Below the pieces are notes generated by a model, which saw only the letters and a program-made list of their open reading frames with translations, was not told the origin of the DNA and made no database searches. From Minisyncoccota bacterium (GTDB taxonomy: Bacteria; Patescibacteriota; Minisyncoccia; Phycocordibacterales; CAIZLB01), in contig JAGOSK010000001.1 in assembly GCA_018062305.1 (NCBI GenBank), positions 19,005-83,004 of the forward strand: a stretch of DNA of 64,000 nucleotides. The letters are read 5' to 3'. Position numbers and translations under genes: made by a program. This document shows positions 1-64,000 of the stretch, one piece after another. Position 1 is the first letter of the stretch, and each line of letters begins with the position of its first letter.

Positions 1-848
1 GACCCATCAGAAAGTGGTCCACCAACAATCACATCATCAGGAATAATCAGTTTTGGATTTGAGACAATAGGAGTAAAGTCTATTTTCGCACCAGATGCAT
101 CGATACCACTTGAAACGAGAGACTTGCCGACATTGTATCCCTTGGCTTTTAGAATATCGTTAAGCAACGCACCGCCGAGCAAAATAGAATCAGCCTGTGC
201 AAATTTCTGGATGAGAGGAAGTTTTGTTTCAAACTTTGCACCGCCGAGAATAAATACAAATGGATGAGGTGCATTAAAGGCGACCTTGAGATGATCTAAT
301 TCGTTCATCAATTGAATCCCTGCATATCGAGCATTTGGGAATAGTGCAGGTAGACCAACCACTGAAGCATGCGCTCTATGTGATACAGCAAAAGCATCGT
401 TTACATACACTTCGGCATATGATGCGAGAAGTTTTGCAAACTCCGGGTCATTTGATTTTTCTCGCGAGTCGATGCGTAGATTTTCAAACAGAACGACATC
501 TCCATCTTTCATTTTAGCTATAATAATAGGCGTATTTTCTAATCGAAAATCTTCGACAAAGGCAACCAATCCACACTCCGCACTATATGTTTGGTTTATA
601 TATTCGCATACAGGACGAAGACCTGTGCCATCTTTACTCTCTATGTGTGAAATGAGAACGACTTTTGCACCGGCTGCACGCAAAAAAGAAATAGTCGGTA
701 AAGTTTTTCTCACTCGCAAATCATCCATAATCTTTCCTTCAAACACCTGTACATTAAAATCGCACCTTACAATTACTCTTTTTCCCTTCAACTCCGATGT
801 AGGTACACTTGTGATTGATTTGATTTCGCCAGTATTTTTTTCGTCCAT
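1..848 (-). CDS. pgk: Phosphoglycerate kinase, N-terminal ~280 aa; runs off the window edge
   Basis: Manual reverse-strand translation from the ATG at 848-846 gives MDEKNTGEIKSITS...VRCDFNV...YVNDAFAVSHRAHAS...ILGGAKFETKL, the PGK hallmark motifs. Not in the ORF track because there is no stop within the window. Confidence 0.85.
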   Translation of the reverse strand, partial: MDEKNTGEIKSITSVPTSELKGKRVIVRCDFNVQVFEGKIMDDLRVRKTLPTISFLRAAGAKVVLISHIESKDGTGLRPVCEYINQTYSAECGLVAFVEDFRLENTPIIIAKMKDGDVVLFENLRIDSREKSNDPEFAKLLASYAEVYVNDAFAVSHRAHASVVGLPALFPNARYAGIQLMNELDHLKVAFNAPHPFVFILGGAKFETKLPLIQKFAQADSILLGGALLNDILKAKGYNVGKSLVSSGIDASGAKIDFTPIVSNPKLIIPDDVIVGGPLSDG

Positions 849-852
849 ATAT

Positions 853-1785
853 TTATTTTCCTCGAATAGTTCGAGTGTTCTTACTTTCTTTAGCTTTTTT
901 TAATGTTTTCTTGAGCTCCTTTGTGTTATGTGTCTTCTCTGCTTTATCGATAGCATAGAAAATATCTTTGAAGGTTGAAGCTTCCCAACTAGCTCTGCCT
1001 ATAAGTAGGCCATCTACTTGCCCATTTATCAAAATATCCTCAGCGTTTTCGCTTGTAACAGATCCTCCGTACAATACCTTTGTCATAGAAGAAATAGTAT
1101 CGCCCCAAGTTTCTTTTAGAAACTTCTTTATATACACAACCATTTGATGTAAGTCATGTGAAGTAATAGCGATATTATTCTTATTTCCAATTGCCCATAC
1201 TGGTTCATAGGCAATAATAACCTTATGAAAATCTGATCTAGAAACGTGGACGAGGGCTTCTTTGAGCTGTGCCTTTATGATTTCGAGATATCCCGCATCA
1301 TCGTCTCTCTCTTTTTCACCTATACATACAATAACCTGAGCATGTGTTTTCAAGACTTGCTGAATCTTTTGAGCAATAGTCTGTCCTGTATCCCCGAGGG
1401 CTCTTCTCTCAGAATGCCCCACAATGATGTACTCAGCCCCACAACTCCCAAGCATTTTTGCTCCTACTTCACCGGTTTTTGATCCACCTTCTTCATATAC
1501 TGAGACATCTTGTGCCCCAACACTAACTAATCCTGCTTTTTTTGGCTTCTGCCCTGCAGTGAGAGAAAGCGCGCCCATCGCTCGTGCACCTGTAAGAAAT
1601 GATTTTCCAAAGGCAATCTCCGCGAGTGGAGCAATAAATGGAAATGGGGGACAAACAACAACATCCAAATCCTTATATGCAAAAGCAGCTTTTTTGATTT
1701 CTGAAAACTTTTTTCGTGCTTCCCCTAGCGTGCCGGGTGTCATCTTCCAATTTCCAACGAGCAACGGTTTTTTATTTTTCTTCAT
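853..1785 (-). CDS. tpiA: Triosephosphate isomerase with a lysine-rich C-terminal tail
   Basis: GNWKM, IAYEPVWAIG and YGGSV motifs. The likely start is the internal Met (MKKNKKPLLVGNWKM) at 1785, not the track start at 1827. It lies 4 nt upstream of pgk. Confidence 0.85.
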   Translation of the reverse strand: MKKNKKPLLVGNWKMTPGTLGEARKKFSEIKKAAFAYKDLDVVVCPPFPFIAPLAEIAFGKSFLTGARAMGALSLTAGQKPKKAGLVSVGAQDVSVYEEGGSKTGEVGAKMLGSCGAEYIIVGHSERRALGDTGQTIAQKIQQVLKTHAQVIVCIGEKERDDDAGYLEIIKAQLKEALVHVSRSDFHKVIIAYEPVWAIGNKNNIAITSHDLHQMVVYIKKFLKETWGDTISSMTKVLYGGSVTSENAEDILINGQVDGLLIGRASWEASTFKDIFYAIDKAEKTHNTKELKKTLKKAKESKNTRTIRGK

Positions 1786-1876
1786 ATGATTGAGTATATC
1801 AAAAATCACACAAACGCACCCATTCACAAACTGAAAAACATATTCTTAAAATCGTTGTTTTCAAACCTACGTCGGC

Positions 1877-3634
1877 CTACTGATATATTTCCTTCCAGGA
1901 ATCAGTTACCCATGAACCCGATGGTCCACTGTTAAATTCTATGTCAGCCAGTCCACTTTCATAGTTTAGTCTTGTAGCACCCACTAAAGACATCTTATAG
2001 GCTACTACCGCTTTGGCAGAAGCACTACCAGTGAATGCTACTTGGCCATTTGGTGCAAGCAAAACCACAGCTCCAGCAGCACCCCCAAGCGATACAGCTG
2101 ATGTACCCGAACACGAAGTTAAACCTCCACAACTACTTGTAGTTACTATCATCATATAGCTCCCAGCGGTACCACTTCCACTTACATTTGCAGCATTACC
2201 TATATTCACTGTTCCATCTACCACTATTACAACAGAATTTGCTCCAACAGAAGAATTCAAAACAAGATCGGTATCCCCTTGAACACTTAGGTTTCCAGTA
2301 ATATACAATGTCCCACTAATAGTCATACGGGCAGCATCAGTTATAGTTAGATTTCCATTGATTTTGAGAGCGCCTGTTGATGTCGCATCAATATTATCCA
2401 AAGTAATGTTTCCAGTATATACACCCCCTGCAGTAGCATCAGCTTTCCATTCGGCAATATTACTTTCTGAAAAAGGAAATGTTGTGGTTGTTGGTGTTGA
2501 AGATGATGTGTTACACACTTTATTGTTACCAGTACCACTTTGACATGAGAGAGTTCCTGAGACAGTTGAATTATTAACTGTATATGCTGTAGCGTTGCCA
2601 TTCACTACCATACCACTGATACTACTCACACCTCCTAGATAGAGCTGAAAAAAAGCATCATTGTTTGCAGAAGCTGCTGTCCAACTACTACCGTTACTAT
2701 ATCTTCCTGTTTTTACAGACCCAGCCGTATACGAGTTTGTGTTACTCACTCCCATGACATAGGTGTTTGTGGTTGAGTTTGAAGAAACATCTACCATAAG
2801 CCAGTATGTTGTACCAGGGACGAGGGCTACATTTGATGTAAAGTTTACAGGAACCCATCCATAAGAAGTTGTTACTTGAGTAGCACTGAGTGTACCTGAC
2901 ATAAGTGTTGTGTTTGTTGGATTTCCACCTGAAGTTGTTGTAATTCTCACAGTCGCATTCGCAGGTGTACCGGTCTTTTTTATATACAACATCACTCGCG
3001 CTACTGGTGTAGTAGTCGATACAGTAAAACTCTGAGCAAAATCTTGAGTTGCATTAGCATTACCAAATGTAGTGTTTACTGCTGGAACTCCAGAACCATT
3101 TGATTGATCTGTTGTCTGAACTGATGCGGTTGATGCAATAGCAGATCCAGTGATAGTAGAAACTCCTGAACCGCTGATATTACCATTTGAGATAACGTTT
3201 CCTGTGATTGTTGGACTTCCAGACATTGTTAGCCCACCATCACCGACTTGTAAACCATAGTTTATAGAAATACCCTCACCCTGACTGAATATACTTTTTG
3301 AAAGTCTTGTAAACGCCCCTGAAATACCCGTTGCAATGACTTGTTTTGCACCGCCGACGTCAGTAATCAAGGCGGTTGACGTTGCATCATTAAAAGATAG
3401 GACTAGCGTACTTGGCAATGTTCGCCCCTGATTTAATCTATATAAAGCCTCTTCATTAAGCACATCTGCTGAAATGTAGCCCTGCTTTGATTGAAGAAAA
3501 TCTGCTGCTGTTCGCACTTGTATAGCAACCGGAGTCGCTATACCTACGAGTACCGTAATTGAAATAGTCAAAAAGAGAAGCAGTGCACCAATTATGACTT
3601 GTCCGTTTTGAGAATTTTTTGATGGAGATTTCAT
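1877..3634 (-). CDS. Large N-terminally membrane-anchored Thr/Ser/Gly/Asn-rich surface protein at the end of the pilus operon; putative pilus-associated or tip protein
   Basis: 585 aa. One N-terminal hydrophobic helix (VIIGALLLFLTISITVLVGIA) is followed by a long low-complexity beta-rich region. The position directly after three pseudopilin genes suggests a pilus-associated role. Confidence 0.55.
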   Translation of the reverse strand: MKSPSKNSQNGQVIIGALLLFLTISITVLVGIATPVAIQVRTAADFLQSKQGYISADVLNEEALYRLNQGRTLPSTLVLSFNDATSTALITDVGGAKQVIATGISGAFTRLSKSIFSQGEGISINYGLQVGDGGLTMSGSPTITGNVISNGNISGSGVSTITGSAIASTASVQTTDQSNGSGVPAVNTTFGNANATQDFAQSFTVSTTTPVARVMLYIKKTGTPANATVRITTTSGGNPTNTTLMSGTLSATQVTTSYGWVPVNFTSNVALVPGTTYWLMVDVSSNSTTNTYVMGVSNTNSYTAGSVKTGRYSNGSSWTAASANNDAFFQLYLGGVSSISGMVVNGNATAYTVNNSTVSGTLSCQSGTGNNKVCNTSSSTPTTTTFPFSESNIAEWKADATAGGVYTGNITLDNIDATSTGALKINGNLTITDAARMTISGTLYITGNLSVQGDTDLVLNSSVGANSVVIVVDGTVNIGNAANVSGSGTAGSYMMIVTTSSCGGLTSCSGTSAVSLGGAAGAVVLLAPNGQVAFTGSASAKAVVAYKMSLVGATRLNYESGLADIEFNSGPSGSWVTDSWKEIYQ

Positions 3635-3688
3635 ATGTATAATTTTTTATGTTTTAAAATCGAAACGGCACTAAAACTACTATTATTG

Positions 3689-4276
3689 CTATGGTCGGAA
3701 ATCATATGATCCGCGTAAAATCGCTGAACCATAAAAGTTTCGTGATGTGATCGCATGTGAACTTGATCCACTAGTGAGTGTAAAATCAACTTTGAGTAGC
3801 ACAGAACTTGTGGCAAATTGCACATTATATAAAGGGTATCTGCTGAAGACCATTGACTCGACTACAACATCAGAATCAGTCAACGGCGAAGTATCCCCAT
3901 CTTCTGTAACCATTGCTCTGCCATTTACCAATGCAAACGTAATGTACGGCGAAGTTGAACTTCCCGCTTCGAGCGTCACACTTCCTGCTGGGACATCAAA
4001 TGATCCAGCGTTGATACCAGGAGATCTTCTTGCTTCACGCATAATTCTATCCATCAAAGTTATGGCTGATCGTTCTATCTTACGAGCACTACTTACAGTT
4101 CTATATGCGTCTGTCAAAATAAGCATTGAGTTTACTATTCCTACAAGTAAAAAAGCGCAGAGGCCGACATATACAAGTAACTCGACCAAAGTAAAACCTT
4201 TCGTGTGAATATTCACGGAACCCCTCACTCGAATATTTTTTTGTTTACTGTTTGTTAATGAATTTTTCATATACAT
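3689..4276 (-). CDS. Type IV pilin-like protein (minor pilin/pseudopilin)
   Basis: Class III signal peptide ...HTKG|FTLVELLVYVGL with Glu at +5 and a hydrophobic N-terminal helix. Confidence 0.7.
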   Translation of the reverse strand: MYMKNSLTNSKQKNIRVRGSVNIHTKGFTLVELLVYVGLCAFLLVGIVNSMLILTDAYRTVSSARKIERSAITLMDRIMREARRSPGINAGSFDVPAGSVTLEAGSSTSPYITFALVNGRAMVTEDGDTSPLTDSDVVVESMVFSRYPLYNVQFATSSVLLKVDFTLTSGSSSHAITSRNFYGSAILRGSYDFRP

Positions 4277-4306
4277 TTTATTTGTGTGTGCGTCTTATGC
4301 TAGGTC

Positions 4307-4825
4307 TTACCTATTATACGTATTATACAAATACATGATTATTGATTTTGAAGTTGTAGCTACTCCGTCGTACCAACTTACTGTCACCGTCGCTTTTCTA
4401 GTACCCGTATCAAGAGTTCCACCAGTATTCACAATATCGTAACTCGTCGCATCTCTATTTACCGCTGACAATACAAACGTCCTATCAAACTGATCATCAA
4501 TAAGGTCACGAGTCGTCGTAGCTTTCCACCCATAGTTTGCAACACTATAGTCCCAGTACAATGTATAGGTAGTTCCGTTCACGAGCGGGTTAATATTTGA
4601 AGCCCAGCTAACATCTCTCATAAAACGTAACGCCTCGGCGCCTTCATCAAGCAACATCCCAGCTTGAACTTTTGCAGTGTTTCGTATAGCCATAGAAGTA
4701 AGCCCACTATACACGCCCATGATAGCAACGACTGAAGTCATAATGATGGCAGACGCAATCAAAACCTCCACAATACTCACTCCCCGATTTTTGATATCTT
4801 TATTCATAGTTGAAAAGATTTTCAC
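4307..4825 (-). CDS. Type IV pilin-like protein (minor pilin/pseudopilin)
   Basis: MNKDIKNRG|VSIVEVLIASAIIM prepilin motif with Glu at +5. The likely start is the internal Met at about 4807. Confidence 0.7.
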   Translation of the reverse strand: MKIFSTMNKDIKNRGVSIVEVLIASAIIMTSVVAIMGVYSGLTSMAIRNTAKVQAGMLLDEGAEALRFMRDVSWASNINPLVNGTTYTLYWDYSVANYGWKATTTRDLIDDQFDRTFVLSAVNRDATSYDIVNTGGTLDTGTRKATVTVSWYDGVATTSKSIIMYLYNTYNR

Positions 4826-4845
4826 AGATGTAATTGTACACCGAA

Positions 4846-5331
4846 CTACTGTGTTTCAACTAGACCAGTTTTGTACAAGATGACTGTAGTAGATGCATTT
4901 GTATTTGTTTTTAATCTAAATTTAATCGTACCTGTTGCATTCGATTTGCCTGTAATCTTTTCGAATGAAACACTTTGGCTATTTCCCGTAAGATTGATGG
5001 ATGAAATTTCTACTTTAGGTGAAAAAGTAAACGTAGTATTTGTTGGCGAACTCGTACTGTATGTTGCCCCTTGGTATAGCACCACTGATGAGGAAGCGAA
5101 CCTAACACTAAACTGTGCGTTTTCCTTTGCATTTACCGTTTGCAGACGTGCTTTCTCGACGAGAGCAATGGCGTAGTTTACATCCTTTTCTAATGACTGA
5201 TTTTCTGAAACACTAAAAAATGTAGTCAATGAGATCGCCCCTAAAATCATAGCAATACTTATAACAATGATGAGTTCTAGGAGGCTAAAACCTTTGCATT
5301 GAATAAATCTGTCGGAGTTAGATACGTTCAT
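4846..5331 (-). CDS. Type IV pilin-like protein (GspH/FimT-like pseudopilin)
   Basis: Leader ...QCKG|FSLLELIIVISIAMILGAI, the canonical prepilin peptidase site and N-terminal helix. Confidence 0.75.
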   Translation of the reverse strand: MNVSNSDRFIQCKGFSLLELIIVISIAMILGAISLTTFFSVSENQSLEKDVNYAIALVEKARLQTVNAKENAQFSVRFASSSVVLYQGATYSTSSPTNTTFTFSPKVEISSINLTGNSQSVSFEKITGKSNATGTIKFRLKTNTNASTTVILYKTGLVETQ

Positions 5332-5343
5332 AATGTGCCAATA

Positions 5344-6555
5344 TTATACATTATTCATAATCGAATAAATCGGCTTGATCATCGAAATAGCAAAGAAACC
5401 TACAGATGCACCAATAAATACCATGAGCACAGGCTCAATAATAGTCGAGAGGTCTTTTGTCTTTTGTTCGACTTCATTTTCATAAAATGTTGCAACTCCA
5501 GCAAGCATTGGTGCCATTCGTCCAGTTTCTTCCCCTACACTCATCATTTCACCTACAAACAGCGGAAAGAGTTTTTCTTCTTTAACAAAAACTGTTGATA
5601 GTGGTTCTCCTTTTTCTATAATTGACTGACTGTGTTGCATTACCTCTTTATAGTATGAATTTTGAAGCACATCACTTGTTATTTTCACAGCGAGCAAGAG
5701 GTCTACACCAGATGTAAGTAGTGATGAAAGGGTTCGAGCCATTTGTGCAGAGTTACCTTCTTTTACGATAGTGCCGATTACAGGCAGATGCAGTGATATA
5801 AAATCAAATATTCGTGAGCCAATCTTTGTTTTGCCAGCCATAAGTAGACCTATAACAGTAGCAACAAATCCCCCGAGTGTAATAATATAATGTGCAGAAA
5901 CAAAATCACTTATAGCAATAATGACTTTAGTAGAGGTTGGTAGAGGCACTTTCAATTCTTTAAATGTATTAGTTAGACCTGGCACCACATAAATCATCAT
6001 CAAAATTGCTATCGTAATCATCACAAATATAATAATGGATGGATACATCATGGCACCCTTAATCTTTTTAGTGAGCATGTAGCTTTTTTCCATCTGAGTT
6101 CCAACCTGTCGCAGTGTCTCTGCCAAGTTTCCACCCTCTTCCCCTACTTTTACCATTGCCACAAATAGGGGTGGAAATATTTTGGGATACAGCATGAGTG
6201 CTTCGTGAAAGCTTTTTCCTGATGAAATTGCATCATTCAAACCTTTGTATGCACTTTTTAGTTTGATTCCCTTCGTCTGTCTTTCCATTACACTAATAGC
6301 TCGAGAAAGCGACAGTCCAGCTTCAAGCATATTTCCCAAGTTTCGGGCAAAAATAATCTTGTCCATTATCTTTATACGTTCTAAAAATGTGATATTTGTA
6401 TTGATGCTCAATTTCCTTCCACTCTGTTCTTTTACGGTTACAAGCGTGTCCCCTGTTTTTTTAAATTCATTATAAAAATCAGCCTTGTTTTGTGACTCAA
6501 GGTTTCCTGTATATTTTTGTCCATCTTTATTTATAGCTGTGTATGAAAATTTCAT
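5344..6555 (-). CDS. pilC: Type IV pilus assembly platform protein PilC/GspF
   Basis: 403 aa polytopic protein with the duplicated GspF domains typical of PilC. Confidence 0.9.
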   Translation of the reverse strand: MKFSYTAINKDGQKYTGNLESQNKADFYNEFKKTGDTLVTVKEQSGRKLSINTNITFLERIKIMDKIIFARNLGNMLEAGLSLSRAISVMERQTKGIKLKSAYKGLNDAISSGKSFHEALMLYPKIFPPLFVAMVKVGEEGGNLAETLRQVGTQMEKSYMLTKKIKGAMMYPSIIIFVMITIAILMMIYVVPGLTNTFKELKVPLPTSTKVIIAISDFVSAHYIITLGGFVATVIGLLMAGKTKIGSRIFDFISLHLPVIGTIVKEGNSAQMARTLSSLLTSGVDLLLAVKITSDVLQNSYYKEVMQHSQSIIEKGEPLSTVFVKEEKLFPLFVGEMMSVGEETGRMAPMLAGVATFYENEVEQKTKDLSTIIEPVLMVFIGASVGFFAISMIKPIYSIMNNV

Positions 6556-6665
6556 ATTTTTTTGATGGCGATCTTATGCGTCGAAAGTTTCGAAAAATTT
6601 CAGCGTGTGTATCATGTATCTAAAGTGTATACTTTGGATACATGATACACAGCGTTTCCAGCTTC

Positions 6666-8441
6666 CTATTCCGAAACTACTCGCAGGATTTCCTCAACAC
6701 TAGTCAAACCTTGTACCGCTTTAAAAATCCCATCTTCGATCATGGTCATCATCCCCTCTTTTCGAGCTTGTATTTCTATAGCATCACTCGTGGCATCTTT
6801 CATAACCAAATCTTTGATAGTCGGCGAAAACCGGAGCACTTCGTGAATACCAACTCGTCCATGATATCCATCGTCTGTTTCAGAAGTTTCCTTTGGCTTA
6901 TAAAAAGGGATCTTTGACCAATCATCTTTTGGGCCGACTATTTTTTCTTCTTTGAGAATTCGAAGTACATTTTCCATATCTATTTTTTTGGAAATAGAAG
7001 CAAGCTCCTCTTTAGTGAGAATATATTTTTCTTTTGATTCGGCCAGTCTTCGCACAAGTCTTTGAGCGATAATAATTTTCAACGTCGAAACAAGAAGGAA
7101 CGGCTCACATTTCATATCAATAAGTCGTGGAATAGCGCCCGCTGCTGAATTGGTGTGTAGTGTTGAAAATACCAAGTGACCAGTAAGTGCGGCATTGATA
7201 CCGAGTGACGCTGTCTCATTATCTCGGATTTCTCCCACCATAATGATGTCTGGGTCTTGTCGAAGAAGCGAACGAAGACCAGAAGCAAACGTTAGCCCAA
7301 TTTCAGATTTAATCTGAGTTTGATTTACGCGCTTCATTTGATATTCCACAGGATCTTCTACGGTTGAAATATTCACATCGGGCTGATTCACAATGTCCAA
7401 AAGTGTATACAAAGTCGTCGTCTTTCCAGAACCAGTAGGCCCTGTTGTGAGCACGAGGCCCTCTGACATTTTTGTAGCTTCGTGCAGTATTTCGAGGTCG
7501 CGTCCGTGAAAACCAAGTTTTTCCAAAGTAAATCCAGAAACCGTTTCCCGCAAGAGTCGCATCACAATCTTTTCACCAAAGTACGTTGGCAAAATAGAAA
7601 CACGAAATGAAATCTTTTCACCATTGAGTTCAATACGAAATCGTCCGTCTTGTGGCAGACGTTTTTCATCAAGTTTCAAGTTAGACAACACTTTGAGACG
7701 CGCGATGATACTTGCGCCAGCAGATTTTGGAAGGATCATGGCATCGTGCAACATACCGTCGATTCGATATCGTACTATCACTTCAAACTCTGTTTGCTCA
7801 ATATGAATATCAGAAGCATCTTGAATCGCAGCATGTTTCAAAAGTGTGTCGACAATACGCACCACCGGTAGATCTTCAGCAAGTTTTTTGAGATCGTCAC
7901 CTGACACTTCCCCATTCTCACCATTCTCTGTTGTTACTTTGAGTGATGCAGCTTCTTGCTGAATAATATCTCCAAAATCTGCTTGCAAACTTTTTTGATA
8001 TTGAATAAGCGCAGACTTCATCGACTCAGTATTTGTAAGTCGTGGAAGAATTTTGAAACCAGTTTTCTTTTTTATAAAATCAATAGCACCGAGATCATCA
8101 GTATCGAGCATCGCCACTTCGAGTGATGCCTCTTCCCCTTGATTATTTCCCATCACTTTATTGAACGCAATAATATTATGATTTCGAGCAATAGGTTCTG
8201 GAATAAGTGAAAGAACTGCAAACTCAAGTTTTTGTTTTTTGAGATCCACGAAGGGAATACCAAGTATGTGAGCCTGCATTCTTCGGAAATCATCTTCTGA
8301 AATCTTACCTTCCGAAACCAACACATCACCAATATCTTTTTTAGTTTTCTCTGCTTCTTTTTCAGCTGACTGAAGATCAGCAAGAGAAAGGAGCTTGGCA
8401 TCAAGAATATATTTTTTTAATTGGTCCGGTGCAATGTACAT
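6666..8441 (-). CDS. pilB: Type IV pilus assembly ATPase PilB/GspE
   Basis: Walker A TGPTGSGKTTTLY, Asp box, Walker B DPDIIMVGEIRD and the His box STLHTNSAAG. An N-terminal GspE_N-like domain is present. Confidence 0.9.
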   Translation of the reverse strand: MYIAPDQLKKYILDAKLLSLADLQSAEKEAEKTKKDIGDVLVSEGKISEDDFRRMQAHILGIPFVDLKKQKLEFAVLSLIPEPIARNHNIIAFNKVMGNNQGEEASLEVAMLDTDDLGAIDFIKKKTGFKILPRLTNTESMKSALIQYQKSLQADFGDIIQQEAASLKVTTENGENGEVSGDDLKKLAEDLPVVRIVDTLLKHAAIQDASDIHIEQTEFEVIVRYRIDGMLHDAMILPKSAGASIIARLKVLSNLKLDEKRLPQDGRFRIELNGEKISFRVSILPTYFGEKIVMRLLRETVSGFTLEKLGFHGRDLEILHEATKMSEGLVLTTGPTGSGKTTTLYTLLDIVNQPDVNISTVEDPVEYQMKRVNQTQIKSEIGLTFASGLRSLLRQDPDIIMVGEIRDNETASLGINAALTGHLVFSTLHTNSAAGAIPRLIDMKCEPFLLVSTLKIIIAQRLVRRLAESKEKYILTKEELASISKKIDMENVLRILKEEKIVGPKDDWSKIPFYKPKETSETDDGYHGRVGIHEVLRFSPTIKDLVMKDATSDAIEIQARKEGMMTMIEDGIFKAVQGLTSVEEILRVVSE

Positions 8442-8578
8442 AGATATGTAAAAACATGTAGTGCGCGTTTGTGCATGCGCAATATTTTGTACGTAAATTA
8501 TATCATGTATTTATTTAAAAAATATATTTTATACATCGAGAATTGTGCACAGAAAAATATATTAAAGGTAAATATGTT

Positions 8579-8594
8579 TTGCAATGCATTGCAA
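8579..8594. promoter_or_regulatory. Perfect 16-bp palindrome TTGCAATGCATTGCAA in the pilus operon upstream region; candidate operator
   Basis: Read directly. It lies in the AT-rich region upstream of pilB. The TGTGCACA palindrome is nearby. Confidence 0.3.
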
Positions 8595-8628
8595 TATAAA
8601 AACCGGCGACCCAACAAGGGGCCACCGG
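8592..8628 (-). terminator. Intrinsic terminator after the small membrane protein gene
   Basis: The minus-strand RNA folds as CCGGUGGCCC/GGGUCGCCGG (10 bp with two G-U pairs) followed by UUUUUUAUAUU. Confidence 0.5.
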
Positions 8629-8664
8629 TGTGTTTTTGAGATTGAAGTGAAGCAGCCAATCGGG

Positions 8665-9051
8665 TTAATTTGAAGACCCAATAAGAATGTTCCATCGCCA
8701 CTCTCGAAAAACCTCTTTTCTCAACCTGCGTACCTTTACTGTCAGCCGTTTGGTGACAGTTTCAGCACGAACAGATTGAACAAAGAGAACAAAAAGCATG
8801 AAGTACTTTCTTGCGACGTATTTGATGTCAGGTGTGAGCCTAACCAAAATCACCAGAGCAGGAAGACTGAAAGCCAAGGTTCCAGCTCCAGTATGGAGCC
8901 CGCCGAGACACAAGCTGATTGTCCAGAAGACAATCGTCATGATTAATACCACGACTGCCAACCACCAGAGGTAGTCGGCTTTCTTGAAGTTTGGGAGAGT
9001 AGATCCTCCCACATGCACCAGTTGTGCACGTGTATTTTTTTTAGATGTCAT
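8665..9051 (-). CDS. Small hypothetical membrane protein (two predicted TM helices) in a GC-rich islet
   Basis: 128-aa ORF with two hydrophobic helices and its own downstream terminator. Local GC is about 47% against about 38% around it. Confidence 0.45.
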   Translation of the reverse strand: MTSKKNTRAQLVHVGGSTLPNFKKADYLWWLAVVVLIMTIVFWTISLCLGGLHTGAGTLAFSLPALVILVRLTPDIKYVARKYFMLFVLFVQSVRAETVTKRLTVKVRRLRKEVFREWRWNILIGSSN

Positions 9052-9225
9052 AGGACGTATAGGTTTCTGAGTTGTTGGTTGCCTGAATATAGGAGAAAGG
9101 ATTGATGTTTTTTGATCACCCTTTTAACCCCTAACTACGACAGTTTACAACATATATAGTATATGTCAATGGTTTGCCTAGGGAATTCCATTACAAGACC
9201 TCTATTCGGGTCAGAAGTCAATGAG

Positions 9226-9253
9226 TTGCCAATACCCTATATATATGTATAAT
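9226..9253 (+). promoter_or_regulatory. Sigma70-like promoter (TTGCCA-16-TATAAT) for the nusA leader
   Basis: Hexamers read directly. The leader carries a short GC hairpin plus a T-run at about 9270-9300 before nusA. Confidence 0.3.
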
Positions 9254-9391
9254 ATGACCATCTGAAACAGCGCGCCCACAAGGCGGGCTTGTTTTATTGA
9301 TAAGATGCACATTTTTGACTCAAATTACGGTATAAAAACCTTAATTTAAGCCATTTTGTGCTAAATCTAACAATTTAATACAAAAATCAAT

Positions 9392-10633
9392 ATGTTTGAC
9401 CTAAAAGTAATTCACTCAGTATTAGACCAACTCGAAGAAGAGCGTGGTATTCCGAAAGCAAAAATTATAGAAGCCATTGAAATGGCTCTTGCAACAGCGT
9501 ACAAGAAAGAATTTGGCCGAAAAGACCAATTCATCCGTGCGCATTTTGACATTGCAACAGGAAAAACTGAATTTTCTCAAATAAAAGTAGTAGTCGGTCC
9601 TGACCAAATCGTTCTCACAAAGGAAGAACTCCCTGAAAACCCAGTAGAAGGTGAAGAAAAAGTCCTATTTAATGATGAACGACATATCCTTATCGATACA
9701 GCTCGACTTATCAAGAAAGGCGTGCAAGTAGGAGAAGAAGTAGTATTTGACCTTGAATATAAAGACGATTTCGGACGAATTGCTGCGCAGACTGCTAAAC
9801 AAGTTATTATCCAGAAGATCCGAGAAGCTGAAAAAACATCAGTACTTGCAGAATATGGAAAGAAAGAAGGAGAAATTATCTCTGGAACTGTTCAGCGAAC
9901 AGAAAGAGGAAATGTATTCATCGATATGGGGCGAGCTGTTGGTATGCTTCCATATGAAGAGCAGATCCCTGGTGAACACTACAAGCAAGGTGAACGACTT
10001 CGAATGGTACTTCTCCGAGTTGAAGAAACTCCACGAGGTATTTTTGTTCGGCTTTCACGATCACACCCACGATTCCTTTCAGAACTTTTCAAAGTTGAAG
10101 TGCCTGAAATAGTTGCAGGTACAGTTGAAATCAAAGCAATTGCACGAGAAGCGGGTCAGCGATCAAAGGTTGCCGTTCATTCAACGGATTCACACATCGA
10201 TCCAATCGGTTCAATGGTAGGTCAGCGTGGAGTTCGAGTTATGACTGTTATGAGTGAACTAGGAGGAAATGAAAAAATAGATATCATCGAATGGTCAGAG
10301 AATCCTGCTGATTTTATCAAAGACTCTCTATCCCCTGCTGAAGTTGCAAGTGTAACTGTTGACGAAGTAAACAAAACTGCAAAAGTAATGGTTACAGAAG
10401 ATCAGCAATCACTCGCTATTGGTAAAGGAGGACAAAACGTTCGACTTGCTGCAAAACTTACTGGTTGGAGAATTGATATTCAATCAACTGGAACAAAAAG
10501 TGCTGATGAGAATGCCGTTTCAAGTGATGGTGAAAAACTAGAAGGAAACACATCAAAAGGAAAGGAAGCAGAAACTATGGCTGGTATTACTGAACCAACT
10601 ATTGCAGACGCAACAGATATTACTAACGCTTAA
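9392..10633 (+). CDS. nusA: Transcription termination/antitermination factor NusA
   Basis: N-terminal domain plus S1 and two KH regions (GQRGVRV..., IGKGGQNVRLAAKLTGWRIDI). Confidence 0.9.
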   Translation: MFDLKVIHSVLDQLEEERGIPKAKIIEAIEMALATAYKKEFGRKDQFIRAHFDIATGKTEFSQIKVVVGPDQIVLTKEELPENPVEGEEKVLFNDERHILIDTARLIKKGVQVGEEVVFDLEYKDDFGRIAAQTAKQVIIQKIREAEKTSVLAEYGKKEGEIISGTVQRTERGNVFIDMGRAVGMLPYEEQIPGEHYKQGERLRMVLLRVEETPRGIFVRLSRSHPRFLSELFKVEVPEIVAGTVEIKAIAREAGQRSKVAVHSTDSHIDPIGSMVGQRGVRVMTVMSELGGNEKIDIIEWSENPADFIKDSLSPAEVASVTVDEVNKTAKVMVTEDQQSLAIGKGGQNVRLAAKLTGWRIDIQSTGTKSADENAVSSDGEKLEGNTSKGKEAETMAGITEPTIADATDITNA

Positions 10634-10647
10634 TTTCACTAAATCGC

Positions 10648-11712
10648 ATGCCATTTAAAATCATAAAACAAGCAACGCTTCCAGATAGTGAATATGAAAT
10701 AGAAGGAGAAATTCATGCAAATGTTGTAAAGGAGTTTCGAGATAAAGCGGTAAAAGAACTTTCTCTTGAAACTCGAGTAGCAGGATTTCGACCAGGACAC
10801 GCCCCAGAAAAATTTGTTGTGGAACGATTCGGTGAAGTTGCTATTACTGAAGAAGCTGGACGAATGGCACTCGAAAAACATTATGGAGAAATAGTTAAAA
10901 AAGCTATTGATGATAAAAAAATAAAAGTTCTTGGTTCTCCTGCTGTAACAATTACTAAAGTTGCACCTGGTGAAGCTTTTGGTTTTAAAATCAAGACTGC
11001 ACTTATGCCTGAAGTAAAAGTGAAAGGATACAAGGCTACTGCTAAAAAGGTAATGTCGGAAAAGGCTGAAGTAAAGGTTACTGACAAAGAAATTGACGAT
11101 GCAATTGTAGATTTGCAAAAGCAAGTTGCTCACACCGATCATCATAAAAATAATCCTGATGATCACGGACATGATCATGGTGACCTAGCTCTTCCGGAAG
11201 TGGACGCAGAATTTATTAAAAAGTTCGGTCCGTTTGAAACAGTAGAGACTTTCAAAGGAAAGGTAAAGGAAGGAATTACTGTTGAGAAAAATCGAAAAGA
11301 GAAAGACAAAAAACGACTTTCTCTTATGGATACTCTTATTGAGGACTCTGAAATTACAATGCCAAAAATGCTTGTAGAGTCAGAACTCAGTAGAATGGTT
11401 CATGAACTTGGTGCAAATATTTCTCAAATGGGACTCAATGTTGAAACATACTTGAAACACATTGGAAAAACTATTGATGAACTCAAGAAAGAATGGGTTC
11501 CAGATGCAGAGAAACGAGCAAAAACTCAGCTTATCCTAAATCAAATTGCACTTGATGAAAAAATCACAGTAAGTGAAGACGATATTAAGAAAGAAGTTGA
11601 ACAGATCATGCAGGTATACAAAGATGCAGACAAGACACGTGCTGAAATCTACGTAGAAACCGTACTGATTAACGAAAAGGTTTGGGCTTGGTTGGAGGAA
11701 CAGGGGAAGTAA
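10648..11712 (+). CDS. tig: Trigger factor; short form that appears to lack the FKBP PPIase domain and carries a His/Asp-rich linker
   Basis: The GFRPGHAPEK ribosome-binding signature is present, as is a C-terminal chaperone arm. At 354 aa it is short. An HTDHHKNNPDDHGHDHGD linker sits where the PPIase domain normally is. Confidence 0.8.
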   Translation: MPFKIIKQATLPDSEYEIEGEIHANVVKEFRDKAVKELSLETRVAGFRPGHAPEKFVVERFGEVAITEEAGRMALEKHYGEIVKKAIDDKKIKVLGSPAVTITKVAPGEAFGFKIKTALMPEVKVKGYKATAKKVMSEKAEVKVTDKEIDDAIVDLQKQVAHTDHHKNNPDDHGHDHGDLALPEVDAEFIKKFGPFETVETFKGKVKEGITVEKNRKEKDKKRLSLMDTLIEDSEITMPKMLVESELSRMVHELGANISQMGLNVETYLKHIGKTIDELKKEWVPDAEKRAKTQLILNQIALDEKITVSEDDIKKEVEQIMQVYKDADKTRAEIYVETVLINEKVWAWLEEQGK

Positions 11713-11731
11713 AAATAAAAACTCTTACAAT

Positions 11732-11813
11732 AAAAAGCGTATGTATCCGGGATTCGATTCAGCAGAATCGGGTCGAGCCAATCATCTTTAGGCTCAATAT
11801 ACATACGCTTTTT
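11732..11813. terminator. Bidirectional terminator between the convergent tig and rsmE genes
   Basis: Perfect 12-bp arms AAGCGTATGTAT/ATACATACGCTT with flanking A/T runs. An inner CGATTC-AGCA-GAATCG hairpin sits in the loop. Confidence 0.5.
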
Positions 11814-11844
11814 ATGTACTCGATTTTAAATAATTTCATTCACT

Positions 11845-12654
11845 CTACCCAACCTTCACCAACGTCACCACTCCAATCGCAGCGGTCTCCGCACGTAATA
11901 CATTTTCTGAAAATTTAATTTTTCGGAGCGCCATCTTTTCAAAATAATTTTCTTCTTTTTCCGACCATCCCCCTTCAGGACCAACAAGAAATCCTAGTGG
12001 GTATTTTTTCAAAAGCTTTTTCCCCTCTTCCCATAAATCTCCTCTTTGATGACAAATCACCATGTCTCCGTCCATTGCAAGGAAATCTTCAATAGCCTTT
12101 TTCAAAATCACAGGTTCATGGACCTTCAATACCGAAGTTCTACCGGACTGTTCGGAAGCTTCTATTGCAATCTTTTCTGCTCGTTTCTGATTAATATTTT
12201 TCTTAATAGTTCTATCGCAAAGCACAGGAATAACATGATCCGCCCCGAGTTCTGTCACTTTCTGCACAACGAGGTCAAAATTCTCGCCCTTGAGAATTGA
12301 AACAAAAAGCCAAATTTCATCTTTTTTGGCAGATTTGAGGTGCGCCGTAGTACCCCCTCCTTTGTCTTCACTTTTATCTTCGCCCTTGTTTTCATCTTTT
12401 TCTAAAATAATCAGTTCCGTCTTAAAAGACCCTGGCGCGCCGTAGGATTCAATCATACACAGACATTCAGTCTTTGAATCATCAAAAAGCACCACCCTGC
12501 TCCCTGGCATGTATCGAAACACATCCTTCCACTGATGAACCAAACCGGCAAAGTTCTCATTCTGCATAGAGTCTAAAATAAACCGATTTCCAATAGATAA
12601 ATCAGCCAAATTCACCCCGTTTGTACCGCCAATATAAAATCTGTGCAATCTCAT
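11845..12654 (-). CDS. rsmE: 16S rRNA (uracil1498-N3)-methyltransferase RsmE with a lysine/glutamate-rich insertion
   Basis: C-terminal GPEGGWSEKE...LRAETAA motif of the RsmE/SPOUT family. Confidence 0.8.
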   Translation of the reverse strand: MRLHRFYIGGTNGVNLADLSIGNRFILDSMQNENFAGLVHQWKDVFRYMPGSRVVLFDDSKTECLCMIESYGAPGSFKTELIILEKDENKGEDKSEDKGGGTTAHLKSAKKDEIWLFVSILKGENFDLVVQKVTELGADHVIPVLCDRTIKKNINQKRAEKIAIEASEQSGRTSVLKVHEPVILKKAIEDFLAMDGDMVICHQRGDLWEEGKKLLKKYPLGFLVGPEGGWSEKEENYFEKMALRKIKFSENVLRAETAAIGVVTLVKVG

Positions 12655-12795
12655 AAAATATGTAGTATAGTGTGCTTGAAAGGCTACCAGAATCAGAGCA
12701 AAATCACAATACGATTACCAGCATCCAGGAGAGTTTCCCGCACCAAACTGACAGACCCGCACTAAGCTACATTACACATTTTAAATTTTGAAATT

Positions 12796-13365
12796 ATGTT
12801 AATTCCAACAGTTATCGAAAAATCACAATTTGGCGAGAGGGCATATGACATTTATTCACGACTTCTGAAAGAAAACATTATTTTTCTAGGTGGTCCTATT
12901 GATGACAATATCGCAAACATAGTCATTGCTCAAATGCTCTTTCTAGAGTCTGAAAATCCTAAAAAGGATATTGTTCTCTATGTAAATTCCCCTGGTGGTC
13001 ACGTAAAGGATGGTCTAGCGATTATAGACACGATGAATCATATTAAAAATGATGTTTCTACTGTGTGTGTAGGTATGGCAGCTTCAATGGGAGCAATGAT
13101 TCTTTCAGCTGGAGCAAAAGGTAAAAGATATATTTTACCAAACGCAGAAGTAATGATTCACCAGCCATTAGGAGGCGCGGAAGGACAAGCTACAGATATC
13201 GAGATCACTGCCCGACATATCCTAAAGACAAAAGAGAATTTAGCCAAAATGCTTGCTAAAAACTGTGCTCAACCACTTACTAAAATAGAAAAAGATATGG
13301 ATCGAGATTTCTACATGTCAGCCGATGAAGCTAAAAAGTACGGAATTGTTGATAAAGTACTCTAA
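12796..13365 (+). CDS. clpP: ATP-dependent Clp protease proteolytic subunit
   Basis: [14 protein letters not shown], catalytic Ser in MAASMGA and His in MIHQPLGG. Confidence 0.9.
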
Positions 13366-13370
13366 AAAAT

Positions 13371-14903
13371 ATGATTACGTTACAAACCGCCATTCTCCTC
13401 ACCATTCTCGGTGTGGGTATTGGCTTCTCGGTTGGATATCTCATTCGTATCCTCGTAGCACTCAGTAAAAAGAATTCGATTGAGTTGGATATAAAAAAGA
13501 TGATGATAGACGCTCGTGAGAGAGCAGAAAAAGTAACGCTTGATGCTGAGAAGAAGGCGTCCGAAACATTGAAGTCTGCTCGTGAACAAGTGCGTGAGCG
13601 TGAGGACAATATCATCAAAGGTGAAGAACGTCTTGCAAAAAAGGATGAGCTTTTGGAAATGAAAGAAGTTGAACTACAAAGCGAGGCTGAGGCTCTCAAA
13701 ATACGTGTTACTGAAATAAAAGCCATAAAAGATAGAGTTGACAGCAGCAAAGCTGAAATAGAAGCAGAAATACAAAAAGTTGCAGGGCTTTCAAAGGAGC
13801 AAGCTGAACAAAAACTACTGCAGCAAATTGAAGCTGAAGCGGAAAAAACACTTTCTTCCCGTCTATATAAATTAGAAAACTTTGCAACAGAATCTTTAGA
13901 ACAAAAAGCTAAAGAAATTCTCGCAGTATCGATTCAAAGACTTGCCGTGTCTGTTCCAGCAGATCTTTTCTCTACATGTGTACCTATAGTTTCAGAAGAC
14001 GATAAAGGTAAAATTATTGGTAAAGAAGGTAGAAACATCAAAGCGTTTGAGAAAGCAACAGGTGTTGAAGTCTTGGTTGATGATCAACCTGATGCAATCA
14101 TGCTTTCATCTTTTGATCCGATACGGAGACAGATTGCGCGAATTGCACTCGAGAGACTACTACAAGACGGAAGAATTCAACCAGCAAAAATAGAAAAAGA
14201 AGTTGAGCTCGCGCAAGAAGCAATAAATAAAGTAATAAAAGATGAGGGAGAACGAGCAATTTACGAAACAGGTATCACCCCTCTCGATCCGAGAATCACA
14301 GCGATACTCGGACGACTACATTTTCGAACTAGTTATGGACAAAATGTTCTCCAACATTCTATTGAATGTGCTCACATTGCAGGAATGATTGCTGAAGAAC
14401 TTGGTGCAAATGTAAATACTGCAAAAACAGGAGCGCTTGTTCATGATATTGGAAAAGCTCTTGATCATGAAGTACAAGGAACGCATGTAGAAATTGGTAG
14501 AAAAATTTTACAGAAGTTTGGAGCGAGCGAAGAAATTGTAAAATCAATGGAAGCTCACCATGAAGAATATCCGTATGAGACCGTAGAATCACGCATTGTA
14601 CAGACAGCTGATGCAATTTCAGGAGGACGACCAGGAGCACGAAAAGACAATGCTGAAAATTATATAAAACGCCTCACAGAGCTCGAACAAATTGCCAAAA
14701 AAGAGAAAGGGGTTGAAAAAGTATATGCATTACAGGCAGGGCGTGAAATCAGAGTATTTGTACACCCTGATGTTGTCTCAGATATGGATGCTAAAAATAT
14801 GGCTATAAATATAGCTAAAAACATTGAGGAGGAACTCAAGTACCCTGGTGAAATAAAGGTTCATATCATTCGTGAGACTCGAGTTGTGGAGTATGCGAGA
14901 TAG
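13371..14903 (+). CDS. rny: Ribonuclease Y
   Basis: N-terminal TM helix, coiled coil, KH domain (GKIIGKEGRNIKAFE) and HD domain (HSIECAHIAG...VHDIGK). Confidence 0.9.
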   Translation: MITLQTAILLTILGVGIGFSVGYLIRILVALSKKNSIELDIKKMMIDARERAEKVTLDAEKKASETLKSAREQVREREDNIIKGEERLAKKDELLEMKEVELQSEAEALKIRVTEIKAIKDRVDSSKAEIEAEIQKVAGLSKEQAEQKLLQQIEAEAEKTLSSRLYKLENFATESLEQKAKEILAVSIQRLAVSVPADLFSTCVPIVSEDDKGKIIGKEGRNIKAFEKATGVEVLVDDQPDAIMLSSFDPIRRQIARIALERLLQDGRIQPAKIEKEVELAQEAINKVIKDEGERAIYETGITPLDPRITAILGRLHFRTSYGQNVLQHSIECAHIAGMIAEELGANVNTAKTGALVHDIGKALDHEVQGTHVEIGRKILQKFGASEEIVKSMEAHHEEYPYETVESRIVQTADAISGGRPGARKDNAENYIKRLTELEQIAKKEKGVEKVYALQAGREIRVFVHPDVVSDMDAKNMAINIAKNIEEELKYPGEIKVHIIRETRVVEYAR

Positions 14904-15038
14904 TCTAAACAGACGCACACTAGTCTCATGTATGACGAACGGGTACGACCCCTTGCCCAAAATATGGCTTGATATATAATTGGAATCACGGAACCAGACA
15001 AGGTCGACTAATTAATAGTATATAAAAGCAAAATCAAA

Positions 15039-15314
15039 ATGAACAAAGCCGCATTAGTTGAAAAAGTTCACGGAGTTCTCGGAAGTACAAAAGTACAAGC
15101 TGAGCAAATCGTAGATACAGTTTTCGACAACATCGTCGCAACTTTAAAGAAAGGAGACGAAGTTTCAGTAGCAGGATTTGGTATCTTTTCTGCAAAGACT
15201 CGAGCAGCACGAACAGCGCGAAACCCACGAACAGGTGAAATGGTAAAGGTTGCCGCTATGAAAGTTGCAAAGTTCCGAGCAGCGAAAGCACTCAAAGAAG
15301 CAATCAATAAGTAA
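15039..15314 (+). CDS. hup: DNA-binding protein HU
   Basis: 91 aa with GFGIFSAKTRAARTARNPRTGEMVKV, the HU/IHF arm. Confidence 0.9.
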   Translation: MNKAALVEKVHGVLGSTKVQAEQIVDTVFDNIVATLKKGDEVSVAGFGIFSAKTRAARTARNPRTGEMVKVAAMKVAKFRAAKALKEAINK

Positions 15315-15403
15315 TTTGTTGATACGCTGTTGCGACGCACCATTGCAGTGCGAAGCAAAAAAGTTAATTAGATTCATGACCAATCAATTTGGTCCCACTT
15401 ATT

Positions 15404-15438
15404 AAAATCCCCTCTCAGAAATGAGAGGGGATTTTAAT
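15404..15438. terminator. Bidirectional intrinsic terminator
   Basis: Perfect hairpin AAAATCCCCTCTCA-gaaa-TGAGAGGGGATTTT between the convergent hup and 15468..15797 genes. Confidence 0.7.
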
Positions 15439-15467
15439 TTGGGAATTTATCTTGGATATGACGTATA

Positions 15468-15797
15468 TTAATTGGGTTTAAATTCAGTCCCAGCTCTCTC
15501 AATCACCACACGATCCATTTTCCTATCTTGTATTACTTTGTCTATATTATCAGAATGCGAATTCTTTAACTCGCGATATCTCTCTCCTGCTTTCTCAATT
15601 CTCAAAAGGAGATCGTTAAGTTCAGGAGAATCAACTTTCCCTTCATGGTACAAATCCTGATACAAACCCATGGCCTTATACTGCAAATTCATAACGGTCT
15701 CACTCACATCATTCATTTGCATTTCCAGAAGTGATGACTCAAATTTTAGGAAGTCTTCATCTGCTTGGTTTCTTGGTTTAATAAGTTCGTAATTCAT
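15468..15797 (-). CDS. Hypothetical protein
   Basis: 109-aa ORF with a terminator downstream. No recognisable motif. Confidence 0.4.
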   Translation of the reverse strand: MNYELIKPRNQADEDFLKFESSLLEMQMNDVSETVMNLQYKAMGLYQDLYHEGKVDSPELNDLLLRIEKAGERYRELKNSHSDNIDKVIQDRKMDRVVIERAGTEFKPN

Positions 15798-15827
15798 ATT
15801 TTATTTTATTTTTTATTTGCTAAATGT

Positions 15828-16337
15828 TTATATTAAATCCTTCTCCATAACTATTACGTCTATCTTGGTACCATCATTTTTCTGAGAGTTTCCTTTTAAA
15901 GTTTCCACGATGTAATAGCCATTCTTTTTTGAAAATTCTATTGTCTTCTCTCTGTCCACCACTACATAAAGTCTGATTTTCTTTGCACCTTCTGATACGG
16001 CCCATTTCTCTCTTGCCTCAACGAGCTTTCTTGCAATACCTTTTCCCCTGTATTCTGGTAAAACGCCAAGCTTATGAAGTACTGGAACGCCTGGAAGCTC
16101 ATCATAGAAATTAATGCGGCCCATACCAACAAACCTTTCACCTTCGACAGCGACAAAAGTCTTTCCTTTTTTCTGTAAGCTCTTTCTCCACTCCTCTTCA
16201 GTTCTGGATACTATTTCTGAATATTCATCTACAAACGCTCCAGGATCAGTCTTCAAGAGACTGAGATATAGTTCACGAAGCTCTCTCCATTCTTCCTGTT
16301 TTATCTCTTTAATTTCCATAGAAAAATTATAGCTCAC
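15828..16337 (-). CDS. GNAT-family N-acetyltransferase
   Basis: Acetyl-CoA binding motif LGVLPEYRGKGIARKLV. The start is possibly the internal MEIKEIK. Confidence 0.75.
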   Translation of the reverse strand: MSYNFSMEIKEIKQEEWRELRELYLSLLKTDPGAFVDEYSEIVSRTEEEWRKSLQKKGKTFVAVEGERFVGMGRINFYDELPGVPVLHKLGVLPEYRGKGIARKLVEAREKWAVSEGAKKIRLYVVVDREKTIEFSKKNGYYIVETLKGNSQKNDGTKIDVIVMEKDLI

Positions 16338-16394
16338 TTACAAACTTTGATGCAATGATATAGATAAGGGAATAAGGAGAGTTTATAAAGGGAA

Positions 16395-16440
16395 GGTAAA
16401 GTAAAGTAAAAACACCCAGAGCTCCGAGGAGATGGGTGTT
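16395..16440 (-). terminator. Intrinsic terminator after the 16531..16983 gene
   Basis: Minus-strand hairpin AACACCCA-14nt-TGGGTGTT followed by UUUUACUUUACUUUAC. Confidence 0.5.
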
Positions 16441-16530
16441 GGTTGATTTGCTACACTTTTTACGAACAGTAGCCCTGTTCGGTTTTTGATTCTGTTGACA
16501 AGATGGTTTACTCCACCTCCGTAGCCAATG

Positions 16531-16983
16531 CTACAGTTCGATCAAGACTCGGTCGTCGCTTACCCATACGTAAACTTTTGGATCAGTGAGAGGTCTGCCG
16601 ACTTTGGGGTCGACATCAACAACCATGCAATCCATAACGTTTATGTCGCCTTTGGGAACCGCCCTTCCATGTCTTTCAAGCTTCCAGCTGTCATCCAGAG
16701 CTCCGCGCTTTGGGAGCCATAGAAAACCGAGGAAGTCCTGACGATCAAAGAGGGGTGATTCGCCGCGTGCAATAAGTGAGTAGCATACAAGAGCTCCACT
16801 TTTGCTTTCACGGGGTTCCCAATGGGCTGGAGCGGTGAAGTTCCCATCAGGCCGATCAAACGACCTGATGTATTCCACCACTTCAGGGCCAGCAAGCTTC
16901 ACGCCTTCCAATTGCTCGCCAACCGTCTTACCAGCGACCAGCTTGAGAAGTCCAACACGATTCAGATCAATGTTTGTGCTCAT
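16531..16983 (-). CDS. Hypothetical protein in a GC-rich islet
   Basis: 150-aa ORF at about 50% GC with a terminator downstream. No recognisable family. Confidence 0.45.
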   Translation of the reverse strand: MSTNIDLNRVGLLKLVAGKTVGEQLEGVKLAGPEVVEYIRSFDRPDGNFTAPAHWEPRESKSGALVCYSLIARGESPLFDRQDFLGFLWLPKRGALDDSWKLERHGRAVPKGDINVMDCMVVDVDPKVGRPLTDPKVYVWVSDDRVLIEL

Positions 16984-17040
16984 AGTAAAGATTCCTCACC
17001 TTGGCATACAGTGTCTCCCGAATGGGAGCTTATCAGTTGC

Positions 17041-17091
17041 GTTGGTTGTGGAAATAGAGAAATGGTTAACGTCCCTATTTCCACAACCAAC
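17041..17091. repeat. Perfect 17-bp inverted repeat (hairpin) with a 17-nt loop
   Basis: GTTGGTTGTGGAAATAG ... CTATTTCCACAACCAAC read directly. It is followed by ATTTTATTTT on the plus strand. Confidence 0.5.
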
Positions 17092-17198
17092 ATTTTATTT
17101 TAAAGATCTTCTGTTTCGTCCTTTTGGACTCATCAGTCGGAATTACATTCCGAGACAGAGAGATTTTACGGGTAATCTCGAACCGAGTGGGTTTACCA

Positions 17199-17471
17199 CT
17201 ATTTTGAGGTTTTAGTCTCAAATCCAATTCTCTGCATCCATCGCAGAAGTGCCAAAACCTTGACACGTCCAGCGAAACCTAAGTCGCGGTCTGAGATTCG
17301 GTAAATTTTTCCCGTATCATCGATTTGAAGCTGCCTATCACAAATTGAATCAATGAAATACATACCCTCTTCGCCCAGTCCTTCACGGAGAACTCTTTCA
17401 TAGACGCAACGGCCGCCTTCTGGTATATCCAATCCTTCGATTTCGGAAATGATTTCTGCGATTTTTTTCAT
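17199..17471 (-). CDS. Hypothetical small protein in a GC-rich islet
   Basis: 90-aa ORF. No recognisable motif. Confidence 0.4.
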   Translation of the reverse strand: MKKIAEIISEIEGLDIPEGGRCVYERVLREGLGEEGMYFIDSICDRQLQIDDTGKIYRISDRDLGFAGRVKVLALLRWMQRIGFETKTSK

Positions 17472-17706
17472 AGTATTTGATAGTTGAGTTTGGTTTGTGA
17501 TCCCGCAATCCGCATGACGATATGTCAGCAGGTCAATTGTGGTCTCACTTCCAGACTCAACCCCATACTCTCGATGGCTCGATTTTGAATGAACTCAATC
17601 TGGCAATAGTATAGTGACTATGTCAATACTAGTCCAATCTTAATCAAATATTGTTATTTATTATGATATGTATATCTTTATTTGAAGCCATATTTCTACT
17701 ATTTAT

Positions 17707-17734
17707 ATATTGTTGTCACAAATATTGACAATAT
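17707..17734. promoter_or_regulatory. Palindrome ATATTGTTGTCA-N7-TGACAATAT about 30 bp upstream of the TrmB-family regulator gene; candidate autoregulatory operator
   Basis: The TTGTCA...TGACAA inverted repeat is read directly. Confidence 0.35.
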
Positions 17735-17759
17735 TAGCTATAAGCCGTAGACTACAGTT

Positions 17760-18524
17760 ATGAATGAAATCATCGCCTCTTTAGGTCATATAGGTCTTTC
17801 TGATAAGGAAGCTAAGATATATCTGGCTCTCCTTAAGTTTGGTGAGGCTTCTGTTAGTGATATTGCCGATGAAGCGGGTATAAAGCGCCCTACTGCATAC
17901 ATCATTTTGGATGAGCTGCGTAAAAAAGGCCTCGTGATGAAAATTCCACATGCCAAAAAAGCCCTTTTCCAAGCAAAGACACCAGACGAACTCTATGAGC
18001 AGACAGTCTCCAATATCAATCGCTTTGAGAAAGTTCTACCAAAGCTTCGATCAATGAACCCATCTAAGAAAAATATTAAAACTCTTTATTATGAAGGACT
18101 GGACGGTATGAAAGAAGCCCTATACTACAGACTTGATGATCTCAAAGGTACAACCGATGATGGCTTCTGGGCAAAGGACGATGGCACAGTAACTAAGCCA
18201 GTGATGGACCTCTTCCACAAATGGAATGCTTCTCGGGAGAAAAACAACATACTTATAAGTGGTGTTACACCAGAACATGATTCCACCTTGGAGTTTTTTG
18301 AGAAATATAAGCAATCGCATCAAATCATGAGAGTTCCCCAGACAGACTACAACTCTGATATCTCGATTGAAGTGACAGACAAGTTTGTTAGAATCATCGA
18401 TCCGCACGAATTGAAAGCAATCATCATTGAAAACGATCGTCTTTCAGAAGCACTGAAACAAATATTTAGTTTAGCTAAACGAAACTTTATTAAAAAAGAA
18501 AAAGTAGAAGATCTTTTAGGGTAA
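17760..18524 (+). CDS. TrmB-family transcriptional regulator
   Basis: N-terminal winged helix IGLSDKEAKIYLALLKFGEASVSDIADEAGIKRPTAYIILDELRKKGLV. Confidence 0.75.
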   Translation: MNEIIASLGHIGLSDKEAKIYLALLKFGEASVSDIADEAGIKRPTAYIILDELRKKGLVMKIPHAKKALFQAKTPDELYEQTVSNINRFEKVLPKLRSMNPSKKNIKTLYYEGLDGMKEALYYRLDDLKGTTDDGFWAKDDGTVTKPVMDLFHKWNASREKNNILISGVTPEHDSTLEFFEKYKQSHQIMRVPQTDYNSDISIEVTDKFVRIIDPHELKAIIIENDRLSEALKQIFSLAKRNFIKKEKVEDLLG

Positions 18525-18680
18525 GAGAATCGGTCACGCGTTAAAATTGCGGCACAATTTTCCGCGCGACCCCGCCTCCCTCGTTGCGCTTCGCCGATTA
18601 ACCCTTTATGAGATGCGTAAAAGTACCGACTCACTGCGCAACTTCAGTCCGGCTTTCGATTCTCGCTTATCCAATAGCAA
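18524..18680 (+). repeat. Copy A of a conserved structured ~155-nt element (candidate ncRNA) adjacent to tRNA-Gly
   Basis: Two conserved blocks are shared with copy B at 21606..21760: a block of about 75 nt beginning GAGAATCGGTCACGCG and a block of about 44 nt ending CCGGCTTTCGATTC. It starts on the trmB stop codon and is followed by a terminator. Confidence 0.6.
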
Positions 18681-18691
18681 TAAAAACAAAA

Positions 18692-18719
18692 CACCGCTTA
18701 CGCGGTGCCCTGTTTTTAT
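18692..18719. terminator. Bidirectional intrinsic terminator (CACCGC-TTAC-GCGGTG + T-run)
   Basis: Hairpin with CCCTGTTTTTATT on the plus strand and an A-run on the other side. It separates element A from tRNA-Gly. Confidence 0.65.
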
Positions 18720-18721
18720 TG

Positions 18722-18792
18722 TGCGGGGTAAGAGAATCGAACTCTTGCCAACAGTTTGGAAAACTGTAGTTCTACCATTAAACTAACCCCGC
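18722..18792 (-). tRNA. tRNA-Gly (anticodon UCC); no encoded CCA
   Basis: Cloverleaf folded by hand: acceptor GCGGGGT/ACCCCGC, anticodon arm ACAGT-TTTCCAA-ACTGT, T arm AAGAG-TTCGATT-CTCTT. Confidence 0.8.
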
Positions 18793-18813
18793 GTTGTTTC
18801 ATCCGCTATCCGG

Positions 18814-20160
18814 ATGAATATTGAGTACTATACCAAAGCATTCATTCTAAAACAACTTCCTGCTATACTTACCCCAATCAAACTTCAATCAAACATGAAA
18901 GACTACATACAAAAGGGTTCCATCGTATTTTTAGTAATCGCAACTGGACTAGCTTCGTTTTATGTTCCCCTCAAGACAAACTCGATCAATCCTAGTGTAG
19001 CCATCAATTCAGCTATTGAACAATCGCTTGAACTCTCCAGCGAATTTATGACCGCAGCAGTGGGGGGAGCAGTTGCCTCACTCAAAAAGAACCCTTTAAA
19101 CGTTTTTAACCTCAAACCCCTGCAATACTTGCACATTACTGCACCTTTTTTTAAGATTATCCCTACTACCCCACCAACATCATCAGTAAAACCCACAATA
19201 GACAACAGCAGTCCCAGCATCATTTCCCCAGCAAATCCTAAGAGTTCGAGTTCCGATTTAAAAAATTCTCTCGACCAGACAAGTACCCCTTCCCCGACTA
19301 TACTTCCTACAATATTAAAGACTGCGTCTATTCCAGAACAAGCCCTCGTCAATATTTTTTGTTCTCAAAAAATTGTAGTAAATGGAAAAGTAACCAACCA
19401 AAGAAGAATCATCACAGGAAGTGGCATTCTTATAAACCAAGACGGAACAGTATTGACGAATGCACACGTTGGGCAATTCCCTCTTTTATCTGAAAAGAAT
19501 CCCAACATTGTTTGCCTTGCCCGACATGGAAATCCTGCGAGCGGTGCTACTGGTATGAAAGTAGCCTTTATCTCTCCAGAATGGGTAAAAGATTATGGAA
19601 AATATATAAACACTGAAGGGGCGGCTCAAACAGGAAAGTCTGATTTTGCATTGCTCAAATTGAATTTGGATAATCTCACCAAATCACAAAAAGCCCTTCT
19701 TTCCTCTATTACAATTCAAAGAAACCTGCCAAGTCTAGGTGAGACTATCTATTCACTTTCCTATCCCGCAGATATTTTAGGTACAAAGGGTGTAAATTCA
19801 GCTTTATCACAACAAAAAGAAACTTTGAACGTTAATAGACTCTACTCTGTAGATGTGACACCAAACGACGTCATTGAGACGACAGCGAGTACGGCAGGAC
19901 AAAGGGGTTCCTCAGGAGGGGGTATTCTCAATAAGGATGGGCATCTCATCGGGACTATCACAACCATCGTAAACAGCAACATTCCATCTAAGACACTTAT
20001 CCGCGCTATGACCCTTGATCATACCGACTTCGAGCTAACAAGACTTAGCAATGTCAGCCTCGCAAAAGTAGTGACCTACGGAAGTACTGAGGTCACCCAA
20101 GTATTTGACACAAAGTACAGAGAATACCTTACTTCCCTTTTGAATAACTATTTAAAGTAG
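18814..20160 (+). CDS. Membrane-anchored trypsin-like (S1 family) serine protease
   Basis: Catalytic triad contexts TNAHV, DFALLKL and GQRGSSGGG. N-terminal TM helix. The real start is probably the internal MKDYIQKG at about 18895. Confidence 0.7.
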   Translation: MNIEYYTKAFILKQLPAILTPIKLQSNMKDYIQKGSIVFLVIATGLASFYVPLKTNSINPSVAINSAIEQSLELSSEFMTAAVGGAVASLKKNPLNVFNLKPLQYLHITAPFFKIIPTTPPTSSVKPTIDNSSPSIISPANPKSSSSDLKNSLDQTSTPSPTILPTILKTASIPEQALVNIFCSQKIVVNGKVTNQRRIITGSGILINQDGTVLTNAHVGQFPLLSEKNPNIVCLARHGNPASGATGMKVAFISPEWVKDYGKYINTEGAAQTGKSDFALLKLNLDNLTKSQKALLSSITIQRNLPSLGETIYSLSYPADILGTKGVNSALSQQKETLNVNRLYSVDVTPNDVIETTASTAGQRGSSGGGILNKDGHLIGTITTIVNSNIPSKTLIRAMTLDHTDFELTRLSNVSLAKVVTYGSTEVTQVFDTKYREYLTSLLNNYLK

Positions 20161-20557
20161 TTGCTGAATTCTCTTTAATTATAGCGACAAGTGCCTCTAT
20201 ACTGTCTTCAGGGGCTACTTTATTTATCTTCTCGTATCTACAAGCCATGCATCTATGAATCACTCTGTATTCCTTTTCTGTGCCTTCGACTCGAATTGGT
20301 TTCATGAGTCCGCCACAGTTCGCTAGACGGTCACCAGGTTTGACATCTACGTGCTTGCTAAACAAACAATATGGACAATGATTAGTAAATCCACTCCCCT
20401 TTACGGCAGAACCGCATTTTTCACAGACAAAATCTTCTTTCTTTTTAGTAAATCTTTTGCTGAATGGTTTCAGACGCTTATTTTCTGCGCTTATGGCAGC
20501 TTTCTCTTTAGAATACTCTGTTATTGCAGATATACCTGACTTTTTTGTATCTGTCAT
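20129..20557 (-). CDS. RNHCP-domain zinc-ribbon protein
   Basis: CEKCG...FTNHCPYCL...CMAC cysteine pattern matching the RNHCP domain. Its 3' end overlaps the 3' end of the convergent protease gene by 32 nt. Confidence 0.55.
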   Translation of the reverse strand: MTDTKKSGISAITEYSKEKAAISAENKRLKPFSKRFTKKKEDFVCEKCGSAVKGSGFTNHCPYCLFSKHVDVKPGDRLANCGGLMKPIRVEGTEKEYRVIHRCMACRYEKINKVAPEDSIEALVAIIKENSATTLNSYSKGK

Positions 20558-20593
20558 AGCTTAATATACTTATATAATTTGGCTTAATCTTTG

Positions 20594-20666
20594 TCGGAGC
20601 GCCGGGATTCGAACCCGGAGTCACCTGTTCCCAAAACAGGAATGTTAACCGTTACACCACGCTCCG
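20594..20666 (-). tRNA. tRNA-Pro (anticodon UGG); no encoded CCA
   Basis: C1-G72 acceptor CGGAGCG/CGCTCCG, anticodon arm CCTGT-TTTGGGA-ACAGG, T arm CCGGG-TTCGAAT-CCCGG. Confidence 0.85.
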
Positions 20667-20705
20667 AATGAGAAGCAATATAGCATAGAACTTACCCAAC
20701 AACAA

Positions 20706-21233
20706 TCATAAATATGGAAAATATTTCACTTTTATGGCTTTTATATCAGTTTTTGTACTCGCTGAGGGACATTTTTCTACCCCTTCGAGGTAAGGCTCAG
20801 AATTGTTATGCTCATTCCCATGTAGGTAAACCACAACTCCCCCAATCTCAATATCCATTTCAGACACACTAAGATCAGGACGCAGATTCAAACCAAGATC
20901 CAAAATTCCCCTATCGAGTCCAATACCCATTTCTAGCCTATTCATCAATTCCTCACGAAGCCTATATAGTTTCCGTAGCTTAGTGGAAGAGAGGTTGTCC
21001 TCAGGAAGAAAGATATCGGATTCTGCCAAAGAGCTAAAGGACGTTGCAAAATAGGTAGTCTTAACCTCTATAATATGGATCACGCCGTTCTTGTACGTAA
21101 GTATGTCTATCTCCCCTTGCTTGAGTCGTAGGTTCTTGGCTAATACCCTGTGACCTTTTAAAGTCAGAAAATGGGCAGCGACTCTCTCTCCATACGTACC
21201 TATGTCCTTTTTGTTTTTGAATATGTATTCCAT
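20706..21233 (-). CDS. YraN/UPF0102-family predicted endonuclease with a C-terminal extension
   Basis: N-terminal GERVAAHFLTLKGHRVLAKNLR...GEIDILTY...IHIIEVKT, a PD-(D/E)xK-like YraN signature. Confidence 0.65.
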   Translation of the reverse strand: MEYIFKNKKDIGTYGERVAAHFLTLKGHRVLAKNLRLKQGEIDILTYKNGVIHIIEVKTTYFATSFSSLAESDIFLPEDNLSSTKLRKLYRLREELMNRLEMGIGLDRGILDLGLNLRPDLSVSEMDIEIGGVVVYLHGNEHNNSEPYLEGVEKCPSASTKTDIKAIKVKYFPYL

Positions 21234-21556
21234 TTGAATGTTTCAAGTGTAACAATTACTGTTAAAATCCCGCTCAAAAAGATATGAAGACCTCTCCAAA
21301 AGGGCTTTCTGTTACATGTGTAACCTAAATTAGATATTTTAGGGGAGTTTTTTGATATTTATAGCTGTAAAGTTGAAATATCAATATGTGGCACGTGAAA
21401 CATATACTGAACATTATAAAGACATAAAAGCCATGGCTTTGTGTAGCTAAAATGCTATTACAACCTTATAATAAGCCATATTCTGTCGTGAATAGCCTAA
21501 AATATGATTATTTTATAAGACAGCAATAAATGTCTTTTATACACATATCCACCTAG

Positions 21557-21565
21557 TTATCCACA
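21557..21565 (+). promoter_or_regulatory. Perfect DnaA box TTATCCACA (an 8/9 box TATCCACC sits 7 bp upstream)
   Basis: Read directly. It lies in the AT-rich region upstream of element copy B. Confidence 0.4.
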
Positions 21566-21605
21566 GTTTTGTCGATATCTGTACACAGTGGGTGGGGTAG
21601 TAAGG

Positions 21606-21760
21606 GGAGAGAATCGGTCACGCGTTAAAATTGCTCCACAATTTTCCGCGCGACCCCGCCTCCCTCGTTGCACTTCGCCGATTGGGACACCGCAATAAAA
21701 TACAAAAGTACCGGCTCACTGCGCAACTTCAGTCCGGCTTTCGATTCCTACTTGTCCCAC
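21606..21760 (+). repeat. Copy B of the conserved structured ~155-nt element (candidate ncRNA) adjacent to tRNA-Gly
   Basis: Block 1 and block 2 are near-identical to copy A, with different intervening segments. It is followed by a perfect hairpin terminator. Confidence 0.6.
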
Positions 21761-21769
21761 TGTAAATAC

Positions 21770-21806
21770 AAAAGAGCGCATGTAATATGCGCTCTTTTGT
21801 ATTTAT
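21770..21806. terminator. Bidirectional intrinsic terminator (AAAAGAGCGCAT-gtaata-ATGCGCTCTTTT)
   Basis: Perfect 12-bp stem flanked by A and T runs. Confidence 0.7.
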
Positions 21807-21807
21807 G

Positions 21808-21878
21808 TGCGGGGTAAGAGAATCGAACTCTTGTCCCGTCCTTGGCAAGGACGTATTCTACCACTAAACCAACCCCGC
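21808..21878 (-). tRNA. tRNA-Gly (anticodon GCC); no encoded CCA
   Basis: Same body as the UCC isoacceptor. Anticodon arm CGTCC-TTGCCAA-GGACG. Confidence 0.9.
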
Positions 21879-21901
21879 ATTTATATTATCCACTAACCGT
21901 G

Positions 21902-21973
21902 TGCACCCACCAGGATTCGAACCTAGAATAACGGTTCCGAAGACCGTTGTGATATCCATTTCACCATAGGTGC
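21902..21973 (-). tRNA. tRNA-Arg (anticodon UCG, tentative); no encoded CCA
   Basis: Acceptor GCACCTA/TGGGTGC, anticodon arm ACGGT-CTTCGGA-ACCGT, T arm CTAGG-TTCGAAT-CCTGG. Confidence 0.7.
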
Positions 21974-22066
21974 ATATGTATTTTCAAAATACATGACAAT
22001 ACTACATGAAAATAGCAAAAAATCAAAGGTTGTATTACTATTTAAAGCACCATAAGGGCATTTTAA

Positions 22067-23617
22067 ATGAAACAGACTTCAAACAACTCAAATACGGCTA
22101 TGGATATGAAGATTTCAGATATTAATGCTGACGCTCTTACTGTTGTGCAAAAACTCCAAGAAGCAGGATATCAAGCATATCTTGTAGGGGGTTGTGTGCG
22201 AGACCTAATCATGCGAAGGACACCGAAAGATTGGGATGTCACGACTGATGCAACTCCAGATCAGATTATAGCTACATTTGAAAAGACTTTTTATGAAAAT
22301 ACGTTCGGGACGGTTGGTGTGGTTATATTAAACTCTACTGCACCAGATAGTCTAATCGACAATGGTAAAGACAGTAGGGAATCGGTCTCTAATCAGGTCA
22401 TTGAGGTTACTCCATTTAGAATTGAGTCAGAATATAAAGATGGCAGACATCCAGAGAAGGTGTCCTTTAGTACAAAACTTGAAGATGACCTTAAAAGACG
22501 GGACTTTACTATCAACGCACTTGCGTACGATCCTATAAAAGACAATTTGGTAGATCTTTTTGGTGGTATAAAAGACATTCAAGACAAAGTTATACGAGCA
22601 GTAGGGGATCCAACAGAGAGATTCAATGAAGACGGTTTGCGAGTGCTTCGAGCAGTCCGCTTCAGTGCTGAATTAGGTTTCACGATTAACAAAGAGACTC
22701 AAACAGCCCTACATGATTCATGTGAAACACTTGGAAAGATAGCCAAGGAGCGTATTCGGGATGAATTTGTAAAAATAATAATGTCAGACAGCCCAATGGT
22801 TAGTATTTTTATGTGTCAAAAGCTAGGTATACTCAAATATATAGTGCCCGAGCTCGAAGAAGGGGTGAGTACTGAGCAAAACCAGGCTCATTCATATACT
22901 GTCTTTGAACATCTCCTTCGAAGCCTACAATGTGCTGCTGATAAGAAATACCCGTTTGAAATACGAATCTCGGCATTGTTACACGATATTGGTAAGCCAG
23001 CTTCAAGACGATTTTCTACAGAGAAAAAGGACTATACCTTCTATGGTCACGAGGTGATGGGAGCAAATATGGCTAAGAAGATACTCGAACGTCTGAATTT
23101 TCCAAGAAAAACTATAGATCTAGTATACAAATTTGTCAGATGGCATATGTTTTTCTCAGATACTGAGCAAATAAGCCTCTCTGCTGTAAGAAGAATGATA
23201 GCTAATGTCGGAAGGGAAAACATCTGGGACCTTATGAATCTCCGGATTTGTGACCGTGTTGGTACAGGCAGACCAAAGGAAAACCCTTATCGACTTCGTA
23301 AGTACACGGCCATGATAGATCAGGTATTGATGGATCCAATATCAGTTTCAATGCTTAAAATTGATGGTAAACAACTTATGGAAGTGTTACACGTGGAACC
23401 TGGACCTAAAATAGGGCTTATTTTGAATGCTATTTTAGAGGAAGTGATCGAGGATCCAACCAAAAACAATACCGAAACACTAAGCATAATGGCTAAAGAG
23501 CTTTATTCTTTGGATATAGTTGAACTTAAAAACAGGGCTGACCAAGGAAAGAAACTTAGAGATAGCAAGGAAAAAGAGGTCTTGGATAGTATATTAAAGA
23601 AACATCACGTTTCATAA
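22067..23617 (+). CDS. cca: CCA-adding tRNA nucleotidyltransferase with an HD domain
   Basis: LVGGCVRDLIM...DWDV...RDFTINALAY polymerase-beta-like head, plus LLHDIGKP in the HD domain. Confidence 0.85.
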   Translation: MKQTSNNSNTAMDMKISDINADALTVVQKLQEAGYQAYLVGGCVRDLIMRRTPKDWDVTTDATPDQIIATFEKTFYENTFGTVGVVILNSTAPDSLIDNGKDSRESVSNQVIEVTPFRIESEYKDGRHPEKVSFSTKLEDDLKRRDFTINALAYDPIKDNLVDLFGGIKDIQDKVIRAVGDPTERFNEDGLRVLRAVRFSAELGFTINKETQTALHDSCETLGKIAKERIRDEFVKIIMSDSPMVSIFMCQKLGILKYIVPELEEGVSTEQNQAHSYTVFEHLLRSLQCAADKKYPFEIRISALLHDIGKPASRRFSTEKKDYTFYGHEVMGANMAKKILERLNFPRKTIDLVYKFVRWHMFFSDTEQISLSAVRRMIANVGRENIWDLMNLRICDRVGTGRPKENPYRLRKYTAMIDQVLMDPISVSMLKIDGKQLMEVLHVEPGPKIGLILNAILEEVIEDPTKNNTETLSIMAKELYSLDIVELKNRADQGKKLRDSKEKEVLDSILKKHHVS

Positions 23618-24290
23618 GAAACATAGACAGGTTGTTATAAATTTGGAGTAAAAGTACTTTTGAGTATCGATTGATGTTATTCATGAAACAGTTCCACGTG
23701 AAACAAAAAATTTTGTAACAAAAAAGACCGGCTAGATGACGACGGAACTAACAAATAGAGGAACAAGAAACCAAAGAACAATTAACATACTTAACAATTT
23801 AAAAAATTTAGCGTCAGCTAAGCCGATCTTTATGACCGGAAACCTTTTTGACAACTTATAGCTATGATTAAGGGAATAGTGGGAAGTCGAAATTCAGGCG
23901 AATTTCAAAAAAATATAAGTAGATTGGGAAATTTCCCTTCATTCTACTTCTTACTAAACCTTATCAACCTATACTGTGTCGATGTAACGAACTGGTGCCA
24001 TATCCTGCAATGCCCTGACCTGTCCTTTATTATATGTCCTTTACAATAAATGTAAATACTCTGATGTCTTTTTTATTTTGATATCATCATTTATAAAAGA
24101 CATTATCCTCGTTTTGTTTTTATGTTGAATATAAAGGACATAATGCATAAAACTCGATTGTCTTTTACAAAAAATAAATTCATAAGATTTTGAGTTATCC
24201 ACAGGCTAAAAGATTTTATTCAAAAATTGCGAAAATTGAGAGTCCATCAACATACATATGCATGCACACGCATGACCTTTATACTTATTT
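23618..24290. promoter_or_regulatory. Unusually long (673 bp) AT-rich convergent intergenic region with iterated TGTCYTTTA 9-mers and a perfect DnaA box at 24195..24203
   Basis: Read directly: at least six copies of TGTCCTTTA/TGTCTTTTA or their reverse complement, plus TTATCCACA. Confidence 0.3.
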
Positions 24291-25124
24291 TTAGATATTT
24301 ATCTCGAGCGAAATAGGGCAATGGTCTGAACCATATATCTCATGGTGTATTTGAGCATTCAAAATATTTGTCTCTTGAGTTTGATCAACAAGAAAATAAT
24401 CGATTCTCCACCCAATGTTCCTATCTCGAGCTCTACTTTTTACATCCCACCAACTATATACATCTCGGGCGTCAGGATTTTTGAATCTAAATGTATCTAT
24501 AAACCCCTCTTCGATTACACCAGTAAGCCAAGCTCTCTCTACAGGTAAAAAACCTACGTGGTTGGCATTTTCTTTAGGACGTGCGATATCAATTTCTGTA
24601 TGAGCTACATTCAAATCACCACAAAATATGACTTTTTTACCCTCGTCTTTGAGTTTTGTTACATATTTTTGAAACGCTTTATAGAACCTGAGCTTATATT
24701 CAAGGCGACTAACATCTCCTCCTCCGTTAGGAAAGTAGCAGTTTATAAGAACAAAATCCTTGAAATATAGGGCTATAAATCTACCTTCTTGGTCAATCTG
24801 TTTCGTTGTAGCCTGTTTCGTAGCAACTTGTGCTGCATCACCCTCTGCAGTTTCTGCCATTTCCACCCATAAATCAGTATCTACACGTAATGGCTGTTCT
24901 TTTGTATATACAGCAACGCCACTATATCCTTTTTTGAGTTTTGAATGGTCAAAATAACTTGTGTAACCCTCAATATTGAGCAACGCCGAATCCAATTGCT
25001 CTCTGTGGGCTTTTGTCTCTTGAAAGCAAAATATATCTGGATTTTGTGATAAAACCCAGTCGAGGCAACCCTTTTTACTCCAAGCTCTGATACCGTTTAC
25101 GTTCCAACAGATGATTTTCTTCAT
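24291..25124 (-). CDS. xth: Exodeoxyribonuclease III
   Basis: MKKIICWNVNGIRA...FCFQETK...GDLNVAH...SDHCPI, the EEP-family motifs. Confidence 0.9.
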   Translation of the reverse strand: MKKIICWNVNGIRAWSKKGCLDWVLSQNPDIFCFQETKAHREQLDSALLNIEGYTSYFDHSKLKKGYSGVAVYTKEQPLRVDTDLWVEMAETAEGDAAQVATKQATTKQIDQEGRFIALYFKDFVLINCYFPNGGGDVSRLEYKLRFYKAFQKYVTKLKDEGKKVIFCGDLNVAHTEIDIARPKENANHVGFLPVERAWLTGVIEEGFIDTFRFKNPDARDVYSWWDVKSRARDRNIGWRIDYFLVDQTQETNILNAQIHHEIYGSDHCPISLEINI

Positions 25125-25180
25125 AATTTGATTTATATTTTATACTAAATTGTATACCCTTATTTCCAGCGCACTATCTA

Positions 25181-26242
25181 TTACTTATTTCCACCACTCT
25201 GTCTACTATGAAAAGCCTTGTGGATCTCCTTGAGGTGCTTATCGGTGACATGTGTATAGATTTGGGTGGTAGAGATGTTGGCATGACCGAGAAGTGCCTG
25301 TACAGATCGGAGGTCAGCACCGTTTTGTAGTAGGTCTGTAGCAAAACTGTGTCGGATAACGTGCGGAGTTACTTTTTTAGAAATTCCCGCCTTAATTGCA
25401 TAGTATTTTACCAACCGCTCTATAGTCCTAGGGGTCAAATCAAACAATCTAGAGCTCGTCAAACTCTTATTTTTAGCCAGATATTCTTTTATACTTTCTT
25501 TAGCCATGTCAGTTAAAAACACAACACGCACTTTTTCACCTTTTCCTCTCACTGAAAACTCATTTTTCGACATATCGAGGTCGCGAGGTAGGGAACACAA
25601 CTCAGAAACACGAAGACCTGTTGAGTAGAAAAGCTCTAAAATGGCCTTATCTCTAAGTTTCTTTTGCTCATCCTTCTCTTGGCTTGGACCGCTAAGGAAA
25701 CGCTCGAGCTCTTCAGAACTGATCAAATCAAGTGATCTCTCAGGGACTTTGGCAAGCTCTATATTGTCTGCGGGAAGTGATTTTATAGAACGTCTAGTCA
25801 GGTATTTGAGAAAAGACCGTAAGGCAATCAGATAGTAATTTTGCGTTCTTTTCTTGAGAGTTTCACCATTTATGCTTGTTTTCGACTTTCGACTATGGCT
25901 TATTTCCGAGGTATTTGAAGTTATTCCTAGAGGTTTTCTATTTAGCCAAAGGCGATATTCTCGAAGTAGATCAGGGTTTAATTCTTCAGGATAGACCTCC
26001 GGAACACCCTTATTTTTTGATACAAAGTCTAGAAAAGTGCTCAAATACCTGTCGTAGTTTTCAACAGTCTTAAGCGAACGGCCCTTCTCGATTTCGATAT
26101 ATTCGAGAAAGTGACGCTTGAGCACAAGGAGAGTAAGATTTAAAGTAGAAGAAGGTGCTGAGGTTGATGCCGATGGTGTTGAAGTAGGAAGTTTGTTTTG
26201 CGACATATCGATATAAGTATACCAGACCTCTTGAACAAGCAA
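25181..26242 (-). CDS. Tyrosine recombinase, XerC/XerD family
   Basis: C-terminal HVIRHSFATDLL...LLGHANISTTQIYTHV catalytic region (R-H-R-Y). The N-terminal ~40 aa are low complexity and the start may be internal. Confidence 0.8.
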   Translation of the reverse strand: MLVQEVWYTYIDMSQNKLPTSTPSASTSAPSSTLNLTLLVLKRHFLEYIEIEKGRSLKTVENYDRYLSTFLDFVSKNKGVPEVYPEELNPDLLREYRLWLNRKPLGITSNTSEISHSRKSKTSINGETLKKRTQNYYLIALRSFLKYLTRRSIKSLPADNIELAKVPERSLDLISSEELERFLSGPSQEKDEQKKLRDKAILELFYSTGLRVSELCSLPRDLDMSKNEFSVRGKGEKVRVVFLTDMAKESIKEYLAKNKSLTSSRLFDLTPRTIERLVKYYAIKAGISKKVTPHVIRHSFATDLLQNGADLRSVQALLGHANISTTQIYTHVTDKHLKEIHKAFHSRQSGGNK

Positions 26243-26298
26243 ATAGGCAGTATTTAGGGGTTGTTTTGTTTGGACTTGTGTGCTAGTATCTTGCCATC

Positions 26299-26577
26299 AT
26301 GCTTACAAAGTCAAAGAAGCAAAAAGTTATCAAAGACACAGCAATTCACAAGGAGGACACAGGTTCTGCTGCTGTTCAGATAGGTTTGCTTAGTAAAAAA
26401 ATCGAGGAACTTGCAAAACACCTCAAAAAACACGCCAAAGACAATCACTCTCGACGTGGATTACTACAGATGGTTGCCGACAGACAAAAACATATGAAGT
26501 ATCTTTCAAAGAAGGATCCAAAAACATATGATTCTGTTATGAAGAAGCTCGACCTCAAAAAGAAGCTATCCAATTAA
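26299..26577 (+). CDS. rpsO: 30S ribosomal protein S15
   Basis: HLKKHAKDNHSRRGLLQMV motif. Confidence 0.9.
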   Translation: MLTKSKKQKVIKDTAIHKEDTGSAAVQIGLLSKKIEELAKHLKKHAKDNHSRRGLLQMVADRQKHMKYLSKKDPKTYDSVMKKLDLKKKLSN

Positions 26578-26611
26578 AGAGACCAAAGTATCCAGCATTG
26601 GGTATTAAAAG

Positions 26612-26644
26612 AAAATCCGCCATCGAAGCGGATTTTCTTTTAAT
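26612..26644 (+). terminator. Intrinsic terminator after rpsO
   Basis: GAAAATCCGC-catcgaa-GCGGATTTTC followed by TTTTAAT. Confidence 0.7.
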
Positions 26645-26763
26645 CTGATATAATATATTGGACGAATATCGTGGCAACTTACATGAATACTCGAGCTACT
26701 TGAGTGTTCACCTCCACGATATGGTCACAATTTTCATAATTTAGTTATTTAACTTTTATATAT

Positions 26764-27429
26764 ATGACAGTAATAAAACATAGTGAACAGCGAGTTGGAG
26801 TTTTTATAGATACACAGAACCTCTACCACAGCGCAAAAAACCTTTACAATGGTGCGCGAGTGAATTTTGGAGCTATTATGAAAGAGGCAATTGGTAATCG
26901 AGCCCTTATTCGAGCAATTGCATACGTGATTAGCACTGAGAGTGGGGAAGAAAAAAACTTTTTTGATGCATTAGAAAAATTGGGAATAGAGGCCAAAACA
27001 AAAAACATACAAATTTTTAGTAGTGGCGCAAAGAAAGCGGACTGGGATGTAGGGCTTGCAGTAGATGCAATCAAAATGGCACCAAAGCTTGATACTATCA
27101 TCATAGTATCTGGAGACGGTGACTTTGCTCCACTTGTCGAATATCTACAAGTGAACGAAGGTTGTCAGGTTGAAGTTATTGCTTTCGGAAAATCTTCATC
27201 AAGCATGTTGCGGGAAATGGCAGATGACTTTATCGACATGTGTCTGAATCCAAAAAAATATGTAATCCAAGGGAACGCTCCGATGAATTTTGGATCACGA
27301 CAAATAGGAAACAGAATTCCTCAAGGTAGAATTGCCCGAAAAAGGGGACCATTGCACAAAGAGTTACCTCCATTGAATTCAGATCATACTCATGCCTTTG
27401 ATGATGTTGCACCTGAAGATTTGGAATAA
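26764..27429 (+). CDS. NYN-domain (LabA-like, PIN-related) protein
   Basis: VGVFIDTQNLY...DWDVGLAVDAI...IIVSGDGDFAPLV. Confidence 0.75.
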   Translation: MTVIKHSEQRVGVFIDTQNLYHSAKNLYNGARVNFGAIMKEAIGNRALIRAIAYVISTESGEEKNFFDALEKLGIEAKTKNIQIFSSGAKKADWDVGLAVDAIKMAPKLDTIIIVSGDGDFAPLVEYLQVNEGCQVEVIAFGKSSSSMLREMADDFIDMCLNPKKYVIQGNAPMNFGSRQIGNRIPQGRIARKRGPLHKELPPLNSDHTHAFDDVAPEDLE

Positions 27430-27437
27430 TATTTATT

Positions 27438-28523
27438 GTGTATAATAGTAGGAACGTGGATCCTAAACTAAAAAAAACATTTTCATTTCCGAATTCTGAT
27501 CAATATACTGAGCAGGCTATTTCGGAGCAATCTACTGAGTCGTCTACTGCAAACAATTTCTCCGAGATTAATCCAAAGAAAACAGTGTCACTCATGGATG
27601 CATTGGCTATGGAGAGAAAGAACGAAGGGGAAGTACACAATATCCGAACATATCAATCTGACATCGCTGATACAATCAGAAACGACAATGTTTCGATGAT
27701 AAAAGTTGCACTTTCTGAAAAGAAGCGACAAGAACGACAGGGAACACTAGACACTGCACTTGAGGATAGTAAAAAAAACTTATACATAGTGATTGGTGCT
27801 ATTGTTGGTTTTGTAGTCATTGCAGGGTTTGTTGCAGGATATATCTTTTTACAATCACAAAATGTGGAGCCCATAGAAGGTGAGGTCCAACAAAAAGTAC
27901 AACCACTTCTGTATACAGAGACCACTTCTGTTTTGAACATTGATCAAATCAATATAAGCGATTTATCTAGAATAATAGAAAAAGACAAAGAGGCAGTAAT
28001 GGAATTAGGAGATATGAAAGCCATAGTACTTACGACAGGGAGCAGTACCCAAGAAAGACAACTAACAAGTACTGAGTTCTTTCAAGCATTAAACGCTCGA
28101 ATCCCCGACAGTCTAGGACGTGCTTTTGGATCAAATTTTTTACTTGGAGTATATGCTTTCACTCCGAGAGAAATGTTTGCTGTATTTCAGATAAGTTCTT
28201 ACGATGCTGCCTTTGCTGGAATGCTCGAGTGGGAACCAAATATTGAATCTGATATAGGAGATATTTTTATGAATAAAAAAGACAGAATCAAAAGGGATTT
28301 AAACACTATTTCACAAGAAAACAGTCCTTTTGGAATATTGAGCCAAAGAAAATTTGTCGACAGACTACTAAGCAACAAAGACGCTCGAGTTTTGATTGAT
28401 GCAGACAATAAGGACTTTATGCTGTATACCTTTCTGGATAAGGAGACATTGGTTATAGCCACTTCAGAGAAATCACTCAAGGAGGTTATTTTTAGACTTA
28501 CAACAGGTAGAATTGTCCGATAA
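27438..28523 (+). CDS. Hypothetical single-pass membrane protein
   Basis: 361 aa with one central TM helix (LYIVIGAIVGFVVIAGFVAGYIFL). Confidence 0.5.
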   Translation: MYNSRNVDPKLKKTFSFPNSDQYTEQAISEQSTESSTANNFSEINPKKTVSLMDALAMERKNEGEVHNIRTYQSDIADTIRNDNVSMIKVALSEKKRQERQGTLDTALEDSKKNLYIVIGAIVGFVVIAGFVAGYIFLQSQNVEPIEGEVQQKVQPLLYTETTSVLNIDQINISDLSRIIEKDKEAVMELGDMKAIVLTTGSSTQERQLTSTEFFQALNARIPDSLGRAFGSNFLLGVYAFTPREMFAVFQISSYDAAFAGMLEWEPNIESDIGDIFMNKKDRIKRDLNTISQENSPFGILSQRKFVDRLLSNKDARVLIDADNKDFMLYTFLDKETLVIATSEKSLKEVIFRLTTGRIVR

Positions 28524-28584
28524 ATCCATTAAATTTGATTATTTTTTGATTTGAACTTCAGTATCACTCTGATACAATACCTAT

Positions 28585-28938
28585 ATGAACTTAGATATCC
28601 AACACTTTAAAACCTTATTAGAAAATGAAAAAGTAACCCTCGAAAAAGACCTTCGCAGTCTTGGGAGAAAGATCGATACATCAGGTGTAGTATGGGAAGC
28701 TGTATCTCATGAAGATGAAGACACGGCAGATCGTGAAGACGTAGCTAGTGCTATAGAGTCTTTTGACAATGATGAAAGTTCTATTCTCGTCCTCGAAACA
28801 CAACTCCATGAGGTACAACATGCTCTCGACAAGATAGAGCGGGGCACATACGGTATTTGTGAAGTTTCAGGTGAAGAGATCGAGCTGGACCGACTCGAAG
28901 CAAATCCGTCAGCACGTACATCCAAAAAACATCTTTAG
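28585..28938 (+). CDS. DksA/TraR-family protein lacking the full Cys4 zinc finger
   Basis: Coiled-coil N-terminus and C-terminal GTYGICEVSGEEIELDRLEANPSARTS resembling the DksA C-terminus. Only one Cys is present. Confidence 0.55.
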   Translation: MNLDIQHFKTLLENEKVTLEKDLRSLGRKIDTSGVVWEAVSHEDEDTADREDVASAIESFDNDESSILVLETQLHEVQHALDKIERGTYGICEVSGEEIELDRLEANPSARTSKKHL

Positions 28939-29003
28939 TTTTGATTTTTCGTAATGGATTAGATACAGGATATTAGAGGGTTACAACAGAATAGAAAAAG
29001 AGA

Positions 29004-30761
29004 ATGGAAAAAGAAAATATTGTACTAACAGTTGGATATCAAAATCCAAATGCTTTTATAGTGTCAGTAGAAACAGTAGTTCGTAGAGGTATCTTTCAAT
29101 TTGATATTATCGGCTTAGCAAACAAGACGATATCAGAATCAAAACAACGAATACTTTCAGCTATTACTTCCGCACGGAATGAGAGACGACATTACATAAA
29201 TAAAAAAATTACCACGCTTCTCAGTCCGGCAGATTCAAAAAAGGAAGGGTCTCACTTCGATTTACCGATAGCGATTTCATACCTTATCTCGAGCAATGCA
29301 TTAAGTGATATATCTACTGGTGGGTCGACGAGTAGACGAACTAATGGACTAGTTGATAAAACAGTTGGCAAAAACTTATTCTCCAGAATTATCATACTTG
29401 GTGAACTTACACTGACTGGGTCTGTTCTCCCTATCAAACACATCTCTGTTCTCATACGCACTGGTCTACAAAATGGAATATCCCACTTCGTGATACCAGA
29501 AGGTAATAGAATCGAAGCAACTCAGGTTGATGGTATTTCAATTTGGTCAGTTACTCACATCTCTGAAATAATTGACGTATTACACGCGACGAGTTCGACC
29601 GAAAGAGTCTTTGATAAATTTATAAAGACATCTATAAACGGTGATGAAAGTGTCTACAAAGATGCAGATACACGCAAAGCGGACGAATGTGGTGTGTCCG
29701 AGAAAACATATAGTATTGATTCGATACAAGGAAACGAAACAGCCAAAAGAGCCCTAGAAATATCATTGGCAGGGGAACACCATCTATTACTCATAGGAAC
29801 GCCCGGCAGTGGAAAAAGTCTTTTAGCTAAAGCCGCGAGAGAGCTACTACCTGAGATGACGAGTGAGTCTGGCAATATATTTCAATTACAAAATTTTGCA
29901 GTGAATAATAATGGGCAGAATGATTCACTAAGAAGACCATTTAGAGAACCTCATCACACCGCAAGTTATTCTGAAATTATAGGAGGAGGGATACATCCAG
30001 GGGAGATAGTGCTTGCACATGGCGGTATACTTTTTTTGGATGAATTAGCAGAATTTAATAGGAGAGTTTTGGAAAGTCTTAGACAGCCACTTGAAAATAA
30101 ATACATTCAAAGAGGACTTGGTGATCCTATACCTGCGAACTTTATACTCATTGCATGCATGAATCCCTGTGACTGCGGATTTTATCGGTTGCAAGGTTCA
30201 AGAGAATCAAAAGGTAAACAGTGTCTTTGCGTGAGAAGTCAGATAGATAAGTATCAAAGAAAAATGCGTAGCCCACTTTTTCAGCGTTTTGAATTGTGTA
30301 TATATTTTCGAGGTACAGTTGGGAGTGGTGACTCCAGTGCCAAGACAGAAAATAATGAACGTATCATGGGTAAAACCATTGCAAAAAATGTATTGGGTGT
30401 GCGAGTAATCAGACGCAAAAGAATGCGACAGCTTACAGAAAAACAATATGGTAAAAATCACAGTGCTTCTGAACATCAACTCAGCATGAAAGCTATTACT
30501 CTACTTATGGATTTGCAAAACCTAAAGAGTCTTCGCAAAAAAGAAAAGGAAACTTTTGATGAAATGTGTATACGATTTGGTTTCTCAAAAAGGGAAGAGA
30601 TGTCGCTCCTAAGGGTTGCAAGGACAATTGCAGATTTAGAATCATTAAAAGATTCGACGGAAAAAGATCAGTGCGATGTAAAGATTGATATTGCTATTAA
30701 TAAACCTATTTTAGAGAAACATCTGTTTGAAGCCTGCTCATATCGGAGTAGAAACAATTAA
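29004..30761 (+). CDS. comM: YifB/ComM-family Mg-chelatase-like AAA+ ATPase with a C-terminal extension
   Basis: N-terminal Lon-like domain; Walker A LLLIGTPGSGKS; Walker B ILFLDELAEF; the CMNPCDCG motif. Confidence 0.8.
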   Translation: MEKENIVLTVGYQNPNAFIVSVETVVRRGIFQFDIIGLANKTISESKQRILSAITSARNERRHYINKKITTLLSPADSKKEGSHFDLPIAISYLISSNALSDISTGGSTSRRTNGLVDKTVGKNLFSRIIILGELTLTGSVLPIKHISVLIRTGLQNGISHFVIPEGNRIEATQVDGISIWSVTHISEIIDVLHATSSTERVFDKFIKTSINGDESVYKDADTRKADECGVSEKTYSIDSIQGNETAKRALEISLAGEHHLLLIGTPGSGKSLLAKAARELLPEMTSESGNIFQLQNFAVNNNGQNDSLRRPFREPHHTASYSEIIGGGIHPGEIVLAHGGILFLDELAEFNRRVLESLRQPLENKYIQRGLGDPIPANFILIACMNPCDCGFYRLQGSRESKGKQCLCVRSQIDKYQRKMRSPLFQRFELCIYFRGTVGSGDSSAKTENNERIMGKTIAKNVLGVRVIRRKRMRQLTEKQYGKNHSASEHQLSMKAITLLMDLQNLKSLRKKEKETFDEMCIRFGFSKREEMSLLRVARTIADLESLKDSTEKDQCDVKIDIAINKPILEKHLFEACSYRSRNN

Positions 30762-30802
30762 ATTAGGAAATTAGTCCGCGGTGATAGGTCACTAAGTTTA
30801 AA

Positions 30803-31918
30803 TTAGAATGGATTTTTACCTCCTCGAACTTCGAAATGCAAGTGAACACCTGATGACTGACCTGTATTACCCATCTTTCCGATTTGCTGACCCTTAGTTA
30901 CTGATTGACCTGCGGACACCGAAGTCTGACTCATGTGTCCATACAATGTTTGTGTACCGTTTGGATGTTTGATAACTACATAAGTACCGTATCCTCCACC
31001 CCAACCACCAGAACGACTGATAAGCACCTGACCAGAAGCGGCAGCGAGAATCGGTGTACCGTGCGATGCGGCGATATCAATTCCATTGTGACCATGGAGA
31101 CCTTGCGTTCGAGTACCTCCAATAACAGGTCTTGCAAAGTAACCAGTCGTGTCGGTACGTGATGATCCCGCACCTATATTTGCTGAACCTTTCTTATTTG
31201 TTTTTTTCTTCTTTTCATTATCCTCTGCTTTCTTATTCTCCGCAGCAAGCAATGCTCCATCAGCATCAGGAATCATGATTTCAGAGCCAACCTCAAGCTT
31301 CTCACCTTCTTCTAGGTTGTTAAATTGGGCTATTTCGCCTGCATCACCATTAAACTTCTTTGCCAGACTCTGTAATGTATCTCCTTTCTGCACGGCATAT
31401 TTGATACTCGAGATAGGGAGGATTACCAACACCTGATCAGGCTGTAGAGCAGTACCCTTTTTGAGATCGTTGGCCCAGAGGATAGTGTTTGGAGTTACTC
31501 CATACATCCGTGCAATCTGTTCTAGAGTGTCGTTTTTACGTACTGTATATAGACTAATACGGTCACCATTGCCGTGTATGTCTTTAGGGTATCCAACAAA
31601 AGAACCCTCAGAAACTGAACTATTCTCATTTGTAAAAGCTTTACCCTCTACGACGGAGGCGTTTGTCTTGAGCTCCTTAATTATCTCAATAGTTGAGGTT
31701 CCTTCTAGTGGGTTTGCTGTCGCTGTCAAAATAGGCATAGTCTGAAGGTTTTTAACCTGAATCTGTTGTATTTCTTGTAATTCGCCGACACTTGCATTAC
31801 GAAAAACCGAAGAAAGGATAGAAACAACATCCGCAGAGGAAGAGGAAGGGGCAAAAGCGACACCTAAAGTCGCCACAGCCAATAGACTAAAGTAAAAGGA
31901 AGAGGGGTTAATACGCAC
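30803..31918 (-). CDS. Secreted M23 family metallopeptidase with two LysM domains
   Basis: Signal peptide; LysM repeats (YTVRKNDTLEQIARMYGV, YAVQKGDTLQSLAKKF); M23 HxxxD and HLH motifs (GIDIAASHGTP...GVHLHFEV). Confidence 0.85.
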   Translation of the reverse strand: MRINPSSFYFSLLAVATLGVAFAPSSSSADVVSILSSVFRNASVGELQEIQQIQVKNLQTMPILTATANPLEGTSTIEIIKELKTNASVVEGKAFTNENSSVSEGSFVGYPKDIHGNGDRISLYTVRKNDTLEQIARMYGVTPNTILWANDLKKGTALQPDQVLVILPISSIKYAVQKGDTLQSLAKKFNGDAGEIAQFNNLEEGEKLEVGSEIMIPDADGALLAAENKKAEDNEKKKKTNKKGSANIGAGSSRTDTTGYFARPVIGGTRTQGLHGHNGIDIAASHGTPILAAASGQVLISRSGGWGGGYGTYVVIKHPNGTQTLYGHMSQTSVSAGQSVTKGQQIGKMGNTGQSSGVHLHFEVRGGKNPF

Positions 31919-32032
31919 TGGTTAAATTGTAGCAAGTAGGGCTTTTACGTCAATATACACCCCCTAGGGGAAAAATAGGGCAACAAAAATAGCTGAAAGT
32001 AAAATTTTGGAGTTTTGTGTTATATTTTTTGA

Positions 32033-34123
32033 ATGTTAGACCAAAACCTTGAGGAATTTAATACACCACTGAGCAAGCCGACATCTGAAGCTCCGCAAAA
32101 AGCAGACTTTTCAGCAATTTCTCACGGTCGACCTGAATATCTCAAAGACCTCAATCCTCCTCAACTTGAAGCTGCTCTCCATACCGAAGGTCCTCTACTT
32201 ATTTTGGCTGGGGCTGGGGCGGGCAAGACAAAGACCGTCACTTTTAGAATCCTCCACCTCATAAAGACGGGCGTTTTACCTCGAAACATTCTAGCTATCA
32301 CTTTTACAAACAAAGCTGCCAGAGAAATGCGTGAGCGAGTGATGCATTTACTCAACTCAGACTCAAATTTCAATTTACCAATACACGCTTCACACGACGC
32401 GTCGGACAGGCCGTTCGTTTCAACCTTTCACTCACTCGGCGTAAGCATTCTCAAAGAAAGTGGGCACAAACTTGGAATTCCAAGACATTTTGTTATATAC
32501 GACAGAGGGGATTCAAAGAGTACAGTGAAAGATGCTCTCGTCGAACTCGGGCACGATCCGAAACAAATCGACCCAAACAAGATTCTTGGAATAATTTCAC
32601 GAGAAAAAGGCAACTTCACTTCAAGAGAAGAGTTTGAAGCTAAAAGTGGAGATGACTATATGGGAAGCATTGCAGCTGAGGTGTGGAGAAAATACGATGC
32701 AAAGCTCGATAAAGATAAAGCACTCGACTTCGATGATTTACTTTTTAAAACAGCTCATCTACTTTCTACACATGAAGATATTCGTGAGTACTATCAAAAT
32801 AAATGGAAGTATGTGCACGTAGATGAATATCAAGATACAAACCAAGTGCAATATCGAATTGTCCAACTGCTTGTTCATAAACACAGAAACTTGGCGGTTG
32901 TGGGGGATGGGGATCAATCAATTTATGGTTTTCGTGGGGCAGACATAAAAAATATTCTAAAATTTGAAGAAGATTATTCTGACGCAAAAATTGTACTCCT
33001 CGAACAAAACTATCGCTCAACACAAACTATCCTTACTGCAGCAAATAAGGTTATTGAAAAAAACATTTATAGAAAGAAGAAAAATCTTTTTACAAAAAAT
33101 GAAGAAGGAGAGAAAATAAAAATATATACAGCATACGACGAAACCGATGAAGCAAATTTCATCGCGAATACTGTGCGTGAGATGCTTGATAAGGGAGAAC
33201 TCGGAGTAGACGGAGTTAGAAAACAAATAAAACCAGATGACATCGCAGTACTCTATCGTGCAAACTTTCAATCCCGTGCAATGGAAGATTCATTTCTACG
33301 AAAAAATATTGCTTACACACTTTTGGGCACAAAATTCTTCGAAAGAAAAGAAGTTAAAGATGTCATTTCATATATACGATTAGCCCTCAATCCAGATTCT
33401 ATGGTTGATGTAAAACGTGTAATCAACTCGCCAGTTCGAGGTATAGGGAAGACAACATTGCTAAAAGTTTTGGAAGGAAAAGAAGATGAGCTACCAAATG
33501 CAGCTCGTGAAAAAGTCCGATCATTTAGATCTCTTCTTGCGGCTATTGAACAAAAAACAAGAACCGACAAAGCTTCAGAGGTAATAAAATATGTGATCAC
33601 TATGTCGGGAATGGAAAAATCTTTTAAAGAAGAAGACGAGCAAGAAAGACTTGAGAACGTACGAGAGCTTGTAACGCTTGGACTCAAATACGATTCATAT
33701 ATTCAACCTGAAGGTATTGAAAAACTCCTCGAAGAAGCAGCACTTGCGAGCGATCAGGATACGCTTGATGAAGAAAAAGACAAAGATAAAAAACCTGGGG
33801 TGAAACTTATGACAGTTCACTCATCAAAAGGTCTTGAGTTTGATCATGTATTTATTACAGGTCTTGAACAAGGTTTATTTCCACACGAGAGAATGGGGGA
33901 GTCTAATGGCAGTCCGGAATCGAGTGAGGAAGAACGACGACTTTTTTATGTTGCGCTTACTCGAGCTCGAAAAAGATTGTTTCTATCACATGCAAACGTG
34001 CGAACTATTTTTGGAAATAAACAAGTAACACTTCCATCAGAATTTTTAGCAGATATTGATGATGATTTGATTGAGGAAGAAAAACCAGTCACTGGAATTA
34101 AATCTATTTTTATTGATTTTTAA
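32033..34123 (+). CDS. uvrD: ATP-dependent DNA helicase UvrD/PcrA family
   Basis: AGAGAGKT (motif I), the DEYQDTN box, VGDGDQSIYGFRGA, and the C-terminal TVHSSKGLEFDHVFI... Confidence 0.9.
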   Translation: MLDQNLEEFNTPLSKPTSEAPQKADFSAISHGRPEYLKDLNPPQLEAALHTEGPLLILAGAGAGKTKTVTFRILHLIKTGVLPRNILAITFTNKAAREMRERVMHLLNSDSNFNLPIHASHDASDRPFVSTFHSLGVSILKESGHKLGIPRHFVIYDRGDSKSTVKDALVELGHDPKQIDPNKILGIISREKGNFTSREEFEAKSGDDYMGSIAAEVWRKYDAKLDKDKALDFDDLLFKTAHLLSTHEDIREYYQNKWKYVHVDEYQDTNQVQYRIVQLLVHKHRNLAVVGDGDQSIYGFRGADIKNILKFEEDYSDAKIVLLEQNYRSTQTILTAANKVIEKNIYRKKKNLFTKNEEGEKIKIYTAYDETDEANFIANTVREMLDKGELGVDGVRKQIKPDDIAVLYRANFQSRAMEDSFLRKNIAYTLLGTKFFERKEVKDVISYIRLALNPDSMVDVKRVINSPVRGIGKTTLLKVLEGKEDELPNAAREKVRSFRSLLAAIEQKTRTDKASEVIKYVITMSGMEKSFKEEDEQERLENVRELVTLGLKYDSYIQPEGIEKLLEEAALASDQDTLDEEKDKDKKPGVKLMTVHSSKGLEFDHVFITGLEQGLFPHERMGESNGSPESSEEERRLFYVALTRARKRLFLSHANVRTIFGNKQVTLPSEFLADIDDDLIEEEKPVTGIKSIFIDF

Positions 34124-34217
34124 TTGAGCGAGTGGTGCAGAGTATAAATCTATTGGTTGGTGAGAGTTCGACAGATAATAGATTGCTCTATCTATGCTGG
34201 TGGTATAAGATTCGCAT

Positions 34218-35237
34218 ATGTTACACGACGCGTCGAATTCACTTCAACAAGAAGGTTCACAACCACTAACTCATTTTGCCAAAAAGTCTCTGGGTCAGAA
34301 TTTTCTGAAATCAGAACGTGCACTGTCAGATATGGTAGAAGCGGGGGATATTCAGGCGGGCGAGACTATTATTGAAATTGGACCAGGGAAAGGGGCACTT
34401 ACGACAAAGCTACTAGCAAAAATCAGTGAAATTAACGAAATAGACTCAAAAAGTAAGTCGCCGAGCGGAACCAAGCTAGTTTGCATTGAAAAGGATGACA
34501 GGCTTATTCCATTTCTTGAAGAAGAGTACAAAGATGCCATAGATAAAGGGGTTTTAGAGATAATTCACGGAGATATTATAGAAATTCTCAATAATAAGGA
34601 GCAGATCGGGGGTATTATTGCGGGCGCCGGGGTCACCAGGAAATCTGCTGAGAAGCAAAATAAGCCTTATAAAATTATTGCGAACATCCCGTATTACATA
34701 ACCGGCCTTATTTTTAGGGGTATTTTTGAGCTTGAGCATCTTCCAAGTAAAATCGTCATGCTTGTACAAAAGGAAGTGGCAAATCGAATCATGGCTTATG
34801 GTGATAACGGGGAACAGAGCGGAAAAGAAAGCATTCTTTCAATAAGCATCAAATTGTATGGCGAACCTCGACGAGTTTCCATTGTTCCGCGTGGTGCTTT
34901 TGTACCAATGCCAGCAGTGGACTCCGCTATTATCGCTGTTGAAAATATTCAACGTAAGATTCCAAAAGCTCAAGATTCTCTATTTTTTGACATGATTCAC
35001 AACGCTTTTTCACATAAACGAAAACGATTAGCTAAAAATCTTGAGAGCTTCCTAGTAAAATCTTCGACCGACAATTCAGGTGACAATTTGAGCGACAATA
35101 TAGGTAAAAAACAAATCAAAAATCGCACCTCTGCAGACTATGAGAAAGTATTTACTGAGCTCGGTCTAGATAAAAATGTAAGAGCTGAAGATATTTCAAT
35201 AGAAACATATATACAACTATTTAAACGATTGATATAA
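34218..35237 (+). CDS. rsmA: 16S rRNA adenine dimethyltransferase RsmA/KsgA with insertions
   Basis: LGQNFL, IIEIGPGKGALT and ANIPYYIT motifs. Confidence 0.8.
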   Translation: MLHDASNSLQQEGSQPLTHFAKKSLGQNFLKSERALSDMVEAGDIQAGETIIEIGPGKGALTTKLLAKISEINEIDSKSKSPSGTKLVCIEKDDRLIPFLEEEYKDAIDKGVLEIIHGDIIEILNNKEQIGGIIAGAGVTRKSAEKQNKPYKIIANIPYYITGLIFRGIFELEHLPSKIVMLVQKEVANRIMAYGDNGEQSGKESILSISIKLYGEPRRVSIVPRGAFVPMPAVDSAIIAVENIQRKIPKAQDSLFFDMIHNAFSHKRKRLAKNLESFLVKSSTDNSGDNLSDNIGKKQIKNRTSADYEKVFTELGLDKNVRAEDISIETYIQLFKRLI

Positions 35238-35265
35238 TAGGTGGAGCATCTTTATATATCACTCT

Positions 35266-36141
35266 ATGTATCCTGAATCAAAAAATCGTAACATCCTTCC
35301 TCATACAAAAATTTTAGCACTGGGTGCGATATGTATTTCTATCATTGGTATTATACTAACATCCAAAATTTCTACAGAGCGAAGATTGCTTTTGGAAAAT
35401 CAATCAAACCTATCTGTGACAGCAGGAAAATCTGAAGAACAAATATTGGCAGACAAGAAGGTAATTGAGGCTCTAAATAAGGCTAAAGTAGATAGTTTGG
35501 GAGCGCTTGCTAGTTCTACAAACCCGTTTGATCCATCACCAAAAGATAGTGTGAGTGATAGATTTACCAAAGATATATTTTCAGCGTATTTAAAATATGA
35601 GAAGGATGGTGTTTTACCTGACGGTGATTCATTGATTCAAAATTTAGAATATCTTGATGTGAATGATATTACTAAAAATAAATATAGTTTGTCATACTTA
35701 AATATTTTTGCACCAACAAACAAAGAGCAAGTGAAAGCGTATGGAAACGAATATGCTCGTGTGTTTTTACAAATAGTTGATCCAGTGGCAAAAAACACAT
35801 TCAAATATCAAAGCGATATAAACAATATGGTGCCAATATACAGAAGTTTGGGTGAAAATCTTCTCAAAATAAAAGTTCCAAGTGCTGTTGCAAATGAACA
35901 CCTCGAGCTGGTAAATCAATATCTCAAACAAGCAGATGCATTCATCCTCGTCGGTGGGGAAGTAAAAGATCCTGTCAAAGCATTGCTTGGGCTTCAGGTT
36001 ATCCGAGAGGGAATGCCAACACAGGTGCAGATGTATACAAGGATTAAAACCTATTTTAGCCAAAATGATATACTATTTGAGAAAACAGAACCTGGCTTTT
36101 TTTGGAATGTAGGAACAACAACAGTTTCACTTATACAATAA
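35266..36141 (+). CDS. Hypothetical N-terminally anchored protein; first gene of the T4SS-like cluster
   Basis: One N-terminal TM helix (ILALGAICISIIGIILT). Confidence 0.45.
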   Translation: MYPESKNRNILPHTKILALGAICISIIGIILTSKISTERRLLLENQSNLSVTAGKSEEQILADKKVIEALNKAKVDSLGALASSTNPFDPSPKDSVSDRFTKDIFSAYLKYEKDGVLPDGDSLIQNLEYLDVNDITKNKYSLSYLNIFAPTNKEQVKAYGNEYARVFLQIVDPVAKNTFKYQSDINNMVPIYRSLGENLLKIKVPSAVANEHLELVNQYLKQADAFILVGGEVKDPVKALLGLQVIREGMPTQVQMYTRIKTYFSQNDILFEKTEPGFFWNVGTTTVSLIQ

Positions 36142-36145
36142 TTTT

Positions 36146-37330
36146 ATGAACAAACGCTTCTTTAAAATAAACCAATTCGTCACAGTTTTAGTGTCTATCA
36201 GTGTTTTTATGTTTAGTGTCCCTAGTATTTCTAATGCTCAAGTACAGGCTATCCCATTAAATGAGCAGGGATACGTGCAAGCCGTAGCGGTACCCGACGG
36301 ACAAGCGGACGCATACAACTCTGACACATCAAATGCAACTGGAGCATCAGGATCTGCAAGTGGGGCAGTATCAGACGCTCTTGGGTGTTCTGCATCTGGA
36401 CTTCTTGGACAAGCAGTTTCTATGGGTCTCAAGTCGATGGTGGGAAGTGCAGCAACAGGTGCCCTCTCGTCTGTAACTAGTGATGCTGTTCCTATTACAT
36501 CCAATTCTTCAATGGATAACCTCGCAAACATAAAATCTTCTTCCGACGCAAACGCCTCAGTGAATGCCATCCAACAGATTTTTGGGGTCTCATTTGGGGC
36601 AAGTTTTAACGGTATTGCATTCTGTATTGTAAATGGACTCATAACATACATCGCAAACTCCACTATCGCATGGGCAAACTCTGGTTTCCAGGGAAATCCT
36701 GCTTTTCTCGAGAACCCTGAGAACTTTTTTCAAACTCTAGCTGACAGAACCGCCAGTGGATTCATCTCAAATCTCGCCTACAACACTACAGGTATCAACG
36801 TCTGTGAACCATTTCGAGTAGACTTAGCCATAGCCCTTTCAGAATCATATGCTGGCGGACAAGGCACAGCTGGTCAAAATCGACTTAGTTGTAGTATGGA
36901 CCAAATGGGATCAAACTTTCAAAACTTTGCAAACGGAGGGGGTATAGGGGGTGGAAATGTCCAAGGATACTGGAGTAATTGGAATCAGCTTCGACAAGAT
37001 GAAAATAATCCAGCGGGTAACTATCTAAAAGCAGGCGAGTACCTCCGTGCTCAAATAGCTGTAAAGGAAAATACTGCCAAGTTCGAGCTAGGGCTCAACA
37101 ACGGCTTCCTCAACTTCAAAAAGTGTGAGGATCCTGTAGCGGCTAAAAAAGGAGACTTGAGTAGTTGTAAATCAACAACTCCCGGCTCTATTATCCAATC
37201 TTCTCTCCAAGACACCCTCAATCTTGGCAAACAAAGACTTGTTTCAGCTGACAAGATTGACCAGGTTATCACCGCACTCGCAAACGCTCTTATAAAGAAG
37301 GCTTTGAACAAAGTACTCGAGCAAAACTAG
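36146..37330 (+). CDS. Hypothetical secreted Gly/Ser/Ala-rich protein
   Basis: Signal peptide ...FMFSVPSISNA|QVQA. Confidence 0.5.
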   Translation: MNKRFFKINQFVTVLVSISVFMFSVPSISNAQVQAIPLNEQGYVQAVAVPDGQADAYNSDTSNATGASGSASGAVSDALGCSASGLLGQAVSMGLKSMVGSAATGALSSVTSDAVPITSNSSMDNLANIKSSSDANASVNAIQQIFGVSFGASFNGIAFCIVNGLITYIANSTIAWANSGFQGNPAFLENPENFFQTLADRTASGFISNLAYNTTGINVCEPFRVDLAIALSESYAGGQGTAGQNRLSCSMDQMGSNFQNFANGGGIGGGNVQGYWSNWNQLRQDENNPAGNYLKAGEYLRAQIAVKENTAKFELGLNNGFLNFKKCEDPVAAKKGDLSSCKSTTPGSIIQSSLQDTLNLGKQRLVSADKIDQVITALANALIKKALNKVLEQN

Positions 37331-37393
37331 AGAAAAATAAGTGGAGAATAAGTGGAGATTTTTTACTTTCTTTTTTAAAATGATGTATAATTC

Positions 37394-39460
37394 ATGAGTA
37401 TATACATGACTGGAAGTTATTTTCACAAAAAAATAATTCTTATTGTTGCACTTGCGTCTTTTTTGATTGTTGGGTTTTTTCCATCAACCACACAAAGCGC
37501 CGTTACTGCGACAGACCTTTTAAAATTAACTAATCCTACTACAGCTGCCATCGGAGCTGTAAATATAGCCACGGATACATTCGGTAATGGTAAGGCTACA
37601 CAAAATGACCAAATTTACTGCCTTAAAACAACCGGAGTCACTGATGGTTATGTACCCGATATTAGTATCCCCGGCTGTGCTGCCTATGTTTCTTTTACTA
37701 TCCTCCAGGTCGCTTCTTGGGTACTTTGGGTAGCAGCCATTCTTTTCAACAAAACCCTTGGCTACACACTGAACATGGCAGGGTTCATAAAAGATATACC
37801 AATAGTCGCAGTTGGTTGGACAACCTTCAGAGATGTAACCAACTTGATGTTTGTCTTTATTATCCTCTATATTGCGATCAATACTATTATAGGAAACGAA
37901 GGTTATGGTATTAAAAAACTTCTTGGAAAAGTAATTGTAGGAGCGATGCTTATAAATTTCAGTTTGTTTTTTACCCAAATAGCGATTGATGCTTCAAATA
38001 TATTTGCATTACAGTTTTACAACAAAATAACAGTATCGGCTCAAGGTCAAAATATATCTTCAGGAAAAGATGGGAGTAACACCGACTGGGATGCGGGTAT
38101 TTCTGCGGCATTTGTAAATGCTATGGGTCTCCAACAGATCTATTTCTGGGGGAAGGGGGCACAGTCTTCTGGAACTGGAGAGGGTGCAGACTTGAACGAC
38201 GTAAATGGTTCGACCAAACTTGGCCTAAATCCAGGAAACATGATACTTGTAGGATTAGGAGGAACCGTACTTGTACTCATCACTGCATTTGTATTTTTTG
38301 CGGCAACATTTATGTTTTTTATGCGAACTATTACATTAATGTTTTTGATGATTTTATCACCAGTAGCATTTATGGGAAACATTCTCCCTGCTCTAGGAAA
38401 GCACACAGGAAAATGGTGGAGTAAACTCACAGATAATCTATTATTTGCTCCTACATACATGATGCTTTTGTATCTCGTAATGAGCATGCTCACCAGTGGT
38501 GCTTTCAAAGGAATAAACGGTAAGGGGAGTAATTTTGCAGATATGTTCGCAGGTGGTACAAGTTGGACTGGTGCAGTGATGACTTTCATTGTATTAGTTT
38601 CACTCATGTTTGGTTGTCTAATCATTGCGGTCTCGTTTGGTGCTAGTGGTGCAAAATGGGCTGAGAAATTTGCTAAAGACGGGTCACTTTCTTTTGGAAA
38701 GTGGGCTGGAGGGGGTATTGCAAGAGGTGGAGCTGGTCGGCTGGGAGACTTTGCATCAAGTAGTAAATATTTGGCGAATATTAGTGCGAGGAGCCCGAAC
38801 TCCTTTGTTGGTAGATCTGCTGCTGCACTTATGCAGAGGGGTGACAAGCTAAAAGATGTAAAGATTGCAGGTAAAAGCTTTAATGAACGAGTGAAAGAAA
38901 AGCAAAAAGATTATACAAAGAGAGGAAATCTAATTGAGAAGGCATTACTTGATGTTGGTGATGCACCAATAAACCCTGGGGCAGGTGCTTCTCTGGCAGC
39001 ACAAACAGCATATAACACAGAAAAGACTGCATATGACACAAGAGTGGCACAAGCAAAAACAGCTGCGGCAAAAGCAGAAAAAGACTATCTTGGAGGAAAA
39101 AGATTTTCATATGCGAGTACAGCAGCTATGAAAAAGGCAGCAAAAGCAGCACAGGGTACAGATAACAAAGAGGCTTTGGAAAACCTCATATCCAAAACAG
39201 GTAAGTGGTCTCAAGATGAACATAATAGAGCCAAGGATACAATCGAAAAAGATGAAGTTGATGCAAATGGTAATGTAATAACCCAGTCTTTGAATAATCA
39301 AATTAAGGAATTAAGACTCCAATCTAAAATACCTGGAGCAGACCTTGGAAGAATAAACCAACAATTATCTATTATAATGGGAGAAAAGAAGGAACTAGAA
39401 GTTATTATCAAGGGCCACCTTGATACAGTTGGTAAATTAAGTAACCTCGAATCAAAATAA
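37394..39460 (+). CDS. Polytopic membrane protein, VirB6/TrbL-like candidate, with a C-terminal Lys/Ala-rich coiled-coil tail
   Basis: At least six hydrophobic helices after a signal sequence, then a hydrophilic tail of about 270 aa. The position and topology match the VirB6 class. Confidence 0.5.
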   Translation: MSIYMTGSYFHKKIILIVALASFLIVGFFPSTTQSAVTATDLLKLTNPTTAAIGAVNIATDTFGNGKATQNDQIYCLKTTGVTDGYVPDISIPGCAAYVSFTILQVASWVLWVAAILFNKTLGYTLNMAGFIKDIPIVAVGWTTFRDVTNLMFVFIILYIAINTIIGNEGYGIKKLLGKVIVGAMLINFSLFFTQIAIDASNIFALQFYNKITVSAQGQNISSGKDGSNTDWDAGISAAFVNAMGLQQIYFWGKGAQSSGTGEGADLNDVNGSTKLGLNPGNMILVGLGGTVLVLITAFVFFAATFMFFMRTITLMFLMILSPVAFMGNILPALGKHTGKWWSKLTDNLLFAPTYMMLLYLVMSMLTSGAFKGINGKGSNFADMFAGGTSWTGAVMTFIVLVSLMFGCLIIAVSFGASGAKWAEKFAKDGSLSFGKWAGGGIARGGAGRLGDFASSSKYLANISARSPNSFVGRSAAALMQRGDKLKDVKIAGKSFNERVKEKQKDYTKRGNLIEKALLDVGDAPINPGAGASLAAQTAYNTEKTAYDTRVAQAKTAAAKAEKDYLGGKRFSYASTAAMKKAAKAAQGTDNKEALENLISKTGKWSQDEHNRAKDTIEKDEVDANGNVITQSLNNQIKELRLQSKIPGADLGRINQQLSIIMGEKKELEVIIKGHLDTVGKLSNLESK

Positions 39461-39461
39461 T

Positions 39462-40145
39462 ATGAGCAATATAAACCAAAAAATTTATTTGCAAAAGATG
39501 GAAGATAGTCCAGAAGCTATCAAAAAATATGTTTCGGGTATATTTTTAGATAATTCTTATTTAACTTTTTTGGAAAAATATCGAAACACACTACCAAATA
39601 AACAAGATGTGGCTGACATATTACAAAATGAGGTTTTACTTTTTCTTATAAAAATAAATAGTATTGAAGCTTTTATTGAAAACTTTGTTGAAATATTGGA
39701 TGTCAAACCATTAGATGCCGAAAAAATCCTGGAAGATTTTTTTACTATTTGTATTCCTAAAGAAGTTCAGAATTTAATAAAAGAACTCAATCCGATGCAG
39801 AATGGAGGAAACAAAATCGAAGAAGCAAAACTCACCGATCCAGAACACATCTCACACCACGATCTCCTTAGTGAAATAGAGAATCCAACTCCATCAATCA
39901 GCACGACGACCGATTTTCAAAATCAAAACTTTGTTAAAAGTTCTCAACCGCAAGCAAATACTCCAGTAGTAAAAACATCAGCAAACAAAGGGATAAATAC
40001 AGCCACTACAAACACATATACAAATCCAGCCTTAAACATAGCCACAAAATTAGATCAGAAACTCTCAACACCCTCTGCTTCCATTCCAAAAGATATATAT
40101 GTATCGAAGAAACCAGATCCATATCACGAACCGGTAGACTTATAG
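39462..40145 (+). CDS. Hypothetical protein
   Basis: 227-aa ORF coupled to the upstream stop codon. No motif recognised. Confidence 0.45.
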   Translation: MSNINQKIYLQKMEDSPEAIKKYVSGIFLDNSYLTFLEKYRNTLPNKQDVADILQNEVLLFLIKINSIEAFIENFVEILDVKPLDAEKILEDFFTICIPKEVQNLIKELNPMQNGGNKIEEAKLTDPEHISHHDLLSEIENPTPSISTTTDFQNQNFVKSSQPQANTPVVKTSANKGINTATTNTYTNPALNIATKLDQKLSTPSASIPKDIYVSKKPDPYHEPVDL

Positions 40146-40188
40146 TAGACCTATAGACCAGCCCTGCAATTAATGTAAAATACAAGAA

Positions 40189-40524
40189 ATGACCAACCCC
40201 CAGCAAAACTCCATAGAACTCGCAAAAGAAAAATTTGAACTACTACCAGAGGACGCTCAGTCTGCAATCAGAGATTTTGAGTACGACAAAGCACTCAGAG
40301 AGATTCACGAAATGTACAAACTACATATCGACCAAGCTTCATCACTCGAAAAAGCTGTGGCTGATGTTATTTTTGGTGAAATAGAAACAACACAACTCAT
40401 TCCTATCTTGCAAAACGAATTGCGGATAAGCCCTGAGATGGCACTCAAACTCAGTATCGATGTTGATGCAAAAATACTTCGACCACTCCAAGAAAAAATG
40501 AAAGTGATTCAAGCGCAGGTATAA
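40189..40524 (+). CDS. Hypothetical small protein
   Basis: 111-aa ORF. Confidence 0.4.
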   Translation: MTNPQQNSIELAKEKFELLPEDAQSAIRDFEYDKALREIHEMYKLHIDQASSLEKAVADVIFGEIETTQLIPILQNELRISPEMALKLSIDVDAKILRPLQEKMKVIQAQV

Positions 40525-40628
40525 ACATCAGCGGAGGCACAAACACATCACGCGCGCATAGTAATAAGCGCAAGAAATATTATCAAAATATCAATGGTGA
40601 TATATTTTAGTGATATACTTGTAACATA

Positions 40629-41096
40629 ATGCGTTATCAGGTACCACAATTTATTGAGGTAGAAGACAAAATATTCGGGCCTTTTACATTCAAACAATTC
40701 GTATACATGGCAGGAGGGGCTGGTATTTGTTTTATCGCCTACCGAGCAGTCCCACTTTTTTGGGCAATTCTCATTATGCTACCAGCCGGGGGTTTTGCTG
40801 CGGCATTGGCATTCTACAGACCGAACAATAGACCGTTTATCAACACCATAGAATCTGCGTTCAACTATCTCATTACCCAAAAACTCTATATATGGAGGAA
40901 AATAGATAAAAAAGTAGAACAAAAAAGCGCCGTAGAAATACTCGAGGCGGTCAAATCTTCTATCTCAGTTCCAAAACTCTCAGAAAGTAGACTCAAAGAT
41001 CTCGCATGGAGTCTCGACATCAACGAAACGGTGTATTCAAGACAATCCGGTAAACTTCAAGGGAGAACTGATGCGCAAAGTAAAAAGACATTTTAA
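40629..41096 (+). CDS. Small two-TM membrane protein, VirB3/PrgI-like candidate
   Basis: Two adjacent hydrophobic helices (FVYMAGGAGICFIAYRAVPLFWAILIMLPAGGFAAALAF). It sits upstream of the VirB4-like ATPase, as in Gram-positive T4SS loci. Confidence 0.4.
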   Translation: MRYQVPQFIEVEDKIFGPFTFKQFVYMAGGAGICFIAYRAVPLFWAILIMLPAGGFAAALAFYRPNNRPFINTIESAFNYLITQKLYIWRKIDKKVEQKSAVEILEAVKSSISVPKLSESRLKDLAWSLDINETVYSRQSGKLQGRTDAQSKKTF

Positions 41097-41157
41097 AACA
41101 GTCTAAAGAAATATCTTATAGTTTCCAAAACAACACTTCTTACTATATAATTGCACT

Positions 41158-41808
41158 ATGGCTACAGAAGCAAACAATGCAAAACCAACACAGTCATTTG
41201 TTCCTATAAAAGAGATTCGCGATGGTATCATTGTGCTCAAAGATGGTTCACTTCGTTCTATTCTCCTTGCTTCTTCACTCAACTTTGCTCTCAAATCTTC
41301 TGAAGAACAACAATCAATTATTTTTCAATTTCAAAACTTTCTAAACTCAATTAACTTTTCCATTCAGATTTACACTCAGTCTCGAAGGCTCGATATACGC
41401 CCATACATAGCCCTCCTAGAGGAACGACTTAAGGAGCAGGTAGGGGATTTGATGAAAATGCAAACTCGAGAATATATAGAGTTTATCAAAAGTTTCACCG
41501 AGTCTACCAGTATTATGACCAAAAGCTTTTTTATAGTTGTTTCGTACTCTGCCCCAGCACTCGGAGGTACGACAGCTATAAAAAAGTCATTTTTTGGAGG
41601 GGGTGGTACAAAGAAAGAACAGGAAAAAACAACATTTGAAGAAAGTAGGAGTCAGCTCCAACAGCGAGTCGAGGTAGTGGAGCAAGGGCTCGTTCGATGT
41701 GGTATCCGTATTGCAAGCCTTGGAACAGAGGAGCTTATTGAATTGTTTTACAAAACATTCAATCCAGGGGATATAGAAAAGCCAATTCACTTAACGCAAA
41801 ATAAATAA
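41158..41808 (+). CDS. Hypothetical protein immediately upstream of the VirB4-like ATPase
   Basis: 216-aa ORF. Its stop lies 5 nt before the next start. Confidence 0.45.
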   Translation: MATEANNAKPTQSFVPIKEIRDGIIVLKDGSLRSILLASSLNFALKSSEEQQSIIFQFQNFLNSINFSIQIYTQSRRLDIRPYIALLEERLKEQVGDLMKMQTREYIEFIKSFTESTSIMTKSFFIVVSYSAPALGGTTAIKKSFFGGGGTKKEQEKTTFEESRSQLQQRVEVVEQGLVRCGIRIASLGTEELIELFYKTFNPGDIEKPIHLTQNK

Positions 41809-41813
41809 CATAT

Positions 41814-43742
41814 ATGGCATTCCTCGATTTTTTAAAACCTAAACAAACAAAGAGCAATCCTATTGCGTCAGTTCTTCCACAAGAAATCTACCAAAGTGGT
41901 GTATTGGAACTTCAAGACATCATCGCTCCATCTGCTCTAAAGGTTACACCGCGTGCTCTAAACCTCGGCGACAAGCTCGTGCGAACATTCTTTGTTATTT
42001 CATATCCTCGATTTCTTTCAGAGAGTTGGTTTGCTCCGGTTATCAACCTCGACAAGATTTTTGATATTTCTATTTTCATTCATCCTATCGACACAGCTTC
42101 AGTACTACGAACATTCCAGAAAAAAGTAGCTGAAGTACAAAGTCAGATACACATGAGAGAGGAGAAAGGGCTCGTGCGTGATCCAATGCTCGACACTGCC
42201 TACCAAGACCTCGAATCACTTCGAGACAATCTTCAGCAAGCTCAGGAAAAAATCTTTGATGTAGGGCTCTACATATCAATCTACGGAGACAGTGAGCAAG
42301 ACCTAGACAAAATCGAGTCAGAAGTGAAGTCTATTCTTGAATCAAGTCTCGTATACCTCAAGCCTGCTCTTTTCCAACAGGAACAAGGTTTCAAAAGTGT
42401 GCTTCCGATCGCTGACGACCAGCTCAACATTCACTCAAAACTTAATTCTGCGCCACTTTCGAGTGTGTTTCCATTTATTTCATTCGACCTTACTTCAGAC
42501 AAGGGTATTTTGTATGGTATCAACAGACACAACTCTTCACTTATCCTCTTTGATCGATTCTCACTTGAAAACTACAACTCTATTACTTTTGCTAAGTCTG
42601 GTTCTGGAAAATCATATACAACCAAGCTCGAAATCCTTCGATCTATGATGTTTGATACAGACGTGATAGTACTCGACCCTGAGCGAGAATATGAATATCT
42701 TGCTGAAGCTACAGGAGGACGATTCTTCAACATCTCTTTGAGTTCTGAGCACCACATCAACCCCTTTGACCTTCCTACTCCACGTGAAGACGAGGCAAGT
42801 GCCGACGTACTTCGATCAAACATTATCAACCTTGTAGGACTTTTCCGAATCATGCTTGGAGGACTTACACCTGAAGAAGATGCTATCGTAGACCGAGCTA
42901 TTACAGAAACATATGCCCTCAAAGATATCACTCCTGAGTCCAACTTTGCAGCGGTAGAACCACCACTTATGTCAGACTTCGAACTCGTACTCGCAGGTAT
43001 GGAAGGAGGGGAATCACTCGTACAACGACTCACAAAGTATACAAAGGGTACTTGGGCAGGATTTATCAACCGTCCTTCAAACGTAGACATCAACAAGAAG
43101 TTCGTGGTGTTCTCAATGCGAGACATGGAAGACGAACTCAAGCCAGTAGCGATGTATATCGTAATGCACTTCATTTGGAACCAGATTCGAAAAGAGCTCA
43201 AGCGACGACTTATGGTTATTGATGAGGCATGGTGGATGATGAAATCAGAAGATACCGCTTCTTTCCTCTATGGACTTGCAAAACGAGGACGAAAATACTA
43301 TCTAGGACTCGCTACAATCACTCAGGACGTGGAGGACTTCCTCAAGTCACCTTATGGACTACCTATTATTACAAACTCGTCTATTCAGCTTCTACTCAAG
43401 CAGTCGCCATCATCTATTGATATTGTGCAAAAGACTTTTAACCTTACCGACGAAGAAAAGTATCTACTCCTCGAGTCTGATGTGGGAGAGGGAATCTTCT
43501 TTGCTGGACTTAAACACGTTGCTATCAAGGTTATTTCTTCATATACAGAAGATCAAATCATCACATCTTCTCCATCACAGGTTTTGGATATGAAAAAGGC
43601 TAGAGCGGACCTCGCAACGAAAGGACTGGTAACAGAAGATCAGGTGAGTGGAAATATCAGCGCAAGTAATACATTTATGGATAATATGGAAGCTGAAGGA
43701 AAGAGAAACATAGCAGATATAAAAGCGGAGCAAAATCTGTAA
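41814..43742 (+). CDS. VirB4/TrbE/PrgJ-family type IV secretion ATPase
   Basis: Walker A FAKSGSGKSYT, the VirB4-typical Walker B LMVIDEAWWMM and the LGLATITQ motif. The N-terminal region resembles the Gram-positive VirB4 N-domain. Confidence 0.75.
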   Translation: MAFLDFLKPKQTKSNPIASVLPQEIYQSGVLELQDIIAPSALKVTPRALNLGDKLVRTFFVISYPRFLSESWFAPVINLDKIFDISIFIHPIDTASVLRTFQKKVAEVQSQIHMREEKGLVRDPMLDTAYQDLESLRDNLQQAQEKIFDVGLYISIYGDSEQDLDKIESEVKSILESSLVYLKPALFQQEQGFKSVLPIADDQLNIHSKLNSAPLSSVFPFISFDLTSDKGILYGINRHNSSLILFDRFSLENYNSITFAKSGSGKSYTTKLEILRSMMFDTDVIVLDPEREYEYLAEATGGRFFNISLSSEHHINPFDLPTPREDEASADVLRSNIINLVGLFRIMLGGLTPEEDAIVDRAITETYALKDITPESNFAAVEPPLMSDFELVLAGMEGGESLVQRLTKYTKGTWAGFINRPSNVDINKKFVVFSMRDMEDELKPVAMYIVMHFIWNQIRKELKRRLMVIDEAWWMMKSEDTASFLYGLAKRGRKYYLGLATITQDVEDFLKSPYGLPIITNSSIQLLLKQSPSSIDIVQKTFNLTDEEKYLLLESDVGEGIFFAGLKHVAIKVISSYTEDQIITSSPSQVLDMKKARADLATKGLVTEDQVSGNISASNTFMDNMEAEGKRNIADIKAEQNL

Positions 43743-43845
43743 AATTTATAATCTGCAAAAACTATAAAATCCCGAGTGTGTGCTCGGGATTTTATGTTAA
43801 TTAATCACACATTTGCAGGTGGGGTAATAAAATGATGTACAATAA

Positions 43846-44475
43846 GTGCATATGATAGTATTCGATCCAGATAGTCCTAGTAATTTACAATCAGATAACC
43901 TACGCACAGGCAGTAGGACTGGTTCTGCTTCAGGAGATATGCTTGCAGAGCAAGGCGATCAAGCTGAAAACGAGCTCGCGGGGCGAGGTGAACGTGGTGA
44001 ACAGTACAAACAACAAACTCGTCAGCAACGATTCATGACACAGAGAATGCGAGAGTTATCTGAAAAGGACACAACAAACGGAAACTCACAAGTTCGAAGA
44101 CCACGAAACGAGAGATTTAAAAACCAAAAGGAAGACCAGCCAACCAAATTTGGTAGATCAGATGTTGTGATCATGTCGGTTGTGGCACTTATGTTTGACG
44201 GAGTAGGGGGAATCATCAGTCTGCTTGATTTTATTATTCCTCCAACTGGTGAGTTTATAAACAGTGTCACCGTTTTTCCTTTAGCTACACTTACCTTGTA
44301 TACGATGTATAAACATCGGGGGGTTGAATTTAAAGATACAAAGGTACTTGTTCGATTTTGGGGAAGTCTATTGATCGGCTTTATACCTATAGTGGCAATA
44401 CTTCCTGAATATTTTTTAAATGTAATCTTGGTTTCAACAGTAATGAAAGCTGAGGAAAAGATAAAGAATTTATAA
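43846..44475 (+). CDS. Hypothetical membrane protein (charged N-terminus, three C-terminal TM helices)
   Basis: ORF with hydrophobic helices in the C-terminal half. Confidence 0.4.
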   Translation: MHMIVFDPDSPSNLQSDNLRTGSRTGSASGDMLAEQGDQAENELAGRGERGEQYKQQTRQQRFMTQRMRELSEKDTTNGNSQVRRPRNERFKNQKEDQPTKFGRSDVVIMSVVALMFDGVGGIISLLDFIIPPTGEFINSVTVFPLATLTLYTMYKHRGVEFKDTKVLVRFWGSLLIGFIPIVAILPEYFLNVILVSTVMKAEEKIKNL

Positions 44476-44509
44476 TTGTTTGATATAATAAGAAAGATCA
44501 CCTTACTAT

Positions 44510-45694
44510 ATGAATAAGAATTTTACTGAATTAAACAAATCAAATATTAGAAAAGGTCATGCAGCCCAGGTTGGCATAGCTTTTGTTCTCATTATATTTT
44601 CTTTATCATTTTTTAATATTCACTCTGATACTCAAAAAGCGCAAGCTCAGGAAACGCCAAATTTCGGTAGTTCTAATTTTATGGAATCTAATCTAGCACA
44701 GACAACAGGTGAACCAGGCACAGGCGACCCAAGTATCCCATTTACATCAAAATTTCCTCAAATAAAAGAGCAATTAGTCGTTGAAGTTAGCCCTGAAATA
44801 CCGAAACCTGGCGACACTGTGACTATTTCAGCAGAACTGTATGGAGATATTGATTTAAATTCAACCCTCATATCATGGAAAAAAAATGGGGTTGTAGAAC
44901 TCAAAGGAATTGGTAAGAAAGAATTCAGTTTTGTAATGGATGCTACTGGAAAACTCACAACGATAGATTTTGAGGCAACTCCAACAAATGCGCCAGCTAT
45001 TACAAAAACCTGGAGCTTTGCACCCGTAGATGTAGACATACTCTGGCAAGCAAACACATACACACCACCTTTCTACAAAGGTAAGGCTCTTTTTACACCC
45101 GAATCAAATGTCACTTTTATAGCCCTACCAAACATACTCATAGGAGGAAAGCGTGTGGACTCATCAGATGTAGTATACAAATGGAAAGTAGACAGAACTG
45201 TAGATGGAGCAAACTCTGGTTTTGGAAAAAGTTCGTATGACTTTACTGGCTCTATTATTCTAAAGCCGACTCTCATACAAGCTGAGGTCTATGCCGCGGC
45301 AAACAGTGCCTACAAAGGTATAAATGGATTTCAAATTTCCCATGTGTTTCCACAAGCACTTGTTTATGAAGATAGTCCACTATATGGCATCTTATTCAAT
45401 AAAGCTCTTCGTAATCAATATACTATCAAGAGTGATGAGGTTGAATTGTCAGTAATTCCATATTTCTTTAGTACAGAAGGAAAAAACAGTGCGGTCACAT
45501 ACAAGTGGGACCTCAACACTTCATCACTCTCTCTACCAGAATTTCAAAATTCTGCAGTATTTCGAAGAAAGGACAACAAAAAAGGTTCTGCAAATGTGTC
45601 TATCACAATCGGCAATCCTTCAAAAATATTGCAAAAATCAAGCGCTGTCTTGGGTTTAATTTTCAATGAAAAGAATAGTGGTTTTGGGCAGTAG
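44510..45694 (+). CDS. Hypothetical secreted protein
   Basis: N-terminal signal/anchor (VGIAFVLIIFSLSFF) followed by a beta-rich domain. Confidence 0.5.
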   Translation: MNKNFTELNKSNIRKGHAAQVGIAFVLIIFSLSFFNIHSDTQKAQAQETPNFGSSNFMESNLAQTTGEPGTGDPSIPFTSKFPQIKEQLVVEVSPEIPKPGDTVTISAELYGDIDLNSTLISWKKNGVVELKGIGKKEFSFVMDATGKLTTIDFEATPTNAPAITKTWSFAPVDVDILWQANTYTPPFYKGKALFTPESNVTFIALPNILIGGKRVDSSDVVYKWKVDRTVDGANSGFGKSSYDFTGSIILKPTLIQAEVYAAANSAYKGINGFQISHVFPQALVYEDSPLYGILFNKALRNQYTIKSDEVELSVIPYFFSTEGKNSAVTYKWDLNTSSLSLPEFQNSAVFRRKDNKKGSANVSITIGNPSKILQKSSAVLGLIFNEKNSGFGQ

Positions 45695-45787
45695 TATACG
45701 GGTTAAATAAGAGTATAAATAGGCAAACAAACTTTTTTGCTTATTTATAACTTATAGAGATTAACTTATTTTGATATACTTATCTTT

Positions 45788-47152
45788 GTGAAGCACAAAC
45801 TAATCCATAAAATAGCTTATATATTTTTTATATTGGTTTGCTTTTTAAATTCATTCCTGACTGTTTTTGCAGCAGGGGCTTATTCCGATCTTGAAGCAGG
45901 GACATATACAGCAACTATCGAAAACTTTGCAAACAGCGGAAAAACGCAAACCTTCCAGATGGTTCTTATTCCTGATATAAACGGATATCTATATTTAGAT
46001 CGTGAAAAAACCAACATTCCAATCAAAGACTATTCGGGGGATAAGGATTACTTACCCGACGAACTTACCTATAAAAACGCAAACGGAAAAGAGGTTACAT
46101 TTGATCTCAGATCCACATCAAGAATCGATAATACGAGTGGGGCTATAAAAGTTGATGGTAAAGGAAATCTCACTTCACCAACAATTACTCAGACCGAAAC
46201 AAAACCAGTGGTGACTCTCGGAGCCACCACCCCTCCCCCAAACTCAAACGCTGGCTCATACACATTCCTTGCACCACTACCGTTCTTTGGGGGTCCATCA
46301 ATAAATATTGCAGAGGGAGGACTTGCTGGGTATTTAGATGGATTGTACAAAGCCGGTATTGCTGTAGCTACCGGGTTAGCACTCATTATGATTGTTGCAG
46401 GAGGTCTTGAGTATGCATCAGCTGGTTCTGTAGGAGGGAAAGATGGGGGAAAGAGTAAGATTAAAAATGCACTCATTGGATTACTACTTGCTTTGACTTC
46501 ATTCATCATATTGCAACAGATTAATCCTGGTCTCATTCGAAATGATTTGGCAGTAGATGCCACCAAGGCAGTAGGGGGTATTACCGGGCAGACGGTGGAT
46601 TTGGTTGATTATACCAACACAACATTAGGAAATCTGTATACACAGGGTATAATTGATGGATCGTTAGGAAACAATCCTGGGTCATTTCCAGGAAGTGGCG
46701 TCTTATCTACATCTGCGGTCGCGGCACGAATAGTGCAATCTGCTAGAGCAAATCTAAATGAATCAACTTGTTTCCCTGTTACAGAATACGGAAGAAGAGG
46801 CTGTGGCTATGCTTTTGGAAAGATAATGAGCGACGCTGGTGTTAATTTTACTAACCTAAACTCAAGTTCGGTCTTATCTACATCAAACATATATAGTGTT
46901 TTAGCAACCGACCAAAGGTTTACACTTGTTTCTATAAACGATACACGAAACGCCCTTCCGGGAGATATTATTATTTCACCAACAACATCTGTGGCAACTG
47001 GTCACGTAGGAATTATTGAACAAGCTGGTGCTGGAAAAATAATATCAAACAGTAGTAATGCTGGTTCAATTCAAGATTATTTTACTGGTCAAAAATGGTT
47101 AAATTATTACGGAGGAAAAGGATTAAAAACTTATATTTTTAGATATCGATAA
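45788..47152 (+). CDS. Secreted protein with a VirB2/pilin-like double-helix segment and a C-terminal CHAP/NlpC-P60-like hydrolase domain
   Basis: Signal peptide. Central segment AGIAVATGLALIMIVAGGLEYASAG...ALIGLLLALTSFIILQQ, two hydrophobic helices split by a charged loop. C-terminus has Cys in RRGCGYAF and His in TGHVGII. Confidence 0.5.
   Translation: MKHKLIHKIAYIFFILVCFLNSFLTVFAAGAYSDLEAGTYTATIENFANSGKTQTFQMVLIPDINGYLYLDREKTNIPIKDYSGDKDYLPDELTYKNANGKEVTFDLRSTSRIDNTSGAIKVDGKGNLTSPTITQTETKPVVTLGATTPPPNSNAGSYTFLAPLPFFGGPSINIAEGGLAGYLDGLYKAGIAVATGLALIMIVAGGLEYASAGSVGGKDGGKSKIKNALIGLLLALTSFIILQQINPGLIRNDLAVDATKAVGGITGQTVDLVDYTNTTLGNLYTQGIIDGSLGNNPGSFPGSGVLSTSAVAARIVQSARANLNESTCFPVTEYGRRGCGYAFGKIMSDAGVNFTNLNSSSVLSTSNIYSVLATDQRFTLVSINDTRNALPGDIIISPTTSVATGHVGIIEQAGAGKIISNSSNAGSIQDYFTGQKWLNYYGGKGLKTYIFRYR
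46225..46607. repeat. 383-bp segment 100% identical to 47720..48102 (copy 1)
   Basis: Compared base by base. It encodes the pilin-like segment in both genes. Confidence 0.9.
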
Positions 47153-47174
47153 AAAGAATGTATAATATATTGGT

Positions 47175-48617
47175 ATGTATATACGAAATCTACTTTTAGT
47201 TTTTATACTAGTATTTAATTTTTTATTGCCTTCTTTTACGTATTCTGCAGTAGCAGTAGGAAATCTGGTTAAATTGCAAAGTGCGAACGAGGTGTCTGAG
47301 GTTTCTATTGAAAAAAGCTACTACACCCCCGGGGCAGACCAGAGCAAAGCTACAAACTTCCAATTTATATATCAAAAGACTGCAGCTGATAACTATCAAC
47401 TTTCACAGGTCTTCGTACAAGATAGTAAGACTGGAGCGTTTGTAGACTCGACGTCTAAGTTCACAGAACAAATTCAGCGACAACCTCAATTTGAAGTTGT
47501 ATCAAAACAGGATATGTATCAGTACAAAATAGGTGCTCGAGATTTTCAGGAGGAAATTGCCCAAAAACAACTAAACACAACAGCATCTGTTAATAGTAAT
47601 ACAAACCCCGAGTTAGGTTTTAGGGATGGAACGAACCCAGATGATATTTTTAGAACCACAATGAATAATCTTCCGGGTAATACAGTAGGAAACCCTGTAG
47701 CAGTAGTACCTTCAACAAGCACCACCCCTCCCCCAAACTCAAACGCTGGCTCATACACATTCCTTGCACCACTACCGTTCTTTGGGGGTCCATCAATAAA
47801 TATTGCAGAGGGAGGACTTGCTGGGTATTTAGATGGATTGTACAAAGCCGGTATTGCTGTAGCTACCGGGTTAGCACTCATTATGATTGTTGCAGGAGGT
47901 CTTGAGTATGCATCAGCTGGTTCTGTAGGAGGGAAAGATGGGGGAAAGAGTAAGATTAAAAATGCACTCATTGGATTACTACTTGCTTTGACTTCATTCA
48001 TCATATTGCAACAGATTAATCCTGGTCTCATTCGAAATGATTTGGCAGTAGATGCCACCAAGGCAGTAGGGGGTATTACCGGGCAGACGGTGGATTTGGT
48101 TGCTGGAGGGGGTACAATAAATCAAATAATCCCTCCGGGACAACCAGGTAGTTATGTCTTAGCAAACAATGAAAACCCTTCAACAGGAACAGTTTTTAGT
48201 AATTATTCAAGTTTAAAACAATTATTAAATAGCCTTCCAAGTGGACCGAGATCTACAGATGGAAGTCTTATTTTTACAAATTATTGGAACGGAGATACAA
48301 ATACAAATCAACAGCGAGGAAACAACTGCAACCTTTTGGTATCTGGCTCAGTAGCACTCTCACCAGACCTTATATCTAGATATAATCCAAAAAAAGGGGC
48401 AGCAGTATATGTAAATGGTTTATTGGTTGGCTACTTTGACGACACAACAGGTGCAACAACACTGGGATATGTTGGAGGAACTCTTATTAGAAATACTATA
48501 GATATATATGATCCCAACCGAACTCTTGGATCAGTTCTTAAAAAAATGCCTCCAAATAGTTGGTATTTAGTATTTGGAACACAAAGAGCTCAAACACCAA
48601 ACCCTTGTCCTCGATAA
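47175..48617 (+). CDS. Secreted protein with the same VirB2/pilin-like segment and unrelated N- and C-terminal domains
   Basis: Signal peptide and the identical 127-aa cassette. The C-terminal domain is of unknown function. Confidence 0.5.
   Translation: MYIRNLLLVFILVFNFLLPSFTYSAVAVGNLVKLQSANEVSEVSIEKSYYTPGADQSKATNFQFIYQKTAADNYQLSQVFVQDSKTGAFVDSTSKFTEQIQRQPQFEVVSKQDMYQYKIGARDFQEEIAQKQLNTTASVNSNTNPELGFRDGTNPDDIFRTTMNNLPGNTVGNPVAVVPSTSTTPPPNSNAGSYTFLAPLPFFGGPSINIAEGGLAGYLDGLYKAGIAVATGLALIMIVAGGLEYASAGSVGGKDGGKSKIKNALIGLLLALTSFIILQQINPGLIRNDLAVDATKAVGGITGQTVDLVAGGGTINQIIPPGQPGSYVLANNENPSTGTVFSNYSSLKQLLNSLPSGPRSTDGSLIFTNYWNGDTNTNQQRGNNCNLLVSGSVALSPDLISRYNPKKGAAVYVNGLLVGYFDDTTGATTLGYVGGTLIRNTIDIYDPNRTLGSVLKKMPPNSWYLVFGTQRAQTPNPCPR
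47720..48102. repeat. 383-bp segment 100% identical to 46225..46607 (copy 2)
   Basis: Compared base by base. Confidence 0.9.
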
Positions 48618-48722
48618 GCTCTCACACCTACAAATTCCAACAAAACGATTTTTTGTATTCACACATGTAATACAAAACAATCACTAGCTCTCAATTATAT
48701 ATAACTGTATAATTAAACAAAC

Positions 48723-50180
48723 ATGATATCGAGAAGAACTTCTTTTATAATAATTATTGTAGTTTTAAGTTTGCTTGTGGGTGGGCTCATTGGTTTCTAT
48801 TTTTATACAAAGAATAAAAATCCCGGATCAACTATTTTAGGTAATCGAATAGGGGGGAGAACTAATTTTGGAGGATATGACCCGGACAATCAAACTGCGA
48901 CATCGAGTACAAATACCAATACGAGCACCACAACACCTATCACTAACGACATTGTGCCAGTCAATACAAAAGTTCCGAAGCTTCGTAAAATAAGTGACGT
49001 TCCTACTGCTGGTGTAGATTTTGTCACGATACCCATATATGAAGACACAAATAAGAATGTCGAACCAGCTGACCTTTCTGTTTCAAAAACAAAAGTTCCA
49101 GTAAAAAAACCGCTTAAATTTATTGGAAACAAAACGGTAGTTCGATATATAGAAAGAGCGACAGGACATATCTATGAAACAGCAACTAGCTCACTCGAAA
49201 AAGTTAGAATTTCCAATACAACGGAACCAAAAATATATGAAGCTTATTTTACCAATAGAGGAGATAACCTTATTTTAAGGGGTCTCATTGGTAGTTCGGA
49301 TATTATCAGTACACGATATGCATCACTAGTGCTCGCATCCACAACTGATACAGAGAGTGAATTTTCTAAAATATTAACAACCAAAGATCTGCCAATCCAG
49401 ATTTCACAGGTTGCCATTTCACCTAGTAAAACTCAGCTATTTTCGATTTCACCATCAGGAGTCAGAGGAATATTATCAAAAATTGATGGCGGTTCTACTG
49501 TTGGTATCTTTGATACACCATACAGAGAATGGATTCCATCATGGCCAGAAGAAAAAAACATTGTTCTCACCACTAGAGCATCTGGATTTGCGCCTGGTTT
49601 TGCATATATATTAAATACACCAACAAGACAAATCACTCGAATCCTCGGAAATATCTATGGACTAACAACTCTCACTTCACCAGATCTATCAAAAGTACTA
49701 TTTAGTTCAAGTGAACGAGGTACTTTTACTCTCAATTATTTAAATAGAAAAGACTCATCTATCTCAAACCTCTCATTTAAAACTCTTCCTGAAAAATGTA
49801 TCTGGTCTAAAAAAGATAGGAATGTTCTGTTTTGTGCTGTTCCAGAAAACATCGCATTTAGTACATATCCTGATGTTTGGTACCAGGGTCTTATAAACTT
49901 CTCAGACTCTATTTGGAGAATAGATATAAACACAGGTGAAACAAGACTTATTATGAACATCCAGAACGAATCTGGTGAAGTTATAGACGCTACAAACCTT
50001 TATGTGAGTGCCGGTGACGACTATCTCGTCTTTACAAACAAAGTAGACCTCACACTTTGGGGACTACAACTCGTTCCACCCGTCGAAGACACCACCGCCA
50101 ACCCACTAGATACTATCAACTCAATAAATAAAGCCTCAACAACATCTTCTTCGACAGCCCCAACAACACCTACAAACTAG
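48723..50180 (+). CDS. Hypothetical N-terminally anchored protein with a probable beta-propeller-like ectodomain
   Basis: N-terminal TM helix (FIIIIVVLSLLVGGLIGFYFY), a Thr/Ser-rich linker, then a long beta-rich domain. Confidence 0.45.
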   Translation: MISRRTSFIIIIVVLSLLVGGLIGFYFYTKNKNPGSTILGNRIGGRTNFGGYDPDNQTATSSTNTNTSTTTPITNDIVPVNTKVPKLRKISDVPTAGVDFVTIPIYEDTNKNVEPADLSVSKTKVPVKKPLKFIGNKTVVRYIERATGHIYETATSSLEKVRISNTTEPKIYEAYFTNRGDNLILRGLIGSSDIISTRYASLVLASTTDTESEFSKILTTKDLPIQISQVAISPSKTQLFSISPSGVRGILSKIDGGSTVGIFDTPYREWIPSWPEEKNIVLTTRASGFAPGFAYILNTPTRQITRILGNIYGLTTLTSPDLSKVLFSSSERGTFTLNYLNRKDSSISNLSFKTLPEKCIWSKKDRNVLFCAVPENIAFSTYPDVWYQGLINFSDSIWRIDINTGETRLIMNIQNESGEVIDATNLYVSAGDDYLVFTNKVDLTLWGLQLVPPVEDTTANPLDTINSINKASTTSSSTAPTTPTN

Positions 50181-50920
50181 GCTTTCTTCTCTTCTTTCTT
50201 AATATTTTTTCTAAAATAAAGTTCCTGACCAATTGTAAATATACTTCCAGTAATCCAATAGAGAGCAACGGCACCCGAAACAGACAAACACACAAAGAAC
50301 ATAATCACAGGCATTACATATCTCATCTGAACATTCATACTTTTTGCTAAATCATCACTAAAAGAAGGGTTTTTTGAGGGGTTAGCTGGGGGAGTATAAG
50401 CAGGAACAGACAATCGAATCTGTACAAACTGGGCGAGACCGGCAAAAATACTCAAAATAATACTTCTACCACCAACATCCACCAAACCAAGAAACAAGGT
50501 TGTAACAACAGCTGGTATCTGCACAAATGAGTACAATAAATCAGTCTTGATAGTTGGCAAACCTCCACTTATAAAGATATATGCCAAAGCAATGATAACA
50601 GGGAGTTGGAGGAGTATGAGGAAAAAACTAGCAAACGGGTTTAGGTTGTTTTTTCTATAAAACTCGAGGGTTTTTCGTCCAAATTCCTCTCTATTACTTC
50701 CATATTGCTCCTTTATCTTAGCCAATTCAGGCTCTAACACTTTCATTTTTAACTGTGTTTTTGTTGCCTGTTTTGATAATGGAAAAAGTACCAACTTTAC
50801 CAAACAAGTAACAATAATAGTCGCTAAACCAACATCTCCACCAGGAACGTGATTAATAACAAAAACCAAGAGGTTATATAAAGGATCATAAAAAGCACTG
50901 TGAAATAGTGATGAAATCAT
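50177..50920 (-). CDS. yidC: Membrane protein insertase YidC (short form)
   Basis: Five TM helices with the conserved YidC/Oxa1 core. It lies in the rpmH-rnpA-yidC context. Confidence 0.85.
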   Translation of the reverse strand: MISSLFHSAFYDPLYNLLVFVINHVPGGDVGLATIIVTCLVKLVLFPLSKQATKTQLKMKVLEPELAKIKEQYGSNREEFGRKTLEFYRKNNLNPFASFFLILLQLPVIIALAYIFISGGLPTIKTDLLYSFVQIPAVVTTLFLGLVDVGGRSIILSIFAGLAQFVQIRLSVPAYTPPANPSKNPSFSDDLAKSMNVQMRYVMPVIMFFVCLSVSGAVALYWITGSIFTIGQELYFRKNIKKEEKKA

Positions 50921-50923
50921 GCT

Positions 50924-51292
50924 TTATATAATACCATTTTTAAGCAAACTTTGTTCAATCTCAGCTACCAAACTACTAAATAATACACTATCTACACCCT
51001 TTTTAAGGCTAAAAATAAGGTTATATTCATTATTTTTTTTTCTCAAAGGCATACCTTCACCACCTCTATCTAAAATAACCTTTTGTATAGCACCTCTAAT
51101 ACGTCTTCGAACCTTATTTCGAAGTACCGCTGTCTTAAAATTCTTCTTTGAAGCTAAAATAGCTATATTATTAGGCTTTTTAATAGAATCTTGGTCTTTT
51201 AAGGCTCCATTCTTAGAGGAACGCAACAAAAAAGAGCTTGAATTATAAGCTCTTCCTTGACCAATAAGTACACTTATCTCTTGGTTTTTCAT
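50924..51292 (-). CDS. rnpA: RNase P protein component
   Basis: Basic motif FKTAVLRNKVRRRIRGAIQ. It lies immediately downstream of rpmH. Confidence 0.75.
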   Translation of the reverse strand: MKNQEISVLIGQGRAYNSSSFLLRSSKNGALKDQDSIKKPNNIAILASKKNFKTAVLRNKVRRRIRGAIQKVILDRGGEGMPLRKKNNEYNLIFSLKKGVDSVLFSSLVAEIEQSLLKNGII

Positions 51293-51347
51293 TTTAATCT
51301 TAAAATAAAAGTCTATAGGAAAGTAAAAGGTTCTAAACAGAGACTAC

Positions 51348-51490
51348 TTAGCCTTTTTGACAGTAAGCTGGGCTCGGCCTTTTCGTCGTCGAGCTTGGAG
51401 AGTTCTCTTTCCACCATGTGTTTTTGATCTAACCAAAAAACCATGTGTTTTTGCTCTTTTTCTTTTTTTAGGTTGGTATGTTCGTGACAT
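51348..51490 (-). CDS. rpmH: 50S ribosomal protein L34
   Basis: Manual translation gives [47 protein letters not shown]. It is below the track threshold. Coordinates are within ±2 nt. Confidence 0.85.
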
Positions 51491-51646
51491 AGAGGAGATA
51501 TTATACTATTTATTGACTTATTTCAAGTTTTTTACCTATTTGACTATGTGTTTTTACTAGAACATAAGTTGTGAAGATATCCACACCTTATCAACATAAC
51601 AATCAAAATAATTCAAGTTCTCTTAAAAAAAGTTACCTATATAATA

Positions 51647-52993
51647 TTGTTCATTATGGATAGCAAAACTTTATGGGATTCTGTTTTAGTAAAGATTGAG
51701 ATTGATGTTACTAAAGCTACGTTTTCTACTTGGTTTAAAGATATCTACATCTCTAAGATTGATTCAGGTACAGTATATCTCGCTGTTCCAAACACTTTCG
51801 TCAAAGACTGGCTTACAAAAAGATTTCACAAGCAGATTCTAGAGAATCTAAGGACACTCCTTGAGTCTGTTCGATCTATTGAATATATTATTGCCCCTAT
51901 CAACAAAAAGAAAGAGGATTTTGTGACAGAAATACCTAGTCCAAACAAAGAATTACCACTAAATTCACTTTATATTGATCCAAGTGACAACCTTAACCCT
52001 CGATATACATTCGAAACTTTTGTTGTAGGACCCTTCAACGAGCTTGCATACGCTGCTTCACAAGCAATTATTAAAAAACCTGTTGCTTACAACCCACTTT
52101 TCTTTTATGGAAACACAGGACTCGGTAAAACACACCTCATGCAAGCAGTAGGAAACCACATTAAAAATCACCACAAAGAGAAGCGTATTCATTATGTAAC
52201 TTCTGAGCGTTTTACTATCGACTACATCAACTCAGTTCAATCAAACAAGGTAAATAATTTCAAAGAGAAGTACCGTAAGTATGATGTGTTTATTATGGAC
52301 GACATACAATTTCTTTCAAACAAGGAGAAGACGCAGGAGGAACTTTTTCACCTCTTCAACTACATGTACGACAGCAACAAGCAGATTATCTTTTCATCAG
52401 ATGTACACCCAAACTATCTGCAAAACCTAGAAGATCGCCTAAAATCAAGGTTTTTAGCGGGTATGATCATTGATATTTCACCACTTGATACCGAATCAAA
52501 GATTGCTATCCTCCAGACAAAATCTCAGATGAACAACTTCAACCTCCTACCAGAGGCGGCTTACTATATAGCTTCTATCGTCCATGGGAGTATCAGAGAA
52601 CTTGAAGGAACTCTCAATGCTGTTATTTGCCAATCACAACTCAAAGGGAGAGATCTTTCATTAAATGAAATCAAACAACTAACAAAAGATTCTACCAAAC
52701 CGCAAAAAACAATCTCAGTAAAAGATGTTGTGAAAGCTGTATCAGCTTTTTATAATATTGAAGAAGACAGTATCTACAATAAAACAAGGAGGCAAGAGGT
52801 TGTGAAGCCAAGACAACTCACGATGTATATATTAAGAGAGGATTATAATATTTCTTTTCCCTCTATAGGACAAAAACTTGGTAATAGAGATCACACAACA
52901 GTAATGCACTCATGCGATAAAATTAAAAACGAAATAAAAACAAACCCAGAACTTATAAATGAAATAAATCAAATAAGAGCCCTTATACAATAA
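51647..52993 (+). CDS. dnaA: Chromosomal replication initiator protein DnaA
   Basis: AAA+ Walker A GNTGLGKTHL, Walker B IMDDIQF, and the C-terminal DNA-binding domain (GQKLGNRDHTTVMHSC). Confidence 0.9.
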   Translation: MFIMDSKTLWDSVLVKIEIDVTKATFSTWFKDIYISKIDSGTVYLAVPNTFVKDWLTKRFHKQILENLRTLLESVRSIEYIIAPINKKKEDFVTEIPSPNKELPLNSLYIDPSDNLNPRYTFETFVVGPFNELAYAASQAIIKKPVAYNPLFFYGNTGLGKTHLMQAVGNHIKNHHKEKRIHYVTSERFTIDYINSVQSNKVNNFKEKYRKYDVFIMDDIQFLSNKEKTQEELFHLFNYMYDSNKQIIFSSDVHPNYLQNLEDRLKSRFLAGMIIDISPLDTESKIAILQTKSQMNNFNLLPEAAYYIASIVHGSIRELEGTLNAVICQSQLKGRDLSLNEIKQLTKDSTKPQKTISVKDVVKAVSAFYNIEEDSIYNKTRRQEVVKPRQLTMYILREDYNISFPSIGQKLGNRDHTTVMHSCDKIKNEIKTNPELINEINQIRALIQ

Positions 52994-53274
52994 AGGACAT
53001 TTTTATTTGTGGATAAGTCTGTGGATAGTGTGTATATATCGTTAAAATTTCTGTGAATAAGTCTGTTTATAAAAATGTATAATTTGGGAATAAAAGGTGT
53101 AAAAATCACTTATTCAAAAAGTTATTAAAAGTTATTAAAAAACAATCCACAATTTAACTTCAAAAAATATTTTATTTTGAGTCTATTTTTATCCAAATTT
53201 TAGAGTTATCCACTTTTCCACCACCCTAATAGTAGTAATAGTTTTTAATTTAAAAATAAGATAAGATACATACA
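52994..53274. promoter_or_regulatory. oriC-type region between dnaA and dnaN
   Basis: DnaA boxes TGTGGATAA (53029), TGTGGATAG (53041), TGTGAATAA (53074) and TTATCCAC (53226). The AAGTTATTAAA 11-mer occurs twice in tandem. Very AT-rich. Confidence 0.6.
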
Positions 53275-54381
53275 ATGAAACTAGAAACAATCAGAGAACG
53301 TCTAGTCGACGCAATACAGAAAGCTGAAAAGGTCACTAGTAAGAACGCAACCTTACCTGTCCTTAAGTGTGTCCTTTTGGAAGCAAAGGACAATAGTCTA
53401 CTAATAAGGTCAACAAACCTCGATATAGGACTAGAGATAAAAATACCCGTGAAGGTTCAAGAAGAGGGGTCTACGGCTATACCTGGAAATATCCTTTCAA
53501 ACTTCATTTCCCAGTTGGGTGGAGAAAAGTCTATTACCCTTGAGTCAAAGGATGGTACCTTATCTGTAAATTCATCTAAAAACAGTACAACTATTAAATC
53601 CTTTGCTACTGACGATTATCCGACTATTCCAAAAGTTAATGAAGATACCTCTAAAAGCTTCAAAATTAGCGCTACAAGCTTGATTTCTGGTTTAAAGGCG
53701 GTTTGGTACAGTTCAGCTACTTCGACTATTAAACCGGAGCTTTCTAGTGTTCGGATGTATCCTCTTGATGGAAACCTAGTTTTTGTAGCAACTGATGGTT
53801 TTCGTCTTGCTGAAAAGCAGATCCCGGCTAAAAACCTCCCTGATTTTGTTCATGTCTTGATTCCAGTTCGTAATGCTGCTGAGATAATACGTATTTTTGA
53901 TGGAATTGATGAGGAAATCACTGTTTTTATTGATGATAATCAAATTGCTGTGGTTTCAAGTGATATTTATCTCATTTCTCGTACTATAGAGGGTAATTTT
54001 CCTGATTATAAGGCGATTATTCCTAAAGAGTTTGTGACAGAAGCAGTGATACTAAAGCAAGATCTCTCAAATGCACTTAAAATAAGTACTATTTTTAGTG
54101 ATGCATTCTTCCATGTGAAGTTTTTGGTTAATCCTGGTGAAAAAAAACTGCAAATTACTACTAAAAACAATGAGATTGGAGAGAGTTCAACAAGTATAGT
54201 AGCAACTCTTTCTGGTCAAGATATAGATATTAACTTCAATTATCGATATATAAACGATGCTATGGTTACCTTGAACTCAGATAGTCTTAGTTTTTCATTT
54301 AGTGGAAGTAATAAACCTCTCGTTATAAAATCAGTAGGAGATTCTAGTTTTACATATCTTGTGATGCCTATGAATCGATAA
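53275..54381 (+). CDS. dnaN: DNA polymerase III beta sliding clamp
   Basis: 368 aa. The N-terminus MKLETIRERLVDAIQKAEKV...LPVLKCVLLEA is typical of DnaN. Confidence 0.9.
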   Translation: MKLETIRERLVDAIQKAEKVTSKNATLPVLKCVLLEAKDNSLLIRSTNLDIGLEIKIPVKVQEEGSTAIPGNILSNFISQLGGEKSITLESKDGTLSVNSSKNSTTIKSFATDDYPTIPKVNEDTSKSFKISATSLISGLKAVWYSSATSTIKPELSSVRMYPLDGNLVFVATDGFRLAEKQIPAKNLPDFVHVLIPVRNAAEIIRIFDGIDEEITVFIDDNQIAVVSSDIYLISRTIEGNFPDYKAIIPKEFVTEAVILKQDLSNALKISTIFSDAFFHVKFLVNPGEKKLQITTKNNEIGESSTSIVATLSGQDIDINFNYRYINDAMVTLNSDSLSFSFSGSNKPLVIKSVGDSSFTYLVMPMNR

Positions 54382-54443
54382 TTGGAATCGTTAGTTGAAA
54401 TAAAGGAGAACAGATTAAGGTGGATAATTTATTTATATAATAT

Positions 54444-54701
54444 ATGAAAGGAATATCTGATTTTTTAGCTAAATTTAAAGTTATACCTGACCCAAGGAAT
54501 GAAAAAAAGATTATTATTGAAATTATTAGTACTGAGATTAAACAAGAATTACCTGAAAGTTGTGTAGAAGTTAAAGGTTCTATTATTCAAATAGATGTTC
54601 ATCCAGCTATAAAAAACCTTATTTTTCAACGTAGAATAGAAATTTTAGAAAAACTCAATAAAAGATTTAATGGAGAAAAAACCTTCAGTCATATTTATTG
54701 A
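54444..54701 (+). CDS. DUF721/DciA-like small protein
   Basis: About 85 aa with the MKxISDxL...IVxV.sS.W..EL pattern. It lies downstream of dnaN. Confidence 0.5.
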   Translation: MKGISDFLAKFKVIPDPRNEKKIIIEIISTEIKQELPESCVEVKGSIIQIDVHPAIKNLIFQRRIEILEKLNKRFNGEKTFSHIY

Positions 54702-54729
54702 CTCCTTTTATTGAGTTAATTTAGAACTA

Positions 54730-57210
54730 CTAATTTATAGTAAAAATACTTTGAGCCTCAAGGAATTTACCTAAACGCTCTGTTGCTATAGCTTTAATTT
54801 CATTTTCTGGTTCGATGTTTGATATTGAAGAGGGTATAAAAGAGAAACTATAAGGAGATTCTGTTGATTTACCTATTATTTTTCCATTTATATAATATTC
54901 AACTTGTGTTGTTTGATCTCCAAAGCCACTAACTTGTATTGTTACTCGAGCATCTTTACTGAAACTACTTCCGTTTATTGGAGAATTTATATTAAACCCT
55001 GCAATACCATTTGTTGTGCTTGATGAAATAGGATTCAGTACAAAAGAATTTTGACTGAGTGACCAATTTGTAACACCTATTTCAAATAAACTAAACAAAG
55101 AATCTCGTGAACCATACCCAGGTGCAGCACCTTGTATATCATTTTTATTAAGCCAATACAATTCAGAGTGAATTTCATTTTGAGGACCTCTCCATACACC
55201 CGCGAGAAATGGCTTTGTACTACTTGAGATAGGTTCAGGTTCTTCAAAGACTTCATCAGGTACTTTTGTAAGTACATAATCCATGAATTCCTTCCACATA
55301 GGACCAATAATACGAGCAGAAGCTTGTTGAACCATTGGTGTATTGTTGTTGTTACCCATCCATGAACCCACAGATATGCTTGGTGTATAACCTAAAACCC
55401 ACGCATCACGAGAGCTGTTTGTTGTACCTGATTTTATGGCAACCTGTCTTTCTCCAAAATATCTAGATCCGAAAATAGATGCTCGAGCATATGGGTCAGA
55501 AAGGATATCGTTCATAAGTAATGCACTCTGTCTTGGAATAACTTGTATAGTTGAGGTTGAAAATTCTTCCACTACTACCTGATCGTTTGTTTCAATTTTG
55601 AGAATAGGGGTTGTTTTAGCTTTTTCACCACCGTTTGCAAATACTCCATATGCGCTGGTCATATCGAGTACAGAAACCTCACCACCTCCAAGAGCGAGTG
55701 AGAGACCGTATTGAGATGCGGATGCTAGGTTTTGTATCCCCATAGCTTCTGCTGTTTTGATCGCGTCGTTTACACCTACTATGTGGAGTGTTCGCACGGC
55801 AGGGACGTTTCTAGACTCTGCTAGTGCTGTTCTGATACTCATTAAACCTTTAAATCCACCCTCATAGTTTTGAGGATTGTAACAATCAGCTCCAGATGAA
55901 ATGGGAATATTTTGTGCATTACACGAAGCATTAAACTGAGTAGGAACATCATATACTGGTGTACTTGGTGTCATACCTTTATTGAATCCTGTGGCGTAGA
56001 CAAAGGGTTTAAAAGCAGATCCTGGTTGTCGGCGTGCTATAGCTACATTAAAATTACCCTCTATTTCCTTATCAAAATAATCTCGTGAACCAACCATAAC
56101 AAGTATTTGCCCAGTTCTAGGGTCAGTTGCTACAAGTGAACCATTTGATGCTTTGAATTTACTTTCGTTCGTTTTAACATATCGGCTGACGATTTCCTCA
56201 GCTTTTTGCTGTAAGGTCCAATCTAAACTTGTTATGATTTTGAAACCTCCTTTTTCAAGCATTTCAACCCCGTATTTTTGCTCCAAATACTCTTTAACAA
56301 ACATTACAAAGTGAGGGGCTTTTATACCACCTACAGTTTTTGGTTGGAATACCACCTCCTCTTTGAGAGCGTTTGTGTATTGTTCTTCTGTAATAAAGTT
56401 ATTTTCATACATTTTTTTAAGAACAAGATTTTTTCGTTCTACTAGTAGATTTTTATTTTGACCATATGGGGAATATAAAGAAGGTGCCTGTGGAAGGGCG
56501 GCTATATATGCTGACTCAGCAAGAGTAAGATCGCTGGCTTTTTTATTAAAATAAGCTTGCGTAGCCTCTTCAACACCATAAATGTTACCACCATATGGTG
56601 TTTCATTAAGATATAAATTGAGAATAGTATCTTTGTCCGTTGTTCTTTCGAGTTTTATAGCCAACACCCACTCTTTCATTTTTCTAGAAATATCCTTGTT
56701 TTTAGTAAGAAGTGAGTTTTTTACTACCTGCTGAGTTATAGTTGATCCACCTTGGCTGTATTCGAGAGCAAAAATATTTGCAAGTACTGCTCTTAATATG
56801 GATGTAGCCTTTATTCCACCATGATTGTAGAAGTCTATATCTTCAATAGCTATAGTTGCTTGTTTGATATATGGAGAAATTGAGTTAAAAGGAACCACTG
56901 TCCTTCGAACTTTTTGACTTAGGTCATATAAAAGTACTTCTCCAGTACGATCATAAATTTTTGCAGATTGACCAAGTAGTCGGTCGTCAAAAGTACTCAA
57001 ATCAGGAGTTCTAAGACTAGAAGCCCAAAGGAGGAAGACTGTCGCTGATAATACACCAAGGATGAGTAAGACGAGGATAATATCCCGTACTAGGTAGCTT
57101 ATTTTTTTAGGGCCGTGACCTTTTTTATAGAAAAGCCGCTGAAATCTCCATTGAATAATTGATATAACTCGGTCAACCATGCTTATTATGGCTTTTATTG
57201 TTTTTTTCAT
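54730..57210 (-). CDS. Class A penicillin-binding protein (PBP1A; transglycosylase and transpeptidase)
   Basis: GT51 motifs EDIDFYNHGGI and GGSTITQQVVKN. Transpeptidase SxxK, SxN and KTGT-like (KSGTT) motifs. N-terminal TM anchor. Confidence 0.9.
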   Translation of the reverse strand: MKKTIKAIISMVDRVISIIQWRFQRLFYKKGHGPKKISYLVRDIILVLLILGVLSATVFLLWASSLRTPDLSTFDDRLLGQSAKIYDRTGEVLLYDLSQKVRRTVVPFNSISPYIKQATIAIEDIDFYNHGGIKATSILRAVLANIFALEYSQGGSTITQQVVKNSLLTKNKDISRKMKEWVLAIKLERTTDKDTILNLYLNETPYGGNIYGVEEATQAYFNKKASDLTLAESAYIAALPQAPSLYSPYGQNKNLLVERKNLVLKKMYENNFITEEQYTNALKEEVVFQPKTVGGIKAPHFVMFVKEYLEQKYGVEMLEKGGFKIITSLDWTLQQKAEEIVSRYVKTNESKFKASNGSLVATDPRTGQILVMVGSRDYFDKEIEGNFNVAIARRQPGSAFKPFVYATGFNKGMTPSTPVYDVPTQFNASCNAQNIPISSGADCYNPQNYEGGFKGLMSIRTALAESRNVPAVRTLHIVGVNDAIKTAEAMGIQNLASASQYGLSLALGGGEVSVLDMTSAYGVFANGGEKAKTTPILKIETNDQVVVEEFSTSTIQVIPRQSALLMNDILSDPYARASIFGSRYFGERQVAIKSGTTNSSRDAWVLGYTPSISVGSWMGNNNNTPMVQQASARIIGPMWKEFMDYVLTKVPDEVFEEPEPISSSTKPFLAGVWRGPQNEIHSELYWLNKNDIQGAAPGYGSRDSLFSLFEIGVTNWSLSQNSFVLNPISSSTTNGIAGFNINSPINGSSFSKDARVTIQVSGFGDQTTQVEYYINGKIIGKSTESPYSFSFIPSSISNIEPENEIKAIATERLGKFLEAQSIFTIN

Positions 57211-57259
57211 GCTGTTTGTACTAAAATTGGGTTAAATTTCATTATAAGGATACCAAAGG

Positions 57260-58528
57260 TTGTTAAAATATGCTAGATTATTTGAGATGAAAAATATTTT
57301 CTCAGGTAGTCAAAAACCTCTTATTTTAGAAGAATCTAAGAAAGAAGAATTGTATAGGGGTGTTCAAGAATTTTTACCCTCAAAAGATTTTCTATTTAAA
57401 CAATTAAGTGAAGGAAAAAGACTCAGGGTATATACTGGTATTGATCCAACAGGACCCACTCTACATCTCGGTCATATGATCGTCTTAAAGAAATTGAAGG
57501 AGTTTCAGGAAATGGGACACGAGGTTATATTGCTAATGGGTGATTTTACAGCGATGATAGGTGACCCAACAGACAAAATGGCAGTACGAAAAGTACTCAC
57601 AGAAAAAGAAATTAAAAATAATCTCAAATTATATAAAAAACAAGCTGAATTTTTTTTAAAGTTTAATGGTAAGAATCCTGCAAAATTTTTATATAACTCT
57701 AGTTGGCTAAAAAAATTAAATCTAAAAGATATTCTCGATATAACTTCGCTCATGACAGTTGATCAGATGTTGAAGAGAGATATGTTTTCTCGACGTATCG
57801 ATGAAAACAAACCTATTTATATGCATGAATTTATGTACCCCTTACTACAAGGGTATGACAGTGTTGCTATGGATGTTGATATTGAAATTGGTGGTAACGA
57901 TCAGATGTTTAACATGATGGTAGGTAGAGATTTCCAAAAAAAGTTGAAAAATAAGGAAAAAACATGCATCACAATGAAACTGTTAGCTGATACTTCTGGT
58001 AAAAAAATGGGCAAAACAGAGGGGAATATGGTTTCTCTACTTGATTCAAATATAGATATGTTTGGAAAAATAATGAGTTGGACTGATGATATGATTTTAA
58101 ATGGTTTTGAATTGTGTACAAATATTAGTGAATTAAGATTATTAGAAATAAAAAAACAGTTTAATGAGGGATTAGTAAATGTTAATCCGCGAGATTTTAA
58201 ATTAATGCTTGCAAAAGAAATCGTAAAGATATATCACGGTGAAGAAAAGGCTCAACTCGCTGAAGAAAACTTTATAAATACTTTTTCAAAAGGGGAGATA
58301 CCAGAAAATATCCAGGAAATTGGTGTGCCTGCTGGAACTCCACTCGGTCTCATTCTCCAAAATGAAAAAATGGTTGCATCTGCAGGAGAGTTTAAGAGAC
58401 TTGTAAAAGAAGGGGCAGTCAATACAACTGAAGGTGAGGAGATAACAGATTTTAATTATGTTGTTTCAAAACCTATTATTGTAAAAGTTGGTAAGCGACG
58501 ATTTTTGGATATTAAGGTTATTGGTTAA
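57260..58528 (+). CDS. tyrS: Tyrosyl-tRNA synthetase
   Basis: HIGH-type motif TLHLGHM, KMSKS-type KMGKT, and a C-terminal S4-like domain. Confidence 0.9.
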   Translation: MLKYARLFEMKNIFSGSQKPLILEESKKEELYRGVQEFLPSKDFLFKQLSEGKRLRVYTGIDPTGPTLHLGHMIVLKKLKEFQEMGHEVILLMGDFTAMIGDPTDKMAVRKVLTEKEIKNNLKLYKKQAEFFLKFNGKNPAKFLYNSSWLKKLNLKDILDITSLMTVDQMLKRDMFSRRIDENKPIYMHEFMYPLLQGYDSVAMDVDIEIGGNDQMFNMMVGRDFQKKLKNKEKTCITMKLLADTSGKKMGKTEGNMVSLLDSNIDMFGKIMSWTDDMILNGFELCTNISELRLLEIKKQFNEGLVNVNPRDFKLMLAKEIVKIYHGEEKAQLAEENFINTFSKGEIPENIQEIGVPAGTPLGLILQNEKMVASAGEFKRLVKEGAVNTTEGEEITDFNYVVSKPIIVKVGKRRFLDIKVIG

Positions 58529-58587
58529 ATTAAAATATTGTGCCCTTTTGTGGTGGTGTGTATTCTCTGGGTAAATAAACATATAAA

Positions 58588-58636
58588 ATAAAATCAGTGT
58601 GTATGGATGTAATCCCGGATACACACTGATTTTATT
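58588..58636. terminator. Bidirectional terminator
   Basis: AAAATCAGTGTGTAT-14nt-ATACACACTGATTTT, 15-bp perfect arms with flanking A and T runs. Confidence 0.7.
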
Positions 58637-58651
58637 TTATATGTTTATATC

Positions 58652-58969
58652 TTAGTAGGAATTAGAATCACCATCGTAACTATCCTCCTCATCTTCTTCG
58701 TCATCATCTTCACCTGGAACACCGCCGTCACCATAAATATCTATACCATGTGGATCTTCTGCTTCCACAGGAGTATCAAACGCTGAATGTGGGTCTGCTT
58801 CAAGATCATCCTCTTCATCTACTGCTGGAGCTGCGGTAGTGGGTGCAAAGTCAGGCTCTTCACTCCCTGCTTCGAGGTCAATTTCTGGGTTTTCAATATC
58901 AATTTCTTTTTCATCACCAATATCACCTTTGTTTTTTGTTTTAATTTTATCGTCTTTAGCGTCTGACAT
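58652..58969 (-). CDS. Highly acidic, predicted disordered small protein
   Basis: 105-aa ORF with over 40% Asp/Glu. A terminator lies downstream. Confidence 0.4.
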   Translation of the reverse strand: MSDAKDDKIKTKNKGDIGDEKEIDIENPEIDLEAGSEEPDFAPTTAAPAVDEEDDLEADPHSAFDTPVEAEDPHGIDIYGDGGVPGEDDDEEDEEDSYDGDSNSY

Positions 58970-59080
58970 ATGTTGTGTATATTCAATTAATAACTTAACG
59001 TATCTATGGACATATATGTAACATACATAAAAAAATATGCAACCTCTCTCAAAAACGGTGGGTGTTGATAAGTTGTTAAA

Positions 59081-59557
59081 TTATACAAACCTAGAGTATG
59101 CAAAATAAGCAAGTCCTACTGCAACAGCATCATACTCATCATCCAAAGCTTTCGCCTTTACATTTTTTACCAAAAGTTTAACCATTTTAATAACCTGATC
59201 TTTGGAACTTTTTCCGTCTCCAGTAACCGATAGTTTTACTTGTAATGGTGTAAATTCCTTAATTGAAAGTTTGTTTTTTCTACAAATATATATAAGCATT
59301 CCTCGAACTTCCGCGACTCGCATAGCTGTCTTTTGATTGTTTGAAATAAAAAGATTCTCAATAGAAAGGGCCTCGGGTTTATATTCATCAATCAAATTCT
59401 CAACCTGTATACCAATAGTTGTGAGTCTGTCTTCAAAAAGTTCTTTTGCATCAGTTTTGAAACAATCAGAAAAAATCAGAGTTTCTTTTTGACCCTTTTC
59501 CTTATCTAGTATTGCTACACCAAGTCTTTCATATCCAGGATCGATTGCTAAAATTCT
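59081..59557 (-). CDS. ruvC: Holliday junction resolvase RuvC
   Basis: MRILAIDPGYERLGVAIL, with catalytic Asp/Glu residues and the DAVAVGLAY motif. The start is taken at the internal Met and overlaps the ruvB stop. Confidence 0.85.
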   Translation of the reverse strand, partial: RILAIDPGYERLGVAILDKEKGQKETLIFSDCFKTDAKELFEDRLTTIGIQVENLIDEYKPEALSIENLFISNNQKTAMRVAEVRGMLIYICRKNKLSIKEFTPLQVKLSVTGDGKSSKDQVIKMVKLLVKNVKAKALDDEYDAVAVGLAYFAYSRFV

Positions 59558-59564
59558 CATAAGA

Positions 59565-60599
59565 TTAGTTAAACAACATCTTTTTCTCATCAGGGTATTG
59601 GAGTTCGAGATGTTTGTATCCGAGTTCTGTAACTGTTCTACCTCTAGGTGTTCGCTCTATAAACCCAAGTTGTATGAGGTATGGTTCATTAAACTCTTCG
59701 ATGGTTGCCTGGTCTTCAGATAATGAGGCTGCTATGGTGTTTAGACCAACGGGTCCACCGTTGTATTTATTTATAATAGTCTCGAGAATGGTTCTATCAG
59801 AATGAGTTAATCCTTTTTGATCAATACCTATTAAAACCAAAGCTTCGTCCACAACTTTTTTTGAAAGAATCATATTTTTTACTTGTGCAAAATCACGACA
59901 CCGTTTGAGAAGGTAGTTGGCTGTTCTCGGAGTACTTCTACTCCGGACAGCTATTTCCTGTATTGCTGAATCTTCAGTTTCAATTGATAAAATTTTTGCA
60001 GATCTTTGAACTATTTTTTCTATTTCTTGATGAGTGTAAAATTCGAGTCGGAACACACCACCTGAAAATCTAGAGCGAAGAGGTGAGGAAACCATAGCTA
60101 TACGGGTCGTGGCGGCTATAAGGGTGAATGGAGGTAAATCCAATTGAATACTACGAGCAGAAGGTCCTTTGCCTATAATAATATCTATTTGGCCTGACTC
60201 CATCGCAGGATATAAAACCTCTTCTACAGTTTTGTTCAGTCGGTGAATTTCATCTATAAACAAAATATCTCCTGGCGAAAGGTTTGTAAGTACCGATGCG
60301 AGGTCTCCTACACGCTCTATGGCGGGCCCTGAGGTTATTTTCATCTGTACACCTATCTCTTTAGCGATAAGGTGGGCAAGGGTGGTTTTACCGAGTCCTG
60401 GAGGTCCATAAAAAAGAAGGTGTTCTGGTGGGTGATTTCGCTGTTTTGCTGCCTCGAGTAGGATTTTGAGGTTATCTTTGATATTTTGTTGTCCAATATA
60501 ATCATCAAAACGGCTAGGTCGCAGAGTTTGGTCTAAAACACCATCTTCAATAGTCATTGGTTCTTCTATTTGTGAGTTTTCGATAGGGTGGTCTGTCAT
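59565..60599 (-). CDS. ruvB: Holliday junction branch-migration helicase RuvB
   Basis: Walker A GPPGLGKTTLA, Walker B LFIDEIHRL, sensor motifs. Confidence 0.9.
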   Translation of the reverse strand: MTDHPIENSQIEEPMTIEDGVLDQTLRPSRFDDYIGQQNIKDNLKILLEAAKQRNHPPEHLLFYGPPGLGKTTLAHLIAKEIGVQMKITSGPAIERVGDLASVLTNLSPGDILFIDEIHRLNKTVEEVLYPAMESGQIDIIIGKGPSARSIQLDLPPFTLIAATTRIAMVSSPLRSRFSGGVFRLEFYTHQEIEKIVQRSAKILSIETEDSAIQEIAVRSRSTPRTANYLLKRCRDFAQVKNMILSKKVVDEALVLIGIDQKGLTHSDRTILETIINKYNGGPVGLNTIAASLSEDQATIEEFNEPYLIQLGFIERTPRGRTVTELGYKHLELQYPDEKKMLFN

Positions 60600-60622
60600 A
60601 AAAGTGAGTCATGCCGAAAAGC

Positions 60623-60650
60623 TTGACAAGGAATTAAAGTATGCTATGAT
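60623..60650 (+). promoter_or_regulatory. Sigma70-like promoter TTGACA-16-TATGAT
   Basis: The -35 hexamer is a perfect consensus and the -10 is 5/6 consensus. It would drive the candidate ncRNA. Confidence 0.45.
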
Positions 60651-60656
60651 GTTTGC

Positions 60657-60897
60657 AGAGTCGCTGACCTTAAAAAGGTCGCGATTATCTCTTTTAAAAG
60701 AGAGATAAACAAGGGAATAAACAGCTTCTTAAATCTCTAAGCAATAGAAACCTCGTAGTTTCAATCGGTTTTTCTTAAAGGACGGTCTGGTGCAAGTCTT
60801 CGCGGGCGAGTTCCTGGACCTATCCTCAAAGGACTATCGGGCTTCTGATCTCCGGATTGAAAGCATTGCTTAGAGATTTAAACAGCTGTTTTTTTAT
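60657..60897 (+). ncRNA. Candidate structured small RNA of about 240 nt; family not identified
   Basis: Nested perfect stems TTAAATCTCTAAGCAAT/ATTGCTTAGAGATTTAA (17 bp), TTTCAATCGG/CCGGATTGAAA and TATCTCTTTT/AAAAGAGAGATA. It ends in CAGCTG-TTTTTTT. No ORF. Confidence 0.4.
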
Positions 60898-60986
60898 TAC
60901 CTATTTTTACCAATAATCTGGTATACAGGTGGACGAAAGAACTTCCTAATAAGAGTATATTTATCAGCTATAAAGTCAATCTAGTT

Positions 60987-62795
60987 TTACACTGATTTTG
61001 TGTCAAAAGTTTCACTTGAAAAAGTGTCGGTTGTGTCTAAGGGAATGTCTGTGTTGGATGTTATTTCAGGTTGAATATTAGAATTTATTTCAGGCTTAAT
61101 AGCTATGAGCTCCTCTGCCATATCTACCACTCTTTCAAGTTCGTCAAAAGATGTTACACCTTTGAGTATTTTTATAAGACCATCTTGTTTCATGTTGAGA
61201 ATTTTCTGAGGAAGAGCTGCTGTTTTGATTTCTCGTTCAGATGGGTTTTCTCGAACGATGTTTTCAATATTTTTATCCGCAAGGATAGCTTCATATACAC
61301 CGATTCGTCCTTTGTATCCTGTCTTGTTACAAAGATCACACCCAACAGCTTCATATACTTCATTTGGAATGGTAGGGAATTCTGCCATTTCCTCATATCC
61401 AACAATAGAGGCAAAGAGCTCGTCGATATATGGTTGTTTTTCTTTTGAAATAGGTACTTTCTTTTTACATTCTTTACAAAGAGTACGAATAAGTCGCTGT
61501 GCCATAGCTACTCGAATAGATGAGGTGAGTACTTTTGGATCGACACCAAGGTCTACAAGACGAGTGAATGTACCTGCGGCGTTGTTGGTGTGCAGTGTTG
61601 AGAATACAAGGTGACCAGTAAGGGCCGCTTGAATAGCAGTGGTAGCAGTTTCTCCGTCTCGAATTTCTCCAACCATAATAATGTCAGGGTCTTGTCGAAG
61701 AGCTGCTCGAAGTCCTGATTCAAATGTATAGCCCTTCTTTTCTTCTACTTGTGTTTGAACTACTCCCTCAAGGTGGTATTCAATAGGATCTTCGATTGTG
61801 ATAATCTTCATTTCAGGACTCTGAGTTTTTCGAAGAAACGAATAGAGGGTTGTTGTTTTACCAGAACCAGTTGGACCTGTTGTGAGAATGAGTCCGTTTG
61901 GTCGAGCGATTTCAGTCATGAGAATCTTGAGAAGGCGAGGTGGAAAGCCGAGATCTTCGATAGGAACAGAAATGCTTTTTGGATTCAAAATACGCATTAC
62001 AACCGCTTCTCCATATGAGCCAGGTACTGTTGAAGTACGAATTTCAATGTCGTTCATATAAATTTTTACAGTAAAACGTCCGTCCTGGGCAGATTCTTTT
62101 AGGTTGAGTTTTAGACCAGAGAGAAGCTTAAGTCGAGAAAGCATAAGTCTGAATGTTTCAATATCAAATTTTACAACCTCAACAAGTACACCATCGAGTC
62201 GATATCGAAGTCGTGCGTATTCTGCTTCAGGCTCAATGTGAATATCGGAAGACTTTGTCGCAAGTCCTCCGGCCATGATAATAGCCATCAATCGAGAAAC
62301 TTTATGACTCTTTTTAATAGTAAGAGCTTCGTTTATAAGAACTGAAATATCAGGGAGCTTTTTTGCTTTATCAATAAGGGTTTCAATTTCTTCATTTGAA
62401 ATATCAAGGGACCCTGCTTCTGTTTCAAAGGCGAAAGAAAGATCTTTGTATCGATCCCATGCTTTCTCAATACTGTGCATTGAAGCCATATATATAATTG
62501 TTTCATAGCCTTTTGCTTGAAGAGCTCGAATTGATGCAATAGTATTTTGATCTTGAGGAGAGTGTATAGCAATAGAAATCCTCTTTCCTAGAATATCAAA
62601 CACTGCAACTTTGTTTTGTCTCGCTTCAGCTTCGACAATCAGTCGAAGTCCATCAGTATTAATAGGCACCCGAGTGAGGTCAATATATGAAAGACCATAT
62701 TTTTCAGAAAGCATTTGCACAGCTTTTTCCTCTTCGTCGCTGAGAAGAGTTTTTATTCGCTGATTTTGTTTGTCTTCGTCAAAGTGTATGGTCAT
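60987..62795 (-). CDS. Second GspE/PilB-family secretion/pilus ATPase with a tetracysteine motif
   Basis: Walker A TGPTGSGKTTTLY, Walker B DPDIIMVGEIRD, His box, and CKEC...CDLC. Confidence 0.85.
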   Translation of the reverse strand: MTIHFDEDKQNQRIKTLLSDEEEKAVQMLSEKYGLSYIDLTRVPINTDGLRLIVEAEARQNKVAVFDILGKRISIAIHSPQDQNTIASIRALQAKGYETIIYMASMHSIEKAWDRYKDLSFAFETEAGSLDISNEEIETLIDKAKKLPDISVLINEALTIKKSHKVSRLMAIIMAGGLATKSSDIHIEPEAEYARLRYRLDGVLVEVVKFDIETFRLMLSRLKLLSGLKLNLKESAQDGRFTVKIYMNDIEIRTSTVPGSYGEAVVMRILNPKSISVPIEDLGFPPRLLKILMTEIARPNGLILTTGPTGSGKTTTLYSFLRKTQSPEMKIITIEDPIEYHLEGVVQTQVEEKKGYTFESGLRAALRQDPDIIMVGEIRDGETATTAIQAALTGHLVFSTLHTNNAAGTFTRLVDLGVDPKVLTSSIRVAMAQRLIRTLCKECKKKVPISKEKQPYIDELFASIVGYEEMAEFPTIPNEVYEAVGCDLCNKTGYKGRIGVYEAILADKNIENIVRENPSEREIKTAALPQKILNMKQDGLIKILKGVTSFDELERVVDMAEELIAIKPEINSNIQPEITSNTDIPLDTTDTFSSETFDTKSV

Positions 62796-62935
62796 AAGGT
62801 GTAGGTATTTTCTACGAGTATTTATGTAAATGCGCGCGTTAATACTATTTTATACTTTTTTTTAATCTATTGCACGAGGTGTTGGAATATTGTGTTTAAT
62901 ATTGTATAAAAATTAAAGTTAAATTGTTTTTGTGT

Positions 62936-62979
62936 CTCTATCAACTATCTAAGGTATATACTTTAGATAGTTGATAGAG
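62936..62979. promoter_or_regulatory. 44-bp near-perfect palindrome in a divergent promoter region; candidate operator
   Basis: CTCTATCAACTATCTAAGGTATATACTTTAGATAGTTGATAGAG, with 19-bp arms and one G-T position. Confidence 0.45.
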
Positions 62980-63025
62980 TAAGAGGGTTGCGAGGATCTC
63001 TCTGTTTATATATAGTTCAGGTATT

Positions 63026-63514
63026 GTGAACGAATCTAAGAATATTTTCAAAGAAGGTGTGACTGTAAAAAACCTAGACGAGTTGGGTGTTTTTGCTGGG
63101 ATTTTTCTAAAAAAACTAGAAGATTTGGTACTGAGTGCGGATGATTCGTCTAGGTCTAAGTTGGTAGGTCTTTCAGGAGATCTGGGTGCGGGTAAGACTA
63201 CTTTTTCAAAGGCTGTGGCTAAGGAACTTGGTATACAAGAAGTTGTGACCAGCCCTACTTTTGGTATTCAAAAGCAATACAAGGTTTTAAGTCCTAAATA
63301 TTCTGAAATTTTCAATGAATTTGTGCACATAGACGCATATAGAATAGAAGATATTAAAGAGACAGAGAGTCTGCGTTTTTCTGAATTATTCCAAAAACCC
63401 AACACCCTTATCTTCATAGAATGGCCAGAGAAAATAGCTGAAATATTGCCAAAGGATACTATTGTGTTGTCTTTTGAATCTATTGATGAGAACACAAGAA
63501 AAATATCGTATTAG
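63026..63514 (+). CDS. tsaE: tRNA threonylcarbamoyladenosine biosynthesis ATPase TsaE
   Basis: P-loop GDLGAGKTTFSKAV and the conserved SPTF motif. Confidence 0.8.
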   Translation: MNESKNIFKEGVTVKNLDELGVFAGIFLKKLEDLVLSADDSSRSKLVGLSGDLGAGKTTFSKAVAKELGIQEVVTSPTFGIQKQYKVLSPKYSEIFNEFVHIDAYRIEDIKETESLRFSELFQKPNTLIFIEWPEKIAEILPKDTIVLSFESIDENTRKISY

Positions 63515-63532
63515 GGTGTAATATAGTGGTGT

Positions 63533-64000
63533 ATGAGGGAATCTAAAGAAACACCTAAAACAGACCCTGTGAATAAGTCTGTGGATAAACTGGGTAAAAA
63601 AGGAGACAAGGGTGATATCAAGAAAGGGGACAAAAAAACCCTTGTTTTACTTGATTCCCACGCTATTATTCACCGCGCATATCACGCTCTACCTGACTTT
63701 GCTTCTAGTACGGGTGCCCCAACGGGAGCTTTGTATGGGCTTTCAACTATGTTGATGGGAATTTTAGAAAAATTTAAGCCAAATTATATAGTTGCATGTT
63801 ATGACCTACCTCAGCCTACCTATCGGCACGAAGCATATAAGGACTATAAAGGTGGCAGAAAAAAGACTGATGATGCTCTTGTTGAACAATTGAAATCTTC
63901 ACGAAAGATATTTGAAGCTTTTAATATTCCAATGGTTGATAGGGTTGGCTTTGAAGCTGACGACATGCTTGGAACTATTGTCCATGAGGTCTTGGATAGA
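63533..64000 (+). CDS. polA: DNA polymerase I, 5'-3' exonuclease domain; N-terminal part, runs off the window
   Basis: Manual translation gives ...KKTLVLLDSHAIIHRAYHALPDF...GAPTGALYGL...EADDMLGT, the FEN-like 5'-nuclease motifs. The start may be a downstream in-frame GTG. Confidence 0.7.
   Translation, partial: MRESKETPKTDPVNKSVDKLGKKGDKGDIKKGDKKTLVLLDSHAIIHRAYHALPDFASSTGAPTGALYGLSTMLMGILEKFKPNYIVACYDLPQPTYRHEAYKDYKGGRKKTDDALVEQLKSSRKIFEAFNIPMVDRVGFEADDMLGTIVHEVLDR

What the first reader, a model, noticed from the sequence alone, without database searches (positions are those of the whole stretch)
60623..60897. Promoter- and terminator-bounded, highly structured ~240-nt non-coding transcript between ruvB and the second pilB-like gene
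A consensus-like sigma70 promoter (TTGACA-16 nt-TATGAT, 60623-60650) is followed by a sequence with no ORF but unusually perfect nested helices. There is a 17-bp perfect long-range stem (60729-60745 with 60865-60881) and an inner TTTCAATCGG/CCGGATTGAAA stem. A 5' hairpin TATCTCTTTT/AAAAGAGAGATA and a GC stem follow, ending in CAGCTG plus a T7 run (60889-60896).

Both flanking genes are on the opposite strand. So this is not a 5' leader of a coding gene but an independent small RNA. I could not match it to RNase P RNA, SRP RNA, tmRNA or 6S by their conserved motifs.
Basis: seen in the sequence. Interest (0 to 1): 0.65.

Follow-up and report, generated by a model that had tools for sequence, protein, structure and literature searches.

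The report
New four-way-junction RNA in Paceibacteria
This is a real gene with a strong promoter for a folded RNA of about 180 nt. It is conserved beside ruvB in many lineages of ultra-small Paceibacteria (candidate phyla radiation, CPR), matches no known RNA family, and its role is not established.

Summary
The window (a Candidatus Paceibacterota MAG) has a near-consensus extended -10 promoter at 60623-60650. It has a 60-nt leader and a 177-nt core (60720-60896) closed by a 7+17-bp stem that runs into a T7 tract.

I found homologues in 52 other loci with RuvB 68-93% identical. They fold into the same four-way junction: P1 closing stem, P2 hairpin, long P3 arm and P4 hairpin. On the 49-sequence alignment, 97% of cells pair and 34 of 57 pairs show compensatory changes. 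There are 290 G-U cells against 14 A-C, so the plus strand is the RNA.

All 49 distinct loci keep the promoter on the RNA's strand. In one lineage the whole cassette is inverted between the same neighbours, so it is an autonomous gene.

Rfam 15, ARAGORN, phage and plasmid searches give nothing. All hairpin loops vary. The invariant parts are helical: the centre of P1, and AGGAC/AUCCU in P3. This argues against a base-pairing sRNA and for a shape-recognised, probably protein-bound, RNA.

In the main clade a conserved convergent promoter also makes the RNA antisense to a transcript heading for ruvBC.

Function remains inferred.

The parts
60623..60650 (+). Sigma-70-type promoter of the RNA: -35 TTGACA 60623-28, TG 60642-43, -10 TATGAT 60645-50. 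The predicted start is near 60657.
   Evidence: 11 of 12 matches, TG. It is the only TTGACA-N13/14-TGnTAnnnT site in the 64-kb window. The same element lies upstream of the RNA, on the RNA's strand, in 49 of 49 distinct loci.
60657..60716 (+). Variable 5' leader. It has a hairpin at 60661-60684 (GUCGC...GCGAU base), then the U-rich UAUCUCUUUU, which in this clade pairs with AAAAGAGAGAUA (60685-60708).
   Evidence: The stretch between the -10 box and the core is 7-188 nt across loci. It is 7-12 nt (effectively no leader) in L013, L014, L019, L034 and L073. The hairpin base plus GAUUAUCUCUUU recurs in 21 of the 40 leaders longer than 40 nt.
60720..60745 (+). P1, 5' strand: P1a 60720-26, 2-nt internal loop, P1b 60729-45.
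   Evidence: 13 of 24 P1 pairs show compensatory changes across 44 distinct sequences. The centre, AAUCUCU..GC.A, is nearly invariant.
60747..60762 (+). P2 hairpin (GAAAC-CUCGUA-GUUUC).
   Evidence: The stem covaries (CG, AU, GC, UA). The loop varies and is a GCAA tetraloop in L069, L071 and L073.
60765..60840 (+). P3, a long irregular arm. P3a 60765-69/60836-40; P3b 60773-76/60829-32; P3c AGGA/UCCU 60779-82/60823-26 with bulged C60783; P3d 60784-90/60813-20, including YUGG/CUGG with tandem U-G/G-U; variable tip 60792-60811.
   Evidence: AGGAC and AUCCU are invariant in 48 distinct sequences. The tip varies in sequence and length, with a 60-nt insertion in L069.
60841..60864 (+). P4 hairpin, 10 bp with one mismatch and a 4-nt loop, joined without a linker to P3a and P1.
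   Evidence: 6 of 8 modelled pairs show compensatory changes, and the loop varies.
60865..60895 (+). P1 3' strand (P1b 60865-81, P1a 60884-90) running into a T7 tract (60889-60895). This is the stem-plus-U end of the transcript.
   Evidence: A run of four or more T follows P1 in 35 of 49 distinct loci. L071 instead has a separate GC hairpin followed by a U tract.
60952..61006 (-). Promoter-like elements facing the 3' end of the RNA gene: TTGACA-17-TAGATT (61006-60978) and the family-conserved TTGACT (60979-60974) with a weak -10 TACTCT (60957-60952).
   Evidence: TTGAC[TA]-16..18-TAnnnT (mostly TTGACT-17-TATTGT) lies just after the pilB stop in 41 of 49 distinct loci. These are all main-clade loci. 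It is absent from the 8 divergent loci.
59565..60599 (-). ruvB, the invariant neighbour on the 5' side of the RNA. It is divergent from the RNA in this window.
60987..62795 (-). pilB-like type II/IV secretion ATPase, the usual neighbour on the 3' side, convergent with the RNA.

Best explanation
The locus is an autonomous gene for a previously undescribed stable structured RNA.

RNA polymerase starts at a near-consensus extended -10 promoter. In this lineage it reads a 60-nt dispensable leader, then the 177-nt core. It stops where the 24-bp closing stem P1 runs into a U tract.

The core folds into a compact four-way junction: P1, a short P2 hairpin, a long P3 arm with internal loops, and a P4 hairpin.

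I infer that the RNA acts in trans as a folded particle. A partner, most likely a protein, recognises the sequence-invariant helical segments. These are the centre of P1, the AGGAC/AUCCU helix with its bulged C, and in most lineages the adjacent tandem G-U step. The RNA does not act by pairing a single-stranded seed with mRNAs.

In the main clade, including this window, a conserved convergent promoter adds a second layer. The RNA is fully complementary to a transcript that reads towards ruvBC.

What is shown: the gene, strand, fold, promoter, autonomy and absence from known families. What is inferred: protein binding and action in trans.
For: - Structure: 57 pairs are predicted. 25 have compensatory changes in 26 sequences and 34 in 44 distinct sequences. 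97.1% of cells are paired, against 38-55% when partners are slid, and 9-13 pairs are compensatory in those slid controls.
- Strand: 290 G-U cells against 14 A-C. The plus strand has 97.1% standard pairs and the minus strand 86.1%. The covariance model (CM) scores 191 bits on plus and 55 on minus.
- Expression signals: the promoter is kept in 49 of 49 distinct loci and is unique in the window. A T4+ tail is present in 35 of 49.
- Autonomy: the cassette is inverted in L069 but not in its sister L071. Other genes are inserted on the pilB side in L072 and L073.
- Not a base-pairing sRNA: the loops of P2, the P3 tip and P4 all vary, while the invariant residues sit in helices and small internal loops.
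- Not known: Rfam 15 gives nothing, and there is no tmRNA.
Against: - No expression data and no partner were available, so the protein-binding step is inference from the conservation pattern alone.
- The RNA has never been seen away from ruvB. A local function is therefore not excluded.
- The convergent promoter conserved in 41 of 49 loci suggests that, in that clade, antisense effects on ruvBC could be the main role.
- A small-molecule ligand would fit the invariant internal-loop region of P3 equally well.
Confidence: 0.5

Rival explanations
1. Cis-encoded antisense regulator of ruvBC. The strong RNA promoter and a weaker convergent promoter face each other. The RNA pairs with the complementary long 5' leader of the ruvBC transcript, or its transcription collides with that transcript. 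Either way it sets the level of Holliday-junction enzymes.
For: - TTGACT-17-TATTGT lies just after the pilB stop and points into the RNA gene in 41 of 49 distinct loci.
- In L013, L014 and L034 the ruvB start lies 51-67 nt from the core and overlaps the RNA's -35. That leaves little room for a proximal ruvB promoter.
- The RNA is next to ruvB in every locus that has it.
Against: - The 8 divergent loci have no convergent promoter. In the four read in detail (L069, L071-L073), ruvB has a proximal -10 box 6 nt before its ATG.
- In L069 the RNA is on the same strand as ruvB.
- An antisense role does not explain an invariant four-way fold selected on one strand only.
Confidence: 0.17
2. A functional analogue of 6S RNA. 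An abundant RNA with paired ends binds RNA polymerase holoenzyme and damps transcription.
For: - The size and proportions recall 6S: closing stem, about 20 nt, a 76-nt distal arm, about 24 nt, closing stem.
- It has the strongest-looking promoter in the window.
- Its ends are paired.
- I found no report of a 6S RNA in this group.
Against: - There is no open central bubble. Both would-be bubble strands are hairpins supported by covariation, and the junction linkers are 0-3 nt.
- Conservation lies in specific helical sequences, which is unlike 6S.
- The Rfam 6S models give no hit even at E<=10.
Confidence: 0.1
3. A ligand-sensing or catalytic RNA. This would be an orphan aptamer or ribozyme whose pocket is formed by the invariant P3c/P3d internal loops near the junction.
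For: - Invariant residues cluster around bulges and small internal loops of P3: AGGAC, AUCCU and, in most lineages, YUGG/CUGG.
- The fold is compact and multi-stemmed.
- The same genome carries a hammerhead ribozyme.
Against: - No gene lies downstream on the same strand to be controlled, except in the inverted L069.
- No known ribozyme or riboswitch core is matched in Rfam.
- The strongest conservation is in a plain helix, P1.
Confidence: 0.1
4. A diverged copy of a universal RNA (RNase P RNA, SRP RNA or tmRNA), or else a DNA-level element such as a cruciform, an insulator or a mobile inverted-repeat element.
For: - None of the universal RNAs is found in the 64-kb window.
- The arms form a 30-nt inverted repeat.
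Against: - ARAGORN finds no tmRNA.
- There is no GNRA-capped helix 8, no P4 or CR-I/CR-V sequences, and no Rfam hit.
- 11.6% of pair cells are G-U, which cannot pair in DNA.
- The element is single-copy and syntenic. It has no second copy in the window and none in phage, plasmid or viral collections.
Confidence: 0.03

Closest known systems
6S RNA (SsrS; Rfam RF00013 and relatives)
   Same: About 180 nt, with 5' and 3' ends paired in a long closing stem and a long distal arm. It is a stand-alone gene with a strong sigma-70 promoter and is presumably abundant.
   Different: It has a tight four-way junction instead of an open central bubble. Sequence-specific helices are conserved. It shows no similarity to the 6S covariance models.
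Orphan structured bacterial RNAs of unknown function (for example raiA motif RNA, OLE, ROOL; recalled from the literature)
   Same: It is a multi-stem fold supported by covariation, restricted to one lineage, not explained by an adjacent gene, and with no obvious base-pairing seed.
   Different: It has no sequence or structure match to any of them in Rfam 15. It occurs in Paceibacteria (CPR), and my literature searches found no ncRNA family described for that group.
Cis-encoded antisense RNAs opposite 5' leaders (for example SymR/symE, recalled from the literature)
   Same: In the main clade the RNA lies between convergent promoters. It is fully complementary to the transcript that reads towards ruvBC.
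   Different: The fold is conserved on one strand only. The arrangement is missing in eight divergent loci and reversed in one.
tRNA-like / Y-RNA-like cloverleaf RNAs
   Same: It has four helices around one junction and paired ends, with 0-1-nt linkers on the P3/P4/P1 side and 2-3-nt linkers on the P1/P2/P3 side.
   Different: It has no T-loop or D-loop sequences and no CCA end. ARAGORN and the Rfam tRNA and Y RNA models do not match it.

Membership tests
Any Rfam 15 family | Score at or above the family's gathering threshold | tested here: not met
   There is no hit on 60500-61050 at gathering score. At E<=10 the only hits are short chance matches of 14-24 bits to unrelated families. The same is true for four homologous loci.
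tmRNA | tRNA-like domain plus a tag-peptide reading frame | tested here: not met
   ARAGORN finds four tRNAs and no tmRNA in the window.
6S RNA | Large single-stranded central bubble between the closing and terminal stems | tested here: not met
   Both sides are occupied by hairpins (P2, P4) supported by covariation, and linkers are 0-3 nt.
6S RNA | Binds RNA polymerase holoenzyme and templates product RNA | not testable with these tools
   This needs biochemistry.
SRP RNA (4.5S / large bacterial) | Helix 8 with conserved symmetric and asymmetric loops, capped by a GNRA tetraloop | tested here: not met
   All three hairpin tips vary in sequence and length. No Rfam SRP hit was found.
RNase P RNA | P4 helix formed by conserved CR-I and CR-V sequences, within a core of about 300-400 nt | tested here: not met
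   The RNA is 177 nt and lacks the GGAAAGUCC and ACAGAACCCGGCUUA-type motifs. No Rfam hit was found.
Riboswitch / cis-regulatory leader | Lies upstream of, and on the same strand as, the gene it controls | tested here: not met
   The next genes on both sides are on the opposite strand in 52 of 53 loci. Only the inverted L069 is co-oriented with ruvB.
Trans-acting base-pairing sRNA | Conserved single-stranded seed region | tested here: not met
   In the core, every loop varies and the invariant residues are in helices or small internal loops. A CU-rich leader motif is present in only part of the family.
Cis-antisense RNA | A transcript from the opposite strand overlaps the RNA gene | tested here: inconclusive
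   A conserved convergent promoter is present in 41 of 49 distinct loci and absent in 8. No transcript data were available.
MITE / REP-type mobile repeat | Multiple dispersed copies and variable insertion sites | tested here: not met
   There is one copy in the window. The position relative to ruvB is the same in all 53 loci. No copies were found in viral, phage or plasmid collections.
Stand-alone structured ncRNA gene (generic) | Own promoter, own terminator, and a fold supported by compensatory changes on the transcribed strand | tested here: met

The most novel reading that the evidence does not exclude
The RNA is a lineage-wide housekeeping ribonucleoprotein RNA peculiar to Paceibacteria. 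It would be a new functional class on a par with 6S or Y RNA. Its perfectly conserved position beside ruvB-ruvC may reflect a role in recombination, for instance as a four-way-junction decoy or scaffold for Holliday-junction proteins.
Probability: 0.12. Interest if true: 0.85.

Novelty: new variant of a known kind. Interest (0 to 1): 0.55.

Why it matters
Candidate-phyla-radiation bacteria have tiny genomes with little spare DNA. My literature searches found no non-coding RNA family of this kind described for them.

This RNA carries the best promoter in a 64-kb stretch. It keeps 34 covarying base pairs and holds its place in every sampled lineage with RuvB 68-93% identical. An RNA kept this way is likely to do something central for these organisms.

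The finding gives a defined, testable object: a 177-nt sequence, a fold and a set of invariant residues. These can be used for pull-downs, ligand screens and metatranscriptome mapping in organisms that cannot yet be grown alone.

It also offers a clean case of convergent promoters around a structured RNA, placed upstream of the Holliday-junction genes.

Tried and rejected
- Rfam at gathering score and at E<=10, on the window and on four homologues: only chance hits.
- ARAGORN: no tmRNA.
P2, P3a and P4 replace it.
- Repeat or mobile-element origin: there is no second copy of the arm in the window. Nothing was found in viral contigs, phages or plasmids.
- Ten of the 29 metagenome pattern matches were unrelated sequence and were discarded.
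- Minus-strand RNA or DNA cruciform: rejected on G-U counts.
- Obligate antisense function: weakened by the inverted L069 and by the eight loci without a convergent promoter.
- A second promoter between leader and core: none is consistent across loci.
- RuvA in the neighbourhood as a possible partner: not among ten ORFs scanned with Pfam.
- L036 (RuvB 55% identical): no RNA even with filters off.
- L078: the region is occupied by a Y1 transposase with its own hairpins, so presence or absence cannot be judged.
- Five literature searches found no description of such an RNA.

Full report
**Observation**

- A promoter TTGACA-16-TATGAT with a TG extension lies at 60623-60650. It scores 11 of 12 matches.
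- The 17-bp perfect stem 60729-60745/60865-60881 is the centre of 30-nt arms that are 90% complementary.
- The stem is followed by CAGCTG and seven T at 60889-60895.
- No ORF of 30 aa or more lies in the core.
- The 246 nt from 60655 fold to -92.5 kcal/mol, with z = -8.1 against shuffles. The minus strand gives z = -5.4.
- ruvB (59565-60599) and a pilB-like T2SSE ATPase (60987-62795) flank the region on the minus strand.

**Origin**

The exact RuvB protein occurs in a Candidatus Paceibacterota / Pacebacteria MAG (GCA_017993115.1) and in several freshwater sequencing runs.

**Homologues**
- Twenty-five species-level genomes with RuvB 76-93% identical all carry a sequence similar to the RNA upstream of ruvB. 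nhmmer E-values run from about 1e-13 to 1e-59.
- One pattern scan of metagenome contigs added 19 more loci, with covariance-model (CM) scores of 146-201 bits. Ten other pattern matches were unrelated sequence.
- Contigs fetched through more distant RuvB proteins (68-78% identical) gave eight further full-length copies at 77-105 bits, plus one cut by a contig end.
- A locus with RuvB 55% identical has none, even with filters off.

**Structure**

The conserved part is the 177-nt core, 60720-60896. RNAalifold on 26 sequences predicts 57 pairs, and 25 of them show compensatory changes.
- On that alignment 98.0% of cells pair. No shuffle in 500 reaches the observed values. Sliding the 3' partners by 1-3 columns drops pairing to 34-56% and compensatory pairs to 6-9.
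- With 44 distinct sequences, 97.1% of cells pair and 34 of 57 pairs are compensatory, against 9-13 when slid. That alignment was fitted to the model, so it leans towards the structure. The MAFFT alignment gives the same picture.
- Strand: 290 pair cells are G-U and 14 are A-C. The fold would therefore keep 97.1% standard pairs on the plus strand and 86.1% on the minus strand. The model scores 191 bits on plus and 55 on minus.

**Anatomy in window coordinates**
- P1a: 60720-26/60884-90.
- P1b: 60729-45/60865-81.
- P2 hairpin: 60747-62.
- P3a: 60765-69/60836-40.
- P3b: 60773-76/60829-32.
- P3c: AGGA/UCCU at 60779-82/60823-26, with bulged C60783.
- P3d: 60784-90/60813-20.
- Variable P3 tip: 60792-60811.
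- P4 hairpin: 60841-64, joined without a linker to P3a and P1.

It cannot form in most relatives.

Across 48 distinct sequences the invariant residues are AGGAC, AUCCU and the centre of P1. YUGG/CUGG is kept in nearly all sequences. Position 60813 varies freely while C60814 does not. This favours a register with tandem U-G/G-U pairs.

All three hairpin loops vary. L069 has 60 extra nt in the P3 tip.

**Transcription signals**
- Every one of 49 distinct loci has TTGAC[AT]-N13-15-TGn-NAnnnT upstream of the RNA, on the RNA's strand.
- In the window this is the only full match to that pattern in 64 kb.
- The distance from the -10 box to P1 ranges from 7 to 188 nt. The leader with its hairpins is therefore optional. 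A hairpin followed by GAUUAUCUCUUU recurs in about half of the longer leaders.
- A run of four or more T follows P1 in 35 of 49 loci. L071 uses a separate GC hairpin followed by a U tract.

**Context**
- In all 53 loci the RNA is the immediate neighbour of ruvB. In 52 it is divergent from ruvB.
- In L069 the whole intergenic cassette is inverted relative to its sister L071. The promoter and the flanking spacer moved with it, so the RNA reads towards ruvB.
- In L072 and L073 other genes lie between pilB and the RNA.
- In the main clade a second conserved promoter, mostly TTGACT-17-TATTGT and often overlapping the palindrome GTCAATTGAC, lies just after the pilB stop on the ruvB strand. It points into the RNA gene and is present in 41 of 49 loci.
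- In L013, L014 and L034 the ruvB start overlaps the -35 of the RNA promoter. ruvB there is probably transcribed from that distal promoter, through the antisense of the RNA.
- The eight divergent loci lack the distal promoter. In the four read in detail (L069, L071-L073) a -10 box lies 6 nt before the ruvB ATG.

**What it is not**
- Not in Rfam 15.
- Not a tmRNA.
- Not SRP RNA, RNase P RNA or 6S RNA, judged by their defining features (see the membership table).
- Not coding.
- Not a dispersed repeat.
- Not found in viral, phage or plasmid collections.
- Five literature searches found no description of it.

**Mechanism**

Shown: this is an autonomous gene with a near-consensus promoter. It produces a compact four-way-junction RNA whose ends are clamped by P1.

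Inferred: no loop or linker in the core is conserved, while particular helical sequences are. The RNA is therefore unlikely to work by seed pairing. It is more likely recognised by shape and sequence in its helices, by a protein or less likely by a small ligand.

The convergent promoter in the main clade makes an added antisense relation to ruvBC plausible. The inverted and promoter-less lineages show that this is not the conserved core function.

A 6S-like role is possible on size and expression grounds but lacks the open bubble.

**Verdict**

This is a real and well-supported new RNA family of unknown function. It is a new family within the familiar kind of stand-alone structured bacterial RNAs.

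The main limits are the absence of expression data, of whole-genome searches and of any partner.

Noticed in passing
window 17108-17161 (-): Type III hammerhead ribozyme match, 50.0 bits against a gathering score of 48.5. It has the full CUGAUGAG...CGAAAC core and a GUC cleavage site.
   Followed up: partly
L069 3599-4000 versus L071 3544-4000: The whole pilB-ruvB intergenic cassette (RNA promoter, RNA, spacer) is inverted in one of two sister genomes. This acts as a natural orientation swap.
   Followed up: yes
window 60952-61006 (-); L013-L068 downstream of the RNA: A conserved promoter-like TTGACT-17-TATTGT lies directly after the pilB stop. It often overlaps the palindrome GTCAATTGAC, a possible operator. 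In L023-L029 the palindrome sits at the tip of a 36-nt perfect hairpin.
   Followed up: partly
L069 3985-4003, L071, L072, L073 just upstream of ruvB: The ruvB ATG lies 6 nt after a TATGCT or TATAAT box. This suggests a leaderless ruvB mRNA in these lineages.
   Followed up: no
L078 148-930: A Y1 (IS200/RAYT-like) transposase, flanked by two copies of the hairpin CTTGAGCAAGG-GGGG-TCCTTGCTCAAG, occupies the place of the RNA upstream of ruvB. The hairpin arm resembles P1 (TTAAATCTTGAGCAAGG against TTAAATCTCTAAGCAAT) and scores 22 bits with filters off.
   Followed up: partly
window 60661-60708 and leaders of L011-L068: A leader motif recurs in about half of the longer leaders. It is a hairpin with a conserved GUCGC/GCGAU base followed by GAUUAUCUCUUU. 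On the other strand it reads GATAAT and could double as a proximal ruvB -10 box.
   Followed up: partly
L027, L031-L033, L047, L051, L057 upstream of the RNA: Two tandem promoter-like sites lie about 50 nt apart upstream of the RNA: TTGACA-17-TACGAT, then TTGCCA-16-TAAAAT with TG.
   Followed up: no
window 58652-58969 (-): A conserved 105-aa ORF downstream of ruvC has no Pfam match. It is called as a gene in the same position in the near-identical contigs L001-L008.
   Followed up: no
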